The notes beneath the pieces are model-generated. The model saw only the letters and a list, made by a program, of their open reading frames with translations, had not been told where the DNA came from and did not search any database. The position numbers and the translations under genes were made by a program. A DNA stretch of 61,649 nucleotides, counting the filler. It is 7 parts of 7 records of this genome, joined end to end, with 100 filler letters (N's around TTAATTAATTAA, not from the genome) between each part and the next. Parts side by side here need not be neighbours in the genome. Positions count along the whole stretch, not along the records: positions 39,045 to 44,434 come from DRR723986_23354; 6 more parts are not named here. One strand, 5' to 3'. Of this stretch, positions 1 to 61,649 are shown piece after piece. How positions within the stretch are numbered: the stretch's first letter is position 1; every line of letters starts with the position of its first letter.

Positions 1-1333
1 CGCCCTTTGCCTTGTGGAAGTCGAGGCAGGCGTCCTCCCACTCCAGCCCGGCGGCGGCGATCAGGGCGCGGGCCTGCGGTTCGGGATCGCCGACCAGATC
101 CTCGTAGCGGATCTCATGCAGGCGGTCGCCAAGGCGCGGGCGCCACCAGTCGATGTTCTCGCGGAACCGCTTGATCGTGCGCGCGATGGCGGCGAGGTCG
201 GTGGCGTAGCGATGCGTGCCAAGCGCGAAATGGTTGCGGTAAATCGACAGGGCGATGTCGCGCGGGTCGCGGTGGACGACGATCAGCCGCGCCTCTGGCA
301 GGGCGCGGGCGATGTAGCCGTAGACCAGATGCGACTGGATCGACTTGTCGGTGACGACGCCGGGCGCGCTGCCGGTGTCACGCCGCACGAGGCGGGTGTA
401 GCGCGCGGCATACTCCGCGAGCGCCCCTGCCGAGAGGGTCGCGAGGGGTTTGGCCTGCGCGGCGGGACCGAAGGTGGCCACGGCCTGCGACAGCGCGTGC
501 CCCATCTCTCCGCCTGCGCGCGCGCCGCTGTGGGCGGCGATGATCTGCTCGACCAGCGTGGTGCCGGAGCGGGGCAGGCCGGTGACGAAGACCGCCCGCT
601 GGGGCAGGGGGGCGGTGGGGCTGGTATAGTCCGCAGCGTCCTGCGCGGCGCGAAAGGCTTGCCATTCCGCATCCCGCGCCGCCTCGTCGAAGGGCGCGAT
701 GCGCCCCTGCGCGGCATTGGCGGGGCGCAGGTAGGAAAAGACCTTCTCGGGCTGTCCATTGTCTTCGGCGACCTTGGCCAGCGCAAAGCCCAGCTGCATC
801 CGCCCGTGGTCGTTCAGACGCTTGTCCTGCCAGAAGGCCCGCATCTGGCGCACCAGAGCGTCGGCCGGGGGCAGCTTGGTGACCGTCGACAGCATCCGGT
901 AGAGGTCGAGCTCGTTGGGCTGCTGGCGGATCAGCTTGCGCAGGATCTTCTCTGCGCCGGCGAAATCGCCGGTGTTCTGAAGGTAAAGCGCCTTGTCCGC
1001 CCGTGGGCCGGTTTCCTTGGGCCGCACCGCGATCAGGCGATCGTAAAGGGCCACGACCTCGGACGCATTGCCGATGCGGCCCTGTGCGGTGATGGCGGCG
1101 GTCAGAAGGGCGGGCTCGTCCGGTTTCTTCGCCAGCGCGGCGGAGAGGGCGGCGATCTGCGCCTCGGTGTCGCCACGCATCTCGGCCACGCGCGAGAGGT
1201 GGAACTGCACTTCAGCGGCGCCCCCCGTCGCGACCAGCAGGCCCTTCAACAGCGGTTCGGCCGCGTCGGGCTGCCCGGATTGCAGCAGGCCTAGGGCCTT
1301 CTGGAACTGCGATCGGATGTCTTGGGGGGTCAT
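1..1333 (-). CDS. TPR-containing sulfotransferase (3' end runs off window; alternative start 1348)
   Basis: Manual minus-strand translation (absent from the ORF track): MTPQDIRSQFQKALGLLQSGQPDAAEPLLKGLL (TPR-like), PAPS-binding VFVTGLPRSGTTLVEQII, RDPRDIALSIYRNHF. Confidence 0.88.
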   Translation of the reverse strand, partial: MTPQDIRSQFQKALGLLQSGQPDAAEPLLKGLLVATGGAAEVQFHLSRVAEMRGDTEAQIAALSAALAKKPDEPALLTAAITAQGRIGNASEVVALYDRLIAVRPKETGPRADKALYLQNTGDFAGAEKILRKLIRQQPNELDLYRMLSTVTKLPPADALVRQMRAFWQDKRLNDHGRMQLGFALAKVAEDNGQPEKVFSYLRPANAAQGRIAPFDEAARDAEWQAFRAAQDAADYTSPTAPLPQRAVFVTGLPRSGTTLVEQIIAAHSGARAGGEMGHALSQAVATFGPAAQAKPLATLSAGALAEYAARYTRLVRRDTGSAPGVVTDKSIQSHLVYGYIARALPEARLIVVHRDPRDIALSIYRNHFALGTHRYATDLAAIARTIKRFRENIDWWRPRLGDRLHEIRYEDLVGDPEPQARALIAAAGLEWEDACLDFHKAKG

Positions 1334-1366
1334 GACGGCCTCGGGCATGTGCCGGGCCGTTGAACC

Positions 1367-1399
1367 AAAAGAAAAGAGCGGACGCAAGCGCCCGCTCTT
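1367..1399 (-). terminator. Intrinsic terminator of the porin gene
   Basis: Stem AAGAGCGG..CCGCTCTT followed by a U-rich tract on the minus strand, about 25 nt after the porin stop. Confidence 0.7.
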
Positions 1400-1423
1400 C
1401 CCTAAGCCGAATGGCTGGTGTCC

Positions 1424-2464
1424 TTAGAAGGACATTGCCAGACCCAGCGACCAGGTGTCTTCGTAGTCGAGGGGGCCGGAGATTTCGCCAGCGCCGTAGC
1501 CGAGCTGACCGACGAGACCGCCGCCGAAGTCGTAGTTGGCGACCAGACCGAAGCCCGAGGAGTCACCGCCGTCGAAGTCGTACTCGCCGTAGTTGGCTGC
1601 GAGGGTCAGAGCGTTCATGGTGTATGCAACGCCCACGCCCCAGTGGCTGCCGTCGTCCAGGCCGCCCGAGGTGTCGTCGGACATTTTGGAGTAGTTCAGC
1701 ACAGCCTGCAGGCCGTTGTCGAAGGTGGTTGCAACGCTGACGCCCAGCTCGCTGTCGTAGAGCGACGACGCTTCGTCAACCTGGATGTAGCCCAGGCCGA
1801 GTGCGAGGTCGAGACCGGCCAGATCGGCGTTGTAGGACACACCGATTGCATAGGACGGATCGAAGGTTTTGGTGCGGTCCGGCGAGGTCGAAACCGACAT
1901 GGTGAACGCGTCGAACGAGTAGTCGAAGCGGATTTCCTGGCCGCCGTAGGCTTCGTCGAAGGACGAGTGGCCGTTCCAGCCCGGGTGCACGGTTTCGTCG
2001 TCGTTGATCGAGCCGCCGGCGAGGTTGGTCTCGGTCAGGCGAGCGTCGAACGCGGAGTCGGTGTCACCAACGGTCAGACGGGCTGCGCCGTATGCCAGGA
2101 AGATGGTGGCGTCGGGCAGGCGAGCGGAGTCGTCGGTGTTCGCGTCACCGCCGCAAACCGGGATCACGGTGCCGGCGGCCGGCAGGACGGCGGGAACGAC
2201 GATCGCGCACTGGTCGTCAGCAGGTTCGTCCAAGTCGATGCTTGCACCGAAGGTCAGGCCGTTGTCGGCTTCGCCGGTCATCGAGAAGGTCACGTCGATG
2301 TCGGTGAAGACCTGAGTCTCGGAGATGTCACCGGTGTAGAAGTCGCCCGATGCGTTTTCGTTGTAGACCAGGCCCAGCTCGGCGGAGCCGGTGATGGTCA
2401 CTTCGGCTGCTGCTGCACCCGCGACGGCAACCAGTGCGGTGGTCGCAAACAGGATGTTTTTCAT
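1424..2464 (-). CDS. Outer-membrane porin (Rhodobacter-type)
   Basis: Signal peptide MKNILFATTALVAVAGAAAAE, FSMTGEADNGLTFGASIDLDE motif, TVGDTDSAFD, C-terminal Phe. Confidence 0.92.
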   Translation of the reverse strand: MKNILFATTALVAVAGAAAAEVTITGSAELGLVYNENASGDFYTGDISETQVFTDIDVTFSMTGEADNGLTFGASIDLDEPADDQCAIVVPAVLPAAGTVIPVCGGDANTDDSARLPDATIFLAYGAARLTVGDTDSAFDARLTETNLAGGSINDDETVHPGWNGHSSFDEAYGGQEIRFDYSFDAFTMSVSTSPDRTKTFDPSYAIGVSYNADLAGLDLALGLGYIQVDEASSLYDSELGVSVATTFDNGLQAVLNYSKMSDDTSGGLDDGSHWGVGVAYTMNALTLAANYGEYDFDGGDSSGFGLVANYDFGGGLVGQLGYGAGEISGPLDYEDTWSLGLAMSF

Positions 2465-2734
2465 TGTTTCCCTCATGTGTTCAAAGGCACGTACCAAGCC
2501 GGTGTTCCGACCTTGATGCGGTTTCTATGCGCCCCACGGCCCCGCCTTTGCAACCCGTCCGAAAACGTGCACCGCAACAAGCGGATCAGTGATGCGCAAT
2601 TGTCACAAGGCCTTTGCCCCACGGGGCTTTTGCCGCTGTTTCCCGCGGAAAATCGCCGATCATTGGTATCTTGCCGCCATGGCCCCCCGCTTGTATGCAG
2701 GGTGCCGAAACGATCCGAGGTGGGAGAGGGTGAC

Positions 2735-3235
2735 ATGCGCATTTCGCGACTCGTAACCGGCACGGCGCTGGTCCTTGTGCTGGCCGCGACGGCGGGCTGC
2801 GGAAGCCGGGACCGCCAGCCGGTCCAGACTCCCGACGCCGATCAGATTCTCAAGGAGATCGACCTCGAGAAGGGCCGCCGCGGACGCTCGCGTTCGACCA
2901 TCTGGGACATCTTCCGGGCGCGCGAGGATGCCGGGCAGGTGGGCGCGGTGAACAAGTACATCTGGAACGCCTCTCTCGAAACGCTGGATTTCCTGCCGGT
3001 GCAATCGGTCGATCCCTTCACCGGGGTGATCACCACCGGCTTCGGCACGCCCCCGGGCGGCGGTCGGGCGTATCGCGCGACGATCTACGTCAGCGACCCG
3101 GCGCTGGACGCGCGGTCGCTGAATGTCGCGCTGATGACGAACTCCGGTCCCGCACCCGAAGCGACCGTGCGCGCCATCGAGGACGCCATCCTCACCCGCG
3201 CCCGTCAGCTGCGGGCGCAGGACAGCCGCATCTGA
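2735..3235 (+). CDS. DUF3576 lipoprotein
   Basis: Lipobox-like TAGC, VNKYIWNASLETLDFLP..DPFTGVI, EDAILTRARQLR; SD GGAGAGG upstream; divergent from the porin. Confidence 0.85.
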   Translation: MRISRLVTGTALVLVLAATAGCGSRDRQPVQTPDADQILKEIDLEKGRRGRSRSTIWDIFRAREDAGQVGAVNKYIWNASLETLDFLPVQSVDPFTGVITTGFGTPPGGGRAYRATIYVSDPALDARSLNVALMTNSGPAPEATVRAIEDAILTRARQLRAQDSRI

Positions 3236-3310
3236 ACCGGCCCCCCGGCGCGGCCCGCGGGCCGGCACGGGGGAGTGGCCGTTTGCCTCTGAAGGACGGC
3301 CCCCGAGGGG

Positions 3311-4570
3311 TCAGTCCAGAGGCGGTCGCGGCTCTTGCGCGGCCAGCCGCATGACCCAATCGACATGTTTCGGAAGGCAGAGGCGCTGCAGGTCGTAGTG
3401 CTCCTGCGCGAAGGTCCGGGCCGCCCGCCCCAGCCGCGCGCGCGCAGCCGGATCGTCGAGCAGGGCGCACAGCCTTTCGGTCAGGGCATCGGTGTCGAAG
3501 AAATCGACCATCCGGCCGGTCTCGTCCTCGGTCATGACTTCGCGCACCGGCTCCGTGTCGCTGGCGAGAATCGCGCAGCCCGCGCTCATGGCCTCGAGCA
3601 GGGACCATGACAGCACGAAGGGGTAGGTCAGGTAGACATGCGCGGTGCTGACCTGCATCATCGCAAGGAAACGCTCGTAGGGCACGCGACCGAGGAAATG
3701 CACGCGGTTCCAATGCGGCGTGGGGATGCGCCCGCGCACCTCGTCGATGAAGATCTGTTTCCACGTCTGGCCCTTCGGCGGACGCGCCCCGTAAGAGGTG
3801 TCGTCGCCCCCCAGAAGCACCACATGCGCGTTCGGGCGGCGCTTCAGGATGCCCGGAAGCGCGCGCATGAAGATGTGGTAGCCGCGGTAGGGTTCGAGGT
3901 TGCGGTTGATGAAGGTGATGACCTCGTCGTCGCGGGTCAGGGCGCTGCCATCGTCCAGCGTGAGCCGCGCCCCGGGGTCGGGCCGCACCAGATCGGTGTC
4001 GATGCCGTCATGGGCGACGGTGATCCGGCTTTGCCACTCTGGCGGAAAGGTCGAGGCCTGAAAGCGGGTGGGCGAGATGCCGGCGTCCATGACCTCTTGG
4101 TGCAGGCGGTTGTTGAGGTTCTTCAGGCGGATGCGCAGGCCGTCGGTGTCGGGCGTGCGGCTGGGAAACTCGGGGTCGAAGTTCAGGAAGGGCTTCTGCG
4201 ACAGGTGGTAGAGTTCGCAATACAGGCCCAGCCGCGCATTGGGCCAGACGTCCTTGAGGAACAGGCTTTCGCCCCAGCCGTGATGCGCGCAGATCACATC
4301 GGGCTCGAACCCCTGCTTCTTCAGCGCCAGCGCGCCCTGATAGCAGGAGGTGCCGCGCAGAAGCTTCGTCTCGAAATCCGAAAGCCACGGGTGGATGCCC
4401 TGCGTGCTGGAGCCGCGGATCGCATAGGGCACGATCTGCACACCCTTCCAGCGCTGCGGTTCCTTCACCTTGCAGGTGAGCGCCACGACCTGATGGCCCA
4501 GTGCGACCAACGCCGGGGCGAGGTGCTTGTATTGCCCGGGAAAGTTCTGGTGGATCAGCAGGATCTTCAT
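3311..4570 (-). CDS. Glycosyltransferase family 4
   Basis: IHQNFPGQY, HHGWGESLFL, RNLEPYRGYH, YLTYPFVLSWSLLEAMSAG motifs. Confidence 0.92.
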   Translation of the reverse strand: MKILLIHQNFPGQYKHLAPALVALGHQVVALTCKVKEPQRWKGVQIVPYAIRGSSTQGIHPWLSDFETKLLRGTSCYQGALALKKQGFEPDVICAHHGWGESLFLKDVWPNARLGLYCELYHLSQKPFLNFDPEFPSRTPDTDGLRIRLKNLNNRLHQEVMDAGISPTRFQASTFPPEWQSRITVAHDGIDTDLVRPDPGARLTLDDGSALTRDDEVITFINRNLEPYRGYHIFMRALPGILKRRPNAHVVLLGGDDTSYGARPPKGQTWKQIFIDEVRGRIPTPHWNRVHFLGRVPYERFLAMMQVSTAHVYLTYPFVLSWSLLEAMSAGCAILASDTEPVREVMTEDETGRMVDFFDTDALTERLCALLDDPAARARLGRAARTFAQEHYDLQRLCLPKHVDWVMRLAAQEPRPPLD

Positions 4571-4831
4571 GCGCGCCCTCGTCTTGGTCCCGGATCTTCT
4601 GCCATGGCGGCAGCGGCGAGGCCAAGAGGGGCGCGGATCGACCGGCCCGGTGTGCGGCAGTCATGCCAGCCTTGGGTGGTCGGAACTGTCCGGCCGCGAC
4701 GAGAGCGCGAAAAAGCGCGGCTTCGGGATACCAGACCTGCGGGGGGCGTCAGGAAAGCCGGGCCCCGGCGCCATGGCGCCGGCCCGGCTTTCGGCACTAT
4801 CCGGGACGGCGGGCCGTGGCCCGCGCCCCTG

Positions 4832-5155
4832 TCACGCGTCGTCGCCCTTGGGCGGCAGGGCCTCGGCCAGTTCCTCGAAGGCCTGACCGCTGGCCACGAG
4901 GCAGGTGACGCCGTTGGTCATGGTCACGGTGATCGTCCACGACCCGGATTCGGCGGAGGCAAAGACCTCCATCACCGCGTTGTTGGACCCAAGGCCCATG
5001 CTCTGCCGGGTCTCGCCGTATTTCGTCGCGAGGCGTTCCACCACCTTGTCGCGCGGTGCGCAGTGCTGCGTCGCCTGCTGCGCCTCCAGAAGGGTTGCCG
5101 CGCCCAGCAGGATCCCGGCGGAGAGCATACCCAGCTTCACGAACTTGTCCGTCAT
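4832..5155 (-). CDS. Conserved secreted hypothetical protein
   Basis: Signal peptide followed by CAPRDKVVERLATKYGE..GSWTITVT..CLVASG, recognised as a small alphaproteobacterial family. Confidence 0.7.
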   Translation of the reverse strand: MTDKFVKLGMLSAGILLGAATLLEAQQATQHCAPRDKVVERLATKYGETRQSMGLGSNNAVMEVFASAESGSWTITVTMTNGVTCLVASGQAFEELAEALPPKGDDA

Positions 5156-5512
5156 CGTCGTCACCTTTCGGCTGGTACCGGACACGCCATCGCTTTGCGG
5201 GTCGCGTCGGTACGGATTGGGTCCCCTCAGATCCCCGGGCGCCGGTCTTGTAGCCAGACCCCACGCCCCGGCCCGTTCTGAGCCACGACCCATCCTCGCG
5301 GCGGGCCTCCTTCCAATCCGTTAACGCTCCGGACGTTGCCGACAATTCTCTGTAATTTTCGCCGAACGGCGCCTTGAAACCGGGCAATGACCGGCTGCCG
5401 GGTCCGAGAATCGCCCGAATCCGGATTTCCTCTGCAGTGCGGCATTTCGGCCTTGAATTTTCCGGCAAGAAATGTGCATTCAGGCGCAATATTGTTGCGC
5501 AGGGAGACTCGC

Positions 5513-5818
5513 ATGGACATGGCCACCCGTCCTTACCGTTCCGTCCTCTACATCCCCGGCTCGAAAGAGCGGGCGCTGGAAAAGGCGCGGTCCCTGCCGG
5601 TCGACGCGGTGATCTTCGACCTCGAAGATGCCGTTGCGCCTGCGGAAAAGACCTCTGCCCGCGACACGCTGGCGGCGGCGCTGGCGCAGTCCTACGGCAA
5701 CCGGGTGCGAATCGTGCGGATCAACGGGCTGGAGACCGAGTGGGGCGAGGCCGATGCCCGCGCCGCCGAGGCCATGGATTGCGATGCCGTGCTGCTGCCC
5801 AAGGTCGAAAGCGCGGCG
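5513..5818 (+). CDS. mcl2: (3S)-malyl-CoA thioesterase / CitE-family CoA ester lyase (truncated by contig end)
   Basis: RSVLYIPGSKERALEKA..DAVIFDLEDAV..RIVRINGLETEWG. Confidence 0.75.
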
Positions 5819-5918
5819 NNNNNNNNNNNNNNNNNNNNNNNNNNNNNNNNNNNNNNNNNNNNTTAATTAATTAANNNNNNNNNNNNNNNNNNNNNNNNNN
5901 NNNNNNNNNNNNNNNNNN
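5819..5918. other. Artificial contig linker
   Basis: 44 N + TTAATTAATTAA + 44 N. Confidence 0.98.
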
Positions 5919-6106
5919 GGGGGCATATCCGGGTGCCGGATCAGGTTGTGGGGCTGTCCCACCAGTTCATCAATACTGTAGCCGGCGACTTCCGCGAATT
6001 CTTCATTGGCAGCGGTAATCTTGCCCTTCAGATCTGTGGTGGTAATCAGGTGATAGTGCGCGGGGTATTCGCGCTCGTGACCGGTAACCGGTTCGTTCCT
6101 GCGCAT
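5919..6106 (-). CDS. aer: Aerotaxis receptor-like PAS chemoreceptor, N-terminal fragment
   Basis: MRRNEPVTGHE..LITTTDLKGKIT.AN..F..VAGY...ELVGQPHNLIRHPDMP. Confidence 0.8.
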
Positions 6107-6333
6107 GGGGCGCTCCTGCGGGGCGTTTGTTTCATTTTGCACCTACTATCGACCTGTATTCGTTGGCGGGGTATCCGAATATTGCAAATGTTGAAATTGT
6201 GTTCACATTTTCTCAGCCTTTCGTCAAAGATAAGGCGGTTTTGCAAAATATGGATAGGTTTGCGACGTTTTCTGCCTATGCTGGGACAAAAGAGCCTGCC
6301 TGTAGCAGGTCGGACACGGAAGGTATTTGGCGT

Positions 6334-7992
6334 ATGCAGGCGTTGACAGAACAGGACTTCAAAGCCCTGGTGGATAATCATCCGCGAGCCATCATGCTTT
6401 CAACTCCGGACGCAGTCATTACCTATGTGAACCGGATGTTCCAGGCCGTGACCGGCTACCGCCCAGAGGAAGTCCTGGGCCGGGCACCGTCGGTGCTCAG
6501 TTCCGGACTGCACTCGCCGGAGTTCTATCAGGCCATGTGGGAAAGCCTGAATGAGAGCGGTCGATGGGAAGGCCTGATCTGGAACCGGCGCAAGAGCGGC
6601 GAGAACTATCCCCAGTGGCTGACCATCTACCCGGTGGACTATCAGGGCAAGCGCCTGTACGCCGGTGTGTTCATGGATGTGGGTGAGCTGGCTGCCAGCG
6701 AGGAACGACTGGCGACCCTGGCCTATTATGATCCCCTCACGGAACTGCCCAACCGTTCATTGTTCCAGTAATTCCTGAAGGCCCGGGTCAACCAGCGTAA
6801 AGACACCGCTGATCTGTTTGCGGTGCTTTATATCGACCTGGACTTTTTCAAGTCTGTGAACGACTTGCATGGCCACGATTGTGGCGACCGGGTGCTGCAA
6901 CAGGCTGCGGCCTGTATCCAGGCCGTGGTTCGCAAGGGCGATGTGATTGCCCGGCTATCGGGGGATGAGTTTGCCGCCATCATCGAACTGGATACCAAAG
7001 ATCAACTGAAAGCGGTGTGTGAGCGCATGACCCATGTGTTCCGGGCACCCGTGATGGTGGAGCACCGGGAATATTTTCTCTCCGCCTCGGTGGGCGCCGC
7101 TATCTATCCGAATCACGGCGAGACCGCGGGTGAATTGCTGCAGAATGCCGACCGGGCCATGTATACCGCGAAACTGGCCGGGCGGGCCTGCTACCGGATC
7201 TACAGTGCGAGCGAAATCCAGCATGGCCAGCAGCAACAACGGCTGTCCGAAGCCCTCGTGGCTTCCCTGAAAGTGGCGCCGGAGGAATTCTCGGTGGTGT
7301 ACCAGCCCCAGTACGATCTTGCCACCGGCGCCATGGCCGGGATGGAGGCTCTTTTGCGCTGGCAACATCCTGAGCTGGGGGCGGTGTCTCCGGGGGACTT
7401 TGTCCCGGTGGCCGAGCAGCGCGGGCACATCCACGAACTGACCGAGCAACTGATCCGGTGCATCCGTCGGGATCTGGAGGCCTGCGCTGTCGATCATGGC
7501 CGAAGCCGACGCCTGGCCATTAACATTTCCGCCCGCCAGATTGCTGATGGCCGGCTGGATGGATTGTTGGAGCCCTTCTTCGAACGGGTTCGACAGGTTG
7601 GCTGGCAGCCGGAAATCGAGATTACTGAAACCCACCTGATGAACCTGTCACGCCGTTGCCTGGACAAACTCCGGGAATTCGGTGACAAGGGCGTGGTCGT
7701 TGCCATTGACGACTTCGGTACCGGGTATTCCTCGCTGGCGTATCTGCATGCGCTACCTGTGAATGTGCTCAAGATCGATCAGCAGTTTGTTCAGCGGCTG
7801 GGGCAGGATGGCAGGGATTCGCGGATTGTCTCCGCCATTCTGGCCATCGCCGAGGCGCTGAGTCTGGAGGTGGTAGCGGAGGGCATCGAGACCGAGATTC
7901 AGAAACGCAAGCTCCAGGAATTGAACTGTCACCGTGGCCAGGGCTACCTGATGGCCCGGCCGTCCCCCCTGGATGAGCTGCCACTGGATTGA
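6334..7992 (+). pseudogene. PAS-GGDEF-EAL c-di-GMP enzyme with an in-frame TAA at 6769-6771
   Basis: The two track ORFs share one frame: YYDPLTELPNRSLFQ*FLKAR..YIDLDFFKSVND..SGDEF..MEALLRW..IDDFGTGYSSL. Confidence 0.8.
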
Positions 7993-8046
7993 TAAGAATC
8001 AATTAACAGGCAAACTCCGTCCCGTTTCTTGCCGTTTTGCAAGATT

Positions 8047-8061
8047 TGGCTAGGGGTTTGC
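8047..8061 (+). promoter_or_regulatory. Possible sigma-54 -24/-12 promoter for the AraC gene
   Basis: TGGCTAGGGGTTTGC has GG and GC at canonical spacing, about 50 nt before the ATG. Confidence 0.3.
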
Positions 8062-8110
8062 GGCACGCTGGCTTAAAACAGCAAGCTCACTCACTGCCTG
8101 TTCACGCTGT

Positions 8111-9076
8111 ATGCGCAATCTCACTGCCAAACCGGATCTGGATGCCTACCTTCGACTCAATCGCGCTGCAGCCGGCGAATGGCAGGCGGCTATCCGTGAG
8201 TTGCTGGCCTGTGATGACGTTGGTCTCACTCTTGAGCGGCCGCAAACTGTTGCTGGGTCGCTGTCTTCCCTGAGTGTTGATCGTGGGGTCGTGTGTGCCC
8301 TGGATCTGGCCCAGGATGCCGAGGTGCATCTGTGCGGACTGCCTGGGACATTGCTGGTGGTGCCGGTATCGGGGCAGTGCGATGTATTGGTGAATGGCGA
8401 TTGCAGACAGCCGGCTTTCCCGATGGCCGCCATCACCTCCAGCCAGGCAATTTCCGTGCGCGCCTGTGGGCAGTCCCGGCTGATTCTGTTAAACCCGGAA
8501 CAATGGTGCGGCAGCGCCAGGCCAGGGCAGGGGGTGTTAGCCTGGATGGCGGAACGGGTGCATCACTTTCTGTTGCGCTCCAACTTCTTCCAGGATCACA
8601 ACGATGCCTGCGCTGCGGCCGATAGCCTGTTTGACGAACTGGACAGCATCGCCCGAGAGGGTGGTTGTGAACCTAACGAAACGCCCCCGGAGCTCGATCG
8701 CCGGCTTCTCCGGGTTATCGACAAAATCCGCATGGAGCCCGCCTGGGAGTTTGATTTGCAGGAGCTGGCAAACCATTCCGGGGTCAGCGAGCGCAATCTG
8801 TATTATCTGATGAAGCGGGAAACCGGAATGACCCCCTACCGTTTCTACCAGCGCTGTCGGTTGATCCGGGTACGGCGCAGGCTGGTGGATTGCCAGTGCG
8901 ATGTGCCCCATATTTCCTGGTACGCCGCCGATGAGGGATTTTCACATCTGGGGCGGTTTGCTGCGCTGTACCGGGAACATTTCGGTGAGTTGCCCAGCGA
9001 GACCGTCCAGTGGCGCCGCCGTCTGCAGACGGGAGAAGCAGCGTTGGAAGCGCCGGACAGGATCGTTGCTTCCTGA
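8111..9076 (+). CDS. AraC-family transcriptional regulator
   Basis: C-terminal double HTH: LANHSGVSERNLYYLM..GMTP..GFSHLGRFAALYREHFGELPSET. Confidence 0.9.
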   Translation: MRNLTAKPDLDAYLRLNRAAAGEWQAAIRELLACDDVGLTLERPQTVAGSLSSLSVDRGVVCALDLAQDAEVHLCGLPGTLLVVPVSGQCDVLVNGDCRQPAFPMAAITSSQAISVRACGQSRLILLNPEQWCGSARPGQGVLAWMAERVHHFLLRSNFFQDHNDACAAADSLFDELDSIAREGGCEPNETPPELDRRLLRVIDKIRMEPAWEFDLQELANHSGVSERNLYYLMKRETGMTPYRFYQRCRLIRVRRRLVDCQCDVPHISWYAADEGFSHLGRFAALYREHFGELPSETVQWRRRLQTGEAALEAPDRIVAS

Positions 9077-9077
9077 C

Positions 9078-9115
9078 AAAAAAAGCCCGACATGACGCCA
9101 TGCCGGGCTTTTTTG
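9078..9115. terminator. Bidirectional intrinsic terminator
   Basis: A-tract, GCCCGACATG..CATGCCGGGC stem, T-tract, between convergent genes. Confidence 0.85.
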
Positions 9116-9130
9116 TGTTGCTGTGCGGGG

Positions 9131-12100
9131 TTAGTGGTTGCCCGCCGGCACCTGTGATGACTCTTCGTCGTTGCCGTATGCATCGGCTGCCGAGCCATGG
9201 TGGTCACGGGCCAGCAGAATGTAGAACGCCGGCAGCACAAACACCGTGAACAGGGTACCAATGCCCAGACCAGCACTGATGGTCAGGCCGATAGCAAACC
9301 GGCTTTCCGCACCCGGGCCGATGGCAATCAGCAGGGGCACCATGGCGAAGATCAATGCCAGAGAGGTCATGATAATCGGGCGCAAGCGGATAGCCGCCGC
9401 CTCGATGACCGCATCGACCTTGTTCAAGCCCCGCTCTTTCTGCAACTGATTGGCGAATTCCACAATCAGGATGCCGTTCTTGGAGACCACCCCGATCAGC
9501 GTAATCAGCCCCACCTGTGTGTAGATGTTCATGGTGGCAAAGCCCAGTACGATGAACGCCATGGCCCCGGCTACCGACATGGGAACCGATACCAGAATGA
9601 TGATCGGGTCGCGCCAGCTTTCAAACTGCGCGGCCAGGACCAGATAGATCACCAGCAATGACAGTAAGAAGGTCACCATCAGAGCGCTGCCCTGGGTGGC
9701 CAACTGGCGGGTTTCCCCGGTGTAATCGTAGCTGAAACCCTGAGGGAAGACGTCGCTGGCGGTTTGCTCCATAAACTCCATGGCGGTGCCTGCCGCCACG
9801 CCCGGCATCACCACGCCCTCCAGAGTCAGCGAGTTTTGCTGGTTGAACTGGGTGCGGTTCGACGGCTCTACTTCCTCGGTAAAGCTGACGACGCTGGACA
9901 GCGGCACCAGTTCGCCATTGCCGGCACGGATGTAGTAGTCCTGCAGGGCTTCCTTGCTCGGGCGGAACTGATCATCCACCTGCGGAATCACCTGGTACGA
10001 CCGGCCTTCCATGTTGAAGCGGTTGATGTAGCCGCCACTAAGCATGCTGGCCAGGGACTGCCCAACATCCTGCATTGACAGGCCCAGATCGGCCACGCGA
10101 TCACGATCGACATTAATGCGGGTAACCGGCTTGTCGAAGTTGATGGACTTCTTCAGGAACATGAAGTTACCGCTCTGCATGGCCTTGCCCAGCATTTCAT
10201 CCGCCACCTGATCCAGCTGTTCATAGCTGCCGCCGGTGGTGATGACAAACTGGAACGGCAGGCCGCCGCCGGAGCCGGGCAGGGAAGGCCGGGGGAATAC
10301 CGCGGTCTGCAGCCCGGTGACCTTTTTCAATTCGGCATCCAGCATGGGCTGAACCTCGAACTGGGTAATCTCCCGCTCGCTCCAGGGCGCCAGCTTGAAG
10401 CCACCGAAGACGGCGTTGGGGCTGGTGATGCCCAGAATCATGAAGTCTTCGCTGTAACCCGGCACCTCAGACATCCGGTTCTGCACTTCCTGACCGTGGT
10501 CGTACAGGTAGTCCAGGGTGGAGGTCTCGGGCCCCAGGCCTTGATAGAACAGGATGCCCTGGTCTTCGGTGGGGGCCAGTTCGTTCTGACTCATCATCAA
10601 CATGAAGTAGATGGATCCAAGTACCACAAAGGCGAAGAACACCACGACGGACTTGGTTTGCATCAATGACGCCAGCGCTGCCTTGTAACCGTTTGCCAGA
10701 CCGTTGAAGCTCTTCTCGACAACCTTTTCAAAGCGGCCCGGGTCGCCGTGGGGTTTGAGGACCTTGGCAGACAGCATGGGTGACAGGGTCAGTGCAACAA
10801 TACCGGAAATGACCACTGTGCCGGCCAGGGTGAAGGCAAACTCGGTAAACAGTGAGCCTACGAGACCTCCCATAAAGCCGATGGGCGCATAAACCGCAAC
10901 CAGGGTGGTGGTCATGGCGATGATTGGGGTCGCCATTTCCCGGGCACCGTTGATGGCAGCATCGAACCGGGATTCGCCCTGTTCAATATGCCGATGCACG
11001 TTTTCCACCATGATGATGGCGTCATCCACCACCAGGCCGATGGCCAGCACCATAGACAGGAGCGTCAGCAGGTTCAGGGAGAAGCCGAACATCAGCATGA
11101 CAAAGGCGCCACCGATCAGGGACAGCGGAACCGCTACAGATGGCACCACTGAGGCTCGAACCGAACCCAGGCACAGGAAAACCACCACCAGTACGATGAT
11201 CATGGCTTCCAGCAAGGTCTGGATAACCTCGTTGATGGAATCGTCGATAAAGTCGGAAGCGTCGTAGGCCAGGCGTACATTCAGGCCGCTGGGCAACTGA
11301 CTCTCGATATCCGGCAGTTCTGCCTTGACCAGTTCAGCCACCGTCAGCGGGTTGGCTCCTGGTGCCAGCTCAATGGCCACATAGGTGGCTGGTTGGCCTT
11401 TGTACAGCGCCAGGCTGTCGTAGGTCTGGGAGCCCAGCTCCACCCGGGCAATGTCCTGCAGGCGGATCAGAGTGCCGTTTGACTGTTTAACCACCAGGTT
11501 CCGGAAGGCGTCCGGGTCGGCGATGTCGGTGTCGCTGGTCAGGCTGACCTCGGTGTACTTGCCGCGGGTCTTACCCACCGCGGCCTGATAGTTGTTGGCC
11601 CGCAATTTGGCAGCCACCTCGATCGGGGTCATATCCACGGCGGCGAGACGCTCCGGGTCCAGCCAGATACGCAGGGCAAACGTACGGCCCAGCAGTTCAG
11701 CCTTGCCCACGCCGGCCAGCGCCTGCAGCTTGGGCTGCACCACACGGGTCAGATAATCGGTAATCTGGGGGACATCCAGCTCGGTGCTGTAGAAGGCAAT
11801 GTACATCAGTGCCGTGCTGTCGCCGGTTGTAGAGGTGATAACCGGGTCCTCGGCTTCCGCCGGTAACACGTTGCGCTGACTGGCCACCTTGGCCTGGATC
11901 TCTGCCAGGGCATCGTTGGCGTCGTAGTTCAGGATCATCTTGGCCTGAATGGTCGATACGCTCTGGGAACTGGTGGACGTCAGGTAATCAATGCCGCTGG
12001 CTTCCGCAATGGCCTGCTGTAGCGGGGTCGTGATAAAGCCCTTGATCAGGTCCGAACTGGCGCCGGGGTAAGCCGTGGAGACGGTCACCGTGGTGCTTTC

Positions 12101-12220
12101 CAGCTCCGGATACTGCCGGATTTCCATCTCCATGGCGGCCCGCGCGCCGATCAACAGGATCAGCAGGCTGACCACCGTGGCGAGAACCGGCCGGTGGACA
12201 AAAATGTCGGTGAATTTCAT
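9131..12220 (-). CDS. RND efflux transporter permease (MexW/MexI-like)
   Basis: 1029 aa; FVHRPVLATV, AIGLVVDDAIIMVEN, KNGILIVEFAN, RLRPIIMT. Confidence 0.95.
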   Translation of the reverse strand: MKFTDIFVHRPVLATVVSLLILLIGARAAMEMEIRQYPELESTTVTVSTAYPGASSDLIKGFITTPLQQAIAEASGIDYLTSTSSQSVSTIQAKMILNYDANDALAEIQAKVASQRNVLPAEAEDPVITSTTGDSTALMYIAFYSTELDVPQITDYLTRVVQPKLQALAGVGKAELLGRTFALRIWLDPERLAAVDMTPIEVAAKLRANNYQAAVGKTRGKYTEVSLTSDTDIADPDAFRNLVVKQSNGTLIRLQDIARVELGSQTYDSLALYKGQPATYVAIELAPGANPLTVAELVKAELPDIESQLPSGLNVRLAYDASDFIDDSINEVIQTLLEAMIIVLVVVFLCLGSVRASVVPSVAVPLSLIGGAFVMLMFGFSLNLLTLLSMVLAIGLVVDDAIIMVENVHRHIEQGESRFDAAINGAREMATPIIAMTTTLVAVYAPIGFMGGLVGSLFTEFAFTLAGTVVISGIVALTLSPMLSAKVLKPHGDPGRFEKVVEKSFNGLANGYKAALASLMQTKSVVVFFAFVVLGSIYFMLMMSQNELAPTEDQGILFYQGLGPETSTLDYLYDHGQEVQNRMSEVPGYSEDFMILGITSPNAVFGGFKLAPWSEREITQFEVQPMLDAELKKVTGLQTAVFPRPSLPGSGGGLPFQFVITTGGSYEQLDQVADEMLGKAMQSGNFMFLKKSINFDKPVTRINVDRDRVADLGLSMQDVGQSLASMLSGGYINRFNMEGRSYQVIPQVDDQFRPSKEALQDYYIRAGNGELVPLSSVVSFTEEVEPSNRTQFNQQNSLTLEGVVMPGVAAGTAMEFMEQTASDVFPQGFSYDYTGETRQLATQGSALMVTFLLSLLVIYLVLAAQFESWRDPIIILVSVPMSVAGAMAFIVLGFATMNIYTQVGLITLIGVVSKNGILIVEFANQLQKERGLNKVDAVIEAAAIRLRPIIMTSLALIFAMVPLLIAIGPGAESRFAIGLTISAGLGIGTLFTVFVLPAFYILLARDHHGSAADAYGNDEESSQVPAGNH

Positions 12221-13317
12221 TACTCAGACGCCTCCTGGCCGGACTCGTCCTGGATTTCAACACGCTGGCCCGCGCGCAGCCTCAGCAGGCCCTTGGCGAC
12301 GACCGTTTCGCCTTCTTCCAGACCGGAAAGCACGGCTGAGCGGCCATCACGGACTTCGCCCGTGGTGACGGTGCGGCGGTTGACAATCAGTTCACCGTTG
12401 TCGTTTTCTTCAACCACATACACGAAATTGCCGTAGGTGTTGTAGGAAATGGCGGTGCGCGGCAGGGTAACCACTTCATTGTCCCGGGGCTGACCGGTCT
12501 GAATGGTGGCAAACATGCCGGGGCGCAGCAGGTTTTCTTCATTATCCAGGGTGGCGCGTATACGCACGGTACGGGTTTCCGGGTTTACCGAGGTGTTGAT
12601 AGCGCTCACCTCACCCTCGAAGGACTGGTCCGGCACAGCAGCGACCGTCACGGATACCGGGTAGCCCTGATCCACGTCCGGCAGAAATTTCTCGGACAGG
12701 GTATAGTCCACATAGATAGGGTTCAGCATGTTGATCTCGACGATCGGTGTGCCGGTGGCGACGTACTGACCCTGATCCACCATGCGGATACCCAGCTTGC
12801 CGTCGAAGGGCGCGCGAATCACCTTCTTGTTGAGCTGAGCTTCGGCCTCGTTGACACGGGCTCGGGCGGCATCGAAATTGGCTTTGGCCTCATCATACTG
12901 GGACTGAGACACGGCCCGCTTCGGCAGCAGATCCGAAACCCGCTTGAATTCCTGTTCTGCCAGTTGGGCTTCTGCCCGCCGTGTGCGCAGCGCTGCTTCG
13001 TCGATGGCGGCATCCAGGCGCACCAGAACATCGCCCTTGTTGACGGTATCGCCGGACTCAAAGCCAATGCTCTCAATCACACCGGGCACTTCGTTGGCCA
13101 CTTCGATGCCGTTGATAGCAGTGATGCTGCCGACAGCCTTGATCGCCGGCTGCCAGTTTTCGGTAGTTGCTTTGGTCACAGAAATGATGGCCGGCGGCTG
13201 TGGCTGGGACATCATTTCTTTCATCTGGCCGAACTGGTAGAACTTGTAACCAAAGATTCCACCCAGCACGACGCCGAGAAAAAGGAGAACGATGACGAAA
13301 CGGGAAGCAGTGCGCAT
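12220..13317 (-). CDS. RND efflux periplasmic adaptor (MFP)
   Basis: N-terminal TM, IRAPFDGKLGIR, LRPGMFA; its stop overlaps the RND start. Confidence 0.93.
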   Translation of the reverse strand: MRTASRFVIVLLFLGVVLGGIFGYKFYQFGQMKEMMSQPQPPAIISVTKATTENWQPAIKAVGSITAINGIEVANEVPGVIESIGFESGDTVNKGDVLVRLDAAIDEAALRTRRAEAQLAEQEFKRVSDLLPKRAVSQSQYDEAKANFDAARARVNEAEAQLNKKVIRAPFDGKLGIRMVDQGQYVATGTPIVEINMLNPIYVDYTLSEKFLPDVDQGYPVSVTVAAVPDQSFEGEVSAINTSVNPETRTVRIRATLDNEENLLRPGMFATIQTGQPRDNEVVTLPRTAISYNTYGNFVYVVEENDNGELIVNRRTVTTGEVRDGRSAVLSGLEEGETVVAKGLLRLRAGQRVEIQDESGQEASE

Positions 13318-13602
13318 AAGTCTGTTCCTGGGAGTGAATTTCCTGAATCTGATAAAGTCGCCCGGAAGGGAAGGCTGACAGCTATCCTTGCAAATCAGGG
13401 CTCGGGGACAAAGTTATAGAACGTCAGTTCAATTTAACGAATAGGATGCTACAAAAGCTATTGCTATTTGTCACCCGTTTGCATTCATGAAGCAGTATAA
13501 ATACTGCAGAATGATTACGCTGGTGTTTGGATGCCGGATTAGAGTAACAGCACCATGTTGAGTGTCCAACTGGTGGACTAAAACCTGACAGAGATACATG
13601 CA

Positions 13603-14109
13603 ATGCAACTGATTCTCGGCCTGGCCCTGGCTGCCGCTGTATTTGTGATCCTGAAAAAATGGGGCGCGCTGTCGCCGGAAGGGCAGAAGGCGGCAATCTG
13701 GAAAGTCATTCTGGTGGCTGGCGGTGCGCTGTTGCTGTTCATGGTGCTGACGGGCCGGGTGCATGTGATCACGGCCGGTATTGCCGCTCTTATTCCCCTG
13801 TTGAGAAAGTTGCCGGCACTACTGCGTTATGCGCCGATGTTTCGCAAGGCCATGGGCGATTCATCCGGTAATGACTCGACGCGCCATGCGAATGCCGGGG
13901 GCGATCGGGCTGCCACCCGGGGACCAATGAGCACGCAGGAAGCCTGCGATATTCTGGGAGTTAACCCCGGTTGCTCCCGTGAGGAGGTGACCGCTGCCCA
14001 CCGCAAACTGATGTTGAAGGTGCACCCGGACCGCGGCGGCAACGATTACCTGGCCGCCAAGCTCAATGAGGCCCGAGATGTCTTGCTGGGCAAGCGTAAT
14101 CAGGCCTGA
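13603..14109 (+). CDS. Membrane-anchored DnaJ-domain protein
   Basis: TM helices then [37 protein letters not shown] (HPD motif). Confidence 0.88.
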
Positions 14110-14904
14110 TCAGGGCAGAATTTCCACTTTGACGTCGATGGACAGGTTTTCTGCACGCTTGCCGTTCACACGGTAGGTGATGCCTTGCTGCTCCTGATTC
14201 ATGGAGGTGCGAGTTCCCCCGAGGCTGACCCATTGCCCCGGCTCGACCCGCCGGATGGTCATCAGGGCTTCGGTTTCGTAGCCGGGCAGTGCGGCGGGGT
14301 CTTCCTCAAAGGACACGATACTCAGCTCTACCGCCTGGTTCGAGATGGCCTGGGGGCTCACGACAAAGCCGCTTCGGGTTTCGACCTGCTGCAGTATGGC
14401 GGCGGGGTTGCGCCCACCCTTAACGGCAAATGGCAAGGTTCGCACATTGCCGGAGGTAATGTGGGCTGACTGGCCATCCTGCACGATCAACTGACGTTCA
14501 CGGGTTGAATTGGTGCTGATGGTGCGGCGTTCGACGCTGGCGCCGGCCGAGCCGTTCGAGAGGCTGACGCCGCCTCCGGATTGTTTGCCGCCGATGTCCT
14601 GACGGTAGCGTACGCTGATCCTCATCTGTACCGGCGGCACATCCATCGATTGCACCAGTGTTCCGATTTCGTCCAGCAGTGCGGGTTCGCCACGGACCAC
14701 CAGTTGTTGTCCGCGTGCCGTCACCGTAACCGGCGACTGTTGGTAAAGTTCGCGAATCTGTAGCGCAATGTCGTCGGCCGTTCGGTTGTTCAGCTCATAG
14801 ACCCTGGCTTCTGATTGTGCCCAAACGACGGTGGAAGCCGTTAACATCGCAAGAAACAGGGCAGGTATCAGCCAGAGAACGGAGCGGTGCTCGGTGTTTC
14901 GCAT
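14110..14904 (-). CDS. Secretin N-terminal/NolW-like domain protein
   Basis: Signal peptide, YELNNRTA, QLVVRG..DVPPVQMRISVR, QLIVQDGQSAHI, GQWVSLGG. Confidence 0.7.
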   Translation of the reverse strand: MRNTEHRSVLWLIPALFLAMLTASTVVWAQSEARVYELNNRTADDIALQIRELYQQSPVTVTARGQQLVVRGEPALLDEIGTLVQSMDVPPVQMRISVRYRQDIGGKQSGGGVSLSNGSAGASVERRTISTNSTRERQLIVQDGQSAHITSGNVRTLPFAVKGGRNPAAILQQVETRSGFVVSPQAISNQAVELSIVSFEEDPAALPGYETEALMTIRRVEPGQWVSLGGTRTSMNQEQQGITYRVNGKRAENLSIDVKVEILP

Positions 14905-14959
14905 GCAGGCCTCCAGAGCCATGACGGCCATGCCCGCATTAAATAATCCGTTTTGCGGG

Positions 14960-14989
14960 TTGCCATCGTTAAAACCGTAGGTATATAGT
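14960..14989 (+). promoter_or_regulatory. Candidate sigma-70 promoter for the leader/DAHP synthase transcript
   Basis: TTGCCA (14960-65), 18-nt spacer, TATAGT (14984-89). Confidence 0.55.
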
Positions 14990-14996
14990 GAAAAGC

Positions 14997-15134
14997 ATGA
15001 AGACCTTACACGCAGCCTGTCAATTGAATGTTCTGAAAGCTTTCGGTGAAAAACTGAAGGCCGCAGGCTCTGCTGTGTATTTTTGGTGGTTTGGTTATGG
15101 CTTTTATTTTAGCCAGAGCCCGGGCCGCCCATAA
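14997..15134 (+). CDS. Aromatic amino acid-rich attenuator leader peptide (45 aa)
   Basis: MKTLHAACQLNVLKAFGEKLKAAGSAVYFWWFGYGFYFSQSPGRP*; 9 of 11 consecutive codons are F/Y/W; directly upstream of a terminator and DAHP synthase. Confidence 0.85.
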   Translation: MKTLHAACQLNVLKAFGEKLKAAGSAVYFWWFGYGFYFSQSPGRP

Positions 15135-15202
15135 GATCTTCATCGACCGAATACAACGAGGAAGGCAGCCCGGCAAGCAACCCAGGCTGCCACCGGACTC
15201 CG

Positions 15203-15238
15203 AAAAGCCCCGACTGGTAGCCCAGCCGGGGCTTTTTT
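15203..15238 (+). terminator. Attenuator terminator hairpin upstream of DAHP synthase
   Basis: AAAAGCCCCGACTGG-TAGC-CCAGCCGGGGCTTTTTT, about 30 nt before the ATG. Confidence 0.88.
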
Positions 15239-15269
15239 GATTCTGACACAGGGAAACGGGAACACAGAC

Positions 15270-16322
15270 ATGAACATGCCGCTGAAATCTGAAACACTGG
15301 ATGCGCAAGCCTCAAGCGCCTGCCAGCACCGCCAGGAAGCGAGACTGCCCACCGCCGCCGAGTTGCGCCAGCAGTTTCCTGCCGATGAGCAACAGGTGCG
15401 GGCCATTGCCGGTTACCGTGATCAGATCCGCGCCGTGCTGCACGGTCAGGACGACCGCACCCTGATCGTGATGGGCCCCTGCTCCATTCACGACGAGCAG
15501 GCTGCCCTGGATTACGCCACCCGCCTGAAAGCACTGTCAGACGAAGTCAGTGACCGTTTCCTGATTGTCATGCGCGCCTACCTGGAGAAACCCCGTACCA
15601 CGGTGGGCTGGAAAGGCCTTCTGTACGATCCGGAACGCACCGGTCAGGGCGATCTGAAACAGGGCCTGGAGCGTTCTCGCAAGTTGTTGCTGGCGTTGTC
15701 CGAGCTCGGCCTGCCGCTCGCCACCGAAGCCCTGAGCCCGTTCATGATGGATTACTTGGGGGACCTGGTAAGCTGGACCGCGATCGGCGCCCGTACCACC
15801 GAATCCCAGATTCACCGGGAAATGGTCAGCGGCCTGCCCATGCCGACCGGGTTCAAGAACGGCACCGATGGTGGCATTACCGTGGCCAGCCACGCCATGA
15901 AGTCGGCCTCGCACCCGCACCACCACATGGGGATCTCCCATAGCGGCGCACCGGTGATGATTTCCACCGCCGGCAATCCGGATACTCATCTGGTTCTGCG
16001 CGGTGGCCGGGGTGTGACCAACTACGATGAACTGAGCATTGCCAAAGCGGTGGCAGAGCTGGAAAAAGCCGGCGTATCAACGGCGGTGATGGTGGACTGC
16101 AGCCATGATAACGCCTGCAAGCAGGCTGAGCGGCAGGTGGACATCGCCCGGGAAGTGATGGCGCAGAAGCGTAACGGCAATCGGCACATCAAGGGCCTGA
16201 TGCTGGAAAGCTTCCTGGAATTCGGCCGCCAGGACGACGGCAAAGAGCTGGTCTACGGGTGCTCGATTACCGATCCATGCCTGGGCTGGGAACAGACGGA
16301 GACTCTGATCCGCTCACTGTAG
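15270..16322 (+). CDS. 3-deoxy-7-phosphoheptulonate (DAHP) synthase, class I alpha (AroF/G/H family)
   Basis: GPCSIHD, MRAYLEKPRTTVGWKGL, IGARTTESQIHRE, GFKNGTDG, VDCSHDN, SITDPCLGW. Confidence 0.96.
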   Translation: MNMPLKSETLDAQASSACQHRQEARLPTAAELRQQFPADEQQVRAIAGYRDQIRAVLHGQDDRTLIVMGPCSIHDEQAALDYATRLKALSDEVSDRFLIVMRAYLEKPRTTVGWKGLLYDPERTGQGDLKQGLERSRKLLLALSELGLPLATEALSPFMMDYLGDLVSWTAIGARTTESQIHREMVSGLPMPTGFKNGTDGGITVASHAMKSASHPHHHMGISHSGAPVMISTAGNPDTHLVLRGGRGVTNYDELSIAKAVAELEKAGVSTAVMVDCSHDNACKQAERQVDIAREVMAQKRNGNRHIKGLMLESFLEFGRQDDGKELVYGCSITDPCLGWEQTETLIRSL

Positions 16323-16367
16323 ACAGCAGCAGTTGCCCGGCCAGCAATACCAGAATGCCCCCCATGG

Positions 16368-16467
16368 NNNNNNNNNNNNNNNNNNNNNNNNNNNNNNNNN
16401 NNNNNNNNNNNTTAATTAATTAANNNNNNNNNNNNNNNNNNNNNNNNNNNNNNNNNNNNNNNNNNNN
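16368..16467. other. Artificial contig linker
   Basis: N44-TTAATTAATTAA-N44. Confidence 0.98.
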
Positions 16468-16664
16468 TGCGTACATTAGCGGCTACACGCTAGCGTGCGG
16501 TCCCCAAAGAGGTTTGTAGAAACTCTTGGCTAGCCACCTTTGGAGCTGGAAGTATCGACGGCTAGCGGCTTGTCGCATCACGGATGCTTCAAATCGGTAG
16601 CAGCAGTGGCGACTTCCCGTTTGAGGGACGCTGCTGATTTTCACGAGAACACAAATCATCAATC

Positions 16665-18149
16665 TCATTGCACACGAATTCCGATGTTGATCAGTCGTCT
16701 TTGGAATCCCGATTGGCCAAAAACGACGCTGCCAACGCCTTGCGATTTTGATCCGACAACTTCAAAAGAGTACGTCCAGCGCGCATCTTTAAACGACGCC
16801 TGCCCCCCGCGAATGTCTTTGATATTCCCAAGGTCATCCCGAAACGAACGTTGAATGTCTTCGATTTGTGCTTCGGTTACCGAATCAAATCCACCGTACG
16901 CCTCGAACATTTTCAGTACTTCGTTCGCTGTGCCTTTCCCAAAGAGAGCAAGATCTTTCTTGGCGAATGGTTGCCAGTGATTGCGCAGAATGTCGGTGTT
17001 CATCCAGTTGAAATTGGATTCATCGTTGAAAAAATGGAATGATTCCACGTGATCGAACAACTCTTCAAATCGCATCGCCAAGTCGTAGTTTTCAAAGCTC
17101 GCTGTAAATCGCACTTTGCGGACCATGTTCTGAGGTTCAATAACAACCAGATTTGACATTGAGCCTGGAATGACCTTGCTGAACTTTCCGGCTGATTCAC
17201 TCGTTGCCTGGAGAAAGACGCCCAACAGTCGATTGTTGGCAATCCCGGCTTGTTCCTCATCCAGAAAGAGAGCCGCTAAATTTTCGAGACTGCCAGTTTC
17301 ACAGACACGCGCGAACCGTTCTGCGGACTCCGAGTTTTGGCTGACATAGTTCGCTTGGACGCTTTCACCAATTTTCATTCCATCCGGTGTCAATTCATCG
17401 TTGATCACGAATCGATTTTCACTCGCCAAGAACAACTGTTTGTCCGCTTTCTCGATGACCATGAATATCGAGATCCGTGGCTCGCCGTCAGTTCGGCTCG
17501 GCGGCGTGATGATAATATCCTGCAACGTGACCGCTTTCGCATCACCAAACATCTGGCGAATTGCCCCAACGAACTGAGCGATGTGCTCTTTTCTTGCCGA
17601 TTCACTCGGTAGAAAAGCCATGGTGGCATCTAAATCGCCTCGGAAAGCAGCTTTCCACAGTCCCTTGACGTTCTGGGCAATCCCCTGGACACCGGAAAGC
17701 GCATCCAGCGTAGTGGTGTTGAAGCCAGGGCTGCGTATTTCAATTCCCAGCAGCGCGAGTTCTTCGTCCCGTAGGATCAATATCGATGCCTTGTCGGTTT
17801 CTGCAGCGTCGGGGCTACGAAAGACGATTCGGGTCTCCATTCGGCCAAGTGTCGGGTGTGGTTCGACACTCATTCGCATCTTGTCATTGATGTCCGGCAG
17901 CTTGCGAGCGATGTGACTAAGGCGTGCTTCCATAGCGGTTCGGTCAAGATACGGAACAAGCTCGGGTGAGATCGCGGCAACAAACCCATCGATATCCTGC
18001 GCAGCGATCATCTTCAACAACTTCATGTCATCTGGATGAATCGGAATATTTTTCTGGTCGGTTTGTGCCAATACAGGCGGCTGTGCGAACGCTTCGGTGG
18101 TGAATGCCACGCAAAGGAAAGCCAGACTCAAAGACAATTGAATTTTCAT
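16665..18149 (-). CDS. Secreted hypothetical protein
   Basis: Long ORF with signal peptide MKIQLSLSLAFLCVAFTTEAFAQ; no family recognised. Confidence 0.65.
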   Translation of the reverse strand: MKIQLSLSLAFLCVAFTTEAFAQPPVLAQTDQKNIPIHPDDMKLLKMIAAQDIDGFVAAISPELVPYLDRTAMEARLSHIARKLPDINDKMRMSVEPHPTLGRMETRIVFRSPDAAETDKASILILRDEELALLGIEIRSPGFNTTTLDALSGVQGIAQNVKGLWKAAFRGDLDATMAFLPSESARKEHIAQFVGAIRQMFGDAKAVTLQDIIITPPSRTDGEPRISIFMVIEKADKQLFLASENRFVINDELTPDGMKIGESVQANYVSQNSESAERFARVCETGSLENLAALFLDEEQAGIANNRLLGVFLQATSESAGKFSKVIPGSMSNLVVIEPQNMVRKVRFTASFENYDLAMRFEELFDHVESFHFFNDESNFNWMNTDILRNHWQPFAKKDLALFGKGTANEVLKMFEAYGGFDSVTEAQIEDIQRSFRDDLGNIKDIRGGQASFKDARWTYSFEVVGSKSQGVGSVVFGQSGFQRRLINIGIRVQ

Positions 18150-18360
18150 GGAAGTGGCTGACAAAGGGCAATTCGGGAATGGCCAGGTTCTAGGTGGTTA
18201 CAGCTAGTTGCTCAGATGCCAGCTAAATCCCCAATCGGACACGCTTATTAGGTGTTTTCCAAAAAGGGGAACCTTTTTGGGAATTTTCCGTAACAACGGT
18301 CGCCCTTGTCCGCTTAGCAATCCAGAGCCTTTCGCTCCCGCGTTTCCAGGGAGAACAATC

Positions 18361-19122
18361 ATGACTCATTCACTCAGCAGCCTAACCGTCGCTCTTTTGA
18401 TGACTCTTTCCGTCGCAAGTCAAGCTTTGGCACAGGTCGGTCAGCCCGTTGACCCCGCCGAGCTTCTTCGTGACGGAATCTTGATAAACGAGAAACGTGG
18501 TATCGAAATAAGATGCCTGGGGACCGACGCAGACGATTCGATTAAGGTGACCTGCTTCCAAGACAGGATTGTGATTAGTCTGAATGAAATGGCTGAGACA
18601 GTTTTCGTCGGAATCGGAGACCAGGTTACAGTGAAGATTTGCGGCTTTGATGGAAATGATTACCTCGGAGTAAACCAGCACCTTCCGTTTCTTCCGTATC
18701 AAATCGATGGTGTGCTGATCGATGGTGGCAGTGGCGACGATGAACTCTATGCTGCTGCAGATGCGCCGGCCGCTTTGATCGGTGGTCTGGGCTCCGATTA
18801 CATCCTAAGCAATTGTGATACCAGTCTCTTGATGGGCGACGCCAGTTGGTACACCACACTGGGAAACGAACTGGCGGTCGACTTCAGCAGTGACACGGTT
18901 ATTGGCCTGGGCCCTCAACCAACCTTCGTGCGCATCGCGGTCGGTTTCCGATACAACTCCAACGTGAGCTGGGAGTTGTTCGACGAAGATCGAACTAATG
19001 AGGACAGCAACAACCCAAACGACGTTCTCACGCTTTTTGCTGAAGTCAATTCGGACGATTTGCTGATGCTCTTTATCAGCGACACTGACAACGAAGATTG
19101 GAAGGCACACCTTCCTCGCTGA
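18361..19122 (+). CDS. Secreted protein with RTX-like Ca-binding GGxGxD motifs
   Basis: SD AGGGAG, signal peptide, GFDGNDYL, DGGSGDDEL, IGGLGSDYI. Confidence 0.65.
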   Translation: MTHSLSSLTVALLMTLSVASQALAQVGQPVDPAELLRDGILINEKRGIEIRCLGTDADDSIKVTCFQDRIVISLNEMAETVFVGIGDQVTVKICGFDGNDYLGVNQHLPFLPYQIDGVLIDGGSGDDELYAAADAPAALIGGLGSDYILSNCDTSLLMGDASWYTTLGNELAVDFSSDTVIGLGPQPTFVRIAVGFRYNSNVSWELFDEDRTNEDSNNPNDVLTLFAEVNSDDLLMLFISDTDNEDWKAHLPR

Positions 19123-19128
19123 TCTGCT

Positions 19129-19244
19129 TAGCCCAGAGGGCGAAGCATTCTAGCCGAGGTCGTCAGGCCTCGGGAACGAAAGGTTGGGAACGCTAGCCCG
19201 GAGGGCGGCACATACCTATCCCCATCATCTGTCGCCCTCTGGGC
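19129..19244. repeat. Composite palindromic extragenic repeat (REP/MITE-like)
   Basis: TAGCCCAGAGGGCGA (19129), hairpin CCGAGG..CCTCGG, TAGCCCGGAGGGCGG (19194), inverted TCGCCCTCTGGGC (ending 19244). Confidence 0.65.
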
Positions 19245-19372
19245 ATGAAAGCCACGAGAGCGATCAACTGCACGTACCACAGTTCTGATTCTTAAGCGAA
19301 ATCGAGCAATAGAAATACGTCTCGAACACTGCGATTTACCACCCACACCCTGCCCCATGGAACAACAGCTTG

Positions 19373-21820
19373 TTACTCGGCGGCGTACACTTTCAGCAAT
19401 CGTGAATTGTCGCCGAACGCAGCATCGTTTTGCAAAGAATCTGGGAAACTCTGGGCGAGCTGTAAAGTCTCTTCAGCAACGAGCGCTGCTGTTTCGGGAT
19501 CGTTGGCGGCAGCATGACTGCGTGCCAAGGCTAGACTAGCAAGGACGTAAATGTTGGCTGAATTTAGAACCGCTGGATTCTGCTCATAAAGTTCACGATT
19601 GAGTCTTCTGCACGAGGCGTATTGCTCGATGGCTTTCTTGTGCTCTTCCAGCTTTTCGAAAAGAACGCCGCCTTGCCACGCGAGTACACTACGCGTCTGT
19701 GCCAAAACGGGGTGGTCTGGGAAGATCGAATCTAGAACTGGCAGCGATTCGGATGCCGCCAGAAAACATGCTTCGGCCAATTCCAATTGATTCAACTCGG
19801 CAAGATCACTCGTCAGCGATGTTCCGATCCGACACTTAGTAAGGTGTAGATCCCAGATCTGCTTTTTCGATTCAGGTTCATTGATGCGATCAAAACGCTC
19901 AAGAGCTGTTTGTAAGACCCCAACCGATTTCGTGCGATCACCCTGCATTTGATACAGTCCCGACAGGGCCCGCGAGTTTTCCGCGAAGATGATTGCGGCG
20001 CGATGAGGATCCATGCTCTTGGGAGCCGGCTCGGACTGATTGGCTTTGTAAAGACTCAGCGCTTCATCGAAGCGACCGCTCAGGCTGAGAGCACTGCTGA
20101 GCCGAAGTCGTTGTTCGAAACGGATTGCGAAAACGTCGGCGTAGGCAATCCCTTCCGGCAAGTCGTTATCTTCGATTCCCTCCAACAGCTTTATGACTTG
20201 CGAAGCGCTTTCCATCCCGGCCTCATAATCACCAAGCTGAACAAGCAGATTTGATAACTCTTTCAGGGTGCTCGCCGTGCTGTATCGAACTCTGACCGTC
20301 GGCGCTTCGTCTTGCACTAGTTCTAATTGCAACTGTGCCGCCAATTTGACGAGAGCGTTCCTTTCGGGCGCAAGCCGTGACTGCTGCCGCAGCTTTTTTT
20401 CCAAATTGACAATCTCATTGATCAACGTTTGTGCTGTGTCTAGATTGCCGTCGGCTCTTGAGGTTTGAGTTTGAGCTGCTCGTAGATTCTTAATCGCTGC
20501 GTCACGCTGCCACAATGCGATCCCCATTCCGGTGCCCAGGAAAACAATGGCGGCTGCGGTCGCTGCGGTGACGAGCGGGTTGCGTTTGCACCACAAAACT
20601 GTTTTCGAAAAGAGCGATAATCGCTTGGCCTCGACTGGCTCGTTGAGCAACCAGCGATTTAAATCTGCAGCCAAGTCGTGTGCCGAAGCGTATCGCAAGG
20701 AGGGTTCCTTTTGTAAACAGCACTCGATGATCGCCGACAATGCAGAAGGCGTATCGCTGCGATGCTTCCGAGGATTCGGAAGCGGATCATCTGTGATTGC
20801 TCTGAGTGTCTGGATCAGTTCGTCACGTCGGAATGGCGTGATGCCTGTGACCATCTCGTACAAGATCATGCCAAGGGCCCAGACATCTGCTGCCGGGCCA
20901 ACAGACTGTTCGGTTTGCCGAGACTCGCTACTTGCCTGTTCAGGTGCCATGTAAGCGGGAGTGCCGACAATCTGCCCGTCTTGGGTGAGCGTTGCATCGC
21001 CCAACCCGGTACGACGGGCGAGCCCAAAATCAGTGATTAGGACTCGCTTCCAAATCGGTTTGTCCTCTGGATCTTTGCCGTGAGCGATCAGAACATTGCC
21101 AGGCTTAAGATCGCGATGGATGACTCCGCGCTGATGGGCGTGCTGAACTGCGTCGGCCAAGTGGGCGATGATCTTTGCCGCCGTGCGAAAGTCCACCGTG
21201 TTTTGGCTAGCCATCCAGTCGGCCAGGGACATTCCGTCGACCCAGGCAAAAGCGATGAAACGTACCGGGCCGACTTCACCATACTCATAAACCGGCACAA
21301 TCTGTGGGTGACCGAGCGCGGCTGCCAATTTGCCTTCGCGTTCGAAACGCTGGCGCGCGTCGGGATTTCGATCCGCGTGAAACAGAGGAACCTTCAGCGC
21401 TACTTGTCGGTCAAGCTCGGTGTCAACTGCTAGGAAAACCTCGGCGAATCCGCCCCGCCCAATTGAGCGAACGACTGTGTAGCGGCCGATCGCTTGGGGC
21501 AGTTCGGCAGAATTTCTCTGCGATTCTCGAACGGCAGTGCGGACGTCATCCAAAAAGCCAAGGGCCGCCGTCGCTTGGAGACGCTCGTCTTCAGAGAGTT
21601 CCTCAGGCAGCTCGGTAGCAGTGCTTTGTAATTCGCTAAAACGCGGCGTATCGTCGGCTGGAATCCGTCGCGTTTCTCGATCGGCTTCTGAGATACTTGG
21701 CCGACCGTCACTGGGATGACCGTCACTGGGCTGGGCAGTGATTCCTTTGGCACCGGCTGGCGAATTGGGCTTCGGGAGGCGGTTGTCTGATGAGCTCGGA
21801 TTAGGAGAAGGAGTCGTCAA
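19373..21820 (-). CDS. Hanks-type Ser/Thr protein kinase with TM and TPR-like C-terminus
   Basis: IGRGGFAEV, VALKVP, HRDLKPGNVL, TDFGLAR, GTPAYMAPE, DVWALG. Confidence 0.95.
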   Translation of the reverse strand: MTTPSPNPSSSDNRLPKPNSPAGAKGITAQPSDGHPSDGRPSISEADRETRRIPADDTPRFSELQSTATELPEELSEDERLQATAALGFLDDVRTAVRESQRNSAELPQAIGRYTVVRSIGRGGFAEVFLAVDTELDRQVALKVPLFHADRNPDARQRFEREGKLAAALGHPQIVPVYEYGEVGPVRFIAFAWVDGMSLADWMASQNTVDFRTAAKIIAHLADAVQHAHQRGVIHRDLKPGNVLIAHGKDPEDKPIWKRVLITDFGLARRTGLGDATLTQDGQIVGTPAYMAPEQASSESRQTEQSVGPAADVWALGMILYEMVTGITPFRRDELIQTLRAITDDPLPNPRKHRSDTPSALSAIIECCLQKEPSLRYASAHDLAADLNRWLLNEPVEAKRLSLFSKTVLWCKRNPLVTAATAAAIVFLGTGMGIALWQRDAAIKNLRAAQTQTSRADGNLDTAQTLINEIVNLEKKLRQQSRLAPERNALVKLAAQLQLELVQDEAPTVRVRYSTASTLKELSNLLVQLGDYEAGMESASQVIKLLEGIEDNDLPEGIAYADVFAIRFEQRLRLSSALSLSGRFDEALSLYKANQSEPAPKSMDPHRAAIIFAENSRALSGLYQMQGDRTKSVGVLQTALERFDRINEPESKKQIWDLHLTKCRIGTSLTSDLAELNQLELAEACFLAASESLPVLDSIFPDHPVLAQTRSVLAWQGGVLFEKLEEHKKAIEQYASCRRLNRELYEQNPAVLNSANIYVLASLALARSHAAANDPETAALVAEETLQLAQSFPDSLQNDAAFGDNSRLLKVYAAE

Positions 21821-22430
21821 TTTTTGCCAATTCCTGTTGTAACTTTACAAGTGCCCGTCCCCAGAGTTTCGATACTGCATCGACACTCCGGTCCATTTGC
21901 TCAGCAACCTGGGCGAAAGGTAATTCTTGAATACTTCGAAGTTCGATGACTCGGGCATAGTCGTCAGGCAATTGCTCGATCACACGCCGGAATCTTGCCA
22001 GCTTTTCTTGCTGCAGCGATTTTTCGGTCGGTGAGGCCTCTGGACTCGCATGCTGGAAACCACCGACTGAATCGGAAGTGGTGAGTTCTCGCTCGCGTCG
22101 GATGTCGCGGCGATCACGGTTTAGATCACGTCGAGTTGTATGGACTTCATTTTTCAGAATCGTATTGAGCCAGCCGTAGAACTCTGCCGAGGTCGAGCCC
22201 CGGAAATCCTCAAACCCCGAGACCATACGGACCATCGTGGCTTGGACGATGTCCGAAGGATTTACTTTTCGCCTCAACCCCTGGTCCAACTGTTTGTTTG
22301 CCATAGTGTCCAAGTGCGATTGCACTTGTCGGCAAATCTCGCTGTGGGCCGCCGCGTCACCATCGCGGGCGGCCGCAACCAACTGGCTCATCTCTCCTGC
22401 GTCAAACTCTGCGTTTTCATTCTTGTCCAT
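21801..22430 (-). CDS. ECF sigma-70 factor (planctomycete type, kinase-linked)
   Basis: LVAAARDGD, SDIVQAT, FRGST..EFYGWL..IL, LPDDYARVIELR..AVSKLWGRAL; 20-nt overlap with the kinase. Confidence 0.9.
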   Translation of the reverse strand: MDKNENAEFDAGEMSQLVAAARDGDAAAHSEICRQVQSHLDTMANKQLDQGLRRKVNPSDIVQATMVRMVSGFEDFRGSTSAEFYGWLNTILKNEVHTTRRDLNRDRRDIRRERELTTSDSVGGFQHASPEASPTEKSLQQEKLARFRRVIEQLPDDYARVIELRSIQELPFAQVAEQMDRSVDAVSKLWGRALVKLQQELAKIDDSFS

Positions 22431-22523
22431 GCGAACAGATCGGGGCGAGAGTTAGTAAAGCCTACGTGTAACTCCCTAACATTCTGATCTGGATGCTTGG
22501 CCTGTGTCAATCTGAGGACTATA

Positions 22524-24965
22524 TCACTTTGCTTTCCAGGGCTTAAGGAACAAATGCCACTGATCATCGATGCGGACAAAGGAACCGAACTGAGTCCCAC
22601 CGCCGGTTTCCGGATCTTGGTACAGCACATCAACGAAGTAGTGGTCGCCACGCAACAGCTCAGCAACGTCAGCGAGCCCTGCGTGAAACTCTGAACTAGA
22701 CGGAGATTGCACGGAGTCAGAGTGGAAAAACGTGAAGCCCGGAATTGCGTCGGGCTTGGGCTGGCGCAACTGCCCAAGTTGCGGTCGAACGATTTTGTAC
22801 AGTTCGTCGACTCGCATTGCGAATTCGGGCTCGAATAACTTCGCGGTGCCCTGTGGCATCGCAAGCATCTTGCCTGCGGCAGTAGCCGTATTGCTAGCAA
22901 GATTAACGTTCTGAAGATGCGCGAGCAAACTTTCGGCCAGCTCGATTTTAGAATCGGTGCGTTCCCGGAGGCGTTTCCATCTTGGACTATCCATCGCGAC
23001 TTTCTGCAACTGTTGGTTCGCAGTACTAGCTTCAGCGATTTCGCCCGTTTCAAGCAGCATATCAATGAAGTGAGCTTGAATCTTCACGTTGTTCGGCGAC
23101 AACTCGACCGCTCGACGAGCCGCTTGAAGTGCGTCCTCAGTCTTTCCTTGCCACCGCAGGACCCTACTCCGCGAAAAGGGATAGATTGCTTCGTCCGGCA
23201 TCGCAGCTTCGGCCTTCAAACATGCTTCGATGACCTCTCCTGACGATGGCCCACCTTCCTCAAACTGGACGGAAGCCCAAAACCAGTCTGCACCAGCAAG
23301 CGCAATGATATCCAACGCTTCGTTCGGCGAACCATCCTCCTCCAAATCGAGAAACTCGTACGCGTCTGCGACGGCTAGCTGCGGTAAATTTGCTGAATGA
23401 AACAAACGCGCCCGCACAAGCAATTCGGACTGATAGTCTCCTTTCAATCGCCTGCCCTGGCATCGGATCGCAAGTTGGTCAGCGCCTATCGACGAAGCAA
23501 AGGCTTGCGTTATCGTTAGCCCCCAATGATTGGTTGGATCCAATTGACCGAGCTTGGTGAGTGCCTGTGCAGCCTCTTGAGTATTACCAGCCTGGTTCGC
23601 GATGATGGCAAGGCAACATAAAGCGTCGGAGTTCATCGAATCCAGTGCGACCGCTTGCCGCGCTGCGTCCAGTGCCTCTGGCAATCGCTTGAGCGCGAAC
23701 AGCACCTGGGATTTCACACGATACGCCTCACCGAAGCTAGTAGGATTGGTGGTGGCACGATTGATCAGTCCAAGCGCAGCCTCTTTTGAGTCCTTCTGGT
23801 ACATCAGCCAGGCTTCGGCAGTCAGGCGGACTGTGGTTTCCCGCCCGCTGAACGACATTTTTTCCCCGGCGTCGCGAAGTGATTCGAGGATAGACTCGAC
23901 GAATTCCGAATCGGCCATAGCCATGCCTAGTAACGCGAGTTCCAGGCCGAGCTCTTTGAATTCAGTTAGCTCTGCCGAGTCGCTCGTGGACTTGAGTTCT
24001 GCCAGACGCTCTGTCTTTGCCTCAATTTCTTCCGCCGTTTCGAAACCACTCGGCCGCCCCTGTTCTCGCGCGGCCTTTACAGTCTCTTCTCGCAGAGTTT
24101 GTTGGCGAATGAGTTCCTTGGCGACATCATCGGCGAGTTTTAGTTTGTCTGGATCTTGATAAGTGTCTTTGTACTGTTTGAGAAGGAATGCCACCTTTTC
24201 TGTTTCGAACATCCCAAGCAACGCGCTCATTCGTCGCACTTCGCCGACGAACTCAAGGTCGTCGGTCATCGCATTGAAACGCTGGAGAACCTTTTCTGCT
24301 TCGTCCCATCGCTCAGTCCTGGCGTAGATTTCGCCAAGAAGCAGCAACTTGAAGGGCGCTGGATCCGCATCAAAGCTGGCAAAGACGTCCGCTTCGGCCC
24401 AGTCAAAGACACACAACTTCGCAAGCAAATCAGCCCGCGAATATCGCCAGTCGGGAATCTCTTCTGAGTCGTTGGGATAGGTCTCAAGCAACCGAGTGTA
24501 GGCCCTGATGCCCCCAAGTGCGTCTTCCTCCGCTTCGCAGACTTGCGCAAGCAGCGAGTACCCCAACCCGTCGCCAAGATCCACTAAACGCCGCGCATCT
24601 TGCGTCAGTTTCACGATTTCCCCCATCGACTTCCACGCCAATGCGCGACGAAAGAGCAAATCCCTGTCCCTGGGATACTTATTGATCGCCGGTTCGAGAG
24701 CGACAGGAATTTCGGCCACACGATCCAGTTGCCGCAGCAACCCCGCCTGAAGTGCGTAGACTTTCGGTTGCCAGGGATTTGCCGCCAGACTTTGCTCGCA
24801 GAGTTGCAACGCTTGCTCGGGCTTGCCGTCGGCCTGAGCGGCGGCAATCGTCTCGAGACTAATGTCGCCCTGCTGAGCCAATCCGACTTTGCTGGTCGTG
24901 AACGAGAAAATAAATCCAAGAAGCAGTAGGGAGAATGTTCTTGTCGGTTTTGGTTTCAGCGTCAT
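22524..24965 (-). CDS. Secreted TPR-repeat protein
   Basis: Signal peptide, many TPR-like helical repeats (EALDAARQAVALDS, DALQAARRAVELSP). Confidence 0.8.
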   Translation of the reverse strand: MTLKPKPTRTFSLLLLGFIFSFTTSKVGLAQQGDISLETIAAAQADGKPEQALQLCEQSLAANPWQPKVYALQAGLLRQLDRVAEIPVALEPAINKYPRDRDLLFRRALAWKSMGEIVKLTQDARRLVDLGDGLGYSLLAQVCEAEEDALGGIRAYTRLLETYPNDSEEIPDWRYSRADLLAKLCVFDWAEADVFASFDADPAPFKLLLLGEIYARTERWDEAEKVLQRFNAMTDDLEFVGEVRRMSALLGMFETEKVAFLLKQYKDTYQDPDKLKLADDVAKELIRQQTLREETVKAAREQGRPSGFETAEEIEAKTERLAELKSTSDSAELTEFKELGLELALLGMAMADSEFVESILESLRDAGEKMSFSGRETTVRLTAEAWLMYQKDSKEAALGLINRATTNPTSFGEAYRVKSQVLFALKRLPEALDAARQAVALDSMNSDALCCLAIIANQAGNTQEAAQALTKLGQLDPTNHWGLTITQAFASSIGADQLAIRCQGRRLKGDYQSELLVRARLFHSANLPQLAVADAYEFLDLEEDGSPNEALDIIALAGADWFWASVQFEEGGPSSGEVIEACLKAEAAMPDEAIYPFSRSRVLRWQGKTEDALQAARRAVELSPNNVKIQAHFIDMLLETGEIAEASTANQQLQKVAMDSPRWKRLRERTDSKIELAESLLAHLQNVNLASNTATAAGKMLAMPQGTAKLFEPEFAMRVDELYKIVRPQLGQLRQPKPDAIPGFTFFHSDSVQSPSSSEFHAGLADVAELLRGDHYFVDVLYQDPETGGGTQFGSFVRIDDQWHLFLKPWKAK

Positions 24966-25129
24966 GTATTCGAACTCTTTAGGACTATCTCGAGAGGCAA
25001 TGTTGCCTCTCTCAGTCAGACTCCGTTGCCACCCCGAATGCGACACGCCGCCCCCTGAAAAATGAATTTTGCGACCCCATGTGCTGGATCGCTACGAATT
25101 GTGTTGCGAGAGATAGGGGCTACAGATTG

Positions 25130-25157
25130 AAAAAGGCTTGACCATCGCCAAGCCTTT
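25130..25157 (-). terminator. Intrinsic terminator
   Basis: AAAGGCTTG-ACCATCGC-CAAGCCTTT with a U-tract on the minus strand, downstream of the gene ending at 25191. Confidence 0.6.
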
Positions 25158-25190
25158 CTTCAATTGGAATTGGCACGCACTCGTCGGGAT

Positions 25191-25973
25191 TCACCAAATC
25201 AGGTTCTCGACATCGTCAGTGACGTCGTCCAAGTCGATCGCGTTGCCCGCACTGTCCACGAAATCGAATACGACGTCGACCGTGTCGTAGTCCCATCCGT
25301 TCCCTCCGTCGATAAAGGCGTTATCCGATGTTGCCCCAAGAATCCTCACCTCGTCGTCTCCAAGTGATAACTCGATATCCATCGACTCGAGCCGTGACAT
25401 GACCAAAACGACCTCATCGTCCTGGAATCCCGAGTCGACGAACAGGTCGGTGATGCTGCTGTAAAGCACACCGATCAAGTCGGCGCCTCTGCCTGTATAG
25501 ACCTCGGCAATATCAGCTACGATCCCCCAAAGTCGGATCCTGTCTGGAGCAGTATCGAACCAACTCGTCTCGACTTTAATCTCTATCGCTTCGGCAAAGA
25601 ACAGATCCAATTCGTCCGCCCCCCGCCCCAAGTCGATTTCGACTTCACCAACGGAGATCAGTCCATCAACTAGAACGCTATCGTTTCCATTCCCCATGTC
25701 GATATCCACGTTACGCAGGGGCAGGCCGTTGAGCAGCGAGACAAATGACTGCGTTGAATTGTTGACTGTCGTTCCATTGAGGCCGCGTACGACTAGTCGG
25801 TTACCATCGTAAGCAATGTTGATATCGTTATTGTCTGAGTCGCCGTTGATCTCAAGATCCGTAGTCAGCTTATCGAAATCCAGATCGACTGTTACGTTCC
25901 CGGCATGCGCGGAAGCGCCTATGACTGCCGCGAGAACTAAACCAAGGACACTGCAAGTAGCTGTCTTTTTCAT
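25191..25973 (-). CDS. Secreted acidic beta-repeat protein (DxGxGxD repeats)
   Basis: Signal peptide; about 22-aa repeats DMGNGND, DLGRGAD, YTGRGAD, DSGFQDD, DGGNGWD. Confidence 0.7.
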   Translation of the reverse strand: MKKTATCSVLGLVLAAVIGASAHAGNVTVDLDFDKLTTDLEINGDSDNNDINIAYDGNRLVVRGLNGTTVNNSTQSFVSLLNGLPLRNVDIDMGNGNDSVLVDGLISVGEVEIDLGRGADELDLFFAEAIEIKVETSWFDTAPDRIRLWGIVADIAEVYTGRGADLIGVLYSSITDLFVDSGFQDDEVVLVMSRLESMDIELSLGDDEVRILGATSDNAFIDGGNGWDYDTVDVVFDFVDSAGNAIDLDDVTDDVENLIW

Positions 25974-26446
25974 CAAACCAACTTCCGTTTTCAAAGTGCG
26001 TAGAGTGCGGAGCGAACTTGCTCCTGCTACACCAGTCCAAGCGGAGCGTCGTCGAAAACGTTACATGGTTTCTCGGACTTTTTACAAACCGCTTTCGGCG
26101 GTCTGACCTGCTGGTGACAAGCCCGGCTGACGTCGACTTTATGCCGGCGGATATCCAGGATCATGGGTGGCTGGGGTGGGAGCCCGAGCGCCCCCCAGGG
26201 AATTCTTGATCAGGGGATCGCCCCCCTCCCTGTCTTTTCCGCAGGGAGGAAACGCAGGCTAAATCCTTCGTATATAGGGCTCGACATCAGCAGCCTACGA
26301 CGGCGCGAACTTAAAAAGTTACATTCGCGCGTCGGATCGCGGCGTCTAGCAGAGTCTGCAAAGAGAGAAGAGCGTGATTCATTAATCGCGCAAATGATTC
26401 ACTATTAGAGCAACGCTGTTCGGTGTCATGATTGCGGGAATGTAGG

Positions 26447-27037
26447 ATGGAAGAAGCCGAGCTAGATAAGATTCGGCAAGGGGATGCGACGGCCCTAGTG
26501 GCTTGGGTCGAAGCGGACCGCGCGAAATGGATTCGATTCATCAAGGTGATAGCAAGTGCTAAACTGTGGTCCGTTGTCGAACCCGACGACTTGCTTCAAG
26601 ATGTGCTTACAAGTGCAGTATCAAGTCTGGATACCGCTCCGCTTGATACGTATTCTGTCGAATCTTGGCTGCAGCAGGTCGCGAGACGACGCGTGGTCGA
26701 CGCACATCGATTCTACTTTGCCGCTAAGCGGCGCGATGCGAGTCGAAATGTGCCGCAAGCAGATGGTTCCAAGGACCTCGCGCATCTACTTGTGTCGAGT
26801 GTGACGACTCCTACCGCCGCGCACAGCCAGGCGATACGTCTGACTGCAATAGAAAATGCCGTGGCCGAACTGCCGGAAAGCCAACGCGTCGCGCTAGACT
26901 TGCGATACCACCAGCAGAAGAGTATCGCCGAAGTCGCGAAGCAGATCGGAAAGTCTGAAGTTGCAACGCGCGTCTTACTTTCACGTTGTTTGCGTTCGTT
27001 AGAAAAAATGCTTGCCGCCCACCGTCCCACTCGCTGA
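26447..27037 (+). CDS. ECF sigma-70 factor
   Basis: IRQGDATAL, EPDDLLQDV, SWLQQVARRRVVDAHR, LPESQRVALDLRY..EVATRVLLSR. Confidence 0.88.
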   Translation: MEEAELDKIRQGDATALVAWVEADRAKWIRFIKVIASAKLWSVVEPDDLLQDVLTSAVSSLDTAPLDTYSVESWLQQVARRRVVDAHRFYFAAKRRDASRNVPQADGSKDLAHLLVSSVTTPTAAHSQAIRLTAIENAVAELPESQRVALDLRYHQQKSIAEVAKQIGKSEVATRVLLSRCLRSLEKMLAAHRPTR

Positions 27038-27119
27038 CGATTGGAGAGTTTGACGCTATCTGTCGAATTCTCGCCAAGCCCCGGATGTCACGGGAGACCG
27101 GCGACTGAGTGGTTCGCCT

Positions 27120-27172
27120 CTCCGTGTGCCGTCAGGCCGACGAATAGTAGCAGGCACACTCCGTGTGCCGTC
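27120..27172 (+). repeat. GTAG-family REP elements (one partial, one full copy)
   Basis: GTAGCAGGCACAC-TCC-GTGTGCCGTC at 27147-27172; partial CTCCGTGTGCCGTC at 27120-27133. Confidence 0.8.
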
Positions 27173-27272
27173 NNNNNNNNNNNNNNNNNNNNNNNNNNNN
27201 NNNNNNNNNNNNNNNNTTAATTAATTAANNNNNNNNNNNNNNNNNNNNNNNNNNNNNNNNNNNNNNNNNNNN
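27173..27272. other. Artificial contig linker
   Basis: N44-TTAATTAATTAA-N44. Confidence 0.98.
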
Positions 27273-27547
27273 GCCCTAAGGGCTCGACCCTGTTGTAAAA
27301 ATCACAAGTCTCAATTTTCCAACCGCTCATCCCAAATCCAACCCCACAAACTCCAAACCACCAACCGCAAAACCACTTTGCCTTGTAATTGTCGGATTCT
27401 CAAGAAGTTGGAAACCCAGACTAATCGTTATCCACAATCCAGGTCCAATCAATCGCCATTCTTTCAATTGTAAACCGCATATGCTCGACAGTTTAGCCAC
27501 GAGCTGCTCATGAGCCGCAACACCCGTTATGCGATCAAAGTCATTTC

Positions 27548-28876
27548 TTAGTTGTTAAGCAGGCTCAATGAGATTAGTCTCTGATCACCCAAGTTGACAT
27601 GCAGCAGATACACTCCTTTGTCAATCGAGTCCGGTAGCTCTGCAGAAATAGTTGCTGAACCTGTCTGTTGTCTAAACAGTCTCTGCCACACCAGCTGTCC
27701 GCGCAAGTTATACAATGCGAGTTCAAGCCTGCTGCTCGTGATTGGCTGATCGAAGTTGAGCATCAGTCTGCCGGTTTGAATCTTCGCGCTGACATTCCAA
27801 CTTGTTGTTATGAGCTTCTGCGAATTCACGTCCAGGACCACGTCCTGTAAATCGCGACTGTACAAACCCAGCCCGCTGCCGGCCACGTATAGCCTTGTCC
27901 CCCTGGCTTCAATTGTGCGCGGTTCAAGGTTGGCAGGCAGGCCATTGCTGACCAGGTTCCAGCTTGTGGCATACGGTTCCCACACAAATACCTCGCCACT
28001 GATTGTTAAGGCGGCTACGGAAGTTTCGAACGGAGTTAACTCCAAAACCTGTTCTTCCGCACCCATACCGGCTGAGCGTGCGCGCCAAAACTGTGATGTG
28101 GACTGGACTCCAAAAGCGCCGCCGCCATCACTGCCGGCAAACAACTCCTGCGCCGGCCCATCCTGCACCGCGTCGGCGGTCGCTGCCAGACTTAAGAGGC
28201 GTCTGTTTGACAGGCCGGCATTAAAGGCACTCCAGATTCCCGTGGCAGGATCGCGTCTAAAGACGCCACGGTCTCCGCTGGCAGCGTAGAGGACTGACTC
28301 AACATCTTCCAGCGCTGTGACAACACTTTCTGAAGGCAGGCCTGTTGACTGATCTGCCCAAATTACTCCGCTGCTGGAACGTAACAGTCCACGGCTGGTG
28401 GCCAGCCAGATACTTCCCTCAAACTCGTGAACCGCCAGAACCGAAGTGCCGGCTCCAAGGTTTGAAACGGGCAACCAGACCTGGCCCGCGTCACTGCTGG
28501 AGTAGACCTGCCCATTGAACGTGAATGCAAGCAGCCTCGGGATCTCGCCTGAAATCCTGAATATTACATCCTCGTTGCCAATCCCAAAGTCGCGTCTTTG
28601 CCAATCATCTTCGTCGGCAGGTGAGTACCAGATGTTGCCATTTTGCTCAGCTACAAACATGCTGCCCGCACCGCTGTTGTGGATGGTTGTCAGCGAGCGG
28701 TCAACCATTCTGCTTTCACTACGCCACTGGGCCTCCGCTGTCTGGGGATGCAGGAGGTTTGCCGCTAAAACACCGGCTGCCAGTATGAGGCCGATAATCC
28801 GGTTAAAGCAATCGAGTCTAAAGCGTTCTTTGACAATGCCAACCAATGCCGACGTCAATTTTTGCTGTATATTCAT
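27548..28876 (-). CDS. Secreted beta-propeller (BNR-like repeats) with T9SS-like C-terminal sorting domain
   Basis: SSDAGQVW, WSAFNAGL, WNLVSNGLP repeats; C-terminal LYNLRGQLV..GVYLLHV. Confidence 0.7.
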   Translation of the reverse strand: MNIQQKLTSALVGIVKERFRLDCFNRIIGLILAAGVLAANLLHPQTAEAQWRSESRMVDRSLTTIHNSGAGSMFVAEQNGNIWYSPADEDDWQRRDFGIGNEDVIFRISGEIPRLLAFTFNGQVYSSSDAGQVWLPVSNLGAGTSVLAVHEFEGSIWLATSRGLLRSSSGVIWADQSTGLPSESVVTALEDVESVLYAASGDRGVFRRDPATGIWSAFNAGLSNRRLLSLAATADAVQDGPAQELFAGSDGGGAFGVQSTSQFWRARSAGMGAEEQVLELTPFETSVAALTISGEVFVWEPYATSWNLVSNGLPANLEPRTIEARGTRLYVAGSGLGLYSRDLQDVVLDVNSQKLITTSWNVSAKIQTGRLMLNFDQPITSSRLELALYNLRGQLVWQRLFRQQTGSATISAELPDSIDKGVYLLHVNLGDQRLISLSLLNN

Positions 28877-28962
28877 GTATAATCATCATAAAATGAACGC
28901 TAATGCTTGCACTGAATCAGCCAAACTAGCTAAAGTCAAAACAAAACCGAAGGATCTCAATC

Positions 28963-31900
28963 TTGGCTTTTGTCCTGCACAATAAACGTATTCCTTTTGC
29001 GCATGCGCTCGACACGCAATTTGAGACGATCTTCTCCGATGTGATCCGTGAGCGCAGTTTTGAACGGAACATCTTTATTGTGCCCACCGGACGGCGTGTG
29101 CGTCTATTGCGCCGCACGGCAATCCAAACCTGCGCGCGTGAAACCGCTGATGGCAAAGACTCTGTAGTTCAGGGCAACATCCGTATCTACACGCTCGAAC
29201 AGTTTGTGCTGGAGTGTGCCCGCAAAATCTTTGATCGTGAATTATTGCTGATATCCGAAGCGTATACCCTGGCTCTGATGGAAGAAGCAGGCGACAAAGC
29301 CGACCTGCAGTTTTTCCGCAAGGAGAATCAATCCCTAAGCCCCGCTGCGCTCGAACGCCTCAGCAACATTGTCCTGGGACTCAAAGAAGATGGCGTAACG
29401 CCCGACTCCCTGCAGCTGGACATTCGCAGCGCCCAGCTGGGTGACGAGGATATCACCGACATTAAACGCCTTAGCGACATTGAGCGCCTCTTCAGAACCT
29501 ACGAGGCGCTGCTGGGGTCAAATCTTGCAGATCGTTCGCGTATGTTAATTCACACCAATGAATTCCTGCGCGGCGAGCGCAGTCGTGAGGGCCTGCGCAT
29601 CGCAGCAAGTTCCAGCGGGCCCGTGGATGAGGCCATACGTGAGCAAAGGCGCGAACGCTGGCAGCATTTGCTGGACGGCGTTGAAGCCGTATATATCGAT
29701 GGATTCAGCGAGTTTAAACCACCGGAAATAGACTTCCTGGCTCTGCTGGTTGCAGCACCATGCCACGTCCGGGTATTTCTCGACTACTCTGAGAATAATG
29801 GGCCGCTATTCGCCAACCTGCAATCAACCTTTGAATTGTTGCACACCGTCGGATACCAGAATCATACGGCCGATAACAGCGAGTCTGATCTTTTTTACGC
29901 TCCTGAAGAACACTCGCCACCGGCCTCTTATCTGCGCCGCTGGCTGTTTAACACTGAACGCGACATCCGCAACGTGGGCCTCGATGATGTTGTGCAGGTC
30001 TGGGGTGCTCCCTCGCGCATCGACGAAGTGCGCATGATTGCGCGCGAAATTAAACACCTGGCACTCACGAAGTCAGAAAACCGCGCCAAGATTCCAGCCT
30101 CGCAAATCTGCGTGGTTATGCGTCGCCCTGAATTTTACGCCGACCTGTTCCGTGAGATATTCGCTGAATATGACATCCCATCCAATGTCACAGATCGGTT
30201 TTCGATGGCATCCTCACCCGTTACCGTGGCAATCTTTGCTGTCATTGACCTGGCGCTCTACGGATTTCGGCGTGAGGACGTGGGGCGTGCCCTGCAAAAT
30301 CCTTACGTCAGTTTCACACCTCGTCAGCAGTCCGGCGCGGCGCGGCAGTCCGGCGCGGCTTCGGCTTTGGATGGTGTGAACCTGCTCAAGGTAGCGCAGC
30401 GCTTGCGTATTGTCGGAGGACATCAAAATGGTGGTGCTTCCTCCTGGGTACGCCGCATCGAAAACCGGCTGGAGGCCCTGCGCCGCCGTCGCGGTAATGC
30501 GATTCAGGACGAAGATGAAATCCGCGAAATCAAACGCGAAGAACGTGAGTGCGAACGCGCATTGCGAGACTTCAGCACCCTGCGCGAAGCGGTGCCGGCT
30601 GTTGCCGAACATCTTACTCCAGCAGAATTTGCGGCGGGGATCAAAAAACGCATTATTCGCGACCTGGGCATTCGCGAGTCAATTCTACGCTTCCAGGCGG
30701 CTGCCGAGAGTATCGATCAGCAGAATCGTGTGCGCCGTAGCCTGACCTACTCTGAGGTCGAAAAAGACGCGCGTGCCTTTACTGCTTTCCTGGAATTGAT
30801 CGAAGAACTGGCATATATCCAGCAGGAACGTGGCGGTGGGCCGGACATGGTTGGCAAGCAGCCCTTCCGTTATTTTGCTGACCGCCTGCGCACGGCTGCG
30901 CGCGCACGTCGTTATCAGGTGCGTGAGAAAATCGGTTATGGTGTCACGATTACGTCGCTCGAACAGATTCGCAACATTCCCTTCCAGGTCACATTTATCT
31001 GCGGGCTTGTTGACGGTGAGTTTCCAGCGGTCTACGTCCCGGAGTCTTTCCTGGGGAAAGACCTGCCGCAAACCGAAGATCGTTTTATTCGCTCCGAACG
31101 CATGCAGTTCTACCAGGCCTTAACAAATGCACCGGAGATGCTTAAAGACAAGCAAAAACACATGTATCTGACCTACCCGCGTTTTCGTGGGGCTGACGAA
31201 CTTGTGCGTTCGCCTTTTATTGACGCTTTGTTAAAAGTCAGCAACCTGCAAAAAGTGGGGCGTGTACTGGAATTTGGTGGCGATGTTGAATTGCCCGATA
31301 ATCAGGTAGCGCGGCATGCGCAACAGTTAACACAGGCCATCGGAGGTGGCGAAGAACTGCTGGCTACGCTCGGACGGCATGCTGTGCTTGCTGATAGTGA
31401 AGCGCAGGAGGCCAAAGATGTTAATGCCGCCACGACCAAAGCTTTGTTTGCCGAAGCCAAAAAACTTGGTCGTGAAAAAGGCGCAAGCCGTGTGCAGAAC
31501 GCCGCCAGACGCGCGCAGATAATCGAGTCGGCTGGTCTTAATGTTGATATGATGTCACAGTCCGCCGCTGAACAGTTTAATCGTTTTGTCAACAAACCAA
31601 CGTCAATCTCTGCGCTGGAGCAATATGCGCACTGCCCCTACCAGTTCTTTGCGGATCGGATTTTGCGGCTCGACACGCCGGATGAATTTGATAACGCCCT
31701 TTCTCCGCTCGAACGTGGCGCTCTGCTGCACCGCATAATGTTCCGCTTCTACCGCGAGTTGCAAATCGCACAGCTGCAGTCCGGTCTCGCGCAACCGCTC
31801 TCGTCCAAAAATCCGCAGCTGCCCGTCCTTGCACCTGTGTATCTGGATATTGATGATCAGTCTAAATATCGCTCCAGGCTGCGTGAGATTGGCGCGGAAG

Positions 31901-32688
31901 AATTTGAGCATCTGCGTTTTGAGCATCCGCTGTTTGATATTGAGCGCGAGGAAGTCCTCGGCGCCGAATCCAAACCCGGTCTGTTGGACATATGGCTCGG
32001 TCAGGAACTTAAACGCGCGTCAGATCCCGAATGGAACCTGGCGCCACTAGTATTTGAGTGGGGTTTTGGCCGTGATTCGGGCACAGATGTTAAGTCCACC
32101 GGCGCGAGTGCCTCAACAATCCCGGCCGTAGACCTCGGCGGCGGCCTGAGTTTAACAGGTAAAATTGACCGCGTGGACGGAGCCTTAACAAGGCACTCAG
32201 ATGCCGCTCCCATCGATGTTGCAATCATTGACTACAAAAGTGGTAAAGCCGTCACACAATCGGGTAACTCCAAAATCGCGCGTGGCCTCGCGCTGCAAAT
32301 GCCCTTATACTCGCTGGTGTTTGAACACGTTCTGCGTGAGTATTATGCTATTGAGGCAACAACTCGTGCTGCGATGTACGTAACACTTACACCCGACCCC
32401 AAACTATCTACGCGTTCTGCCAAAGATGATGTGGATGCACGTATGTTAAAAGCCGTGTTAACCACCAAGGACTATGGGGCAAGTCTTGGGCTATCGAAGC
32501 GCGCTATGTTAAGTGATGATGCCGAAGTCAAGGAGTTGCGCGCAACGGCCCTGGCGCATGCCCAAAATACCATTGCAAATATCAAGGCCGGCACATTTCC
32601 CGTAGAACCGGTAGATCAAAATCTGGCCTGTACCTACTGTGACTTTCACGCGCTCTGCCGTATTCGCGAACAAGCACACACGCCATAG
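28963..32688 (+). CDS. AddB/RexB-like helicase-nuclease subunit (PD-(D/E)XK, 4Fe-4S)
   Basis: IDGFSEF, EVRMIAREIK, ERMQFYQAL, SISALEQYAHCPYQFF, LTGKIDRVD, IIDYKSG, CTYCDFHALC. Confidence 0.85.
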   Translation: MAFVLHNKRIPFAHALDTQFETIFSDVIRERSFERNIFIVPTGRRVRLLRRTAIQTCARETADGKDSVVQGNIRIYTLEQFVLECARKIFDRELLLISEAYTLALMEEAGDKADLQFFRKENQSLSPAALERLSNIVLGLKEDGVTPDSLQLDIRSAQLGDEDITDIKRLSDIERLFRTYEALLGSNLADRSRMLIHTNEFLRGERSREGLRIAASSSGPVDEAIREQRRERWQHLLDGVEAVYIDGFSEFKPPEIDFLALLVAAPCHVRVFLDYSENNGPLFANLQSTFELLHTVGYQNHTADNSESDLFYAPEEHSPPASYLRRWLFNTERDIRNVGLDDVVQVWGAPSRIDEVRMIAREIKHLALTKSENRAKIPASQICVVMRRPEFYADLFREIFAEYDIPSNVTDRFSMASSPVTVAIFAVIDLALYGFRREDVGRALQNPYVSFTPRQQSGAARQSGAASALDGVNLLKVAQRLRIVGGHQNGGASSWVRRIENRLEALRRRRGNAIQDEDEIREIKREERECERALRDFSTLREAVPAVAEHLTPAEFAAGIKKRIIRDLGIRESILRFQAAAESIDQQNRVRRSLTYSEVEKDARAFTAFLELIEELAYIQQERGGGPDMVGKQPFRYFADRLRTAARARRYQVREKIGYGVTITSLEQIRNIPFQVTFICGLVDGEFPAVYVPESFLGKDLPQTEDRFIRSERMQFYQALTNAPEMLKDKQKHMYLTYPRFRGADELVRSPFIDALLKVSNLQKVGRVLEFGGDVELPDNQVARHAQQLTQAIGGGEELLATLGRHAVLADSEAQEAKDVNAATTKALFAEAKKLGREKGASRVQNAARRAQIIESAGLNVDMMSQSAAEQFNRFVNKPTSISALEQYAHCPYQFFADRILRLDTPDEFDNALSPLERGALLHRIMFRFYRELQIAQLQSGLAQPLSSKNPQLPVLAPVYLDIDDQSKYRSRLREIGAEEFEHLRFEHPLFDIEREEVLGAESKPGLLDIWLGQELKRASDPEWNLAPLVFEWGFGRDSGTDVKSTGASASTIPAVDLGGGLSLTGKIDRVDGALTRHSDAAPIDVAIIDYKSGKAVTQSGNSKIARGLALQMPLYSLVFEHVLREYYAIEATTRAAMYVTLTPDPKLSTRSAKDDVDARMLKAVLTTKDYGASLGLSKRAMLSDDAEVKELRATALAHAQNTIANIKAGTFPVEPVDQNLACTYCDFHALCRIREQAHTP

Positions 32689-32701
32689 TCAGCGGATATT
32701 G

Positions 32702-34066
32702 TTACTCTGGCATTCGCGCTCTGCGAGGTAAAACAACAACTTCCCAAAGCATAAACAGCAGCGCTGCACCCCACACACAAAACTGGACCACATAAGCTTC
32801 CTGCCAGGGCTGTGCGGCATAAATCAGGTAACTTAACATGGAAGCGCCGGCAAAAAACGGCAACCAGCGATACCCAATGAAAACATTGAGCATAAGCAGC
32901 GGCGCAAAATACCAAGTGTGAACTTTACTCGAAAGTAGAAGCACGGCACACAACACCCAGAACATTGCCTTGAGCATATCTCGCGTGTTTCTCACTTTTA
33001 ACACAATAACTAACAAGAGAACCGCCAATACGCGTAAAATGCTCAGAAGCCTTGGAGACCATTCCCAGTATTTGGCTGCGCCAAAAAGATCCAAAATTGC
33101 GTTTAAGGTGTAGAGCGGCACACCGTTAAACTGCATGATATTGCTGTAGTAGCTTGCCGTCTGTGCTATGTTTACATATGCTTGTACTTCCGTAAAATAG
33201 GGCAGCGCGGCCAGAATAGACACAACTGCACAACTTGCGACTAGGGCTAAACGTGCGCGATATGTTGTTAACCTGCGCCACCACAGGCCCAGTAATACCG
33301 CCGGCAGACTTTTAACCAGAGCTGCCGCGCCAATCGCAGCGCCCACTTTAAAGGCAAATTTTTGTTTGTCACTGCGCCCCAAGCCGGAAGCCGCACAGAC
33401 CGCCCCAATTAACACAGCCACAGGCCACAAGAGCCAGGCGTCAAGATGCGCCTGCCCCGCAAACTCGATTACAGGTAATGGAGAGAAAAGATAAAACCCC
33501 AAAGTCGATGGCGGTGCATGCGCAAATCGGCGGTGCCGCAGTAAACGCATTAACAACAGTAGTGCGCAAAGCTCTGCGCCTACAAGCAGAAGTTTTAAAC
33601 AAATCAGTTGAGTAAACGCTCCGCCGCCAAAGGGCTGCGCCAGCGCCACCGCCAGGCCAAAACCATACTGCGCCAGCGGCGGATAAATCGTGTAAACATC
33701 GCGGTAGTCTACGTAGTCATACACCTCGCCGCGCAAGTGTTCCAGCGCCGGATCCTGCGGTGCATACATATAAACATTTTTGCCGTCCAGGACCAGGGCA
33801 CCATCCCAAAGGTAGCGCCAGACGTCATCAGAAAGCCAGGGATGCATCGGCAGCAAGGCCAGACGCGGCAGTAGGAACAGAGCCAGAATTAGTAGAGTGC
33901 GCCGCCGCAAACCGCGCGCCAACACCGGCAGGAGTGCCAGGCCAAGGACAACATGTAAACCACAAAAAATAGAAAACACCAGGCCGGATTCACGTGTGGC
34001 GGGCAACAGTGGATACACGCCAAACGCCAGGATATAGGCGGCCACACCGCTGAGACGTGCGAACAT
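32702..34066 (-). CDS. Membrane glycosyltransferase (GT87-like / GT-C fold)
   Basis: Polytopic; LSDDVWRYLWDG, TIYPPLAQ, EFAGQAHLD, VHTWY. Confidence 0.75.
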   Translation of the reverse strand: MFARLSGVAAYILAFGVYPLLPATRESGLVFSIFCGLHVVLGLALLPVLARGLRRRTLLILALFLLPRLALLPMHPWLSDDVWRYLWDGALVLDGKNVYMYAPQDPALEHLRGEVYDYVDYRDVYTIYPPLAQYGFGLAVALAQPFGGGAFTQLICLKLLLVGAELCALLLLMRLLRHRRFAHAPPSTLGFYLFSPLPVIEFAGQAHLDAWLLWPVAVLIGAVCAASGLGRSDKQKFAFKVGAAIGAAALVKSLPAVLLGLWWRRLTTYRARLALVASCAVVSILAALPYFTEVQAYVNIAQTASYYSNIMQFNGVPLYTLNAILDLFGAAKYWEWSPRLLSILRVLAVLLLVIVLKVRNTRDMLKAMFWVLCAVLLLSSKVHTWYFAPLLMLNVFIGYRWLPFFAGASMLSYLIYAAQPWQEAYVVQFCVWGAALLFMLWEVVVLPRRARMPE

Positions 34067-34076
34067 AGTGTCTAAC

Positions 34077-34484
34077 TCAGGCGCCCGTTTTCAGGCGAAT
34101 TTTCGTCAGGGTGCCATTGCCGGTGTTAACAAATTCCACTTTATCGCTGAAGGCGCGAATCAGGAAAACCCCGCGCCCACCTTCGCGCAATAAATTGTCG
34201 GGATGCAGCGGGTCGGGAAGTGACGCCTCGTCAAATCCTTGACCCTGATCCTGAATTTCCAGGAGCAGCATCTCATCTTTGATTTCCGCGCCAACAGAAA
34301 CGGTCTTGGAAGGATCGCGGTCGTTGCCGTGGTTAATTGCATTATTAACCGCCTCGGTCAGGACAACCATCGCATTGTGGAAGGCCGTGTCCGTCACAGT
34401 ATGCCCATCCAGGACAGTCTTCAGGAACGGTTCAATTTGGTGCAGCTTCTTGGCGTCACTCGGAATCGTAAGGGTATGATTCAT
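34077..34484 (-). CDS. RsbW-like anti-sigma factor / HATPase_c kinase
   Basis: TEAVNNAINHGN, IQDQGQGFD, EGGRGVFLI. Confidence 0.88.
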   Translation of the reverse strand: MNHTLTIPSDAKKLHQIEPFLKTVLDGHTVTDTAFHNAMVVLTEAVNNAINHGNDRDPSKTVSVGAEIKDEMLLLEIQDQGQGFDEASLPDPLHPDNLLREGGRGVFLIRAFSDKVEFVNTGNGTLTKIRLKTGA

Positions 34485-34553
34485 TGCTCTTGTTGATCTA
34501 TCTGCAAGGTTAACTGCCGTGAATTGTTGTAAGACACTGCTGCATATGCCGGC

Positions 34554-36485
34554 CTAAAGCCGCACCGTAGACTGCAGGAATACATTTGGGAAGCGCCTTA
34601 CTTCCCTGCCTTGGTCGAATTCTATTTCGTACCAACCGCGAATCTCAATCTGAGTATTTGAGCCTACGCCAAACCGCACCACCGTTTCGGGTGCAAATGA
34701 CTGCCGCAGTGTCTCCTGCCCTGGAATTGCATTGCCGGCCGGCTGGCTGCTCAGCGAATAAACACGAGCGCCAACGCCTAGCTGCGTTGCATTACTCTCA
34801 AATAGATCCGGCGCATGAAAGAGCAATAATCTACAAAAAAGTTCAACGTTTTCATCTTGTGGCGTCTCGGAAAAGCTGTTCCAACGGAACCGCGCACGTT
34901 CATAATAGCGCGAAACCACGCCAAGGTCCAGATGCTCCTGTGAACTCAGCCGCCAAATCAGTGAATCGCGATATGATATCTGCCGGAAACTGAAACTGGG
35001 AGAAGTGATGATCTGATTCTCAAAGTCATAACTCGTAAAGTTCGCCAGCACCTCAAAAGTCGGGCGCCACAAGATGCGTCGCGTCGAAAGCTCAAGCCGC
35101 GGAATCAGGCGAATGACGCGGTTCCAGTTGTTCTGCGCGCTGCGCTCAGAACGCAAAAACACCAGATGCTCAAACTGCGTTTCCAGCGTAACGCGTGAAG
35201 TCAAAATCCCCGAATGCCGCCGGCTGTAGCTCAGCTCACCAATCAAAGTTAACTCATCGCGGTCGTCGTTGTTCGCATCACTCGGCGTGTCGTAACGCAG
35301 AATAATGCCCGAAAACGCTGCACTGAGCGTGTCACGCCCAAACACGGGCCACTCCGTGCGCATGCTCATGCCCGTGCGCGTCGAAGAATTATCGCGCTGG
35401 TTTTCGCTCTCACGCAGCCGGTTTAACTCGCTCGGGTTGATGTCAAAACGCTCCAGCACAGAATTGCTTTCGTCGCGGCCGTTGTAGAACAGGCGCAGGG
35501 AATGCCGCCCGCCCGCCAGCGTGCCACTCGCAAACGCCTCAATGTCCAGACGTAACTCATCGCGCGTACGCGTTACCGCCGTCACGGAGTTTTCGTCGAT
35601 ACCCGCGCGGTAAAAGCGGTCAATCGCCTCGCCGCGCAGGCTCGTGCGCAGGTCCAGATCAATATTCTGGCTCAGGTCAAACAGCGCGCGCCCGTCCACG
35701 GCCCAGCTGTTGCGTATGCGCGTCTCCAGCGCCGCCTCGCTACCGGAGCCGACAAACGTGTAGAAGTCACGCCGCGACTCCTCCAGATCCGCACGCACAA
35801 AAATGGCTGCGCCTTCCGGAAAAATGCGCCCAATCTCGCCACCGCTGCCCAGGGTGAAGTTGATGCGCTCACCCGAAAGTTGGGCTACATCTGCAATCAC
35901 GTCAAACTGCGTGTCAAACTCATCCAGCCGCAGCGCGCGGCCACGTACAAAGCCATTTAACTCCGTGCCGCGGTCCGCCAGGCCCAGCTGCTCGTTATAC
36001 ACTGCCGCCGCCGAGGCCTCAGCCAGAATGCGCTGGTCCAGGGTCTGGTAGCGCAAGCCGCTGCGCAGATCCCCATTCAGAAGTTTGTTGATCGTTAGAT
36101 TTCGACTGTCGTCGGAAAGTAAACCGGAAGCGCCGGCAAAGACCTGCCACTCCGGACTGATGCGCACGCGCTGCTCCAGCAAAGCTTCGGCATCGTCGCG
36201 CACGGAAGTGTTGGCGCCGCGGATGGTGTTGGCGCGATAGTTCAGGTCAAACAGGAAAGGGGCGTCGTCACCCAGAAACGTGGGGATGCTGCCGCTCAGC
36301 ATGCCGTTAAACACCGTGGTGTTGGCGTTCTTATCGAAACCATAACGCAGCAGCGGACCGCGCAGCAGGCTGTCGCGGACATTTAACTCTACCTGTCCAA
36401 ATACATCTACCGCCGCCGTGCTGAACAGGAGGCCGCAAAACAGGCAAAGTACAAGAGTTATTCTTCCGCAGGCGACTGATAACAT
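34554..36485 (-). CDS. Putative outer-membrane beta-barrel protein
   Basis: Signal peptide and long alternating beta-strand pattern; no family recognised. Confidence 0.6.
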   Translation of the reverse strand: MLSVACGRITLVLCLFCGLLFSTAAVDVFGQVELNVRDSLLRGPLLRYGFDKNANTTVFNGMLSGSIPTFLGDDAPFLFDLNYRANTIRGANTSVRDDAEALLEQRVRISPEWQVFAGASGLLSDDSRNLTINKLLNGDLRSGLRYQTLDQRILAEASAAAVYNEQLGLADRGTELNGFVRGRALRLDEFDTQFDVIADVAQLSGERINFTLGSGGEIGRIFPEGAAIFVRADLEESRRDFYTFVGSGSEAALETRIRNSWAVDGRALFDLSQNIDLDLRTSLRGEAIDRFYRAGIDENSVTAVTRTRDELRLDIEAFASGTLAGGRHSLRLFYNGRDESNSVLERFDINPSELNRLRESENQRDNSSTRTGMSMRTEWPVFGRDTLSAAFSGIILRYDTPSDANNDDRDELTLIGELSYSRRHSGILTSRVTLETQFEHLVFLRSERSAQNNWNRVIRLIPRLELSTRRILWRPTFEVLANFTSYDFENQIITSPSFSFRQISYRDSLIWRLSSQEHLDLGVVSRYYERARFRWNSFSETPQDENVELFCRLLLFHAPDLFESNATQLGVGARVYSLSSQPAGNAIPGQETLRQSFAPETVVRFGVGSNTQIEIRGWYEIEFDQGREVRRFPNVFLQSTVRL

Positions 36486-36655
36486 TGGCGGCGATACTCT
36501 ATTACAAGAGCGGTAATAATATCCGCCGATTCTTTTACGAGCAGGTTCCGGCCGCTGCGCAGCCGAATCTGCGTGTCGTGCATCGACGTTACAGTTTCGA
36601 TTTCATCGGCATTGAGGACTATCTCACTGCCGTCCAGTTTTGTCAACTTGATCAT
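36458..36655 (-). CDS. flbD: Flagellar FlbD/SwrD family protein
   Basis: MIKLTKLDGSEIVLNADEIETV..DTQIRL.SG..LLVKES..I...VIEYRR. Confidence 0.8.
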   Translation of the reverse strand: MIKLTKLDGSEIVLNADEIETVTSMHDTQIRLRSGRNLLVKESADIITALVIEYRRQCYQSPAEE

Positions 36656-36788
36656 ATTACATCAACTCCAGAACACAGGGAAGGCCAAAATGTATCCATG
36701 CCGGCGCCACCCGGCATAAAAATGCTGGATGAACGCCTCATAAATGCCACGTGGCGGGCCGGTCTCCGCCACATTCTACTGATCTGAC

Positions 36789-37610
36789 TTAGCGTGATTC
36801 CGGCGGACGATGGGTTTGCATCGCCGGCCGCATGATTGTTTCCACGTTGACGGCCGCACCCGTAATCTCATCGACTTCAACGTGCACACCACAGATGCGC
36901 AGGTCCTCCGTCGCCGATTCGTACTTGTGTGGTGTCTGCAGCAGGAAGCGCCGCAATGCAATGTCGGTCCGCATGCCCAGCACTGAGTCATACGGGCCGG
37001 TCATCCCGGCATCCGTCACGTACGCCGTGCCGCGCGGCAGAATGCGTGCATCACTGGTTTGCACATGCGTATGTGTGCCCACCAGTGCCGAAATCTTGCC
37101 ATCCAGAAAATTGGCCAGCGCCATTTTTTCGGCGGTCGCTTCAGCATGCATATCTACAAAAATGATATTCGTTTCGGCTTGCAGGCGTGGCAGTGCTTTC
37201 TCGGCGGCTTTGAATGGACAGTCAATTGGCTGCATAAACACGCGGCCCTGCAGGTGCAGAATGCCCGCCTTGCGTCCGTCGGCTAGTTCTATCACAACCG
37301 TGCCGTTGCCGGGGTTGTTGGACGGGTAGTTCAGCGGCCGCAGCACCTTGGGGTTTTTACTGAGAAGTGGGCGCGCTTTCCAATTTTCCCATACGTGGTT
37401 GCCCGTTGTAATCGCATGTGCACCCAAACCAAAAATCACGTCAGCTTCGCGTTCAGAGAGGCCCTTGCCATTCACAATGTTTTCGCCATTGACAATCACC
37501 AAGTCAGACTTGTAATCGTCTATCAATCCCGGCAGAAATTTGGTGAGTGTTTCCAGGCCGGCCATGCCCACCAGATCGCCAATAAACAGTATTCGTAAAG
37601 TTCGCGCCAC
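36789..37610 (-). CDS. ymdB: YmdB-family metallophosphoesterase
   Basis: ILFIGDLVG, VNGEN, TTGNHVW, VDMHAEATAEK, GTHTHVQTSD, TDAGMTGPYDSVLG; GTG start with SD. Confidence 0.9.
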   Translation of the reverse strand: MARTLRILFIGDLVGMAGLETLTKFLPGLIDDYKSDLVIVNGENIVNGKGLSEREADVIFGLGAHAITTGNHVWENWKARPLLSKNPKVLRPLNYPSNNPGNGTVVIELADGRKAGILHLQGRVFMQPIDCPFKAAEKALPRLQAETNIIFVDMHAEATAEKMALANFLDGKISALVGTHTHVQTSDARILPRGTAYVTDAGMTGPYDSVLGMRTDIALRRFLLQTPHKYESATEDLRICGVHVEVDEITGAAVNVETIMRPAMQTHRPPESR

Positions 37611-37717
37611 GGTAATATTCTTCCTTATGCCGGCAGTGTCCAAAACAAGGAAATTAAGAATATATTGCGAGCCGCGGCCCCGCGAATCGAAAATTGAACA
37701 CAATCAGAGTGCAGTAA

Positions 37718-38272
37718 ATGAAGATATACACAAGAACCGGTGATAAAGGTAAGACCGCTCTGTTCGGCGGCAGGCGCGTAGCCAAACACGATTTGCGCAT
37801 CGAAGCCTACGGCACTGTCGATGAACTTAACTCCCATATCGGCGTCGTCCTGACGCATGAACTGCCCGAAAATCTGCGTGCCGAGTTAACCGAAATTAGC
37901 GCGCTCCTCTTTTCGCTCGGTTCGGATTTGGCTACACCACTAAGTCCGCCGCCTAAATATGCCATCCCGCGCATGCAGGAAGGGCAGGCTACCTGGCTGG
38001 AAGAACGCATCGATGCGGCTGAGATGGGCCTGGAGCCGCTCAAGAGTTTTATTCTTCCCGGCGGAACACCTGCCGCTGCGCATCTGCATCTGGCGCGCAC
38101 CGTTTGCCGCCGCGCCGAACGCCGCGTCACGGAGCTTGCCGAACAGGAAGAAATTAACCTCACCGTTCAGGTTTTTCTCAATCGCCTCTCAGATTATCTT
38201 TTTGTGCTGGCCCGCGCCGCCAACAAACACGCCGGGCATGGTGATGTTCCGTGGACAAATCCAGCCGTCTAA
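37718..38272 (+). CDS. PduO-type cob(I)alamin adenosyltransferase
   Basis: IYTRTGDKGKT, AYGTVDELNS, FILPGG, ARTVCRRAER, LNRLSDYLF. Confidence 0.93.
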   Translation: MKIYTRTGDKGKTALFGGRRVAKHDLRIEAYGTVDELNSHIGVVLTHELPENLRAELTEISALLFSLGSDLATPLSPPPKYAIPRMQEGQATWLEERIDAAEMGLEPLKSFILPGGTPAAAHLHLARTVCRRAERRVTELAEQEEINLTVQVFLNRLSDYLFVLARAANKHAGHGDVPWTNPAV

Positions 38273-38304
38273 AACCACTCAGCTTTCAAAAAGATTAGCG
38301 TACC

Positions 38305-38345
38305 AAAAAAATGGAATGAGCAGATCAATACTGTTCATTCCATTC
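38305..38345. terminator. Hairpin between convergent genes, probable terminator
   Basis: AATGGAATGAGCAG-ATCAATA-CTGTTCATTCCATT with a flanking A-tract. Confidence 0.6.
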
Positions 38346-38414
38346 TCATTTTTAGTCACTATGCACGCTCATCGGAGAATGCCCCTCTGGGGGTGCCTGC
38401 CTCCGGCACAGTTA

Positions 38415-38798
38415 TCAATACATCGTGTTGCCGTTTTTACTTTCCTTGGGGATCTCCTGCATCGCATCCCAGTGTTCTACGATTTTCCCATTGTCATCAA
38501 ACCGGAAAAAATCCATCGTCACGTATTCCTCGTTGTCGGGCCAGGTTTGATGTGTATGTAGTGCCACCAGGTCACCTTGGCCTATCGCGCGTACAAAGTT
38601 GATGTCTTTGTCGGGATAGCCTACCGCCATTTCCAGGAAGTAGTCAATAAATGGCTGCGGACCGTTACCTACCAGTGGATTGTGCTGGATGTAATCTTCG
38701 CCCACGTAGAGTGCTACGGCTTGTTTGGGGTCGCCCAAATAGGCCATTCGGTAAAATTCAATCGCATTGCGTTTGTTGGCTTCAATGTCATGTTGCAT
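38415..38798 (-). CDS. SnoaL-like / NTF2-family protein
   Basis: YIQHNPLVGNG..F, GDLVALHTH, MDFFRFDDNGKIVEHWD. Confidence 0.85.
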   Translation of the reverse strand: MQHDIEANKRNAIEFYRMAYLGDPKQAVALYVGEDYIQHNPLVGNGPQPFIDYFLEMAVGYPDKDINFVRAIGQGDLVALHTHQTWPDNEEYVTMDFFRFDDNGKIVEHWDAMQEIPKESKNGNTMY

Positions 38799-38944
38799 CG
38801 TTGTTTCCCGTTTTTCTGGAAGGTCACATTCTGTTTGCCAGGTTTTTGCTTTATACGTCTTGCTGCATTTTACATTTCCAGTTAAGCGAAGTTCGGCCGC
38901 ATGTGTGTTTTGACCGCTTTGAGCTCTCACTGGCGTTCGGCTCA

Positions 38945-39044
38945 NNNNNNNNNNNNNNNNNNNNNNNNNNNNNNNNNNNNNNNNNNNNTTAATTAATTAA
39001 NNNNNNNNNNNNNNNNNNNNNNNNNNNNNNNNNNNNNNNNNNNN
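38945..39044. other. Artificial contig linker
   Basis: N44-TTAATTAATTAA-N44. Confidence 0.98.
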
Positions 39045-39047
39045 GCG

Positions 39048-39110
39048 GACGGCACACGGAGTGTGCCTGCTACTCTGTTTCACTAACGGCACACGGAGTG
39101 TGCCTACTAC
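39048..39110 (-). repeat. Two GTAG-family REP elements
   Basis: GACGGCACACGGAGTGTGCCTGCTAC (39048-73) and AACGGCACACGGAGTGTGCCTACTAC (39085-110); the first is the exact reverse complement of 27147-27172. Confidence 0.82.
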
Positions 39111-39148
39111 CTTGATTCACGACTTTCTCTCTTAAACCGAGACATCGC

Positions 39149-40840
39149 ATGAGCAATTCCCCATCAAGCGCCGGGGGACGACCGGCTGTGCCCGCGGGGC
39201 GCGACGGCCAAGCGTTTCCGACGTTAAGCGATGAACAAATCACTCGTGCGCGGGAATTCGGCACCGACGAGACCTTACCGCATGGCAGTTCCGTTTTCGA
39301 GCGGGGGCAGCGCGAGGCAGACTTCTTTGTCGTGCTCGACGGCTGCATCGAGATCTTTGACTACGACTGTGACGGAGCGGCTCAGGTATTCACCAAACAC
39401 TGCGCAGATCAGTTTACCGGTGAGATCGATTTGTTCAGCAACCGTAAAGTCCTCGTGGCGGGGCGCACCTATGGCGAAACTCGTGTGCTGCGTTTTGATA
39501 GAAAGGCGTTTCGCGAACTGCTTGCCGCCAATCCGGATATCGCCGAAATCGTATTGAGGGCTTTCATCATTCGGCGGCTAGGAATCCTTGAGCAGAACTT
39601 GGGAGGTTCGTACCTGATCGGAAGCAAGGACGACGCGCTGACGGTGAAGATTCGTCGCTTTCTCCGCGGCAACGGCTACCCCGCGCGGACAATTTTCATC
39701 GAAGACGATCCAGAGGCGGACGGTCTGCTTGCTAAGCACGGCAAGACGACGAGCGACTTGCCGATGCTACTTTGCCACGGCGAAGATGTGCTGTGTCGGC
39801 CATCGCTGTTGGAAGTCGGCGAGTTGATTGGAATCGTTGAATGGCCCCCTGAAGATAGAGTCTTCGACTTGGCTGTCATCGGTGGTGGGCCCGGCGGCAT
39901 GGCAGCGGCGGTGTATGGTGCCAGCGAAGGGCTCTCGACTGTGGTGCTCGAACGCGAAGCTCCCGGTGGTCAAGCGAGCACGAGCAGCAAAATCGAAAAC
40001 TATCTTGGGTTCCCGAACGGATTGTCGGGACAAGAACTGGCTGGACGAGCTCAAATCCAAGCTCAAAAGTTCGGTGCAACCCTCGCTCTACCCATGAATG
40101 TAACGGACATCATCGGGGATAAACCGCCGTACGCGATTCGCATCGACGGTTCACGTGACGTAGCCGCCCGCAGCATCGTAATCGCCAGCGGTGCGACCTA
40201 CCGCAGGTTGGGACTTGAGAACGATTCGCAATTCGAAGGCTGCGGGATTCACTATGCTGCCACGGCTATCGAAGCAGGTTATTGTGAAGACTGCGAAGTG
40301 ATCGTGGTCGGCGGCGGAAACTCAGCCGGCCAAGCTGCCGTGTTTCTATCGGGGCATACAGAACATGTGCATCTGTTAGTACGTCGAGATTCATTGGCGG
40401 CAACGATGTCGGACTATCTGATTCAGCGTATTGATGCATCGCCGAAGATTACACTGCACGCCGAAACCGAAATTACGGCACTCGATGGCGACAACCACTT
40501 GGAATCGGTAACTTGGCGACAGCGCGAAACCGCTGAAGAAAGTACTCACCCAATTCGCCACGTCTTCCTGATGATCGGCGCGGTACCAAACTCAGGCTAC
40601 CTAAATGGCTGTGTGCTAACCGACAAGAACGGTTTCATTTGCACTGGATCCGACGTCGTGGAACAAGGGCACTGGCCACTTACCGACCGCGAACCAGAGT
40701 TGTTCGAAACCAGCTTGCCCGGCGTTTTTGCCGTCGGCGACGTTCGCGCTCAAAGCGTAAAACGAGTCGCTTCAGCCGTCGGTGAAGGTAGCATCTGCGT
40801 GCAATTCGTCCATCGCATTCTCGCCAGTAGCACGCAGTAA
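39149..40840 (+). CDS. Cyclic nucleotide-binding domain fused to thioredoxin reductase-like FAD oxidoreductase
   Basis: N-terminal cNMP domain (FFVVLDG, FTGEIDL), IGGGPGG, SSKIENYLGFP, VGGGNSAGQ, FAVGDVR. Confidence 0.9.
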   Translation: MSNSPSSAGGRPAVPAGRDGQAFPTLSDEQITRAREFGTDETLPHGSSVFERGQREADFFVVLDGCIEIFDYDCDGAAQVFTKHCADQFTGEIDLFSNRKVLVAGRTYGETRVLRFDRKAFRELLAANPDIAEIVLRAFIIRRLGILEQNLGGSYLIGSKDDALTVKIRRFLRGNGYPARTIFIEDDPEADGLLAKHGKTTSDLPMLLCHGEDVLCRPSLLEVGELIGIVEWPPEDRVFDLAVIGGGPGGMAAAVYGASEGLSTVVLEREAPGGQASTSSKIENYLGFPNGLSGQELAGRAQIQAQKFGATLALPMNVTDIIGDKPPYAIRIDGSRDVAARSIVIASGATYRRLGLENDSQFEGCGIHYAATAIEAGYCEDCEVIVVGGGNSAGQAAVFLSGHTEHVHLLVRRDSLAATMSDYLIQRIDASPKITLHAETEITALDGDNHLESVTWRQRETAEESTHPIRHVFLMIGAVPNSGYLNGCVLTDKNGFICTGSDVVEQGHWPLTDREPELFETSLPGVFAVGDVRAQSVKRVASAVGEGSICVQFVHRILASSTQ

Positions 40841-40898
40841 TTCGCAGCATCACGCAGGAATTCGCCAGTATTTCCTGGCCAAGTAGGACTTTCGAACG

Positions 40899-43388
40899 CT
40901 ATGGTTTGCCTGCGAGTAAGTAGGCAAGTAGGTCACGTATTTCGCCAGCCGTCAATTTATCGAGCAAGCCGGCGGGCATGATGGATGTTTGCAGTTCGCG
41001 TCGCTCTTCGACATCGTCCTTGTCGACACTAAAGCTGCTTCCGTCCGCGGTGACGTAAACCTGCTGTTTGCCTTCCTGGCCAACGACCAAGCCGGTTCGG
41101 ACGACACCATCAACGGTCAGCAGTTGCTGAGGTCGATAGTATGGGGCCATCTCGGCATTTGGATTAACAATGTGCTTCAGCAGCCAAGCTTGATCGACAT
41201 CTGACTGCTTATGAATGTTGGTTAAATCGGGCCCGACTGAACTGCCACGCCCTTGCATCGCGTGGCACTTGTAGCAGCCTGCCAGCGTGGAATGAAAAAA
41301 GAGGCGACGACCGACAGCCAAGTCTGGTTTGCCAGTTGCTTTGTCCGCTAGCAAGGCAAGCCACTCCTGCGGTTGGTCGAACGGAGGTTTTTCTGCAACA
41401 CTGCGTTGCGTCAAGCCGACTGCAGCACGCGTGCGATCTGCCTCTTGAGCAATCGCGGCATTGGAATCCGACGCCAGTGAATTGAGAAGCTCTTCGAAAT
41501 CTCGGCCGCTGGTTGCTAGTCCCGCTATCGCGTCCGCCCTTTTGGCCGCATCGATCGATTGATCCGCAGCAACTTCAGCCAGAACCTTGGACCGCGCGTC
41601 GTCGGGATGGATCACCAAGGAGTGAATTGCCTCACGCTGAATGTCAGCAGACTGCGATCTGGCAAGCGTGGCGAGCGCCTTTACGGTTAGGCCTGGATGG
41701 CTGACCTTAACACTTGCAAGCGCCATCGAACGCAACGTAGCAGACTTCTCGGTATCCAGGGCAAGCTGGAGCAATGTGTCGTCGGGTGAGAATTCCTTAT
41801 TGGATTCGCCCTCAACCCGCTCCAGGGCTGCAACGACGGCGCGAAGATCGCGACGACTTAGGTCCGGACGCTCCAGCACTGCTCTAAGATTTGGCTCAAA
41901 TTCACTCAACCGCTCGTCCGCGATCCACTTGATACCGACGAACCGGACGCTTGAATCTCCATCCTCAAGGAGCCCAGGAATCATGTTGCTTCGCCCCTCG
42001 GCGTCCGAACGCTTCATCGCGACCGCAAAGTGTGCACGGGCAATGCCACTGGACATTGCCTGCCAATCGTGGTCAGAAAGCACCTCCGGATGCGTTGCCA
42101 GCACATTCATTGCGGCCGTGCGTTTGTAGGGATCTGTGCTACCCAGTGCTGCAAGAGCGTCGTTGATCGAAAGCGTTTGAGTGGGTTTCCGATTCAACGA
42201 AGGCGCAAGCGTAATTGGCTCCTTGAACTCAACCCGCCAAATACGTCCAAAACCATGCACTGGGTAAGATAGCTTGACCCAGTCGGTGAAATACAAATAG
42301 CGACCATCGGCTGAGTAGGAGAAGTGCACGGGACGAAAATCGTCGGGACCGCTCAGGAATGGCTCCCGCGTCGCTGCGAACGAGTCCCCTTGAGGTGACA
42401 GCGCGTGAAGGTCAACGCGGTTGTCCGTCCAGGATGCACTTAGTAGTTTCTTCGGGCCGTGGGGAATCAATCCACACGCGGCTTCACCGAGCCCTCCGAT
42501 CATTCCAAGTGTTCCTGGATTTTCACCGTACCAACATACGAGCGGATGCAACCCTGACCGACCATAGCGATACTCGTAACCAAAATCAGCTCCGGGAACG
42601 ATGTGTAGCAATCGATTCGGCGGGATCGCGTTGGGGTCGTTGTCGGTGCTGTACAGATTGCCATCTAGATCAAAGGCCATCCCAAAGGCGTTCCAGTGGC
42701 CGGTGGACTGACGCATTAGCTGGCTGCCATCGGTGCGACATTTATATGTCGATCCTCCTTCACCGCCACCTGCCAACCGTGTTCCGTCGGAGCCCACGAA
42801 GGCATAGTCAACTCCTAGATTTTCGCCGAAACCAAAGGCAATCCAATTCGAGTTGGCCGGATCAATGGCAAGGCCACCGACGCCGTTGTGTGGGTAGTTC
42901 CCATCCGTCTCGCAGACGACCAGCTTTTCCGGATCGCCAGCCGCTTTGTCCATATTTGCAGCATTCGGGAACCGCCCGATGAACCAGCGAGTGCTCACGT
43001 ACAGATGTCCGTCAGGGCCGAACAGAAGATCGGTGCTAAAGGTGTGTCCTTCATAGAAGACCCCGCGATCATCGGCGACGCCATCGCCATCGGTATCTTC
43101 AAAAACAAGAATCCGGTCCGTCGGCGGCCCTTTGTAATCGGAATTGCGCTTGTGCGTGTGGTTTTCCTGCACGAACACGCGACCATCTGGTGCAATCGCG
43201 ATTCCCACTGGCGTCACGATTTCGGGATTCTGAGCGAACAATGAGACGCTCTTGATATTGGCGTTGTGTATGCTCGGCGAAAACGACGTCTTCTCGTGGG
43301 AGGCCCAGGAGTTGTCGTCCTGCGCCGTCGCCAGACTGGACGCGAGTGCTACGAGCAGGGCGATCGCGGGAGTATGCGAATACTTCAT
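40899..43388 (-). CDS. PVC-type membrane-associated dehydrogenase-like protein with heme c CxxCH
   Basis: TPVGIAI, EDTDGDGVAD, HEAT-like region, GRRLFF..CYKCH..VGPDLT, SIMPAGL..EIRDLLAYL. Confidence 0.88.
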   Translation of the reverse strand: MKYSHTPAIALLVALASSLATAQDDNSWASHEKTSFSPSIHNANIKSVSLFAQNPEIVTPVGIAIAPDGRVFVQENHTHKRNSDYKGPPTDRILVFEDTDGDGVADDRGVFYEGHTFSTDLLFGPDGHLYVSTRWFIGRFPNAANMDKAAGDPEKLVVCETDGNYPHNGVGGLAIDPANSNWIAFGFGENLGVDYAFVGSDGTRLAGGGEGGSTYKCRTDGSQLMRQSTGHWNAFGMAFDLDGNLYSTDNDPNAIPPNRLLHIVPGADFGYEYRYGRSGLHPLVCWYGENPGTLGMIGGLGEAACGLIPHGPKKLLSASWTDNRVDLHALSPQGDSFAATREPFLSGPDDFRPVHFSYSADGRYLYFTDWVKLSYPVHGFGRIWRVEFKEPITLAPSLNRKPTQTLSINDALAALGSTDPYKRTAAMNVLATHPEVLSDHDWQAMSSGIARAHFAVAMKRSDAEGRSNMIPGLLEDGDSSVRFVGIKWIADERLSEFEPNLRAVLERPDLSRRDLRAVVAALERVEGESNKEFSPDDTLLQLALDTEKSATLRSMALASVKVSHPGLTVKALATLARSQSADIQREAIHSLVIHPDDARSKVLAEVAADQSIDAAKRADAIAGLATSGRDFEELLNSLASDSNAAIAQEADRTRAAVGLTQRSVAEKPPFDQPQEWLALLADKATGKPDLAVGRRLFFHSTLAGCYKCHAMQGRGSSVGPDLTNIHKQSDVDQAWLLKHIVNPNAEMAPYYRPQQLLTVDGVVRTGLVVGQEGKQQVYVTADGSSFSVDKDDVEERRELQTSIMPAGLLDKLTAGEIRDLLAYLLAGKP

Positions 43389-43466
43389 GTTGCCATCATC
43401 TCACTTTACAAGTAATCACGCCGAAGAAGCTCGTGAACGTCTATATTGCCGTCCAATTCGCCAAGC

Positions 43467-43748
43467 GAAAGCTGGAACGCCAATCCTTGCTAATCGATGA
43501 CTAGTTGAAACAACGTAGGAATCGAGGCAGTTACGTTTCTGACTCAATACCTCCTGGGCACTCGCCGTTGCGTGTGCAACTGCTAGTCGGGCCGATTCAG
43601 TCTAAAAAAGTGGGCTATGATAACATACTAGATGCAACCCGGCGTATAGTGAAAGCGAAAGCTCGAACAGTCGCGGTGTGCAAAATAGACTTCAGGCTTC
43701 GATCAAGACTCTGAATTAGTGTTCGATCAGTGGGGATTAGTGTTCCAG
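43467..43748. mobile_element. Gene-less inverted-repeat-bounded unit homologous to the GxxExxY cassette (MITE-like)
   Basis: Left end 43472-43505 and right end 43715-43748 are imperfect 34-nt inverted repeats; internal 43542-43653 is homologous to 44283-44393. Confidence 0.6.
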
Positions 43749-43768
43749 TCAATTCTGCCACAACGAGG

Positions 43769-44434
43769 GAAAGCTGGAACGCTAATTCCCGCTAATCGAC
43801 CACCACTTAAATCCAGATAGCGTTTTAGAAGTTATGCTTCTATCTCCATCGTGACAAGCAGGTTAGCTCAGTGCCCCGCATCCTTTTCGTGAAGATCGTT
43901 GACGATAAGTCGTTTCCATTCTAACCCACCCTTCTTCCCGAAATTGATGAGGTAACCGACCTGCCTTCGCGCGATGCGCATGTAGTTAAACAACTGTGCC
44001 TCATGATCACTACAGAGCTCCTTTAAGGCTTTTAGTTCCACGACGATTGCACCGAAAACGAATAGATCAGGGCCATACTTCGGCCGTAGCAGTTGCCCCT
44101 TGAAGTAAACATCGATCTCCGCTTGGGCGACTGCCGGAATGCCTCTCAGATGAAGTTCTACTTCCAAAGCAGCCTGATAAACCTCTTCAGCCATTCCGTA
44201 TCCGAGCTCGTTGTAGACCTCGAACGCGGCTCCCATTAAGTCGTACCCTTCCTGTTTCAACATCGCTCTGCCATTCAAACCTACTCAATTCCGGGTACCC
44301 GTCGTCGCGCGTGCAACCGCGATAGTCGGCGCGATCCAGTTTAGTAAAGCGTCGCCATGATAACACACTAGATGCAACCTGGCGCGTAGTGAATCCGCCT
44401 GCCGATTAGTGTTCGATCAGTGAGGATTAGTGTT
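43769..44434. mobile_element. GxxExxY cassette bounded by inverted repeats (right end cut by contig end)
   Basis: Left repeat 43774-43807; right repeat 44405-44434 (29/30 identical to 43715-43744). Confidence 0.6.
43868..44263 (-). CDS. GxxExxY protein (PD-(D/E)XK nuclease-like)
   Basis: AAFEVYNELGYGMAEEVYQAALEVEL, PDLFV, IVVELKA, HEAQLFNYM, GYLINFG. Confidence 0.93.
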   Translation of the reverse strand: MLKQEGYDLMGAAFEVYNELGYGMAEEVYQAALEVELHLRGIPAVAQAEIDVYFKGQLLRPKYGPDLFVFGAIVVELKALKELCSDHEAQLFNYMRIARRQVGYLINFGKKGGLEWKRLIVNDLHEKDAGH

Positions 44435-44534
44435 NNNNNNNNNNNNNNNNNNNNNNNNNNNNNNNNNNNNNNNNNNNNTTAATTAATTAANNNNNNNNNN
44501 NNNNNNNNNNNNNNNNNNNNNNNNNNNNNNNNNN
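44435..44534. other. Artificial contig linker
   Basis: N44-TTAATTAATTAA-N44. Confidence 0.98.
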
Positions 44535-45153
44535 AAAAGCCGATATTTCGGCAAAGAACCAGCAACTGGACTCAATCATCAAAGATTTGGACCCTGATCT
44601 TACATTAGATAAGTGCCAAGCTTTGCTGGATAGAATACAAGCTCTATCATACGAAACTAACGTTCTGTTTGGTGAAACCGCCTTTCGGTTCGCGGCCACG
44701 AAAGCATACAGTACCATTGTCAATAGTCGCCTGTCAGAACTGCGCGAGGAACGTGTCAGCGGCTATTCACGCCTCTCTACTTTTCTCAATCGGCGGATGA
44801 CGCCGGCCATTGATCACTGTGCAGCAATTGAACGCCAACGAGATACGTTAGAGCGCAGACTTGCAGAAACATCACAAATGTTACGCACCAAAATTGAAAC
44901 TGGCTTGGCTGGCCAAAACAAACAACTATTAGAGCAAATTAAAACCTCAACACAGTCGCAAGTGCGCTTGCAGCGGGCAGTAGAGGGCTTCTCAGTTGTT
45001 GCTATTAGCTACTATTTAGTCAGCATACTGGCGGTTTTCCTCAAAGGCGGTGAAAAAGCAGGGCTGCTATCAGGTTGGGAGGTCTATGAAGCATTACTGG
45101 CTCCTGTAGCCATTTTGAGTGTGTTCCTGCTTGTAAGGCGCGTCGCCAAATAA
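44535..45153 (+). CDS. DUF3422 membrane-anchored protein, C-terminal part
   Basis: FRFAATKAY..IV..RLSELRE, FLNRRMTPAI..C, QVRLQRAVEGFSVVAISYY. Confidence 0.85.
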
Positions 45154-45283
45154 AGCCAAAGTTTAACGCCCTACTGAAGCCCTATACCTTTCTCATTGAC
45201 CTGATTTTACCGTCATGCACAGACCGCGACAAATTTTTGTGCGGCACACTGAATTTACTGCATCAAAGTTGTAGAATAGAAGA

Positions 45284-45499
45284 TTATTGCTTTGAAACGA
45301 CTCTTGAAGAAAGAAACGTATAAAAATAAAAAGATGCAGCCATACCCAGAAACACAATTAAAATAGTAATTTTATCGCGATGCGGCGTTTCTGGCACCCA
45401 TGTTCCGGACTGTTCTAACCAATATAAAAAATACATAGAAGCAAGCCACGGAATTAGTCCCAGCAAGATGGTGACCATTCTGGCAATAAAATTGGCCAT
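45284..45499 (-). CDS. Small two-TM hypothetical protein
   Basis: MANFIARMVTILLGLIPW..ETPHRDKITILIVFLGM. Confidence 0.55.
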   Translation of the reverse strand: MANFIARMVTILLGLIPWLASMYFLYWLEQSGTWVPETPHRDKITILIVFLGMAASFYFYTFLSSRVVSKQ

Positions 45500-45689
45500 A
45501 CTATTACCCTTCGCTCTGACCTGAAGTAAGTTTACATCCATGAAATATCGTAGATGACAATGCACTTTCATGCAAAGATCTGCGTCGTTCCGGACCCGCC
45601 CGGAGGACTTTATCCATATTTTACTTCACCCTAAGCAATGTTAAGATACGGGTTGTCTTGACCAAAAAATGACTTAAGGGCGCAGAGAT

Positions 45690-46613
45690 ATGGCTCGGAA
45701 TGATATCTTAAAGCATAAAGTTTTAAATGGCTGGGGCCTGTTTACCTTGGCGTCCATTCCCATATGTGTGTTCGTCATTGTAGAAGCTGCATCAATTGAT
45801 CTACAAACCGGCGCAGGCATTTCTCACATGATCGGTTATTCTGTGCGATGGGCCATTCCCTTTATTTATCTGGTTGTTGCGGCATCTTCGTTCCATGTTT
45901 TGTTTCCCGGCACGCTCTCGAAATGGTGAGTTCGAAACAGAAAATTTATTGGCTTAATTTTCGCTGTGGCTATGGCATGGCAAGGCCTATTTATTCTTAT
46001 CGTTTCCACGTGGTTTCGGGACTATTACTTCAATGACATATATTATTTCAGAGATGAACTTGAAGGAACAGTGGGCTACATTTTCTTAGCGTTCATGGTG
46101 CTCACCTCCTTTCATTTTGGCCGAAAACGCGTAAATCCGTTTCAGTGGAAGCTCATTCAAAAAGGCGGCGTTTACTTCCTGTGGGCCTATCCTTTCAGCG
46201 TATATTGGTGGAACGTATTTTATTATCCAACGCTGGAACCATACACAGACCCAAGGGCGCTTGATTATATCTTTTACTGGGCTGGCTTTATTGCTTTTGC
46301 TCTTAGGGTTATTGCCTGGGGCAAAAAACGAGCTGACAAAATAGCAAAAAACAGCATTGCGTCACCGACACCGGCTGGCCTTAAAATACTTGGCGGTCTC
46401 GTCTTTGCAATTGGTTTAATCGGCGCTGCTTACGGGCAGTACTGGCCATCTGCGGTTGCTTATCTTTTAACGCCTGAACATGTTCGTTGGGCCTCGGGGC
46501 TGGAGCTATGGCTACCCTTCTGGCCATTAGAGCCTTTCGTCCCGTTACTGGTCATGGGTTTGGGGACAATGGTGATGACAATACCTAGGCGGCAAACCCT
46601 AAGCCCTGCCTGA
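45690..46613 (+). pseudogene. Ferric-reductase/MsrQ-like membrane protein with an in-frame TGA at 45927-45929
   Basis: Both track ORFs share a frame: LSKW*VRNRKFIGLIFAVAMAWQ..FMVLTSF..QWKLIQKGGVYFLW. Confidence 0.65.
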
Positions 46614-46700
46614 TGTCCCTTGAAGCTCACGAACCCTCTAGTTGGTCAAGGCAGAAAAGCTATTATAATATAATCGTAGCACTGCTTAACCAGCGAGAAA

Positions 46701-47540
46701 CTAACGCACCACCTTTTCAAATTTCAACGTCATACGGTCAGACTCGCCAATTGCTGTATATTTAGCTTTATCCTTATCACCTAAATAGTAGGAAGGCGGC
46801 AAGGTCCAAACACCTTCTGGATAATCTTTGGTATCACGCGGGTTCGCGTTCATCTCTGAAGTGTCGACCAGTCGAAACCCTTTCGCTTCAACCGCCTTAA
46901 CAAGGTCAGATTGTTTCCAGCGCCCGCGCGCAATGGCTTCATCGAACGTGCCATCAAAGTCTTCGTCAACACGGTGTTGTACTACGCCGAAAACACCGCC
47001 CGGCTTTAACATTTGCCAAACTTTATCAGCGGCGGCATCAAAGAAATCAGCTTCAATCCAATTGTGCAAGGCACGCACCGCAATTATGGCATCAACAGAA
47101 CCCGCTTTTACCGGGTTACCATCAAACGGTATCCACGTACCAATCGCTCTTTCACCAAAGAGTGTTCTTTCTTTTTCTACTTTGCCCGGGAAGGCGCGCA
47201 GTCCTTTAGCATAGTCTGGATAGCGGTCTGCATAAATATCTGGATGATGTTCCAACCCCACATAAGCGCCCTCATCCCGAACAAAAGGCGCAAGAATTCG
47301 GCTATACCATCCACCACCGGGATTAATCTCGCCAATGGTCATGTCAGGCTTTAGCCCAAGAAAACTCATGAAAGCTTGCGGGTTACGTGCCGCATCGCGG
47401 CTGGCATCACCGGGCAGTCGGTCTGGGTTTTGTTGTAAGGCCTTTTGTATCGGTACGCCGTTGTCCTGTGTCGCATACGAACCAGTTCCTATAAACATCA
47501 CCACGCCAATAATGACTGCTGCTGTAGTAATACCCAACAT
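46701..47540 (-). CDS. Periplasmic class I SAM-dependent methyltransferase-like protein (start uncertain)
   Basis: RDAARNP..FLGLKPDM..EINPGGGWYSRILAP, LKPGGVFGVVQHR, GVWTLPP, IGESDRMTLKF. Confidence 0.85.
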   Translation of the reverse strand: MLGITTAAVIIGVVMFIGTGSYATQDNGVPIQKALQQNPDRLPGDASRDAARNPQAFMSFLGLKPDMTIGEINPGGGWYSRILAPFVRDEGAYVGLEHHPDIYADRYPDYAKGLRAFPGKVEKERTLFGERAIGTWIPFDGNPVKAGSVDAIIAVRALHNWIEADFFDAAADKVWQMLKPGGVFGVVQHRVDEDFDGTFDEAIARGRWKQSDLVKAVEAKGFRLVDTSEMNANPRDTKDYPEGVWTLPPSYYLGDKDKAKYTAIGESDRMTLKFEKVVR

Positions 47541-47613
47541 AAGCTTGTTCTTTCCTAAATTTTTAAATGGCCCTAAGTTTATAAGTAGTTTGAATAAACT
47601 CAAAAATGCGCCC

Positions 47614-48309
47614 CTATGTGTTCGCAAATTCAATAAGCATAGACTGTATTTGTTTGCTATCGCTCGGTTGGTCTAACGATAGCAGCCCAGCGTCAGCAAT
47701 ATCTTCATCCACGGTGACACCGCGCCTTTCAAGCAATATTTCGCGTTCATACTCAGCTGAAAACTCGGGATGCGCTTGAAATGAAATAGCCTGCTGTCCA
47801 TAGCGAAGACCCGCAATCGGGCAAAAGTCGGAAGATGCAATAACTTCTGCGACCTCCGGCACTTGGGTAACCTGGTCTTGATGCCACGCGTATAACGAGA
47901 CCGCCTCCCCACTACTGAGAATATAATCCATCAAACCAACACCAAGGCCTTTGTCACTTTTCTCTGCTTTACCACCCAAGGCTTGCGCCATTATCTGATG
48001 GCCAAAGCACACCCCAATGAGCTTTTTATTCTGTGCATATATTTCTCTGATCAAGTTCTCTAGGCGAGGCACCCAAGCATGAGGTTCATAAACAGCATGC
48101 TTGGAGCCGGTAATGACAAAAAGGTCATACTGGTCAACATTTCGCGGGAAAACTCCATCCAAAACACAATATGTATCGGCGTCACCCGCTGAAAGGCCAA
48201 GCATTGTCTTGCACATTTCATCATAATCGCCGTGCTGGGGTAAAGCCGATTCAATCGTTCGCCCGGTTTGTAAAACCGCCACTCTCAAACTTGGCTTAAT
48301 TTTGATCAT
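47614..48309 (-). CDS. Type 1 glutamine amidotransferase
   Basis: ITGSKHAVY, GVCFGHQIMAQALGG, WHQDQV, FQAHPEF. Confidence 0.9.
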   Translation of the reverse strand: MIKIKPSLRVAVLQTGRTIESALPQHGDYDEMCKTMLGLSAGDADTYCVLDGVFPRNVDQYDLFVITGSKHAVYEPHAWVPRLENLIREIYAQNKKLIGVCFGHQIMAQALGGKAEKSDKGLGVGLMDYILSSGEAVSLYAWHQDQVTQVPEVAEVIASSDFCPIAGLRYGQQAISFQAHPEFSAEYEREILLERRGVTVDEDIADAGLLSLDQPSDSKQIQSMLIEFANT

Positions 48310-48351
48310 GAATATAAATGTCCAGATTATACAATACTATGTATGGTAACG

Positions 48352-48576
48352 TCATTTTGCTGGAGACAGCTTTAACCAAATAGTTTTCAACTCAAGCGGG
48401 TCGCCCGGTTTCAATTCTTTTGCGATAGCGGCCACTCTTTTGAGAAAGTATGCCTTGATGCTATTTTGTACCAGCTGTTCAAACTTGGCCTTGATAAAGG
48501 CTTGCGTCTTCAATTGAACTTTATCTAAAGCTGCTTTTACCGTGGTAGACCCTCCAATTTGGATTGCATCATCCAT
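48352..48576 (-). pseudogene. Probable aldehyde dehydrogenase remnant
   Basis: LVQNSIKAYFLKRVAAIAKELKPGDPLE resembles the ALDH segment that follows the catalytic Cys; remainder not recognisable. Confidence 0.45.
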
Positions 48577-48691
48577 CGCTAACCTCGCTACTTCAACTCA
48601 TTAGAGAATTTGGCATAGCCATATGGCTATGACCGCATTAAAAGTGCCGACAAGTTATAATGAGAAGAAATACAAATCAATAAAAATGGAA

Positions 48692-48708
48692 TTTTGTGAT
48701 CACGTTTT
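48692..48708. promoter_or_regulatory. Candidate GntR operator (copy 1)
   Basis: TTTTGTGATCACGTTTT; palindromic core shared with 49707-49722. Confidence 0.5.
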
Positions 48709-48831
48709 TAGCAATAGAGAATGAACAATAGAATTATTCTAAAGGCATACGAAATCAGAATTTAACAAGTTTGCGAAGTAGCCAAACCTTATTTTAAAGT
48801 CTCAAGCTTTAATGATAATTCGAGATCATAG

Positions 48832-49536
48832 TTACGAGTCGGCTTCTTCAACATCAATCGTGTTCATACCATGATCAATATCAGCAATAATTGCCTCTTT
48901 CATGGCATTAACGTCGGACGACCTAAAAGCTTCAATAATTTCTTTATGTTGATCATCAACTAAACAGCTCGTGCCCAATCTACCTATTACCTGCCCCATG
49001 AAAGGACCAAATTGCAGCCAAAGGCTCTCGACCAGACCCAATATAACTTTGGTATCTGAGGCGCGGTACAATGCGAAATGAAAGGCTGTATTATATTTAG
49101 TATACCCTAAGACATTGCCGTCACGGATCGCGGCATCAAGCAAACCATCTGCCTTCTCAAGTGCACGCGTCAGTCTGTTTTTTTCTCGTGCTTTACCTTC
49201 AACCCTCTTGAGAGCGGCCTCTGCCAAAATTGGTTCCAAAGCAATTCTAGCAGCCTTAATTTCCAGCAATCTACCTTTAGTCATCTGAGAAATCATAACG
49301 CGGCGGGTTGGTGTCAACTCTAGAGCGCCCAGTGTAACTAACCTGCGGATAGCCTCACGGGCAGGCATTGCGCTGACATTAAATTCGGCAGCTAATCGCC
49401 GTACCGAGATAGCGCGGCCTGGAGCAAGCTCTCCTGCCATCAAGGCTTCCCGCAAACGGTCATATACTTGTTCATGTATAAAATTGGTGGGTTCTTGCGG
49501 CTTTTCTTTTACTTTAGGGAGCGCTTTCGCAGCCAT
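48832..49536 (-). CDS. GntR-family (FadR/FCD) regulator
   Basis: VYDRLREALMAGELAPG..LAAEFNVSAMPAREAI, NTAFHFALY, QHKEII. Confidence 0.92.
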   Translation of the reverse strand: MAAKALPKVKEKPQEPTNFIHEQVYDRLREALMAGELAPGRAISVRRLAAEFNVSAMPAREAIRRLVTLGALELTPTRRVMISQMTKGRLLEIKAARIALEPILAEAALKRVEGKAREKNRLTRALEKADGLLDAAIRDGNVLGYTKYNTAFHFALYRASDTKVILGLVESLWLQFGPFMGQVIGRLGTSCLVDDQHKEIIEAFRSSDVNAMKEAIIADIDHGMNTIDVEEADS

Positions 49537-49692
49537 TTTTTACTCCGGAATTATTGTTAAGCCTAACTTCGCCATGAGGGGCATTTTCATAATCTAATGT
49601 TCCATAGCATATTAGCCTGCATGACCAAGCTAGGCTGCCGTTGAACCTTAATAACACGCTTTGGCAATCGCTTGTCAGAGTCTTTTTGTCCG

Positions 49693-49722
49693 TTGACGTT
49701 TTTAGTTTTTTGTGATCACATT
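49693..49722 (+). promoter_or_regulatory. Candidate promoter with overlapping GntR operator (copy 2)
   Basis: TTGACG at 49693-98 followed by the perfect palindrome TGTGATCACA at 49711-20. Confidence 0.5.
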
Positions 49723-49894
49723 CTTGTCAGAAAATTTAAATACCAAACTATTTGAGTTTGGCCTGTATATGTAAATTAAAATAGTGCCACAACACCAATC
49801 TATTTAACCGAATTATACAGGTGATACGCGATCTCGATTGAGACAACTGCATTATTTATTTGCGGCCAAACATTGGAAGCCTAGGGGGTATAGA

Positions 49895-51304
49895 ATGACA
49901 GAAGACTTTGGGACCGCCGATCGTTCAAATAAAATGGGACATAATCTGGACACCTCCTATTATCAGGCCTTGGATAACGCACATCATTTGCATCCATTTA
50001 GTGTCCACCATGAGCTACGCGACCAAAAGCCGCGCGTAATAACCAAAGGAAAAGGTGTTTACCTGTGGGACTCTGATGGTAACCGGATCATTGATGGCAT
50101 GGCCGGGCTTTGGTGCACTCAAATTGGATTCGGCGTTGAGGAGTTAGCCGATGTGGCGGCTGATGCGATCAAATCACTCAGTTATTACAACACCTTTTTT
50201 CAAACAACGACACCCGCAGTCGCTGACTTAGGTGCATTAATCGCTGAAAAAACACCTGCGGACCTAAACCAGTTGTTTTTCGCAAGCTCCGGTTCGGAGG
50301 CCAACGATAGCGCCATCAAACTTATCTGGTACTATTGGAATCTTAAAAACCAGCCCCAGAAAAAAGCCATTATTAGCCGTGAACGGGCCTATCACGGCAC
50401 GACAATTGGTGCTGCAAGCTTAACCGGATTGCCGTTCATGCACGGTATTTTCGATCTGCCGTTACCCAACATTCACCATATCGGGCCAACGCCGCATTAT
50501 TATGAATATGGGCAAAACGGTGAAAGCGAAACGGAGTTTGCAACCCGCTGCGCCAAGTCTCTTGAAGATAAAATTCTGGAATTAGGGCCCGAAAATGTGG
50601 CGGCCTTCATTGGTGAGCCGGTTATGGGCGCTGGTGGCCTTATGACACCACCAGAAGGATATTGGCAACAAATAGAAGCCATTTGTCGCAAATACGACGT
50701 ATTGCTTTGGTCCGATGAGGTAATCTGCGGTTTTGGCAGAACCGGGTCTTGGTTTGGTTGCCAAACTTATGGTTACTCCCCTGATATCATCACTATGGCG
50801 AAAGGCATGTCCAGCGGCTATGTACCCATTTCGGCAGTTGCCCTGAATGATGAAATTGCCAATACGATTGTTCAATCAAATGACGAAATGGCACATGGTT
50901 TTACCTATTCGGGTCATCCTGTCGCTTGCTCGGTTGCCCTTCGAAATATTCAACTTTTGGAAGAAATGGAACTTGTCGGTGCAAGAGGCGAAAAAACAGC
51001 CGAACATTTCCAAGCTTGCCTCAATTCATTGATGGACCACCCGCTTGTCGGTCAGACACGGGGCGTTGGTATGCTGGGTGCTATAGAATTAGTGAAAGAC
51101 AAGCAGTCGGGAAAGAGGCATTCACCTGAAGGACATGCTGGCACAACATGCAGAAACTTCTGCTTCTCTACCGGCGTTATCATGCGCGCAGTGGGCGACA
51201 CAATGTTCTTATCTCCGCCCTTGGTGATTACAGAGAGCGAAACAGATGAAATGTTTAGCCTAATCCGCCGCAGCCTCGACAAAACATACGCGGCCTTGTC
51301 TTAA
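49895..51304 (+). CDS. Class III aminotransferase (SpuC-like omega-amine transaminase)
   Basis: HHLHPF, DGMAGLWC, SGSEAND, AYHGTT, FIGEPVMGAGG, DEVICGFGRTG, AKGMSSGY, HGFTYSGHP. Confidence 0.92.
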   Translation: MTEDFGTADRSNKMGHNLDTSYYQALDNAHHLHPFSVHHELRDQKPRVITKGKGVYLWDSDGNRIIDGMAGLWCTQIGFGVEELADVAADAIKSLSYYNTFFQTTTPAVADLGALIAEKTPADLNQLFFASSGSEANDSAIKLIWYYWNLKNQPQKKAIISRERAYHGTTIGAASLTGLPFMHGIFDLPLPNIHHIGPTPHYYEYGQNGESETEFATRCAKSLEDKILELGPENVAAFIGEPVMGAGGLMTPPEGYWQQIEAICRKYDVLLWSDEVICGFGRTGSWFGCQTYGYSPDIITMAKGMSSGYVPISAVALNDEIANTIVQSNDEMAHGFTYSGHPVACSVALRNIQLLEEMELVGARGEKTAEHFQACLNSLMDHPLVGQTRGVGMLGAIELVKDKQSGKRHSPEGHAGTTCRNFCFSTGVIMRAVGDTMFLSPPLVITESETDEMFSLIRRSLDKTYAALS

Positions 51305-51352
51305 AGTGTGATGGGTGCTGACCTTTTGGAATATTTTTCTGATGGATAAAAA

Positions 51353-51820
51353 ATGGACATAAAAAAGGCAACGTTTGCCGACATCGAAAAGGTGGCCCCT
51401 TTGTTTGATTCTTATCGTCAGTTTTACGAGCAAAAACCAGACCGAAAGCTTGCTGAAACTTATCTACATGAGAGAATGAAAAACGGTGACTGCACAATTT
51501 TCATTGCATGCGAAGACGACAGCAGAATTGTCGGCTTTACCTTATTGTATCCTTCTTTTTGCTCGGTAGACGCGCAAAAAACCTGGGTTCTTTATGATCT
51601 GTTTGTAGAGCAGTCGGAACGACGAAAAGGTGTTGCGGAAGAGTTGCTGAAAGCGGCTCAATCCTTTGCTCAGAAGTCAGGCGCTGTTTGGTTAAAACTG
51701 GAAACGGCCCTGACAAATATTCCCGGTCAAAAGCTATATGAGAAAATGGGTTGGGAACGAGACAATGACTTTTACACATATTTTTTCCACTTGCCCGCAC
51801 CTGACGAAGACACAGAGTAA
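51353..51820 (+). CDS. GNAT-family N-acetyltransferase
   Basis: LFDSYRQFY, GFTLLYPSF, LYDLFV..RRKGVA, QKLYEKMGW. Confidence 0.9.
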   Translation: MDIKKATFADIEKVAPLFDSYRQFYEQKPDRKLAETYLHERMKNGDCTIFIACEDDSRIVGFTLLYPSFCSVDAQKTWVLYDLFVEQSERRKGVAEELLKAAQSFAQKSGAVWLKLETALTNIPGQKLYEKMGWERDNDFYTYFFHLPAPDEDTE

Positions 51821-51829
51821 AAAAACAGA

Positions 51830-52612
51830 ATGACGATTGGCACAAAACAATATGACGCGATCATTGTGGGGGCAGGCCATAATGGCCTGACCAACGCCAG
51901 TTTTCTGGCTAAATCGGGCCTTGATGTACTGGTGCTGGAAAAGAACGACTATGTTGGCGGCGCAACAGTTTCCCGAGAGCTGGAGCCCGGCTGGTTCTAT
52001 TCAAATTGTTCTTATGTGTGCAGTCTATTTCGACCAGAAATATACCAAGCCCTAGACCTCGGACGGCACGGCCTAGAGATAGTCCCGCTTCAAGGCAGCG
52101 CCACATTAACCCAATCCGGTGATTATTTTGGCAGTTATCACCAATCTGACATACGCCGCCCAGTCCAACATCCCTGAGGCCACAGGACTTCATGGAATTT
52201 GCATATTTATTAAAGAAATTTCATGAGCTTACAGAGCAGCAAATATACGAGTTTATTCGTTTTTTCACTATGTCTATTGCCGAATATCTCGAAGAATATT
52301 TCGAAAATGACCTGATTTTAAAGACCTTTTGGTACACACTGCAATTAGGACACCAAAAGAGTTAGAGGCTGAAGTTGGTCTCACAGCGGTAACATTTTTC
52401 AAGGCGAGCTGACCCTTGATCAATTGCTATTTAACAGGCCATTTCCGGGCTATGCCCAGTATCGTGGGCCTGTTCAAAATATGTATATGTGCAGTTCGTC
52501 TAATCATCCGGGTGGCGGTGTCATGGGCGCACCTGGGGCAAACGCTGCCAGAGAAATTTTGCGCGACTTTAAAAAGCCAAATTTAACGCCGGAGGACTTT
52601 GGTGATGACTAA
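51830..52612 (+). pseudogene. Phytoene-dehydrogenase-like FAD oxidoreductase, internally deleted and frameshifted
   Basis: N-term IVGAGHNGL..YSNCSYVCSLFRPEI; middle PTSLRPQD..FFTMSIAEYLEEYFENDLI; C-term RTPKELEAEVGLT / GNIFQGELTLDQLLFNRP..HPGGGVMGAPG; pieces lie in different frames within only 783 nt. Confidence 0.8.
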
Positions 52613-52733
52613 ACCCTCCGTAGCAATCATAGGCGGCGGCCATAATGGGCTAATTTGCGCAATATATTTGGCAAAAGCTGGTATGCAGGTAACGCTATTT
52701 GAAGCCAGCAGCAGCGAAGGCGGCAAACAATAG
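52605..52733 (+). pseudogene. Second FAD oxidoreductase, only the 42-aa Rossmann start remains
   Basis: MTKPSVAIIGGGHNGLICAIYLAKAGMQVTLFEASSSEGGKQ*; start overlaps the previous stop. Confidence 0.75.
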
Positions 52734-52817
52734 CATTAGTTTAACACGCCTAACTAACAGTGAAAATATCATGCAGCTACACGTCCTTTACAAGTAATCA
52801 ACAAGTCAAATATTAGG

Positions 52818-55271
52818 TCAGAAGCCTCGATAAATACCTATTCGAACTTCTCTCGGCCGCACAGTGAATACGCGATTATCCGAGAATCTTGGCCAGATAT
52901 AAGTTATGGCACGTTCATCCCACAAGTTATTAACTGACAATCGCACTTCCCAATCATTTTCAGAGCGCACACCAAATGATAAATCACCTATCTGATAAGA
53001 TGGCTGAGTTGCAGGGGATGTTGAACCTGCACCGAACAATGACACAGAAGCCTGCGTTCCGTTTGTCGAACTGCCCGTAAAGCTATAATCAAATCGGGCG
53101 AAGCCTTCCATACCGTCCCATGGCAGCTCAGTTACATAATTGACACCTGCAGTGTACTTCCACTTCGGTGTTGCAGGTAACCTGTCACCTGCCAGGCCTG
53201 CAACCACAGCACCGTTTGCAAGAATCACGTCTTCATCTAGCGTCGCGTCAATATATGTGAATGCTGTTGACAGTTCTAAATTCGAAGTGGCTTTAAAGGC
53301 AAACTGCCCCTCGAAACCATTGATTGAGGCGTTACCCGCGTTAACAATTGTTACCCCTGCTATCGGCAATGCTGTTTGAATTTGGAAGTCTTTCCAATTC
53401 ATCATAAATGCAGACATATTGGCAACCAGTCGGCCATCCATTAACGTTGACTTAAAGCCTACCTCATAGTTTGTTAGAACATCGCCGTCAAAAGCATCAG
53501 GTGCAACTGCCAATTGTGCAGGTGTCTGCACACCGCCGTTTCGACCACCAATTCTTGCACCCTCAGAGCGCGTGAAGTAGGCAAGGAAGTTACCATCGGT
53601 CTTATATGTCAAATTGATACGTGAATTAAAGTCAGTGGTTGTTTGGGTTTCGTCAAAACTATCAGATAGAGTTCCTACAAACAGATAATTCTCTGATACA
53701 CGGAAGTCAGTTGTAAACCAACGCCCCCCGGCAGAAATTGATAACCTATCAGTCAAATCGTAGATTAGCTCACCGAAGAAGGCGAAAGACTCGATATCAC
53801 CGCGGTAACCATTGAAATCATTACCAGCAAGGCCGCCATATGTCTGGCCTGCCCGGAAACCTTGGTCAAACCAATCTTCCGTTGGTGCAACTCCGTAATA
53901 GGTAAATACTGAGCCACCAGGCCCGCCGAATTCGTCAAAGTCATCAACTTGAGACAGGTAATCCCAATCGTTATTCGTGCGCTCGTAAAAAGCACCTGCA
54001 ACCCAGCTAAATCTGCTCTCGCTATTTTCTTTTGAGGTTAAGCGAATTTCCTGCACAAACGAGCGAACCCGTTGGTCCAAACTAATTTGACCAGTCGGAT
54101 TTGGTCCAAAATCATTATAGTTCACAAAGCATGTATAATAAGCGGCACATGTTGCGTAATCCTGGAATGCTGGCGTACCGGTATAATAGGCAATTAAGTC
54201 AAGGCCTGCATCACGGTATGACGTCATATAAGCGGTTGAATCTATATCATAGTCAATGATTCTGGAGTGATAACCAGATGCCATTGTCAAGTCAGCAAAG
54301 CCAAGGTCACCCTCAATTGTTAAAGATAGGTTGTACCAATCATCTTCCCTGTTCTCATCCTTAAACTTGATTGTATTCAAGTCTCCAAATGCAGGGTTGA
54401 AATCAAACAGGCTATCAAGGGTACTTTGTTGGTAAATAATTCCAGCGGTAATCGACCAGTCTTCAGTGGGCTTAAAGAGCACAGTACCACGCAAGCCACC
54501 ACCACTATAGTCGTTGATATCGTCCTCAACAAAAGCCGCGTTATCACGAGTGCCATTGTTCGGGGAATAATCACCGGTGGTACCCAGCACATTGTCGATA
54601 TAGCCACCTTCGTACTCGTAGAAGCCGACGAGACGGACAGCTAGCTTATCTTTCACCAAAGGGATATTAACTGCCCCGCTGAAGTCATAGCTTCCTTCAC
54701 CAAAGCGCGTAGTACCTGCGCCAATCTCCATCCAGCCTTCAAACTCTTCAACGTTAGGTTTGTTAGTTACAATTTTCAGAGTTCCAGATTGAGACCCGGC
54801 ACCATAAATTGTTGGTTGAGGGCCTGATAAAGCCTCAATACGCTCAATATCTATAAGCCGCACATCGGGGTTTTGCCCGTCCCGTGTAATTGGAATTTCG
54901 TCCAAATACATAATTGACGAACTAATCGTATCAAAACCCGTTGGTTGAGACAGCGCACCGCGGAAGGCAATTGTGGTTGCACCAGGCGAGGACGTGCCAA
55001 ATGATACGCTGGTTAATTCCTTGGCATAATCCTGAAAGTCTCTAAGTCCCTGCTCACGGATAGCCTTAGTGTCATAAGCCTGCACGGAGAGAGGCACATC
55101 TTGTAAGCGTTGTGCCCTTTTGCGCGCGGTTACAATAATTTCCTCAAGCGACAAACTTTCGTCATCCGTTTGGTTATCCTGCGCATAAACAGCACCGGGC
55201 ATACCGATGATCGCGCTTATTCCAATCCATGACACACTCAATCGCAATGTGGCTTTTGTAATAGCAGGCAT
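52818..55271 (-). CDS. TonB-dependent receptor
   Basis: TonB box EEIIVTARKR, IERIEALSGPQPTIYG, NNLWDE, C-terminal Phe. Confidence 0.93.
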   Translation of the reverse strand: MPAITKATLRLSVSWIGISAIIGMPGAVYAQDNQTDDESLSLEEIIVTARKRAQRLQDVPLSVQAYDTKAIREQGLRDFQDYAKELTSVSFGTSSPGATTIAFRGALSQPTGFDTISSSIMYLDEIPITRDGQNPDVRLIDIERIEALSGPQPTIYGAGSQSGTLKIVTNKPNVEEFEGWMEIGAGTTRFGEGSYDFSGAVNIPLVKDKLAVRLVGFYEYEGGYIDNVLGTTGDYSPNNGTRDNAAFVEDDINDYSGGGLRGTVLFKPTEDWSITAGIIYQQSTLDSLFDFNPAFGDLNTIKFKDENREDDWYNLSLTIEGDLGFADLTMASGYHSRIIDYDIDSTAYMTSYRDAGLDLIAYYTGTPAFQDYATCAAYYTCFVNYNDFGPNPTGQISLDQRVRSFVQEIRLTSKENSESRFSWVAGAFYERTNNDWDYLSQVDDFDEFGGPGGSVFTYYGVAPTEDWFDQGFRAGQTYGGLAGNDFNGYRGDIESFAFFGELIYDLTDRLSISAGGRWFTTDFRVSENYLFVGTLSDSFDETQTTTDFNSRINLTYKTDGNFLAYFTRSEGARIGGRNGGVQTPAQLAVAPDAFDGDVLTNYEVGFKSTLMDGRLVANMSAFMMNWKDFQIQTALPIAGVTIVNAGNASINGFEGQFAFKATSNLELSTAFTYIDATLDEDVILANGAVVAGLAGDRLPATPKWKYTAGVNYVTELPWDGMEGFARFDYSFTGSSTNGTQASVSLFGAGSTSPATQPSYQIGDLSFGVRSENDWEVRLSVNNLWDERAITYIWPRFSDNRVFTVRPREVRIGIYRGF

Positions 55272-55284
55272 AGGTATCCCCCGA

Positions 55285-55384
55285 NNNNNNNNNNNNNNNN
55301 NNNNNNNNNNNNNNNNNNNNNNNNNNNNTTAATTAATTAANNNNNNNNNNNNNNNNNNNNNNNNNNNNNNNNNNNNNNNNNNNN
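55285..55384. other. Artificial contig linker
   Basis: N44-TTAATTAATTAA-N44. Confidence 0.98.
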
Positions 55385-55645
55385 CTGACCTATAACTGGG
55401 ATGGCGATGATGGCTTGCCATCGGACAGCCGGCACTTTGGCCATCTCGCCTATGCGGTCGATGATATTTACGAAATGTGTCAGTATCTTATGGACAATGG
55501 CGTCACCATGAACCGGCCACCGCGCGACGGGCGCATGGCCTTCGTGCGCTCGCCCGACAATGTCTCGGTCGAGCTGTTGCAGGCAGGCGATGCACTTGCC
55601 CCGGCTGAACCTTGGGTCAGCATGCCCAACATCGGGCATTGGTGA
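55385..55645 (+). CDS. Lactoylglutathione lyase / VOC family, C-terminal part
   Basis: [42 protein letters not shown]. Confidence 0.88.
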
Positions 55646-56328
55646 TCCGCGGGGCTCTCCTGGCGCTTGGTCTGGCGCTGCTCTCGGGCCCGGCGGCCGC
55701 GCAGCAGACCTGTCGGCTTGCGCTTTTGCTGGCGCTTGATGTCTCGGCCTCGGTGGATGAGGCCGAGCATCAGATCCAGCGCAACGGGCTGGCCGCGGCG
55801 CTTCTGGCGCCCGAGGTGCTGGACCCGCTGCTGAATGGCCCCGGCCCGGTCGCACTGGCGATCTATGAATGGTCAGGGCGCTTTCAGCAGGATGTGATCT
55901 CGGAATGGCGGCTGGTCACCTCGCGCGCGCAGGTGCTGGAGATCGTGGAGGAATTGCAGACCACCCCACGCACAGCCGGGGAGTTCCCCACAGCGATTGG
56001 CTACGCCATCGGCTTTGCCGCCACCATGTTCGACCGCGCGCCGGACTGTCTTTTTCAGACGCTGGACGTTGCGGGCGACGGCCAGAACAATGACGGCTTC
56101 CCCCCGGCTCTCGCCTATGAACATTTCCCCCTCGACGGTGTCACGGTGAACGGGCTTGCCATTGGCGGGGCCAGCCGCCGGATCGAGGAATATTTTGAAG
56201 CGGAAATCATCCGTGGTCCGGGATCGTTCGTGGAACATGCCCTCAACCATCAGGAATTCGAGGCCGCCATGCGCCGCAAGCTGGAACGCGAATTGCGGGT
56301 CATGGTGCTTGGGGCGATCATTCCCTGA
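55642..56328 (+). CDS. DUF1194 (vWA-like) periplasmic protein
   Basis: [50 protein letters not shown]. Confidence 0.88.
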
Positions 56329-56485
56329 GCGCCCTGAGAACGCTCTTTCACCAGCGTTTTCGCGGCCCGGCACGGGCCGCGCGGATCGACATGGCGAAGC
56401 CACGGCGAAAAACCCCTCAAGACAGAGCCCGACACCCGGCTCGCGCGCCTGGACCAAGCACGCGGAAGCGTGCAGCGAAAACGGC

Positions 56486-56839
56486 TCAGACCGGCAGCAG
56501 CGCCGCGCCGACGCGGCGGCCTTCGGCCAGCAGCACGTTATAGGTGCGCGCCGCAGAAGGCGATCCCATCGGTTCCAGCGGCAGCTCTGCGGCCTCCAGC
56601 ACGCGGCGCAGATCTGCGGGCAGGGGGGCCATGTCGGCCCCGGTGCCGATCAGCAGAACATCAAGCGCCCCGGCCAGCGCCACCAGCGCGCCGGTATCCT
56701 CCAGCCCGCCCCAGCTGCGCACCCCATCCGGCAGGCACAGAACCGGCCCCTGAAGGACCTCGCCGCCCACCCGGAAAAAGCCCGGTCCATAGCCATCAAC
56801 CGGCCGTGCTTCGCCAAAGCTGATTTCGTTCAACTGCAT
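56486..56839 (-). CDS. Mth938-like protein
   Basis: PVDGYGPGFFRVGG, DVLLIGTG, AARTYNVLLAEGRRVGAAL. Confidence 0.9.
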   Translation of the reverse strand: MQLNEISFGEARPVDGYGPGFFRVGGEVLQGPVLCLPDGVRSWGGLEDTGALVALAGALDVLLIGTGADMAPLPADLRRVLEAAELPLEPMGSPSAARTYNVLLAEGRRVGAALLPV

Positions 56840-56853
56840 CTTGTCGAGTCCCT

Positions 56854-57606
56854 TCAGTCCCAGATCGGCAGCCCGGTGATCAGCGCCAGCCCGATCACAC
56901 CGTAGGCGGCCCCTCGATACAGCGTTTCATAGCGCGGATCAAACAGCGCCTGCCCGATCAGCGAGGTCAGGAAATAAGGCACCGACAGGATCAACGCCAG
57001 AACCACCACGCCGAGCCCAACCGACCCGCGCAGCAGCAGGTTGCCCACGACAACCACGTCAAGCATGGCGAGGAACAGGATCGTATTGGCGCGCACCGAG
57101 GCCACGCCGCTCTGCCCCGCAAGATAGAACAGGATCACCGCAGGCCCCGTCAGCCCGGTCAGCCCGCCAATGCCGCCCGCCGCTGCGCCGATGCCCAGCA
57201 ACCCCGGTGTCGCGACCCGGCCACGATAGCGCCAGCCAGCGATGAGGGCGGTCAGCGTCACGGCGGCCACGCCTGCCACGATCCAGCGCACCGCGTCTCG
57301 GTCCAGCTGCGTCAGCAGCCAAAGGCCGAGGGGCACCGTCACCAGAGCTGCCAGCCCCATCGTTCCCACTTCGCGCCGGTCCGCCTGTCCCCAGGCGCGC
57401 GGCAGAAGGGCTGCGGTGCTGGCCACGCCGGTCAGCGTGATCAGCGCGATCACCCGCTCTGGTTCGAGGAATATGCCCGCCACGGGCACGAAGATCAGGG
57501 CCGTTCCAAAGCCGGTGAACCCGCGCACGATCCCTGCGGCTGCGATGGTCAACAGCAGCCAGACCAGCCCCGGCGTCGCCAGGGCCGTGGCCAGGATCTC
57601 AGGCAT
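56854..57606 (-). CDS. TauE/SafE (TSUP) family exporter
   Basis: AGIVRGFTGFGTALIFVP, GGLTGLTGPAVILFYL; about 8 TM helices. Confidence 0.85.
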   Translation of the reverse strand: MPEILATALATPGLVWLLLTIAAAGIVRGFTGFGTALIFVPVAGIFLEPERVIALITLTGVASTAALLPRAWGQADRREVGTMGLAALVTVPLGLWLLTQLDRDAVRWIVAGVAAVTLTALIAGWRYRGRVATPGLLGIGAAAGGIGGLTGLTGPAVILFYLAGQSGVASVRANTILFLAMLDVVVVGNLLLRGSVGLGVVVLALILSVPYFLTSLIGQALFDPRYETLYRGAAYGVIGLALITGLPIWD

Positions 57607-58570
57607 CAATGTTGGCGAACTGGGTGCCGCCCCCGCCGCCATCGGTCTTGGTCCAATCCCGCTTGACCCCAAGGCGCATCAGCAGCGACGACGCCACGAA
57701 GACCGAGCTATAGGTGCCCACGACAATGCCCCAGATCATCGCGAACACGAACCCGCGGATCACGTCGCCGCCCAGAACGAACAGTGCGATCAGCGCAATC
57801 AGGGTGGTGAACGAGGTCATGAACGTCCGGCTCAGCGTGTCGTTGATCGAAACATTCAGCAGGTCCTTCAGTTCCATCTTCTTGTATTTGCGCAGATTCT
57901 CGCGGACCCGGTCGAAGACGATCACCGTATCGTTGAGCGAATAGCCGACGATGGTCAGCAGCGCTGCGATAATGGCCAGATCGAAGCGGATCTGAAGCAG
58001 ACAGAAAATGCCGATGGTCAGCGTTACGTCATGGATCAGCGCGATCACCGCACCGACTGAGAACTGCCATTCGAAGCGCAGCCAGATATAGATAAGCACC
58101 GCCCCGATGGCGAGCGTCACCGCAAGGATGGCGGTTTGCACCAGCTCACCCGACACGGTCGGGCCGACGCTTTCGACCGAGGGGAAGGTGATCGTCGGAT
58201 CGACCTGCTGCAAGACGGCCTCGATGGCGGCGATGGTCTCTGCCGTCACCGATTCCTGACCGTCCTGGGCCTGCACGTTGATAAGCGCCACATGCTCATC
58301 TTCGTCAAAGGTCGGGTCAAAGACTTCGGTGATCGATATATCGCCAAGGTTCAGCTCTTGCAGGGCCTCCCGATAGGCTCTCACGTCGACAGCGGAATGG
58401 GCATCGGTTCGGATCGTGGTGCCGCCCCGGAAGTCGATGCCGAAATTCAGGCCAACGACGAAAAACAGCACGATCGAGGCGATCACGGCAAGGCAGGACG
58501 CCCCAAGCGTAATCGTGTCGAAGCGGAAGAAATTCCAGTTCGTCTCGGACGGAACAAGCTTCAGACGCAT
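57599..58570 (-). CDS. secF: Protein translocase subunit SecF
   Basis: GLNFGIDFRGG, VGPTVSGEL, IHDV, GYSLNDTVIVFDRVRE, GTYSSVFVA. Confidence 0.96.
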   Translation of the reverse strand: MRLKLVPSETNWNFFRFDTITLGASCLAVIASIVLFFVVGLNFGIDFRGGTTIRTDAHSAVDVRAYREALQELNLGDISITEVFDPTFDEDEHVALINVQAQDGQESVTAETIAAIEAVLQQVDPTITFPSVESVGPTVSGELVQTAILAVTLAIGAVLIYIWLRFEWQFSVGAVIALIHDVTLTIGIFCLLQIRFDLAIIAALLTIVGYSLNDTVIVFDRVRENLRKYKKMELKDLLNVSINDTLSRTFMTSFTTLIALIALFVLGGDVIRGFVFAMIWGIVVGTYSSVFVASSLLMRLGVKRDWTKTDGGGGGTQFANIDA

Positions 58571-58574
58571 CGGA

Positions 58575-60239
58575 TTATACCTCGATCTTCTTGGGGCGGC
58601 GGCGTTCGAACCATAGCAGGATCACAAGCCGGGTAACGTAGATGGCGGTAAAGACCGAGGTCACGATCCCCAGCCCAAGGGTGATGGCAAAGCCCCGCAC
58701 CGGACCGGACCCCATGACATAGAGGATCACAGCCGTGATGAAGGTGGTGATATTGGCGTCATAGATCGCCGAGCGGGCTTTTTCATAGCCAAGCTCGATG
58801 GCTCGCGCCGGGCCTTTGGCGGTTTTCAACTCTTCCCGGATACGCTCGAAAATCAGCACGTTGGCGTCAACCGCCATACCGATGGTCAACACGATCCCGG
58901 CGATGCCCGGCAGGGTCAGCGTCGCCCCGATGGCCGACAAAAGCCCGAAGATCAACGCCACGTTGATGATCAGCGCGATATTGGCGAAGACCCCGAACAG
59001 GCCGTAGCTTGCCACCATGAAGACCAGCACCGCGATGCCTGCAACCATGGCAGCCACTTCGCCCGCGGCTATGCTGTCGGCACCCAGTTCAGGGCCGATG
59101 GTGCGTTCTTCCAGGAAGGTCATTTCAGCGGGCAGGGCCCCGGCGCGCAGCAGCACCGCCAGTTCGGTCGATCCTTCGACGGTGAAGTTGCCGCTGATCT
59201 GCCCCGAGCCGCCGCAGATGGCCTCTCGGATCGTGGGGGCGGAGAGGACGTGTTCGTCCAGAACGATGGCGAAAGGTGCGCCCACGTTGTTCTGGCTGTA
59301 TTCGCAGAAGGTGCGGGCACCGGCGGTGTTCAGCCGGAAGGTCACCACGGGTTGCCCGTTCTGATCGAAGGCAGGCTGTGCATCGGTCAGGTCTTCGCCG
59401 GTCAGAACAGGCGATTGTTCCAGCCGGTAGAGCACGTTGTCATCCTCTACATCCGGCAGAACGATTTCCCGTGCGCCCGCTTCCACATCACCGCCGCTGC
59501 CGCGTCCGGTCACCGGATGGAATGTCAGCTGTGCGGTGGTTCCAATGAGACGCTTCAGTTCCTCGGCGCTGCCGATGCCGGGCACCTGGATCAGGATGCG
59601 CCGGTCGCCCTGGCGCTGGATCGTGGGTTCGCGGGTGCCGACTTCATCGACACGGCGGCGCACGATCTCGATCGACTGGCGCATGGTGCGGTCGTCGGTG
59701 GCGGCGCGTTCTGCCTCGGACAGGGTGACAATGATCACATCGCCCTCGGCCCGGATATCGAGCGTTGATGCCCCCACACCCGTCAGGCTGCTGACCGGCT
59801 GCGACAGGACACGCACCGCGTCCAGTGCCGCGTCCATGCCCTCGGATTGAGAAATTCGCACGTGCAGTTCATCCGCAGGCGAGGCCTGCCGCCGGATCGT
59901 GCCGACCGTATCGCGCACTTCGCGCAGGGCATCGCGCACATCCGGCCACAACCCGTCGATCCGCGTGGCGTAGACATCCTCGACCTGAACCTCGGCCAGC
60001 AGATGCGCGCCACCGCGCAGGTCCAGCCCCAGATTGACAAGCGAAGAGGGCAGGAAGCCGGGCCAGCCGGACAGATCGTCTGCCACATCTTCCTCGGTTG
60101 CCGTGCCGGCCTCGATGGCGGCAGCGGCGTCGTTATGGCGTTCCACCCGGGGGTAGAACAGATTGGGCATCGCAAACGCGAGCCCGAGGGCGACGAGGCC
60201 CCAGATCAGAACCCGGTTCCAGAGGGGGATATTGAGCAT
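58575..60239 (-). CDS. secD: Protein translocase subunit SecD
   Basis: NLGLDLRGG, RRVDEVGTREP, LTLPGIAGIVLTIGMAVDANVLIFERIREE, DANITT. Confidence 0.96.
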   Translation of the reverse strand: MLNIPLWNRVLIWGLVALGLAFAMPNLFYPRVERHNDAAAAIEAGTATEEDVADDLSGWPGFLPSSLVNLGLDLRGGAHLLAEVQVEDVYATRIDGLWPDVRDALREVRDTVGTIRRQASPADELHVRISQSEGMDAALDAVRVLSQPVSSLTGVGASTLDIRAEGDVIIVTLSEAERAATDDRTMRQSIEIVRRRVDEVGTREPTIQRQGDRRILIQVPGIGSAEELKRLIGTTAQLTFHPVTGRGSGGDVEAGAREIVLPDVEDDNVLYRLEQSPVLTGEDLTDAQPAFDQNGQPVVTFRLNTAGARTFCEYSQNNVGAPFAIVLDEHVLSAPTIREAICGGSGQISGNFTVEGSTELAVLLRAGALPAEMTFLEERTIGPELGADSIAAGEVAAMVAGIAVLVFMVASYGLFGVFANIALIINVALIFGLLSAIGATLTLPGIAGIVLTIGMAVDANVLIFERIREELKTAKGPARAIELGYEKARSAIYDANITTFITAVILYVMGSGPVRGFAITLGLGIVTSVFTAIYVTRLVILLWFERRRPKKIEV

Positions 60240-60259
60240 CGTCGCGCCTTCAGGTCTGA

Positions 60260-60541
60260 TTATTCGCTTGCGGGTTCGGTCTTGTTCACGACGCGCACGA
60301 TGGTGCTGCGAACGACGCGGACCTTGACGTTGTCGGCCAGTTCGACCTCGACCTCTTCATCGTCCTTGACCTTGGTGATCTTGCCGATGAACCCGCCAGA
60401 GGTGATCACCTGATCGCCCCGGCGCAGGGCTTCGATCATGGCCTGATGCTGCTTTCGCTGCTGCTGCTGCGGGCGGATCATCAGGAAATACATGATCACG
60501 AAGATCAGGATAAGCGGGATAAAGCTGCCGATGGCTTCCAT
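60260..60541 (-). CDS. yajC: Preprotein translocase subunit YajC
   Basis: IMYFLMIRPQQ..LRRGDQVITSGGFIGKI. Confidence 0.93.
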   Translation of the reverse strand: MEAIGSFIPLILIFVIMYFLMIRPQQQQRKQHQAMIEALRRGDQVITSGGFIGKITKVKDDEEVEVELADNVKVRVVRSTIVRVVNKTEPASE

Positions 60542-60731
60542 TCTGGGGCGTCCTTTTTTGGTCCGTGGCACGGGTGGCCAACGCTATGGGCGCCCCCGTG
60601 AAATCGGCGGCACGTTACTGGCGCAAAAGGAGAAGCGCAAGGCGCGCTGGCCGCGATTGCCCCTCCCCAAGGCCGGTTTCATGGGCATATGGTGTGTGAC
60701 GGGGGAAACGCAATGCGTGGAAGGGTGGATA

Positions 60732-61649
60732 ATGAGTGACATAGTGACCTTGCCGGTCAGCCCGGAAACATTTTGGGGGCTTGTTGCGTTCGGGGCGGTG
60801 CTGCTGGCGATCATGGCGGTCTTCGGCGTTTTGTCCGGGGTGAAGCCCGAGGCCGAGGATACGCCCTTCACCCGCCTCAGGGCACGGCTTGGCATGGCGG
60901 GGCTGCCAGAGCCGGTCTTCGCGCTTTGCCTGATCCTGTGGGGGGCGATCTTCGCCGCGCTGCTAATTGGCCTGCTCTGGACCATCATCAGCGCCGCCTT
61001 CCATGCGCCCGCCAGAACCGAGGACGCGCAGACCGTCCTGCGCTTTATCCTGATCTCGCTCACCGCCCTGACCGCGACCCTTGGTGCGGTGGTGGCCTTC
61101 CCCGTCACGCTGATCCGCATCGCCCTGACACGAAAGCAGACCGACACGGCGGAAGAGGCGCTGTTCAACGACAAGATCAATGCAGCGGCTGAGGGGCTGG
61201 CCGCAAGACGGCAGGTAACGAAAGCCGTCGCGCCCGGAGGCAGCTACAAACTGCATCAGGATTTCTGGGAGGACGACCTCGTCACCCGTGCCAGTGCAAT
61301 TGATAGGCTGGAAGGTCTGGCCAACGAACGCCCCGACACCGCCGCCCGCGTCGCGCGGATGCTGTCGATTTATGTGCGGGAGCTGAGCCGGGAATATCCG
61401 GCGAAGAAACCGCCGGAAGGCGCGTCACCGGACGAGTTGCGAGACTGGGCAGCAAAGCTCACGCACATCCGCCCGGATATGGAGAAAGCGGCCCAAAGCC
61501 TCGGCCGGCTATTGCGCATTGATGGGCATGACATTTCACCCGCCGACATCGACCTGAGACAGGCCAACCTGCAAGGATTCGATCTGGCAACCTTGAATTT
61601 CGCCAACGCCCGTTTTGACGGCGCGAAGATGCAGGGGGCTTACCTCAGG
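60732..61649 (+). CDS. Membrane protein with C-terminal pentapeptide repeats (runs off window)
   Basis: Manual translation from ATG 60732: 3 TM segments, RASAIDRLEGLA, MLSIYVRE, then IDLRQANLQGFDLATLNFANARFDGAKMQGAYL. Confidence 0.8.
   Translation, partial: MSDIVTLPVSPETFWGLVAFGAVLLAIMAVFGVLSGVKPEAEDTPFTRLRARLGMAGLPEPVFALCLILWGAIFAALLIGLLWTIISAAFHAPARTEDAQTVLRFILISLTALTATLGAVVAFPVTLIRIALTRKQTDTAEEALFNDKINAAAEGLAARRQVTKAVAPGGSYKLHQDFWEDDLVTRASAIDRLEGLANERPDTAARVARMLSIYVRELSREYPAKKPPEGASPDELRDWAAKLTHIRPDMEKAAQSLGRLLRIDGHDISPADIDLRQANLQGFDLATLNFANARFDGAKMQGAYLR

Follow-up and report, generated by a model that had tools for sequence, protein, structure and literature searches.

The stretch of DNA analysed here, referred to below as the window, is 61,649 nucleotides long. 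The region of interest lies on the plus strand, between a neighbouring gene that is read from the opposite strand (14110–14931) and a gene for DAHP synthase, and its features are collected in Table 1. Upstream of the DAHP synthase gene is a leader ORF on the plus strand, running from an ATG at 14997 to a TAA at 15132–15134 and encoding a peptide of 45 residues, MKTLHAACQLNVLKAFGEKLKAAGSAVYFWWFGYGFYFSQSPGRP; the ORF listing for the window begins this same frame further up, at an in-frame GTG at 14988. A preliminary description of this DNA had drawn attention to a 45-codon ORF containing the run Y-F-W-W-F-G-Y-G-F-Y-F, followed by an intrinsic terminator just before the DAHP synthase ATG, and both are present as described. 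The run occupies codons 28–38 (TAT TTT TGG TGG TTT GGT TAT GGC TTT TAT TTT), and nine of its 11 codons are aromatic: four Phe, three Tyr and two Trp. This density is unique among the 88,391 stop-free 11-codon windows that can be read in all six frames of the whole stretch. The runner-up outside the aromatic block, at 46194, has seven aromatic residues, and is the only non-overlapping one with at least seven. All seven Phe and Tyr codons in the block end in T, compared with frequencies of 48% for TTT and 42% for TAT in the long ORFs of the window. The C-terminal half of the peptide is hydrophobic. The peptide is found in eight clusters of the protein database, every one of them either named as hypothetical or carrying no name.

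Table 1. Features identified in the leader region and in the gene downstream of it (window coordinates).
Feature	Position	Strand	Remarks
−35 hexamer TTGCCA	14960–14965	+	From promoter scan; TTGC invariant in 60 Marinobacter sequences
−10 hexamer TATAGT	14984–14989	+	7 nt to ATG; positions 1, 2, 4 and 6 (T, A, A, T) invariant in the same 60 sequences
Leader ORF	14997–15134	+	45 codons plus stop; probably leaderless 5′ end; frame kept; 70 homologous uORFs of 31–65 codons
Hairpin domain in 5′ half of the ORF, followed by a U-run	15007–15079	+	From the MFE fold; 3′ part flagged as terminator-like
Control codons Y F W W F G Y G F Y F	15078–15110	+	At least three Phe, one Tyr and one Trp in the final 21 codons of 70/70 uORFs
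Segment 1, GGTGGTTTGG (Trp-Trp-Phe-Gly codons)	15085–15094	+	Pairs with segment 2; also predicted by RNAalifold
Small hairpin TGGCT...AGCCA, between segments 1 and 2	15098–15115	+	98.1% paired
Segment 2	15112–15129	+	Partners: segment 1, segment 3, or the terminator 5′ arm directly
Segment 3, GGCAGCCCGG	15164–15173	+	Partners: segment 2 (93.1% paired) or segment 4 (99.1% paired)
Segment 4, CCAGGCTGCCACCGG	15182–15196	+	Partners: segment 3, or terminator 5′ arm and loop, 15210–15222 (antiterminator)
Intrinsic terminator, formed by segments 5 and 6, and its T-run	15203–15238	+	Paired at 99.3% across 66 sequences; hairpin energy −24.6 kcal/mol
Class I DAHP synthase of the AroF/G/H type (gene proposed to be regulated)	15270–16322	+	NCBIfam match

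The DAHP synthase was identified from its matches to the profiles NF009395 (494 bits, against a cut-off of 343) and TIGR00034, aroFGH (429 bits). Its ATG lies only 32 nt beyond the terminator, which leaves no room for another promoter. The terminator does not belong to the upstream neighbour, which is read in the opposite direction. Three Marinobacter genomes each contain two class I DAHP synthases, which belong to the same NCBIfam subfamily, and no class II enzyme. The upstream spacer of the second paralogue, of about 115 nt, contains neither an aromatic uORF nor a terminator. With this second, leader-free paralogue present, an attenuator at this locus would govern one of the two entry enzymes rather than the whole entry step.

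We searched for relatives of this DAHP synthase in genome contigs and took the best 80 of 582, of which 78 were usable, two (L053 and L066) having no upstream DNA. Conservation of the uORF in orthologues, which the preliminary description proposed as a check on its reading, is borne out: among these best-scoring relatives, 68 of the 78 loci have an aromatic uORF ahead of the orthologous DAHP synthase gene. The carriers are for the most part Marinobacter (L001–L057 minus L053, L059, L060, L062, L063, L070 and L071); the others are two MAGs (L064 and L065), Salicola (L067), Bacterioplanoides (L068 and L069) and a Pseudomonadales MAG (L072). Two further Marinobacter loci, L058 and L061, have just a partial block, which lies further upstream, and no aromatic uORF was found at the six Nitrospira and two Kushneria loci that make up the rest of the 78. 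According to the NCBI taxonomy, Marinobacter, Salicola and Bacterioplanoides are members of the Marinobacteraceae, Halomonadaceae and Oceanospirillaceae, respectively.

Two alignments were made: A1, comprising the window and 59 Marinobacter loci (60 sequences), and A2, in which L064, L065, L067, L068, L069 and L072 were added (66 sequences). Three loci, L029, L048 and L062, have the uORF yet are absent from both alignments, the pattern search having missed them. A covariance model derived from A2, termed R1, was then run on 151 genomes sampled from the order to which the genome of L001 belongs. It gave matches at E ≤ 0.001 in 33 of the 151 genomes. Full-length matches of at least 55 bits occurred in eight, one in each genome, and all eight lie before a DAHP synthase gene and contain an aromatic uORF. 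The R1 matches added three peptide types, VFFGWFGYGYF, YWCSSEFFFGYYF and YWYFAEYFFGYYF. Among the 22 weaker loci listed, none has an aromatic uORF at the match; only one of them (L096) has a DAHP synthase match, and there R1 matches at the 3′ end of the gene. A DAHP synthase orthologue is found downstream of the element in every confirmed case. We take it to be a real cis-regulatory element, with conservation extending over no fewer than three named genera and several further lineages.

The reading frame of the leader is strictly maintained. All eight gap blocks within the ORF in alignment A1 are multiples of three (3, 3, 3, 3, 3, 6, 9 and 18), and the ungapped length of the ORF is divisible by three in 60/60 sequences; downstream of the stop codon there are 37 gap blocks, of lengths 1–10 and mostly not multiples of three, with mod-3 classes of 26/25/9. 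The aromatic codons are maintained as well: the last 21 codons contain at least three Phe, one Tyr and one Trp in all 70 uORFs (the 66 of A2 and four new ones), and two Trp in 63 of them. The residues around the aromatic block vary by lineage, and outside the block the peptide is not conserved between lineages. In length, 66 of the 70 uORFs have 43–50 codons, three have 61–65, and one has 31.

At the nucleotide level the leader does not behave like an ordinary coding sequence. Over 29 sequences, third-codon-position identity is 0.84 in the uORF (0.90 for codons 27–45), as against 0.52 in DAHP synthase. Synonymous sites in the uORF are as conserved as the other codon positions, with no relaxation of the coding type. 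From the third-position identity, the constraint on the uORF would appear to be largely on nucleotides, as is expected if nearly every base sits in competing helices. The frame is kept through 8/8 gap blocks, yet there is no Shine-Dalgarno sequence and no third-position relaxation, so the case for translation consists of the conservation of the frame and of the codon classes. On these grounds we infer that the leader ORF is translated, and from the conservation of the three aromatic codon classes we infer that the element senses Phe, Tyr and Trp together.

A sigma-70-type promoter lies directly before the leader, consisting of TTGCCA, an 18-nt spacer, and TATAGT, followed by 7 nt to the leader ATG. 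The sequence TANNNT occurs exactly 7 nt 5′ of the uORF ATG, with a −35 hexamer upstream (at least 4/6 matches, placed 16–19 nt upstream of TANNNT), in 59 of the 66 sequences, and the distance is 6 nt in two more. The other five fall below the promoter thresholds: L056, L063, L064 and L065 have weaker hexamers in the same place, and L072 has a promoter-like site about 28 nt upstream of its uORF ATG, implying that a leaderless start is not universal. The promoter geometry is also kept in the extra lineages L092–L094. An SD-like motif 5′ of the uORF ATG is found in one of the 66 sequences. The combination of a conserved −10 hexamer 7 nt before the ATG and the lack of a Shine-Dalgarno sequence makes it probable that the leader ORF is leaderless, with the 5′ end of the RNA no more than about 2 nt from the AUG at 14997. 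Contigs assembled from metatranscriptomes give a weak hint in the same direction. In two runs of one study an upstream contig stops at 14989 or 15000, and a deeper contig, starting at 15009 or 15011, covers the terminator and continues past 15900; the second study contributes one run, with a contig break at 15021/15076; and in a fourth run contig X1 covers the whole region without a break. The breaks at 14989–15021, from two studies, hint at an RNA 5′ end there, with the reservation that contigs cannot prove 5′ ends. No good TyrR or TrpR box was seen when the conserved 5′ half was inspected by eye.

The whole 266-nt leader is predicted to be unusually stable, with a folding energy of −102.7 kcal/mol compared with −80.3 ± 5.0 for 200 shuffled sequences (z = −4.46), and it is more stable than all 200. 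Its 3′ end is the terminator hairpin, in which 15203–15217 pairs with 15222–15236 around a loop at 15218–15221, with a T-run to 15238. The three mutually exclusive pairings named in the preliminary description are all found as written: 15120–15129 pairs with 15164–15173 at 9/10 positions (C15126 and A15167 being unpaired), 15164–15170 pairs with 15185–15191 at 7/7, and 15185–15192 forms eight pairs with 15215–15222, one of which is G-U. Those three helices had been read as a switch operated by the ribosome. The folds agree with this as far as it goes, with two additions: an extra segment at 15085–15094, and a direct antiterminator of almost equal energy, described below. Because the Trp, Phe and Gly codons at 15085–15094 pair with 15120–15129, the relay has six segments, and we number them accordingly, so that the earlier segments 1, 2 and 3 become 2, 3 and 4 and the terminator arms become 5 and 6 (Table 1).

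These segments can be arranged in two folds. The terminated fold combines the 1:2 helix (15085–15094 with 15120–15129), the small hairpin inside it, the 3:4 helix (15164–15173 with 15182–15191) and the terminator. In the alignment, 97.5% of its 2482 cells are paired, compared with 27–59% in controls in which the pairing partners were slid, and six pairs (eight cells) are altered on both sides. RNAalifold independently predicts the same three elements, with 33 pairs, six of which have compensatory changes. The three sub-helices at the 1:2 position are 89.7–97.7% paired in the 66 sequences, and the terminator shows a change from G-C to A-U in three of the 66. The antiterminated fold combines 2:3 (15120–15129 with 15164–15173) and 4:5 (15185–15196 with 15210–15222); here 92.0% of 1400 cells are paired (10–42% in slid controls), and four pairs (seven cells) are compensatory. 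The 4:5 helix is 99.2% paired, with compensatory changes at three pairs in the 66 sequences. Two additional outer pairs of the antiterminated structure are 31% paired, and are thus not conserved.

A check on helix covariation, also proposed in the preliminary description, shows well-conserved helices and sparse compensatory changes (eight cells in the terminated fold and seven in the antiterminated one). The segments are nearly invariant, which accounts for the sparse covariation and means that the support for the structures comes mostly from conservation and compatibility rather than from covariation. Further covarying changes can be seen by eye in the lineages furthest removed from the window. 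L069 has GACTGCC with GGCAGTC at both partner sites of segment 4, and in L072 segment 4 and its partners have changed together (GGCCTCCGGA with TCCGTGAGGCC); L072 is out of register in the MAFFT alignment, so these covarying changes lie outside the compensatory counts.

Other parts of the leader are also conserved. Loops and linkers, among them ACGAGGAAGG (15155–15165) and CCACCGGACTC, are nearly invariant, beyond what the helices alone would need. An SD-like sequence, GAGGAAGG, is present at 15158, with no start codon behind it. The hairpin domain in the 5′ half of the ORF has 79.1% of its cells paired in 60 sequences, compared with 36–60% when slid, with weak covariation; the predicted fold suggests a possible RNA polymerase pause site, which would let the ribosome catch up. 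A 7-nt complementarity between ATGAAGA (14997–15003) and TCTTCAT (15137–15143, just past the stop codon) was considered and dropped, since inspection by eye showed it to be neither kept nor compensated in several clades.

The effect of the ribosome on the choice of fold was modelled by masking the transcript under the ribosome. When the complete terminator is present the equilibrium fold always contains it and carries no information on the switch, and consequently the decision must be kinetic, made during transcription. The window transcript was therefore cut at 15224, where the 5′ arm and loop of the terminator are out and the 3′ arm is not yet. With a ribosome on the aromatic codons (mask up to 15093–15117), the predicted minimum free energy (MFE) fold has an energy of −35.8 kcal/mol and combines 2:3 with 4:5. 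Once the ribosome has moved to the stop codon (mask up to 15147), the MFE fold becomes 3:4, with the terminator arm left free. Both outcomes are those put forward in the preliminary description, in which stalling led to the helices now called 2:3 and 4:5 and arrival at the stop codon led to the one now called 3:4. The calculations also gave a direct antiterminator, in which 15112–15125 pairs with the 5′ arm of the terminator and the 3:4 hairpin (15164–15191) is kept. At −34.2 kcal/mol it is 1.6 kcal/mol above the relay fold, both being far below the fold with a free arm (−28.4 kcal/mol), and in sequences of the L016 type it is the MFE fold when the ribosome is stalled.

A strict form of the switch, with at least 8 bp of 4:5 in the stalled state, complete loss of these pairs once the ribosome is at the stop, and segment 4 then paired upstream, is seen in the MFE folds of 42 of the 66 sequences. 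Most of the others use the direct antiterminator, and Salicola and Bacterioplanoides have 4:5 as the MFE fold whether the ribosome is stalled or at the stop. Pairing the terminator arm with upstream RNA yields on average −9.1 kcal/mol in the stalled state, as against −3.0 with the ribosome at the stop; the stalled value is the more negative one in 66/66 sequences, and by at least 5 kcal/mol in 40. When the spacer was shuffled with dinucleotides preserved, the difference between the two states was reached by 8/200 shuffles for the window, 0/200 for L064, 0/200 for L067 and 1/200 for L072; for L068 it is not unusual, being reached by 27/200, and the stalled-state energy of the window taken alone is likewise not unusual (51/200). 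The fraction of terminator-arm bases that are paired failed to separate the two states, and this measure is uninformative because weak local hairpins touch the arm too.

The existence of the direct fold leads to the most serious of the alternative explanations, a simple attenuator of the trp type in which the antiterminator is formed by 15112–15125 pairing directly with the terminator 5′ arm, and the 15164–15191 hairpin is static and serves to bring the partners together. Bases 15112–15125 (CCAG..CCGGGC) do resemble the 3′ arm of the terminator, CCAGCCGGGGC, and to the closeness in energy and the L016-type folds described above can be added a contiguous 8-bp version of the same pairing in L068 and a 6-bp version in L067, both found by eye. 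Against such a scheme stands the 4:5 helix, which is almost completely paired and has compensatory changes at three pairs, and the joint changes of segment 4 and the terminator loop that are seen by eye in L069 and L072 are hard to explain if segment 4 does no more than close a static hairpin. We therefore regard it as possible and on balance doubtful as a full account. The modelled folds indicate instead that there are two alternative antiterminators, the relay and the direct pairing, and that both routes may operate.

The other alternatives depart further from attenuation. The ORF might encode a functional small hydrophobic protein, its aromatic residues forming a membrane segment, with a terminator of its own and with DAHP synthase expressed by leaky read-through; this would suit the hydrophobic C-terminal half and the eight database clusters that carry the peptide as a hypothetical protein, and there are leader peptides described as acting in trans, for example peTrpL. 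A protein of this kind would hardly be expected to lack conservation between lineages outside the aromatic block, to have synonymous sites as conserved as its other codon positions, to occur once per genome and always before DAHP synthase, or to maintain competing helices that overlap the terminator, and we consider the idea very unlikely. Constrained synonymous sites, together with loops and linkers conserved more closely than the helices demand, could alternatively point to an RNA switch that binds a protein or a ligand (a riboswitch, or a TRAP-like system), the reading frame being incidental. Yet the frame survives all eight indels with its ATG and stop codon conserved, the three aromatic codon classes are kept across lineages despite nucleotide differences, the promoter is placed so as to start the RNA at the ATG, and there is no matching Rfam family; we give this reading very little credence. 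It is also conceivable that the nascent sequence W-F-G-[YF]-G-[FY] is an arrest peptide, which like the ribosome arrest peptide TnaC would sense free amino acids, here the aromatic ones, rather than charged tRNA. In its favour, different lineages share the Gly residues inside the block, and most Marinobacter leaders end in Pro-stop. The C-terminal residues, however, vary by lineage (RP, RR, RL, FS, HA, AS, ER, HR and TR), and pairing within helices 1:2 and 2:3 accounts, at the level of the RNA, for the conservation of the Gly, Arg and Pro codons, so that an arrest peptide as the main mechanism seems highly improbable.

We consider it likely that the element is a ribosome-mediated transcription attenuator controlling one of the two class I DAHP synthase genes. 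This model is built on sequence features, conservation, maintenance of the reading frame, and the compatibility and energetics of both folds, and from these it predicts translation, a leaderless start, stalling, read-through and a response to each of the three amino acids. Transcription would start no more than about 2 nt from the leader ATG (14997), and the 45-codon leader would be read from a leaderless 5′ end. The relay would comprise segments 1 (15085–15094), 2 (15112–15129), 3 (15164–15173) and 4 (15182–15196), with 5 and 6 as the terminator arms (15203–15238). When charged tRNA-Phe, tRNA-Tyr and tRNA-Trp are all ample, the ribosome would reach the stop codon at 15132 and either cover segment 2 or leave, allowing 1:2 to form. 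With segment 2 covered or held in 1:2, the 3:4 helix and the terminator would form, and transcription would end 32 nt short of the DAHP synthase ATG. When any one of the three charged tRNAs is scarce, the ribosome would stall within 15078–15110, covering segment 1 and leaving segment 2 free. Free segment 2 could then follow either of two routes: it could pair with segment 3, so that segment 4 sequesters the 5′ arm and loop of the terminator (15210–15222), or it could pair directly with the 5′ arm. By either route the polymerase would read through into the DAHP synthase gene.

A second function may be superimposed on this attenuator, although we regard it as unlikely. By analogy with rnTrpL/peTrpL, the terminated RNA of about 240 nt, the 45-residue peptide, or both might act in trans on other aromatic-pathway genes; or the nascent peptide might arrest the ribosome on free aromatic amino acids. 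Either possibility would be in keeping with a probably leaderless 5′ end, with the conserved peptide W-F-G-[YF]-G-[FY] and with loops that hardly vary.

The arrangement of segments most closely recalls the his attenuator of Salmonella and E. coli, which has six segments, A–F: A:B, C:D and E:F form on termination, B:C and D:E form on antitermination, and the control codons lie in the first segment. The present element likewise has six alternating segments with control codons in the first. The his system differs in that a series of identical codons makes its short leader ORF, which has a Shine-Dalgarno sequence, respond to a single amino acid, His, and in being unrelated in sequence. In the E. 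coli trpL and pheL leaders, as they are generally described, the position of the ribosome on codons for the end product chooses between antiterminator and terminator. These short leaders each respond to a single aromatic amino acid and act on a terminal branch, in contrast to the mixture of Phe, Tyr and Trp codons found here at the first step of the common pathway. For a leaderless start there is a parallel in the trpL of Sinorhizobium meliloti (rnTrpL/peTrpL), whose attenuator RNA is described as beginning at the ATG of the leader ORF; that system is from an alphaproteobacterium and, as described, has a 14-residue Trp leader, and the leaderless start proposed here rests by comparison on promoter geometry. 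Leaderless leader ORFs have been described in mycobacteria too.

The preliminary description knew of no leader that integrates Phe, Tyr and Trp at the shikimate entry step. A cmscan of positions 14800–15400 against Rfam 15, at E values up to 10, gave nine matches, all far below the gathering score and mostly on the terminator hairpin, and a full-text literature search brought up no account, for Marinobacter or related bacteria, of an F/Y/W leader ahead of DAHP synthase; an earlier listing in comparative surveys or supplements is possible. We judge the attenuator family to be both real and undescribed. An aromatic leader before DAHP synthase is not in itself without precedent, since Corynebacterium glutamicum has been described as having a leader peptide, aroR, containing Phe-Tyr-Phe, upstream of the DAHP synthase gene aroF (Neshat et al., 2014, as cited in PMC11802643; PMC4046766). 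According to these accounts, read-through at aroR increases on amino-acid limitation, with a response to Phe and not to Tyr (PMC11802643, PMC4046766). What the published system shares with the one found here is a DAHP synthase gene preceded by an attenuator, here a proposed one, and by a short leader ORF that contains aromatic codons. The two differ in that aroR is from an actinobacterium and, going by its published description, has Phe-Tyr-Phe and no Trp, whereas the present element has nine aromatic codons including Trp, a leader of about 44–65 codons in most lineages, and a six-segment relay. Within the gammaproteobacteria, Merino's database lists putative attenuators before aroF(aroA-I-alpha_Y)>tyrA of Vibrio (PMC1173090, Table 7), which resemble the present case in being predicted terminator/antiterminator structures before a DAHP synthase gene, and are known from that listing as predictions; and the aroF and aroH leaders appear as candidates in a study of Shewanella (PMC2659441).

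At this locus, one cis element appears to integrate a shortage of Phe, Tyr or Trp at the entry to the shikimate pathway, a step whose control, in the textbook account, is by isoenzymes and repressors (TyrR and TrpR in E. coli). Its probably leaderless start, its long leader ORF (about 44–65 codons in all but one lineage) and its six-segment relay are an unusual combination for gammaproteobacteria. Being absent from Rfam, and called a hypothetical protein where it is annotated, it forms an RNA family that is ready for annotation. It could be used as a natural three-input sensor in the engineering of strains for aromatic compounds, and as a test bed for the coupling of leaderless translation to transcription. 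If the second function were true, it would be a dual-function, three-input regulator of aromatic metabolism.

Directly after the stop of the aromatic uORF lies TCTTCAT (15137-15143), a perfect complement of the 7 nt that open the leader, ATGAAGA (14997-15003), and the two are paired in the minimum-energy fold of the full-length leader RNA. Several Marinobacter clades are without this pairing. An almost invariant SD-like stretch, ACGAGGAAGG (15155-15165), follows the uORF stop and precedes segment 3 of the proposed relay (15164-15173). No ATG, GTG or TTG occurs within reach downstream of it, and its conservation is not accounted for by the helices tested.

Within the window, only one 11-codon stretch with at least seven aromatic residues does not overlap the leader block, namely FSVYWWNVFYY at 46194 (7 of 11 aromatic). 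The genes upstream of the leader gave matches below the cut-off, as listed in the table. Paired 44-nt N runs, 12 nt apart, occur at six sites, one of them a short way past the DAHP synthase stop. These were read in the analysis as masked stretches; their positions, however, are exactly those of the 100 filler letters between the joined parts of the window.

Ahead of the second Marinobacter DAHP synthase paralogue, a spacer of approximately 115 nt (locus L082, own positions 1362-1480) holds a G+C-rich hairpin (CCGGCGGGCGG...CCGCCTGCCGG), and an aromatic uORF is absent from this spacer. In the two Bacterioplanoides loci, the DAHP synthase match lies 330-480 nt downstream of the leader and terminator; a further spacer separates the attenuator from the gene.

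Coordinates of the features (L068 and L069 in locus positions)
Feature	Position	Strand	Remark
Divergent gene upstream of leader	14110-14931	-	Faint PilQ secretin N-region similarity, E 3.9e-4, far below cut-off
Small J-domain protein, DjlA/DnaJ-like	13603-14109	+	Match also below cut-off; neighbour of the 14110-14931 gene
N-run sites	5819-5918, 16368-16467, 27173-27272, 38945-39044, 44435-44534, 55285-55384		
Bacterioplanoides attenuator and spacer region	L068 2166-2501; L069 2018-2501

Follow-up and report, generated by a model that had tools for sequence, protein, structure and literature searches.

Units A and B, two adjacent inverted-repeat units of which the second carries a GxxExxY gene, both belong to a Planctomycetota family of extragenic repeats that form long hairpins, and the same design, with the gene at the tip of a hairpin whose lineage-specific sequence is dispersed, recurs across phyla. 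This recurrence suggests that GxxExxY acts on, and perhaps spreads, such repeats. We propose a system like REP/REPIN-RAYT in which the resident gene encodes a minimal PD-(D/E)XK nuclease, a reading that we consider to have an even chance of being correct.

Organization of units A and B

The window (the whole stretch of DNA that was analyzed, 61,649 nt) consists of seven contigs joined by N44-TTAATTAATTAA-N44 linkers, and the units lie on the contig at 39045-44434 (Table 1). Unit A (43467-43748) adjoins unit B (43769-44434), which is cut within its right arm; because the contig ends at 44434, the break at this position is a genuine contig end, and it illustrates how these hairpins break assemblies. 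The original prediction had described the two adjacent units with the gene in unit B, the contig break inside the repeat, and a homologous block of 110 nt upstream of the gene and in unit A (76.5% identity over 115 columns by blastn), and all of these were confirmed in the sequence.

Table 1. Features of units A and B and the adjacent gene (positions in the window)
Feature	Position	Strand	Remarks
PVC-type heme-binding CxxCH protein gene	40899..43388	-	TIGR02604, 173.8 bits; outside the element
Unit A left arm	43472..43507	-	weak arm copy, reads ...GATTAGCAAGGATTGGCGTTCCAG on the minus strand; downstream arm in the gene sense
Unit A trailer remnant	43508..43541	-	homologous to the unit B 3' trailer next to the arm (alignment)
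Unit A leader-block copy	43542..43653	-	counterpart lies directly upstream of the GxxExxY start in unit B
Unit A-specific segment, ∼59 nt	43654..43712	.	between block and right arm; gap in unit B
Unit A right arm	43713..43748	+	three phased GATYAGYG motifs, end GTTCCAG; PWM 15.1
Inter-unit spacer, 25 nt	43749..43773	.	between unit A right arm and unit B left arm
Unit B left arm	43774..43809	-	downstream of the gene in the gene sense; PWM 17.7
GxxExxY 3' trailer, 58 nt	43810..43867	-	
GxxExxY gene	43868..44278	-	PF13366 and TIGR04256 profile matches
Unit B leader block	44283..44393	-	upstream of the ORF
Unit B right arm	44403..44434	+	last 4 nt lost at the contig end; partial PWM 11.7

Inverted arms of 26-36 nt are common to both units. 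The left ends match at 75% over 55 nt (43464-43518 versus 43766-43820) and the right ends at 97% over 30 nt (43715-43744 versus 44405-44434). Within unit A the arms (43472-43506 and 43714-43748, 35 nt) are 74% complementary with 207 nt between them, and those of unit B lie ∼596 nt apart. Across the boundary, the right arm of unit A is 80% complementary to the left arm of unit B (43774-43808) with 25 nt between them, and the two arms with their spacer form a 95-nt palindrome (-47.7 kcal/mol). The arm is built of three GATYAGYG motifs in 10-nt phase and terminates in GTTCCAG. A degenerate 26-nt consensus of the arm had three matches in the window, all in this region, and none in 100 dinucleotide-preserving shuffles; the fourth arm, at the right of unit B, is truncated at the contig end. 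The left arm of unit A has 0 mismatches to the 26-nt pattern, and its PWM score of 5.8 compares with a maximum of 1.5 among 20 shuffles.

In unit B the GxxExxY gene occupies the position of the hairpin tip. When the two units were aligned, unit A was found to keep the arms, the 5' leader block, and ∼50 nt of the 3' trailer, to be without the ORF and ∼20 nt relative to unit B, and to be otherwise complete; AAGCGAAAGCTCGAAC, within the segment specific to unit A, resembles the left-arm flank plus the arm start (94%). The alignment supports the reading of unit A as an ORF-less derivative of a unit-B-like element; in the sequences searched, neither unit A nor the 110-nt block had a further copy. 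Small ORFs in unit A (69 and 48 aa) had no Pfam match.

As RNA, unit A folds with its arms paired (z of -3.8), and the 110-nt block of unit B folds no better than its shuffles (z of +0.86). Scans of 43300-44434 for sigma-70 promoters and intrinsic terminators returned none. The PVC heme gene follows both units downstream and has the same direction. No integrase or transposase domain was found on the window contig. Comparison of the region with Rfam gave no match at gathering score; the best hits were to miRNA-precursor models (14-22 bits versus 40-90), near-matches that we attribute to the long hairpin shape.

The GxxExxY protein

The ORF of unit B matched PF13366 (E of 2e-38, 131.8 bits against a cut-off of 22, profile positions 2-116 of 117) and the GxxExxY profile TIGR04256 (E of 5.8e-36, 123.4 bits against a cut-off of 35, positions 3-116 of 116). 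The longest ORF has 136 aa with a TTG start at 44278, and the ATG at 44263, yielding 131 aa, is the likely start since the homologues have 127-135 aa with query coverages of 92-96%. Across 53 sequences, E26, Y29, K78, and Q90 are invariant and D66, E76, N93, and Y94 are at least 90% conserved; conservation in this set covers the catalytic E, D, ExK, and QxxNY positions, and the active site is intact. The nearest folds to the AF2 model (pLDDT 93.1) in Foldseek were Cas4 SSO0001 (E of 1.3e-4, TM 0.58), lambda exonuclease, and Hjc, and the matches were modest (E of 1e-4 to 1e-2, TM 0.4-0.6). With D66, E76, and K78 as the D...(D/E)xK motif that marks the alpha-beta-beta-beta-alpha-beta core, the product belongs to the PD-(D/E)XK superfamily as a predicted enzyme; it comprises a minimal nuclease core of ∼130 aa, akin to Cas4, RecB-type exonucleases, and Hjc, with no evident strand-transfer module or separate DNA-binding module. 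PF13366/TIGR04256 is a very large family, with 10,168 representative clusters (50% identity, E ≤1e-3). Of its best 150 representatives, 17 are tandem fusions of ∼250-570 aa in which two stretches matched, and their existence is consistent with a dimeric unit.

The closest homologues are 65-86% identical and occur once per organism in 10 named Pirellulaceae among the best 120 matches, a pattern more like that of a conserved resident gene than of a transposon in many copies. A sequence search of PDB chains gave no match at E ≤1. A defense-system or phage gene was ruled out, as the protein had no match in PADLOC or PHROGs, nor by tblastn in a phage collection. Searches of the full-text literature for GxxExxY, PDDEXK_3, or PF13366 returned incidental mentions only, and the PD-(D/E)XK census lists the PF13366 family as 'Unknown' (PMC3424549).

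A dispersed hairpin family in Planctomycetota

One scan of species-representative genomes with the arm pattern located 15 loci, distributed over 10 MAGs of Planctomycetota, and in all 15 a second inverted arm lay 44-86 nt away, start to start. No MAG had more than 5 exact-pattern hits, and the copies per genome are lower bounds. The arms of these loci (L001-L015) are 85-91% identical to the right arm of unit A. The canonical member is a single hairpin, usually of ∼76 nt, with outer ends CTGGAAC...GTTCCAG, and the loop sequences of the empty hairpins vary. The order CTGGAAC...tip...GTTCCAG holds for 14 loci, with fold energies of -24 to -70 kcal/mol; the other, L003, has the inverse arm order with 25-nt spacing, as between units A and B. 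Folding is about as good for one strand as for the other, and the G-U pairs, 1-5 per strand, show no strand bias. At 12 related loci Rfam left the hairpins unmatched above gathering score and detected one unrelated SAM riboswitch.

The hairpins occupy unrelated intergenic spacers (e.g., sucD/sucC and trxB-like/PIG-L), and at least 5 of the 15, including that of sucD-sucC, lie between co-directional genes. A ∼178-nt element made of nested palindromes is common to ten loci, where its ends are sharp and the flanks unrelated; these ends read TA...TA at many loci, possibly as part of the inverted repeat. No shared duplication was seen next to CTGGAAC/GTTCCAG at the hairpin loci, and neither a target duplication nor a second filled copy or an excision junction was seen. 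The ORFs near these hairpins include one PIN (L014) and one HNH (L010).

Among the 104 ORFs flanking the 15 loci there was no transposase domain. Within 2 kb of the loci we found neither a GxxExxY homologue (tblastn, E ≤1e-3) nor the 110-nt block, and the small ORFs beside the hairpins of L003, L005, L008, L009, L013, L014, and L015 included no GxxExxY. Dispersal was supported for the arms, which have defined ends. Repeats that occur away from GxxExxY and without boundaries had been named as the outcome that would count against a mobile unit, and half of this was observed, in that all 15 loci were gene-free with boundaries nonetheless defined. None of the 15 hits fell in records titled Rhodopirellula, Stieleria, Rubripirellula, or Novipirellula, the genera with the closest GxxExxY homologues, so the pairing of gene and arms in the window may not be conserved among its nearest relatives. 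The gene-free loci fit action of the nuclease in trans and fit the absence of any link in those genomes equally.

GxxExxY genes within hairpins in other phyla

Three tblastn queries of a plasmid collection located 10 GxxExxY places in eight plasmid/chromid records, and nine of these places were examined. Repeats were enriched around GxxExxY genes, a check that had been proposed earlier: with the window included, 7 of 10 GxxExxY loci but only 1 of 41 control genes from the same loci had a flank-repeat score of ≥16 (Fisher p of 8e-6, Mann-Whitney p of 2e-5), a threshold picked after the data were seen and applied to a small sample of 10 loci; with the window left out, the proportions were 6 of 9 and 1 of 41 (p of 3e-5). 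Scores below the threshold were obtained for L016 (11), L018 (10), and L019 (9), and the flanking repeats of L017 and L018 are direct rather than inverted. These counts support a gene-in-hairpin layout that is far commoner for GxxExxY than for its neighbor genes.

Inverted arms enclose the ORF at five of the nine examined loci, those of Bacteroides, Sphingomonas, Bernardetia, Treponema, and Prevotella, at distances from the ORF of 2-33 nt upstream and ≤∼10 nt downstream. The enclosing arms of Bacteroides are 30 nt (90%) and those of Sphingomonas 25 nt (92%), the latter at a locus between fabD and fabG where the downstream arm overlaps the 3' end of the annotated CDS. In at least six lineages, with differing motifs, the arms of one hairpin enclose the ORF at the tip. 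Empty hairpins adjoin the filled unit in Prevotella (three tandem units) and Treponema, as they do in the window, and in Bacteroides both arms are essentially full length in filled and empty hairpins alike. The gene is co-directional with both neighbors at all six annotated plasmid loci, including fabD-GxxExxY-fabG of Sphingomonas. In Sphingomonas, hairpins are nested in the tips of other hairpins, which, along with the 178-nt element, fits tip-directed insertion or conversion. No GxxExxY remnants were detected in the cargo-bearing hairpins L027-L032 (best tblastn E of 0.76). Hairpins are sometimes annotated as proteins, as are the tandem hairpins of Prevotella.

The arm families tested in these lineages are dispersed in their own genomes as well. 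In Gemmatirosa the CGCAGAGGA-type arm occurs at no fewer than 79 places on two replicons and the CGCGGAT-type arm at 17 places; the Bacteroides arm was found at 34 places in 14 records, the Sphingomonas arm at 13 places in eight records, and the Treponema arm at five places. Four Bacteroides hits were inspected and all are hairpins, situated in the gmd-fcl spacer of each of two species and in the dnaN-exonuclease and lptB/der spacers. One filled copy was seen for each arm family examined. Two GxxExxY paralogues of Gemmatirosa adjoin two different hairpin families: within 50 kb around one gene, two of the four hairpins flank the gene directly, and within 50 kb around the other, the sole hairpin lies 26 nt downstream of the gene. 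A frameshift is present in one Gemmatirosa gene, which adjoins the most abundant of the hairpin families. Arm motifs are lineage-specific and common to the closest proteins, with each of the three closest protein pairs having a common motif (Bacteroides-Bernardetia, 55%; Treponema-Fusobacteria, 46%; Gemmatirosa L024-Bacteroides, ∼48-50%).

Proposed explanation and alternatives

In the REP/REPIN-RAYT counterpart that we propose, a PD-(D/E)XK nuclease would stand in for the HUH tyrosine transposase. Probably acting as a dimer, the nuclease would cut its own hairpin or cruciform after recognizing the phased motifs there. Host replication or repair would then copy or convert hairpins elsewhere, the tips of other hairpins included, whether or not the gene is carried along. 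The gene, being co-directional in operon spacers, would probably be expressed by read-through transcription. We infer that the GxxExxY nuclease binds and cleaves the arms and may mobilize them, the role of mobilizer in which it had originally been cast. The mobile unit of the original prediction is upheld insofar as the gene and its inverted arms make up a discrete unit; any movement of this unit is conjectural. More tentatively, and with somewhat greater doubt than belief, we suggest that GxxExxY/PDDEXK_3 proteins are the dedicated nucleases of an unrecognized cross-phylum class of long hairpin repeats with three phased motifs per arm and the gene at the tip of one copy. If so, they would be the PD-(D/E)XK counterpart of RAYTs, generating, maintaining, or converting hairpin repeats, and both the function of the PDDEXK_3 family and the origin of palindromic repeats without a tyrosine transposase would be explained. 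The link to hairpins also gives the PF13366/TIGR04256 family a testable substrate, namely its own arms.

GxxExxY could instead be a homing-type selfish gene, which we regard as unlikely. The hairpins would then spread by other means, the nuclease would cut the center of empty cognate palindromes, and recombinational repair would copy the gene into the tip with the 26-36-nt arms as homology. Such a process would agree with an ORF that replaces the loop alone and leaves the Bacteroides arms near full length, with empty hairpins that far outnumber filled ones, with filled and empty units side by side, with tips that accept insertions, as nested hairpins demonstrate, and with the suitability of a dimeric PD-(D/E)XK enzyme for a palindromic target. 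However, unit A retains the leader and trailer of the gene and so looks like a case of ORF loss, not a site that was never filled; the loops of empty hairpins vary, so that a central recognition site is not evident; and there is one filled copy per examined arm family, with homologues that appear single-copy per species among the best 120 matches. A purely local event, in which unit A is a tandem duplicate of unit B that later lost its ORF and there is no wider family, is highly improbable. The adjacency and co-linearity of the units, the near identity of their right arms, and the failure to find the 110-nt block elsewhere are as it would predict, yet the arms are dispersed in 10 other genomes, filled-plus-empty tandems recur in Prevotella and Treponema, and the contig breaks inside an arm; moreover, the block and left arms are only 75-76% identical, so any duplication must be old.

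It is also quite unlikely that the association is a coincidence, with GxxExxY serving an unrelated cellular role (e.g., as a repair nuclease) REP-like hairpins being tolerated or preferred in the same short operon spacers that small acquired genes enter, and the units in the window reflecting local history. That the 15 planctomycete loci have no gene, that hairpins are common in operon spacers generally, that the homologues look conserved and vertically inherited, and that movement is without direct evidence would all follow from it. The absence of such flanks from all but one of the neighbor genes argues the other way, as do the tip-enclosed ORFs in at least six lineages with different motifs, the paralogues of one genome that lie beside different hairpin families, and the motifs common to closer proteins. 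We consider it very unlikely that the element works principally at the RNA level, where the stem, as in 23S rRNA intervening sequences that bear an ORF, would enclose the ORF for cutting by RNase III to separate its message from that of the host operon, and the empty hairpins would be REP-like mRNA stabilizers or processing sites; this can coexist with the nuclease-based explanation that we prefer. The orientation of the gene at the annotated plasmid loci (with an arm-start leader of 2-33 nt at five of the six), the planctomycete hairpins between co-directional genes, and the paired arms in the RNA fold of unit A are in keeping with it. Against it, the strand-symmetric folding points to a palindrome at the level of DNA, the phased triple motif looks more like an array for protein binding than like something that RNA would require, and the hairpins match no Rfam family.

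Comparison with known systems

Free-standing homing endonucleases include PD-(D/E)XK types such as I-Ssp6803I, and the units resemble their genes in having a small nuclease ORF precisely in a presumable recognition site, here the center of a palindrome, and in occurring as filled and empty sites; in place of the conserved single-copy gene or intron of homing endonucleases, an extragenic palindrome present in many copies would be targeted. Some 23S rRNA intervening sequences bear a four-helix-bundle 'S23p' ORF and likewise combine a small ORF of a large orphan family with the tip of a long stem in a transcribed region, but the present hairpins lie outside rRNA, the protein belongs to another family, and the arms are a dispersed repeat. 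As in integron cassettes, there is an array of small units, some non-coding, with imperfect palindromes between them; in contrast to attC, the arm ends are CTGGAAC/GTTCCAG rather than RYYYAAC/GTTRRRY, no integrase is on the contig, and the palindromes outside the window are single and lie between housekeeping genes, so the integron cassette reading was rejected. The terminal inverted repeats, the sharp-ended dispersed copies, and the existence, beside a longer gene-bearing unit, of short derivatives without a gene (unit A, the 76-nt hairpins) are reminiscent of MITEs, and the 76-nt hairpins and the 178-nt element are small, non-coding, dispersed, and bounded by inverted repeats as MITEs are, whereas no second copy was found for unit A. 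Unlike the situation for a MITE parent, there is no DDE or other known transposase and no evident target-site duplication, and the minimal member consists of two arms alone.

Palindromic repeats are also found in the same taxa as the GxxExxY hairpins in the form of CGTC-tagged REPs, which occur in Alphaproteobacteria, Bacteroidetes, and Spirochaetes and 'apparently lack a dedicated transposase' (Di Nocera et al. 2013, PMC3733652). For the CGTC REPs the same study gives stems of 8-9 bp, loops of 4-5 nt, and a CGTC tag left unpaired, and for the GTAG/CGTC superfamilies as a whole a 5-13-bp stem with an unpaired tag at one end. The hairpins described here have stems of ∼26-36 bp made of phased motifs and no GTAG, and on these grounds the GTAG/CGTC-tagged REP reading was rejected; their relevance is to repeat families that, like those in this source, were reported without a dedicated transposase.

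The closest parallel is with REP/REPIN-RAYT systems, which are palindromic extragenic repeats with a gene flanked by two cognate inverted repeats (Nunvar et al. 2010, PMC2817692; Bertels & Rainey 2011, PMC3116915). A true RAYT was ruled out, because the flanked gene belongs to PF13366 and no transposase domain is near the 15 loci or on the window contig. The differences are a ∼130-aa PD-(D/E)XK protein (PF13366) in place of an IS200/IS605-like HUH tyrosine transposase, arms of 26-36 nt composed of three phased 8-10-nt motifs where REPs have 20-40 nt, the lack of a GTAG/CGTC tag, and a gene in the loop of a single hairpin. The likenesses are dispersed intergenic palindromes whose inverted doublets fold into hairpins, one gene for a nuclease or transposase between two inverted cognate repeats, a lineage-specific repeat with apparent co-variation of the protein, and a gene that is resident-looking rather than multicopy. 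These hairpins are, as REP/REPIN are, high-copy, extragenic, inverted-doublet, gene-flanking repeats, and their link to GxxExxY suggests a second, non-HUH route to REP-like repeats.

Units A and B at the end of the fifth contig

The window consists of seven contigs joined through N44-TTAATTAATTAA-N44 linkers, and because the GC content of these contigs ranges from 0.454 to 0.667, adjoining segments may derive from different source organisms. The ORF-less unit A and unit B, which carries the GxxExxY gene, occupy the rightmost part of the fifth contig (GC 0.548). Every repeat described in the original prediction was present in the sequence, as was the homologous block of ~110 nt, which is the leader upstream of the GxxExxY start in unit B. 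The proposed assembly break within the repeat is also real, since the fifth contig stops at position 44434, where the fourth arm is truncated. Within unit A, the two arms were 74% complementary over 35 nt; its right arm and the left arm of unit B, separated by a 25-nt spacer, formed an 80% palindrome. Three matches to a degenerate 26-nt consensus of the arm occurred in the window, all at units A/B, and none in 100 shuffles. Elsewhere on this contig are genes for a cNMP-binding pyridine-nucleotide oxidoreductase and for a PVC-type heme-binding protein, and neither an integrase nor a transposase was found on it.

When the units were aligned in the sense of the gene, unit A retained the upstream arm, the entire leader block as far as the start codon, the final ~50 nt of the 3' trailer, and the downstream arm, but lacked the ORF plus ~20 nt, in agreement with its earlier description as a gene-less derivative. 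An additional segment of ~59 nt adjoins its upstream arm. The leader block and left arms of the two units are 75-76% identical versus 97% for the right arms; therefore, unit A is an old ORF-less derivative, midway between a filled unit and a bare hairpin. The same disparity suggests that the arm upstream of the gene has been homogenized or is under selection.

Positions of repeats, genes, and associated features
Feature	Position	Details
Linkers	window 5819-5918, 16368-16467, 27173-27272, 38945-39044, 44435-44534, 55285-55384	
Fifth contig	window 39045-44434	
Left ends, A vs B	window 43464-43518 vs 43766-43820	55 nt, 75% match
Right ends, A vs B	window 43715-43744 vs 44405-44434	30 nt, 97% match
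110-nt block, A vs B	window 43542-43653 vs 44283-44393	76.5% match
GxxExxY ORF	window 43868-44278 (-)	
178-nt element	L001, L004, L005, L006, L008, L010, L012-L015	centered ~1950-2080; L015 ~1430-1600
HNH endonuclease ORF	L010 2063-2461 (-)	abuts 178-nt element
PIN-domain ORF	L014 1485-1889 (+)	just upstream of 178-nt element
Bacteroides finegoldii arms	25 nt before ORF, 9 nt after	30 nt, 90% complementary; TTCAC-CACAGAGGA-CGCAGAGGA-CACGGAG
Sphingomonas arms		25 nt, 92%; TTCA-CGCGAAGG-CGCGAGGA-CGCGA
Bernardetia arms		CACAGAGA type; inverted, ORF enclosed
Treponema arms		CACACGGATTCG; inverted, ORF enclosed
Prevotella arms		ACAAATC-phased; inverted, ORF enclosed
Gemmatirosa GxxExxY gene in two frames	L024 2492-2868 = L025 24802-25163	apparent frameshift
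Prevotella nigrescens "hypothetical protein" CDS	L021 2892-3323	spans three tandem 120-nt hairpin units
SAM_alpha riboswitch match (RF00521)	L019 3066-3142	Gemmatirosa kalamazoonensis plasmid 1
Sphingomonas parapaucimobilis nested hairpins	L031 1201-1580; L032 1205-1460	one is the hisF-hisE spacer
Outer ends (T)TCAC...GTGA(A)	L022 2413, L027 1501, L020 2453, L031 1201, L016 2461/4047	

Properties of the GxxExxY protein

The ORF of unit B encodes a full-length GxxExxY/PDDEXK_3 protein that likely starts from the ATG at 44263, giving 131 aa. Alignment with 52 homologues revealed invariant E26, Y29, K78, and Q90 along with D66, E76, N93, and Y94 at ≥90% conservation, so the PD-(D/E)XK site is intact and is accompanied by a QxxNY motif. 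Its AlphaFold model is a confident single domain (pLDDT 93.1) with Cas4 SSO0001 as the closest solved fold (E 1.3e-4, TM 0.58), followed by lambda exonuclease and the archaeal Hjc resolvase; all fold matches were modest. No match was obtained in a sequence search of PDB chains or in PADLOC, PHROGs, or phage genomes. The family is very large, numbering 10,168 representative clusters (E ≤ 1e-3), and 17 of the best 150 representatives (P0134, P0140, P0142, P0155, P0174, and 12 others) are tandem fusions of ~250-570 aa with two matched stretches each. PDDEXK_3 is entered as "Unknown" in a PD-(D/E)XK census (PMC3424549). A literature search for a GxxExxY/PDDEXK_3 function found none, the remaining mentions being incidental.

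A dispersed hairpin family in Planctomycetota

One scan of species-representative genomes with the arm pattern yielded 15 loci. They are distributed over 10 MAGs, every one from Planctomycetota, and five fall in a single MAG. A second, inverted arm lay 44-86 nt away (start to start) at all 15. The order CTGGAAC...tip...GTTCCAG was seen at 14 loci, each forming one long hairpin, usually of 76 nt with a stem of ~26-36 bp; the inverse order at L003, with its 25-nt spacer, resembles the window's A/B junction. All 30 arms were built alike, with three GATYAGYG motifs in a 10-nt phase and then TTCCAG. Since the arms elsewhere pair as one hairpin, each of the "terminal repeats" of the window cassette is one half of a dispersed, REP-like hairpin. 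The tip is variable, being 4-8 nt at most loci with ~12 extra nt at L011 and ~40 nt at L009; the corresponding position in the window holds 207 nt in unit A and ~596 nt in unit B.

All 15 hairpins occupy intergenic spacers whose flanking genes are unrelated (e.g., sucD/sucC, thioredoxin-reductase-like/PIG-L, and an ATP-grasp/alpha-E/transglutaminase operon). The 104 surrounding ORFs yielded no transposase domain, and no Rfam family matched the hairpins. The anticipated dispersal of the repeats was borne out, but their association with the gene was not at these loci: neither a GxxExxY homologue nor the 110-nt block occurred within 2 kb of any of these loci.

A nested palindrome of ~178 nt is common to ten of the loci; its ends are sharp, the sequences flanking it are unrelated, and an outer inverted repeat, TAGAGCAGTTNCAGAAATCGTGTTCACC ... 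GGTGAACACCAATTCTGTNACTGCTCTA, surrounds the 76-nt hairpin. Many copies are bounded by TA...TA, which could belong to the repeat itself or represent a target duplication.

Gene-in-hairpin arrangements in other phyla

Three tblastn queries located 10 GxxExxY places in eight records of the plasmid collection, and nine (L016-L024) were examined, leaving out the third Gemmatirosa place. Pairwise identity among their proteins, and between these and the window protein, is only 29-55%. Inverted arms enclosed the ORF at five of the nine loci. In Sphingomonas, the gene is flanked by fabD and fabG, and the 3' end of its annotated CDS runs into the downstream arm. The frameshifted gene at Gemmatirosa L024 has a complete CGCAGAGGA hairpin on either side, and at Gemmatirosa L019 a hairpin of another type lies 26 nt downstream of the gene. 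Direct repeats were present at the Fusobacteria (~45 nt) and Persicobacter (phased AATCC) loci. As in the window, empty hairpins adjoin the filled unit in Prevotella, as three tandem 120-nt units, and in Treponema. The annotated Prevotella CDS spanning these units is probably not a gene. The SAM_alpha match, in a Gemmatimonadota replicon, scored 38.1 bits against a gathering score of 36 and lies ~200 nt downstream of the L019 hairpin.

The GxxExxY gene was co-directional with both neighbors in all six annotated loci. Each gene was scored by the strongest ungapped match, inverted or direct, between its two 150-nt flanks. Scores of ≥16, a threshold chosen post hoc with the scores known, were obtained for 7/10 GxxExxY loci versus 1/41 other genes from these loci (Fisher p 8e-6), and the rank test, which is independent of the threshold, agreed (Mann-Whitney p 2e-5). 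With the window excluded, the count was 6/9 (p 3e-5).

The arms are also dispersed in these genomes. The Gemmatirosa CGCAGAGGA hairpin occurs at ≥79 places on two replicons and its CGCGGAT hairpin at 17; the Bacteroides arm was found at 34 places in 14 records (Gemmatirosa among them), the Sphingomonas arm at 13 places in eight records, and the Treponema arm at five. Three of four Bacteroides matches fetched were hairpins with a 32-bp stem and short tip (gmd-fcl spacer in two species, dnaN-exonuclease spacer), and the fourth, in the lptB-der spacer, carries 115 nt of cargo at its tip. In the 50 kb surrounding each Gemmatirosa gene, one paralogue is flanked by two of the four hairpins of one family, and the second paralogue has the single hairpin of the other family right next to it. 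Each of the three closest protein pairs has a motif in common.

Sphingomonas hairpins of differing motif families (CGCGAAGR, CGCGGAGG, and CGCAGAGG in S. parapaucimobilis) sit inside each other's tips, echoing the 178-nt planctomycete element; the innermost L031 cargo is a further long hairpin beginning GTTCAC. Outer arm ends in Bacteroides, Sphingomonas, and Treponema read (T)TCAC...GTGA(A) around differing internal motifs; in the 178-nt element, the outer repeat has the ends GTGTTCACC...GGTGAACAC. Such ends, which are absent from Gemmatirosa and Prevotella arms, may represent a common terminal site.

Discussion

Units A and B belong to a hairpin-repeat family with phased motifs, in which one copy carries an intact minimal nuclease gene precisely at the tip and both ORF-less and bare derivatives exist. 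This design recurs in several phyla with lineage-specific motifs. We consider it about evenly balanced whether the nuclease acts on its own hairpin: it would recognize the phased motifs of the hairpin or cruciform and cut it, leaving host repair or replication to spread or convert the copies. Against this reading, none of the 15 planctomycete hairpin loci outside the window has the gene, and none of the 15 arm matches falls in a record whose title names a genus carrying the 65-86% identical homologues, which number one for each of 10 named organisms among the best 120 matches. Also against it, the loci examined showed neither a target duplication nor an excision junction nor a second filled copy, and the sample beyond Planctomycetota is nine loci.

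A homing-type gene aimed at already existing palindromes, for which bare hairpins would serve as targets, is unlikely; a passenger with a role unrelated to the repeats is somewhat less probable still, high flank scores being rare (1/41) among the neighboring genes. A mainly RNA-level stem processed by RNase III appears improbable, and would be compatible with nuclease action on the hairpin. The arms of unit A do pair when folded as RNA or ssDNA (z -3.8), the planctomycete hairpins fold equally well on either strand, the leader block alone gave no structure, and a scan of the units A/B region detected no sigma-70-type promoter or terminator. Solely local duplication plus deletion would account for the A/B pair itself but, with arms at 15 further loci, is very improbable.

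The closest analogue is the REP/REPIN-RAYT arrangement. The RAYT gene, according to two reports, has inverted cognate REPs on both flanks, co-evolves with its REPs, and appears resident (PMC2817692, PMC3116915). The arrangement described here differs in having a PD-(D/E)XK nuclease in place of the HUH transposase.
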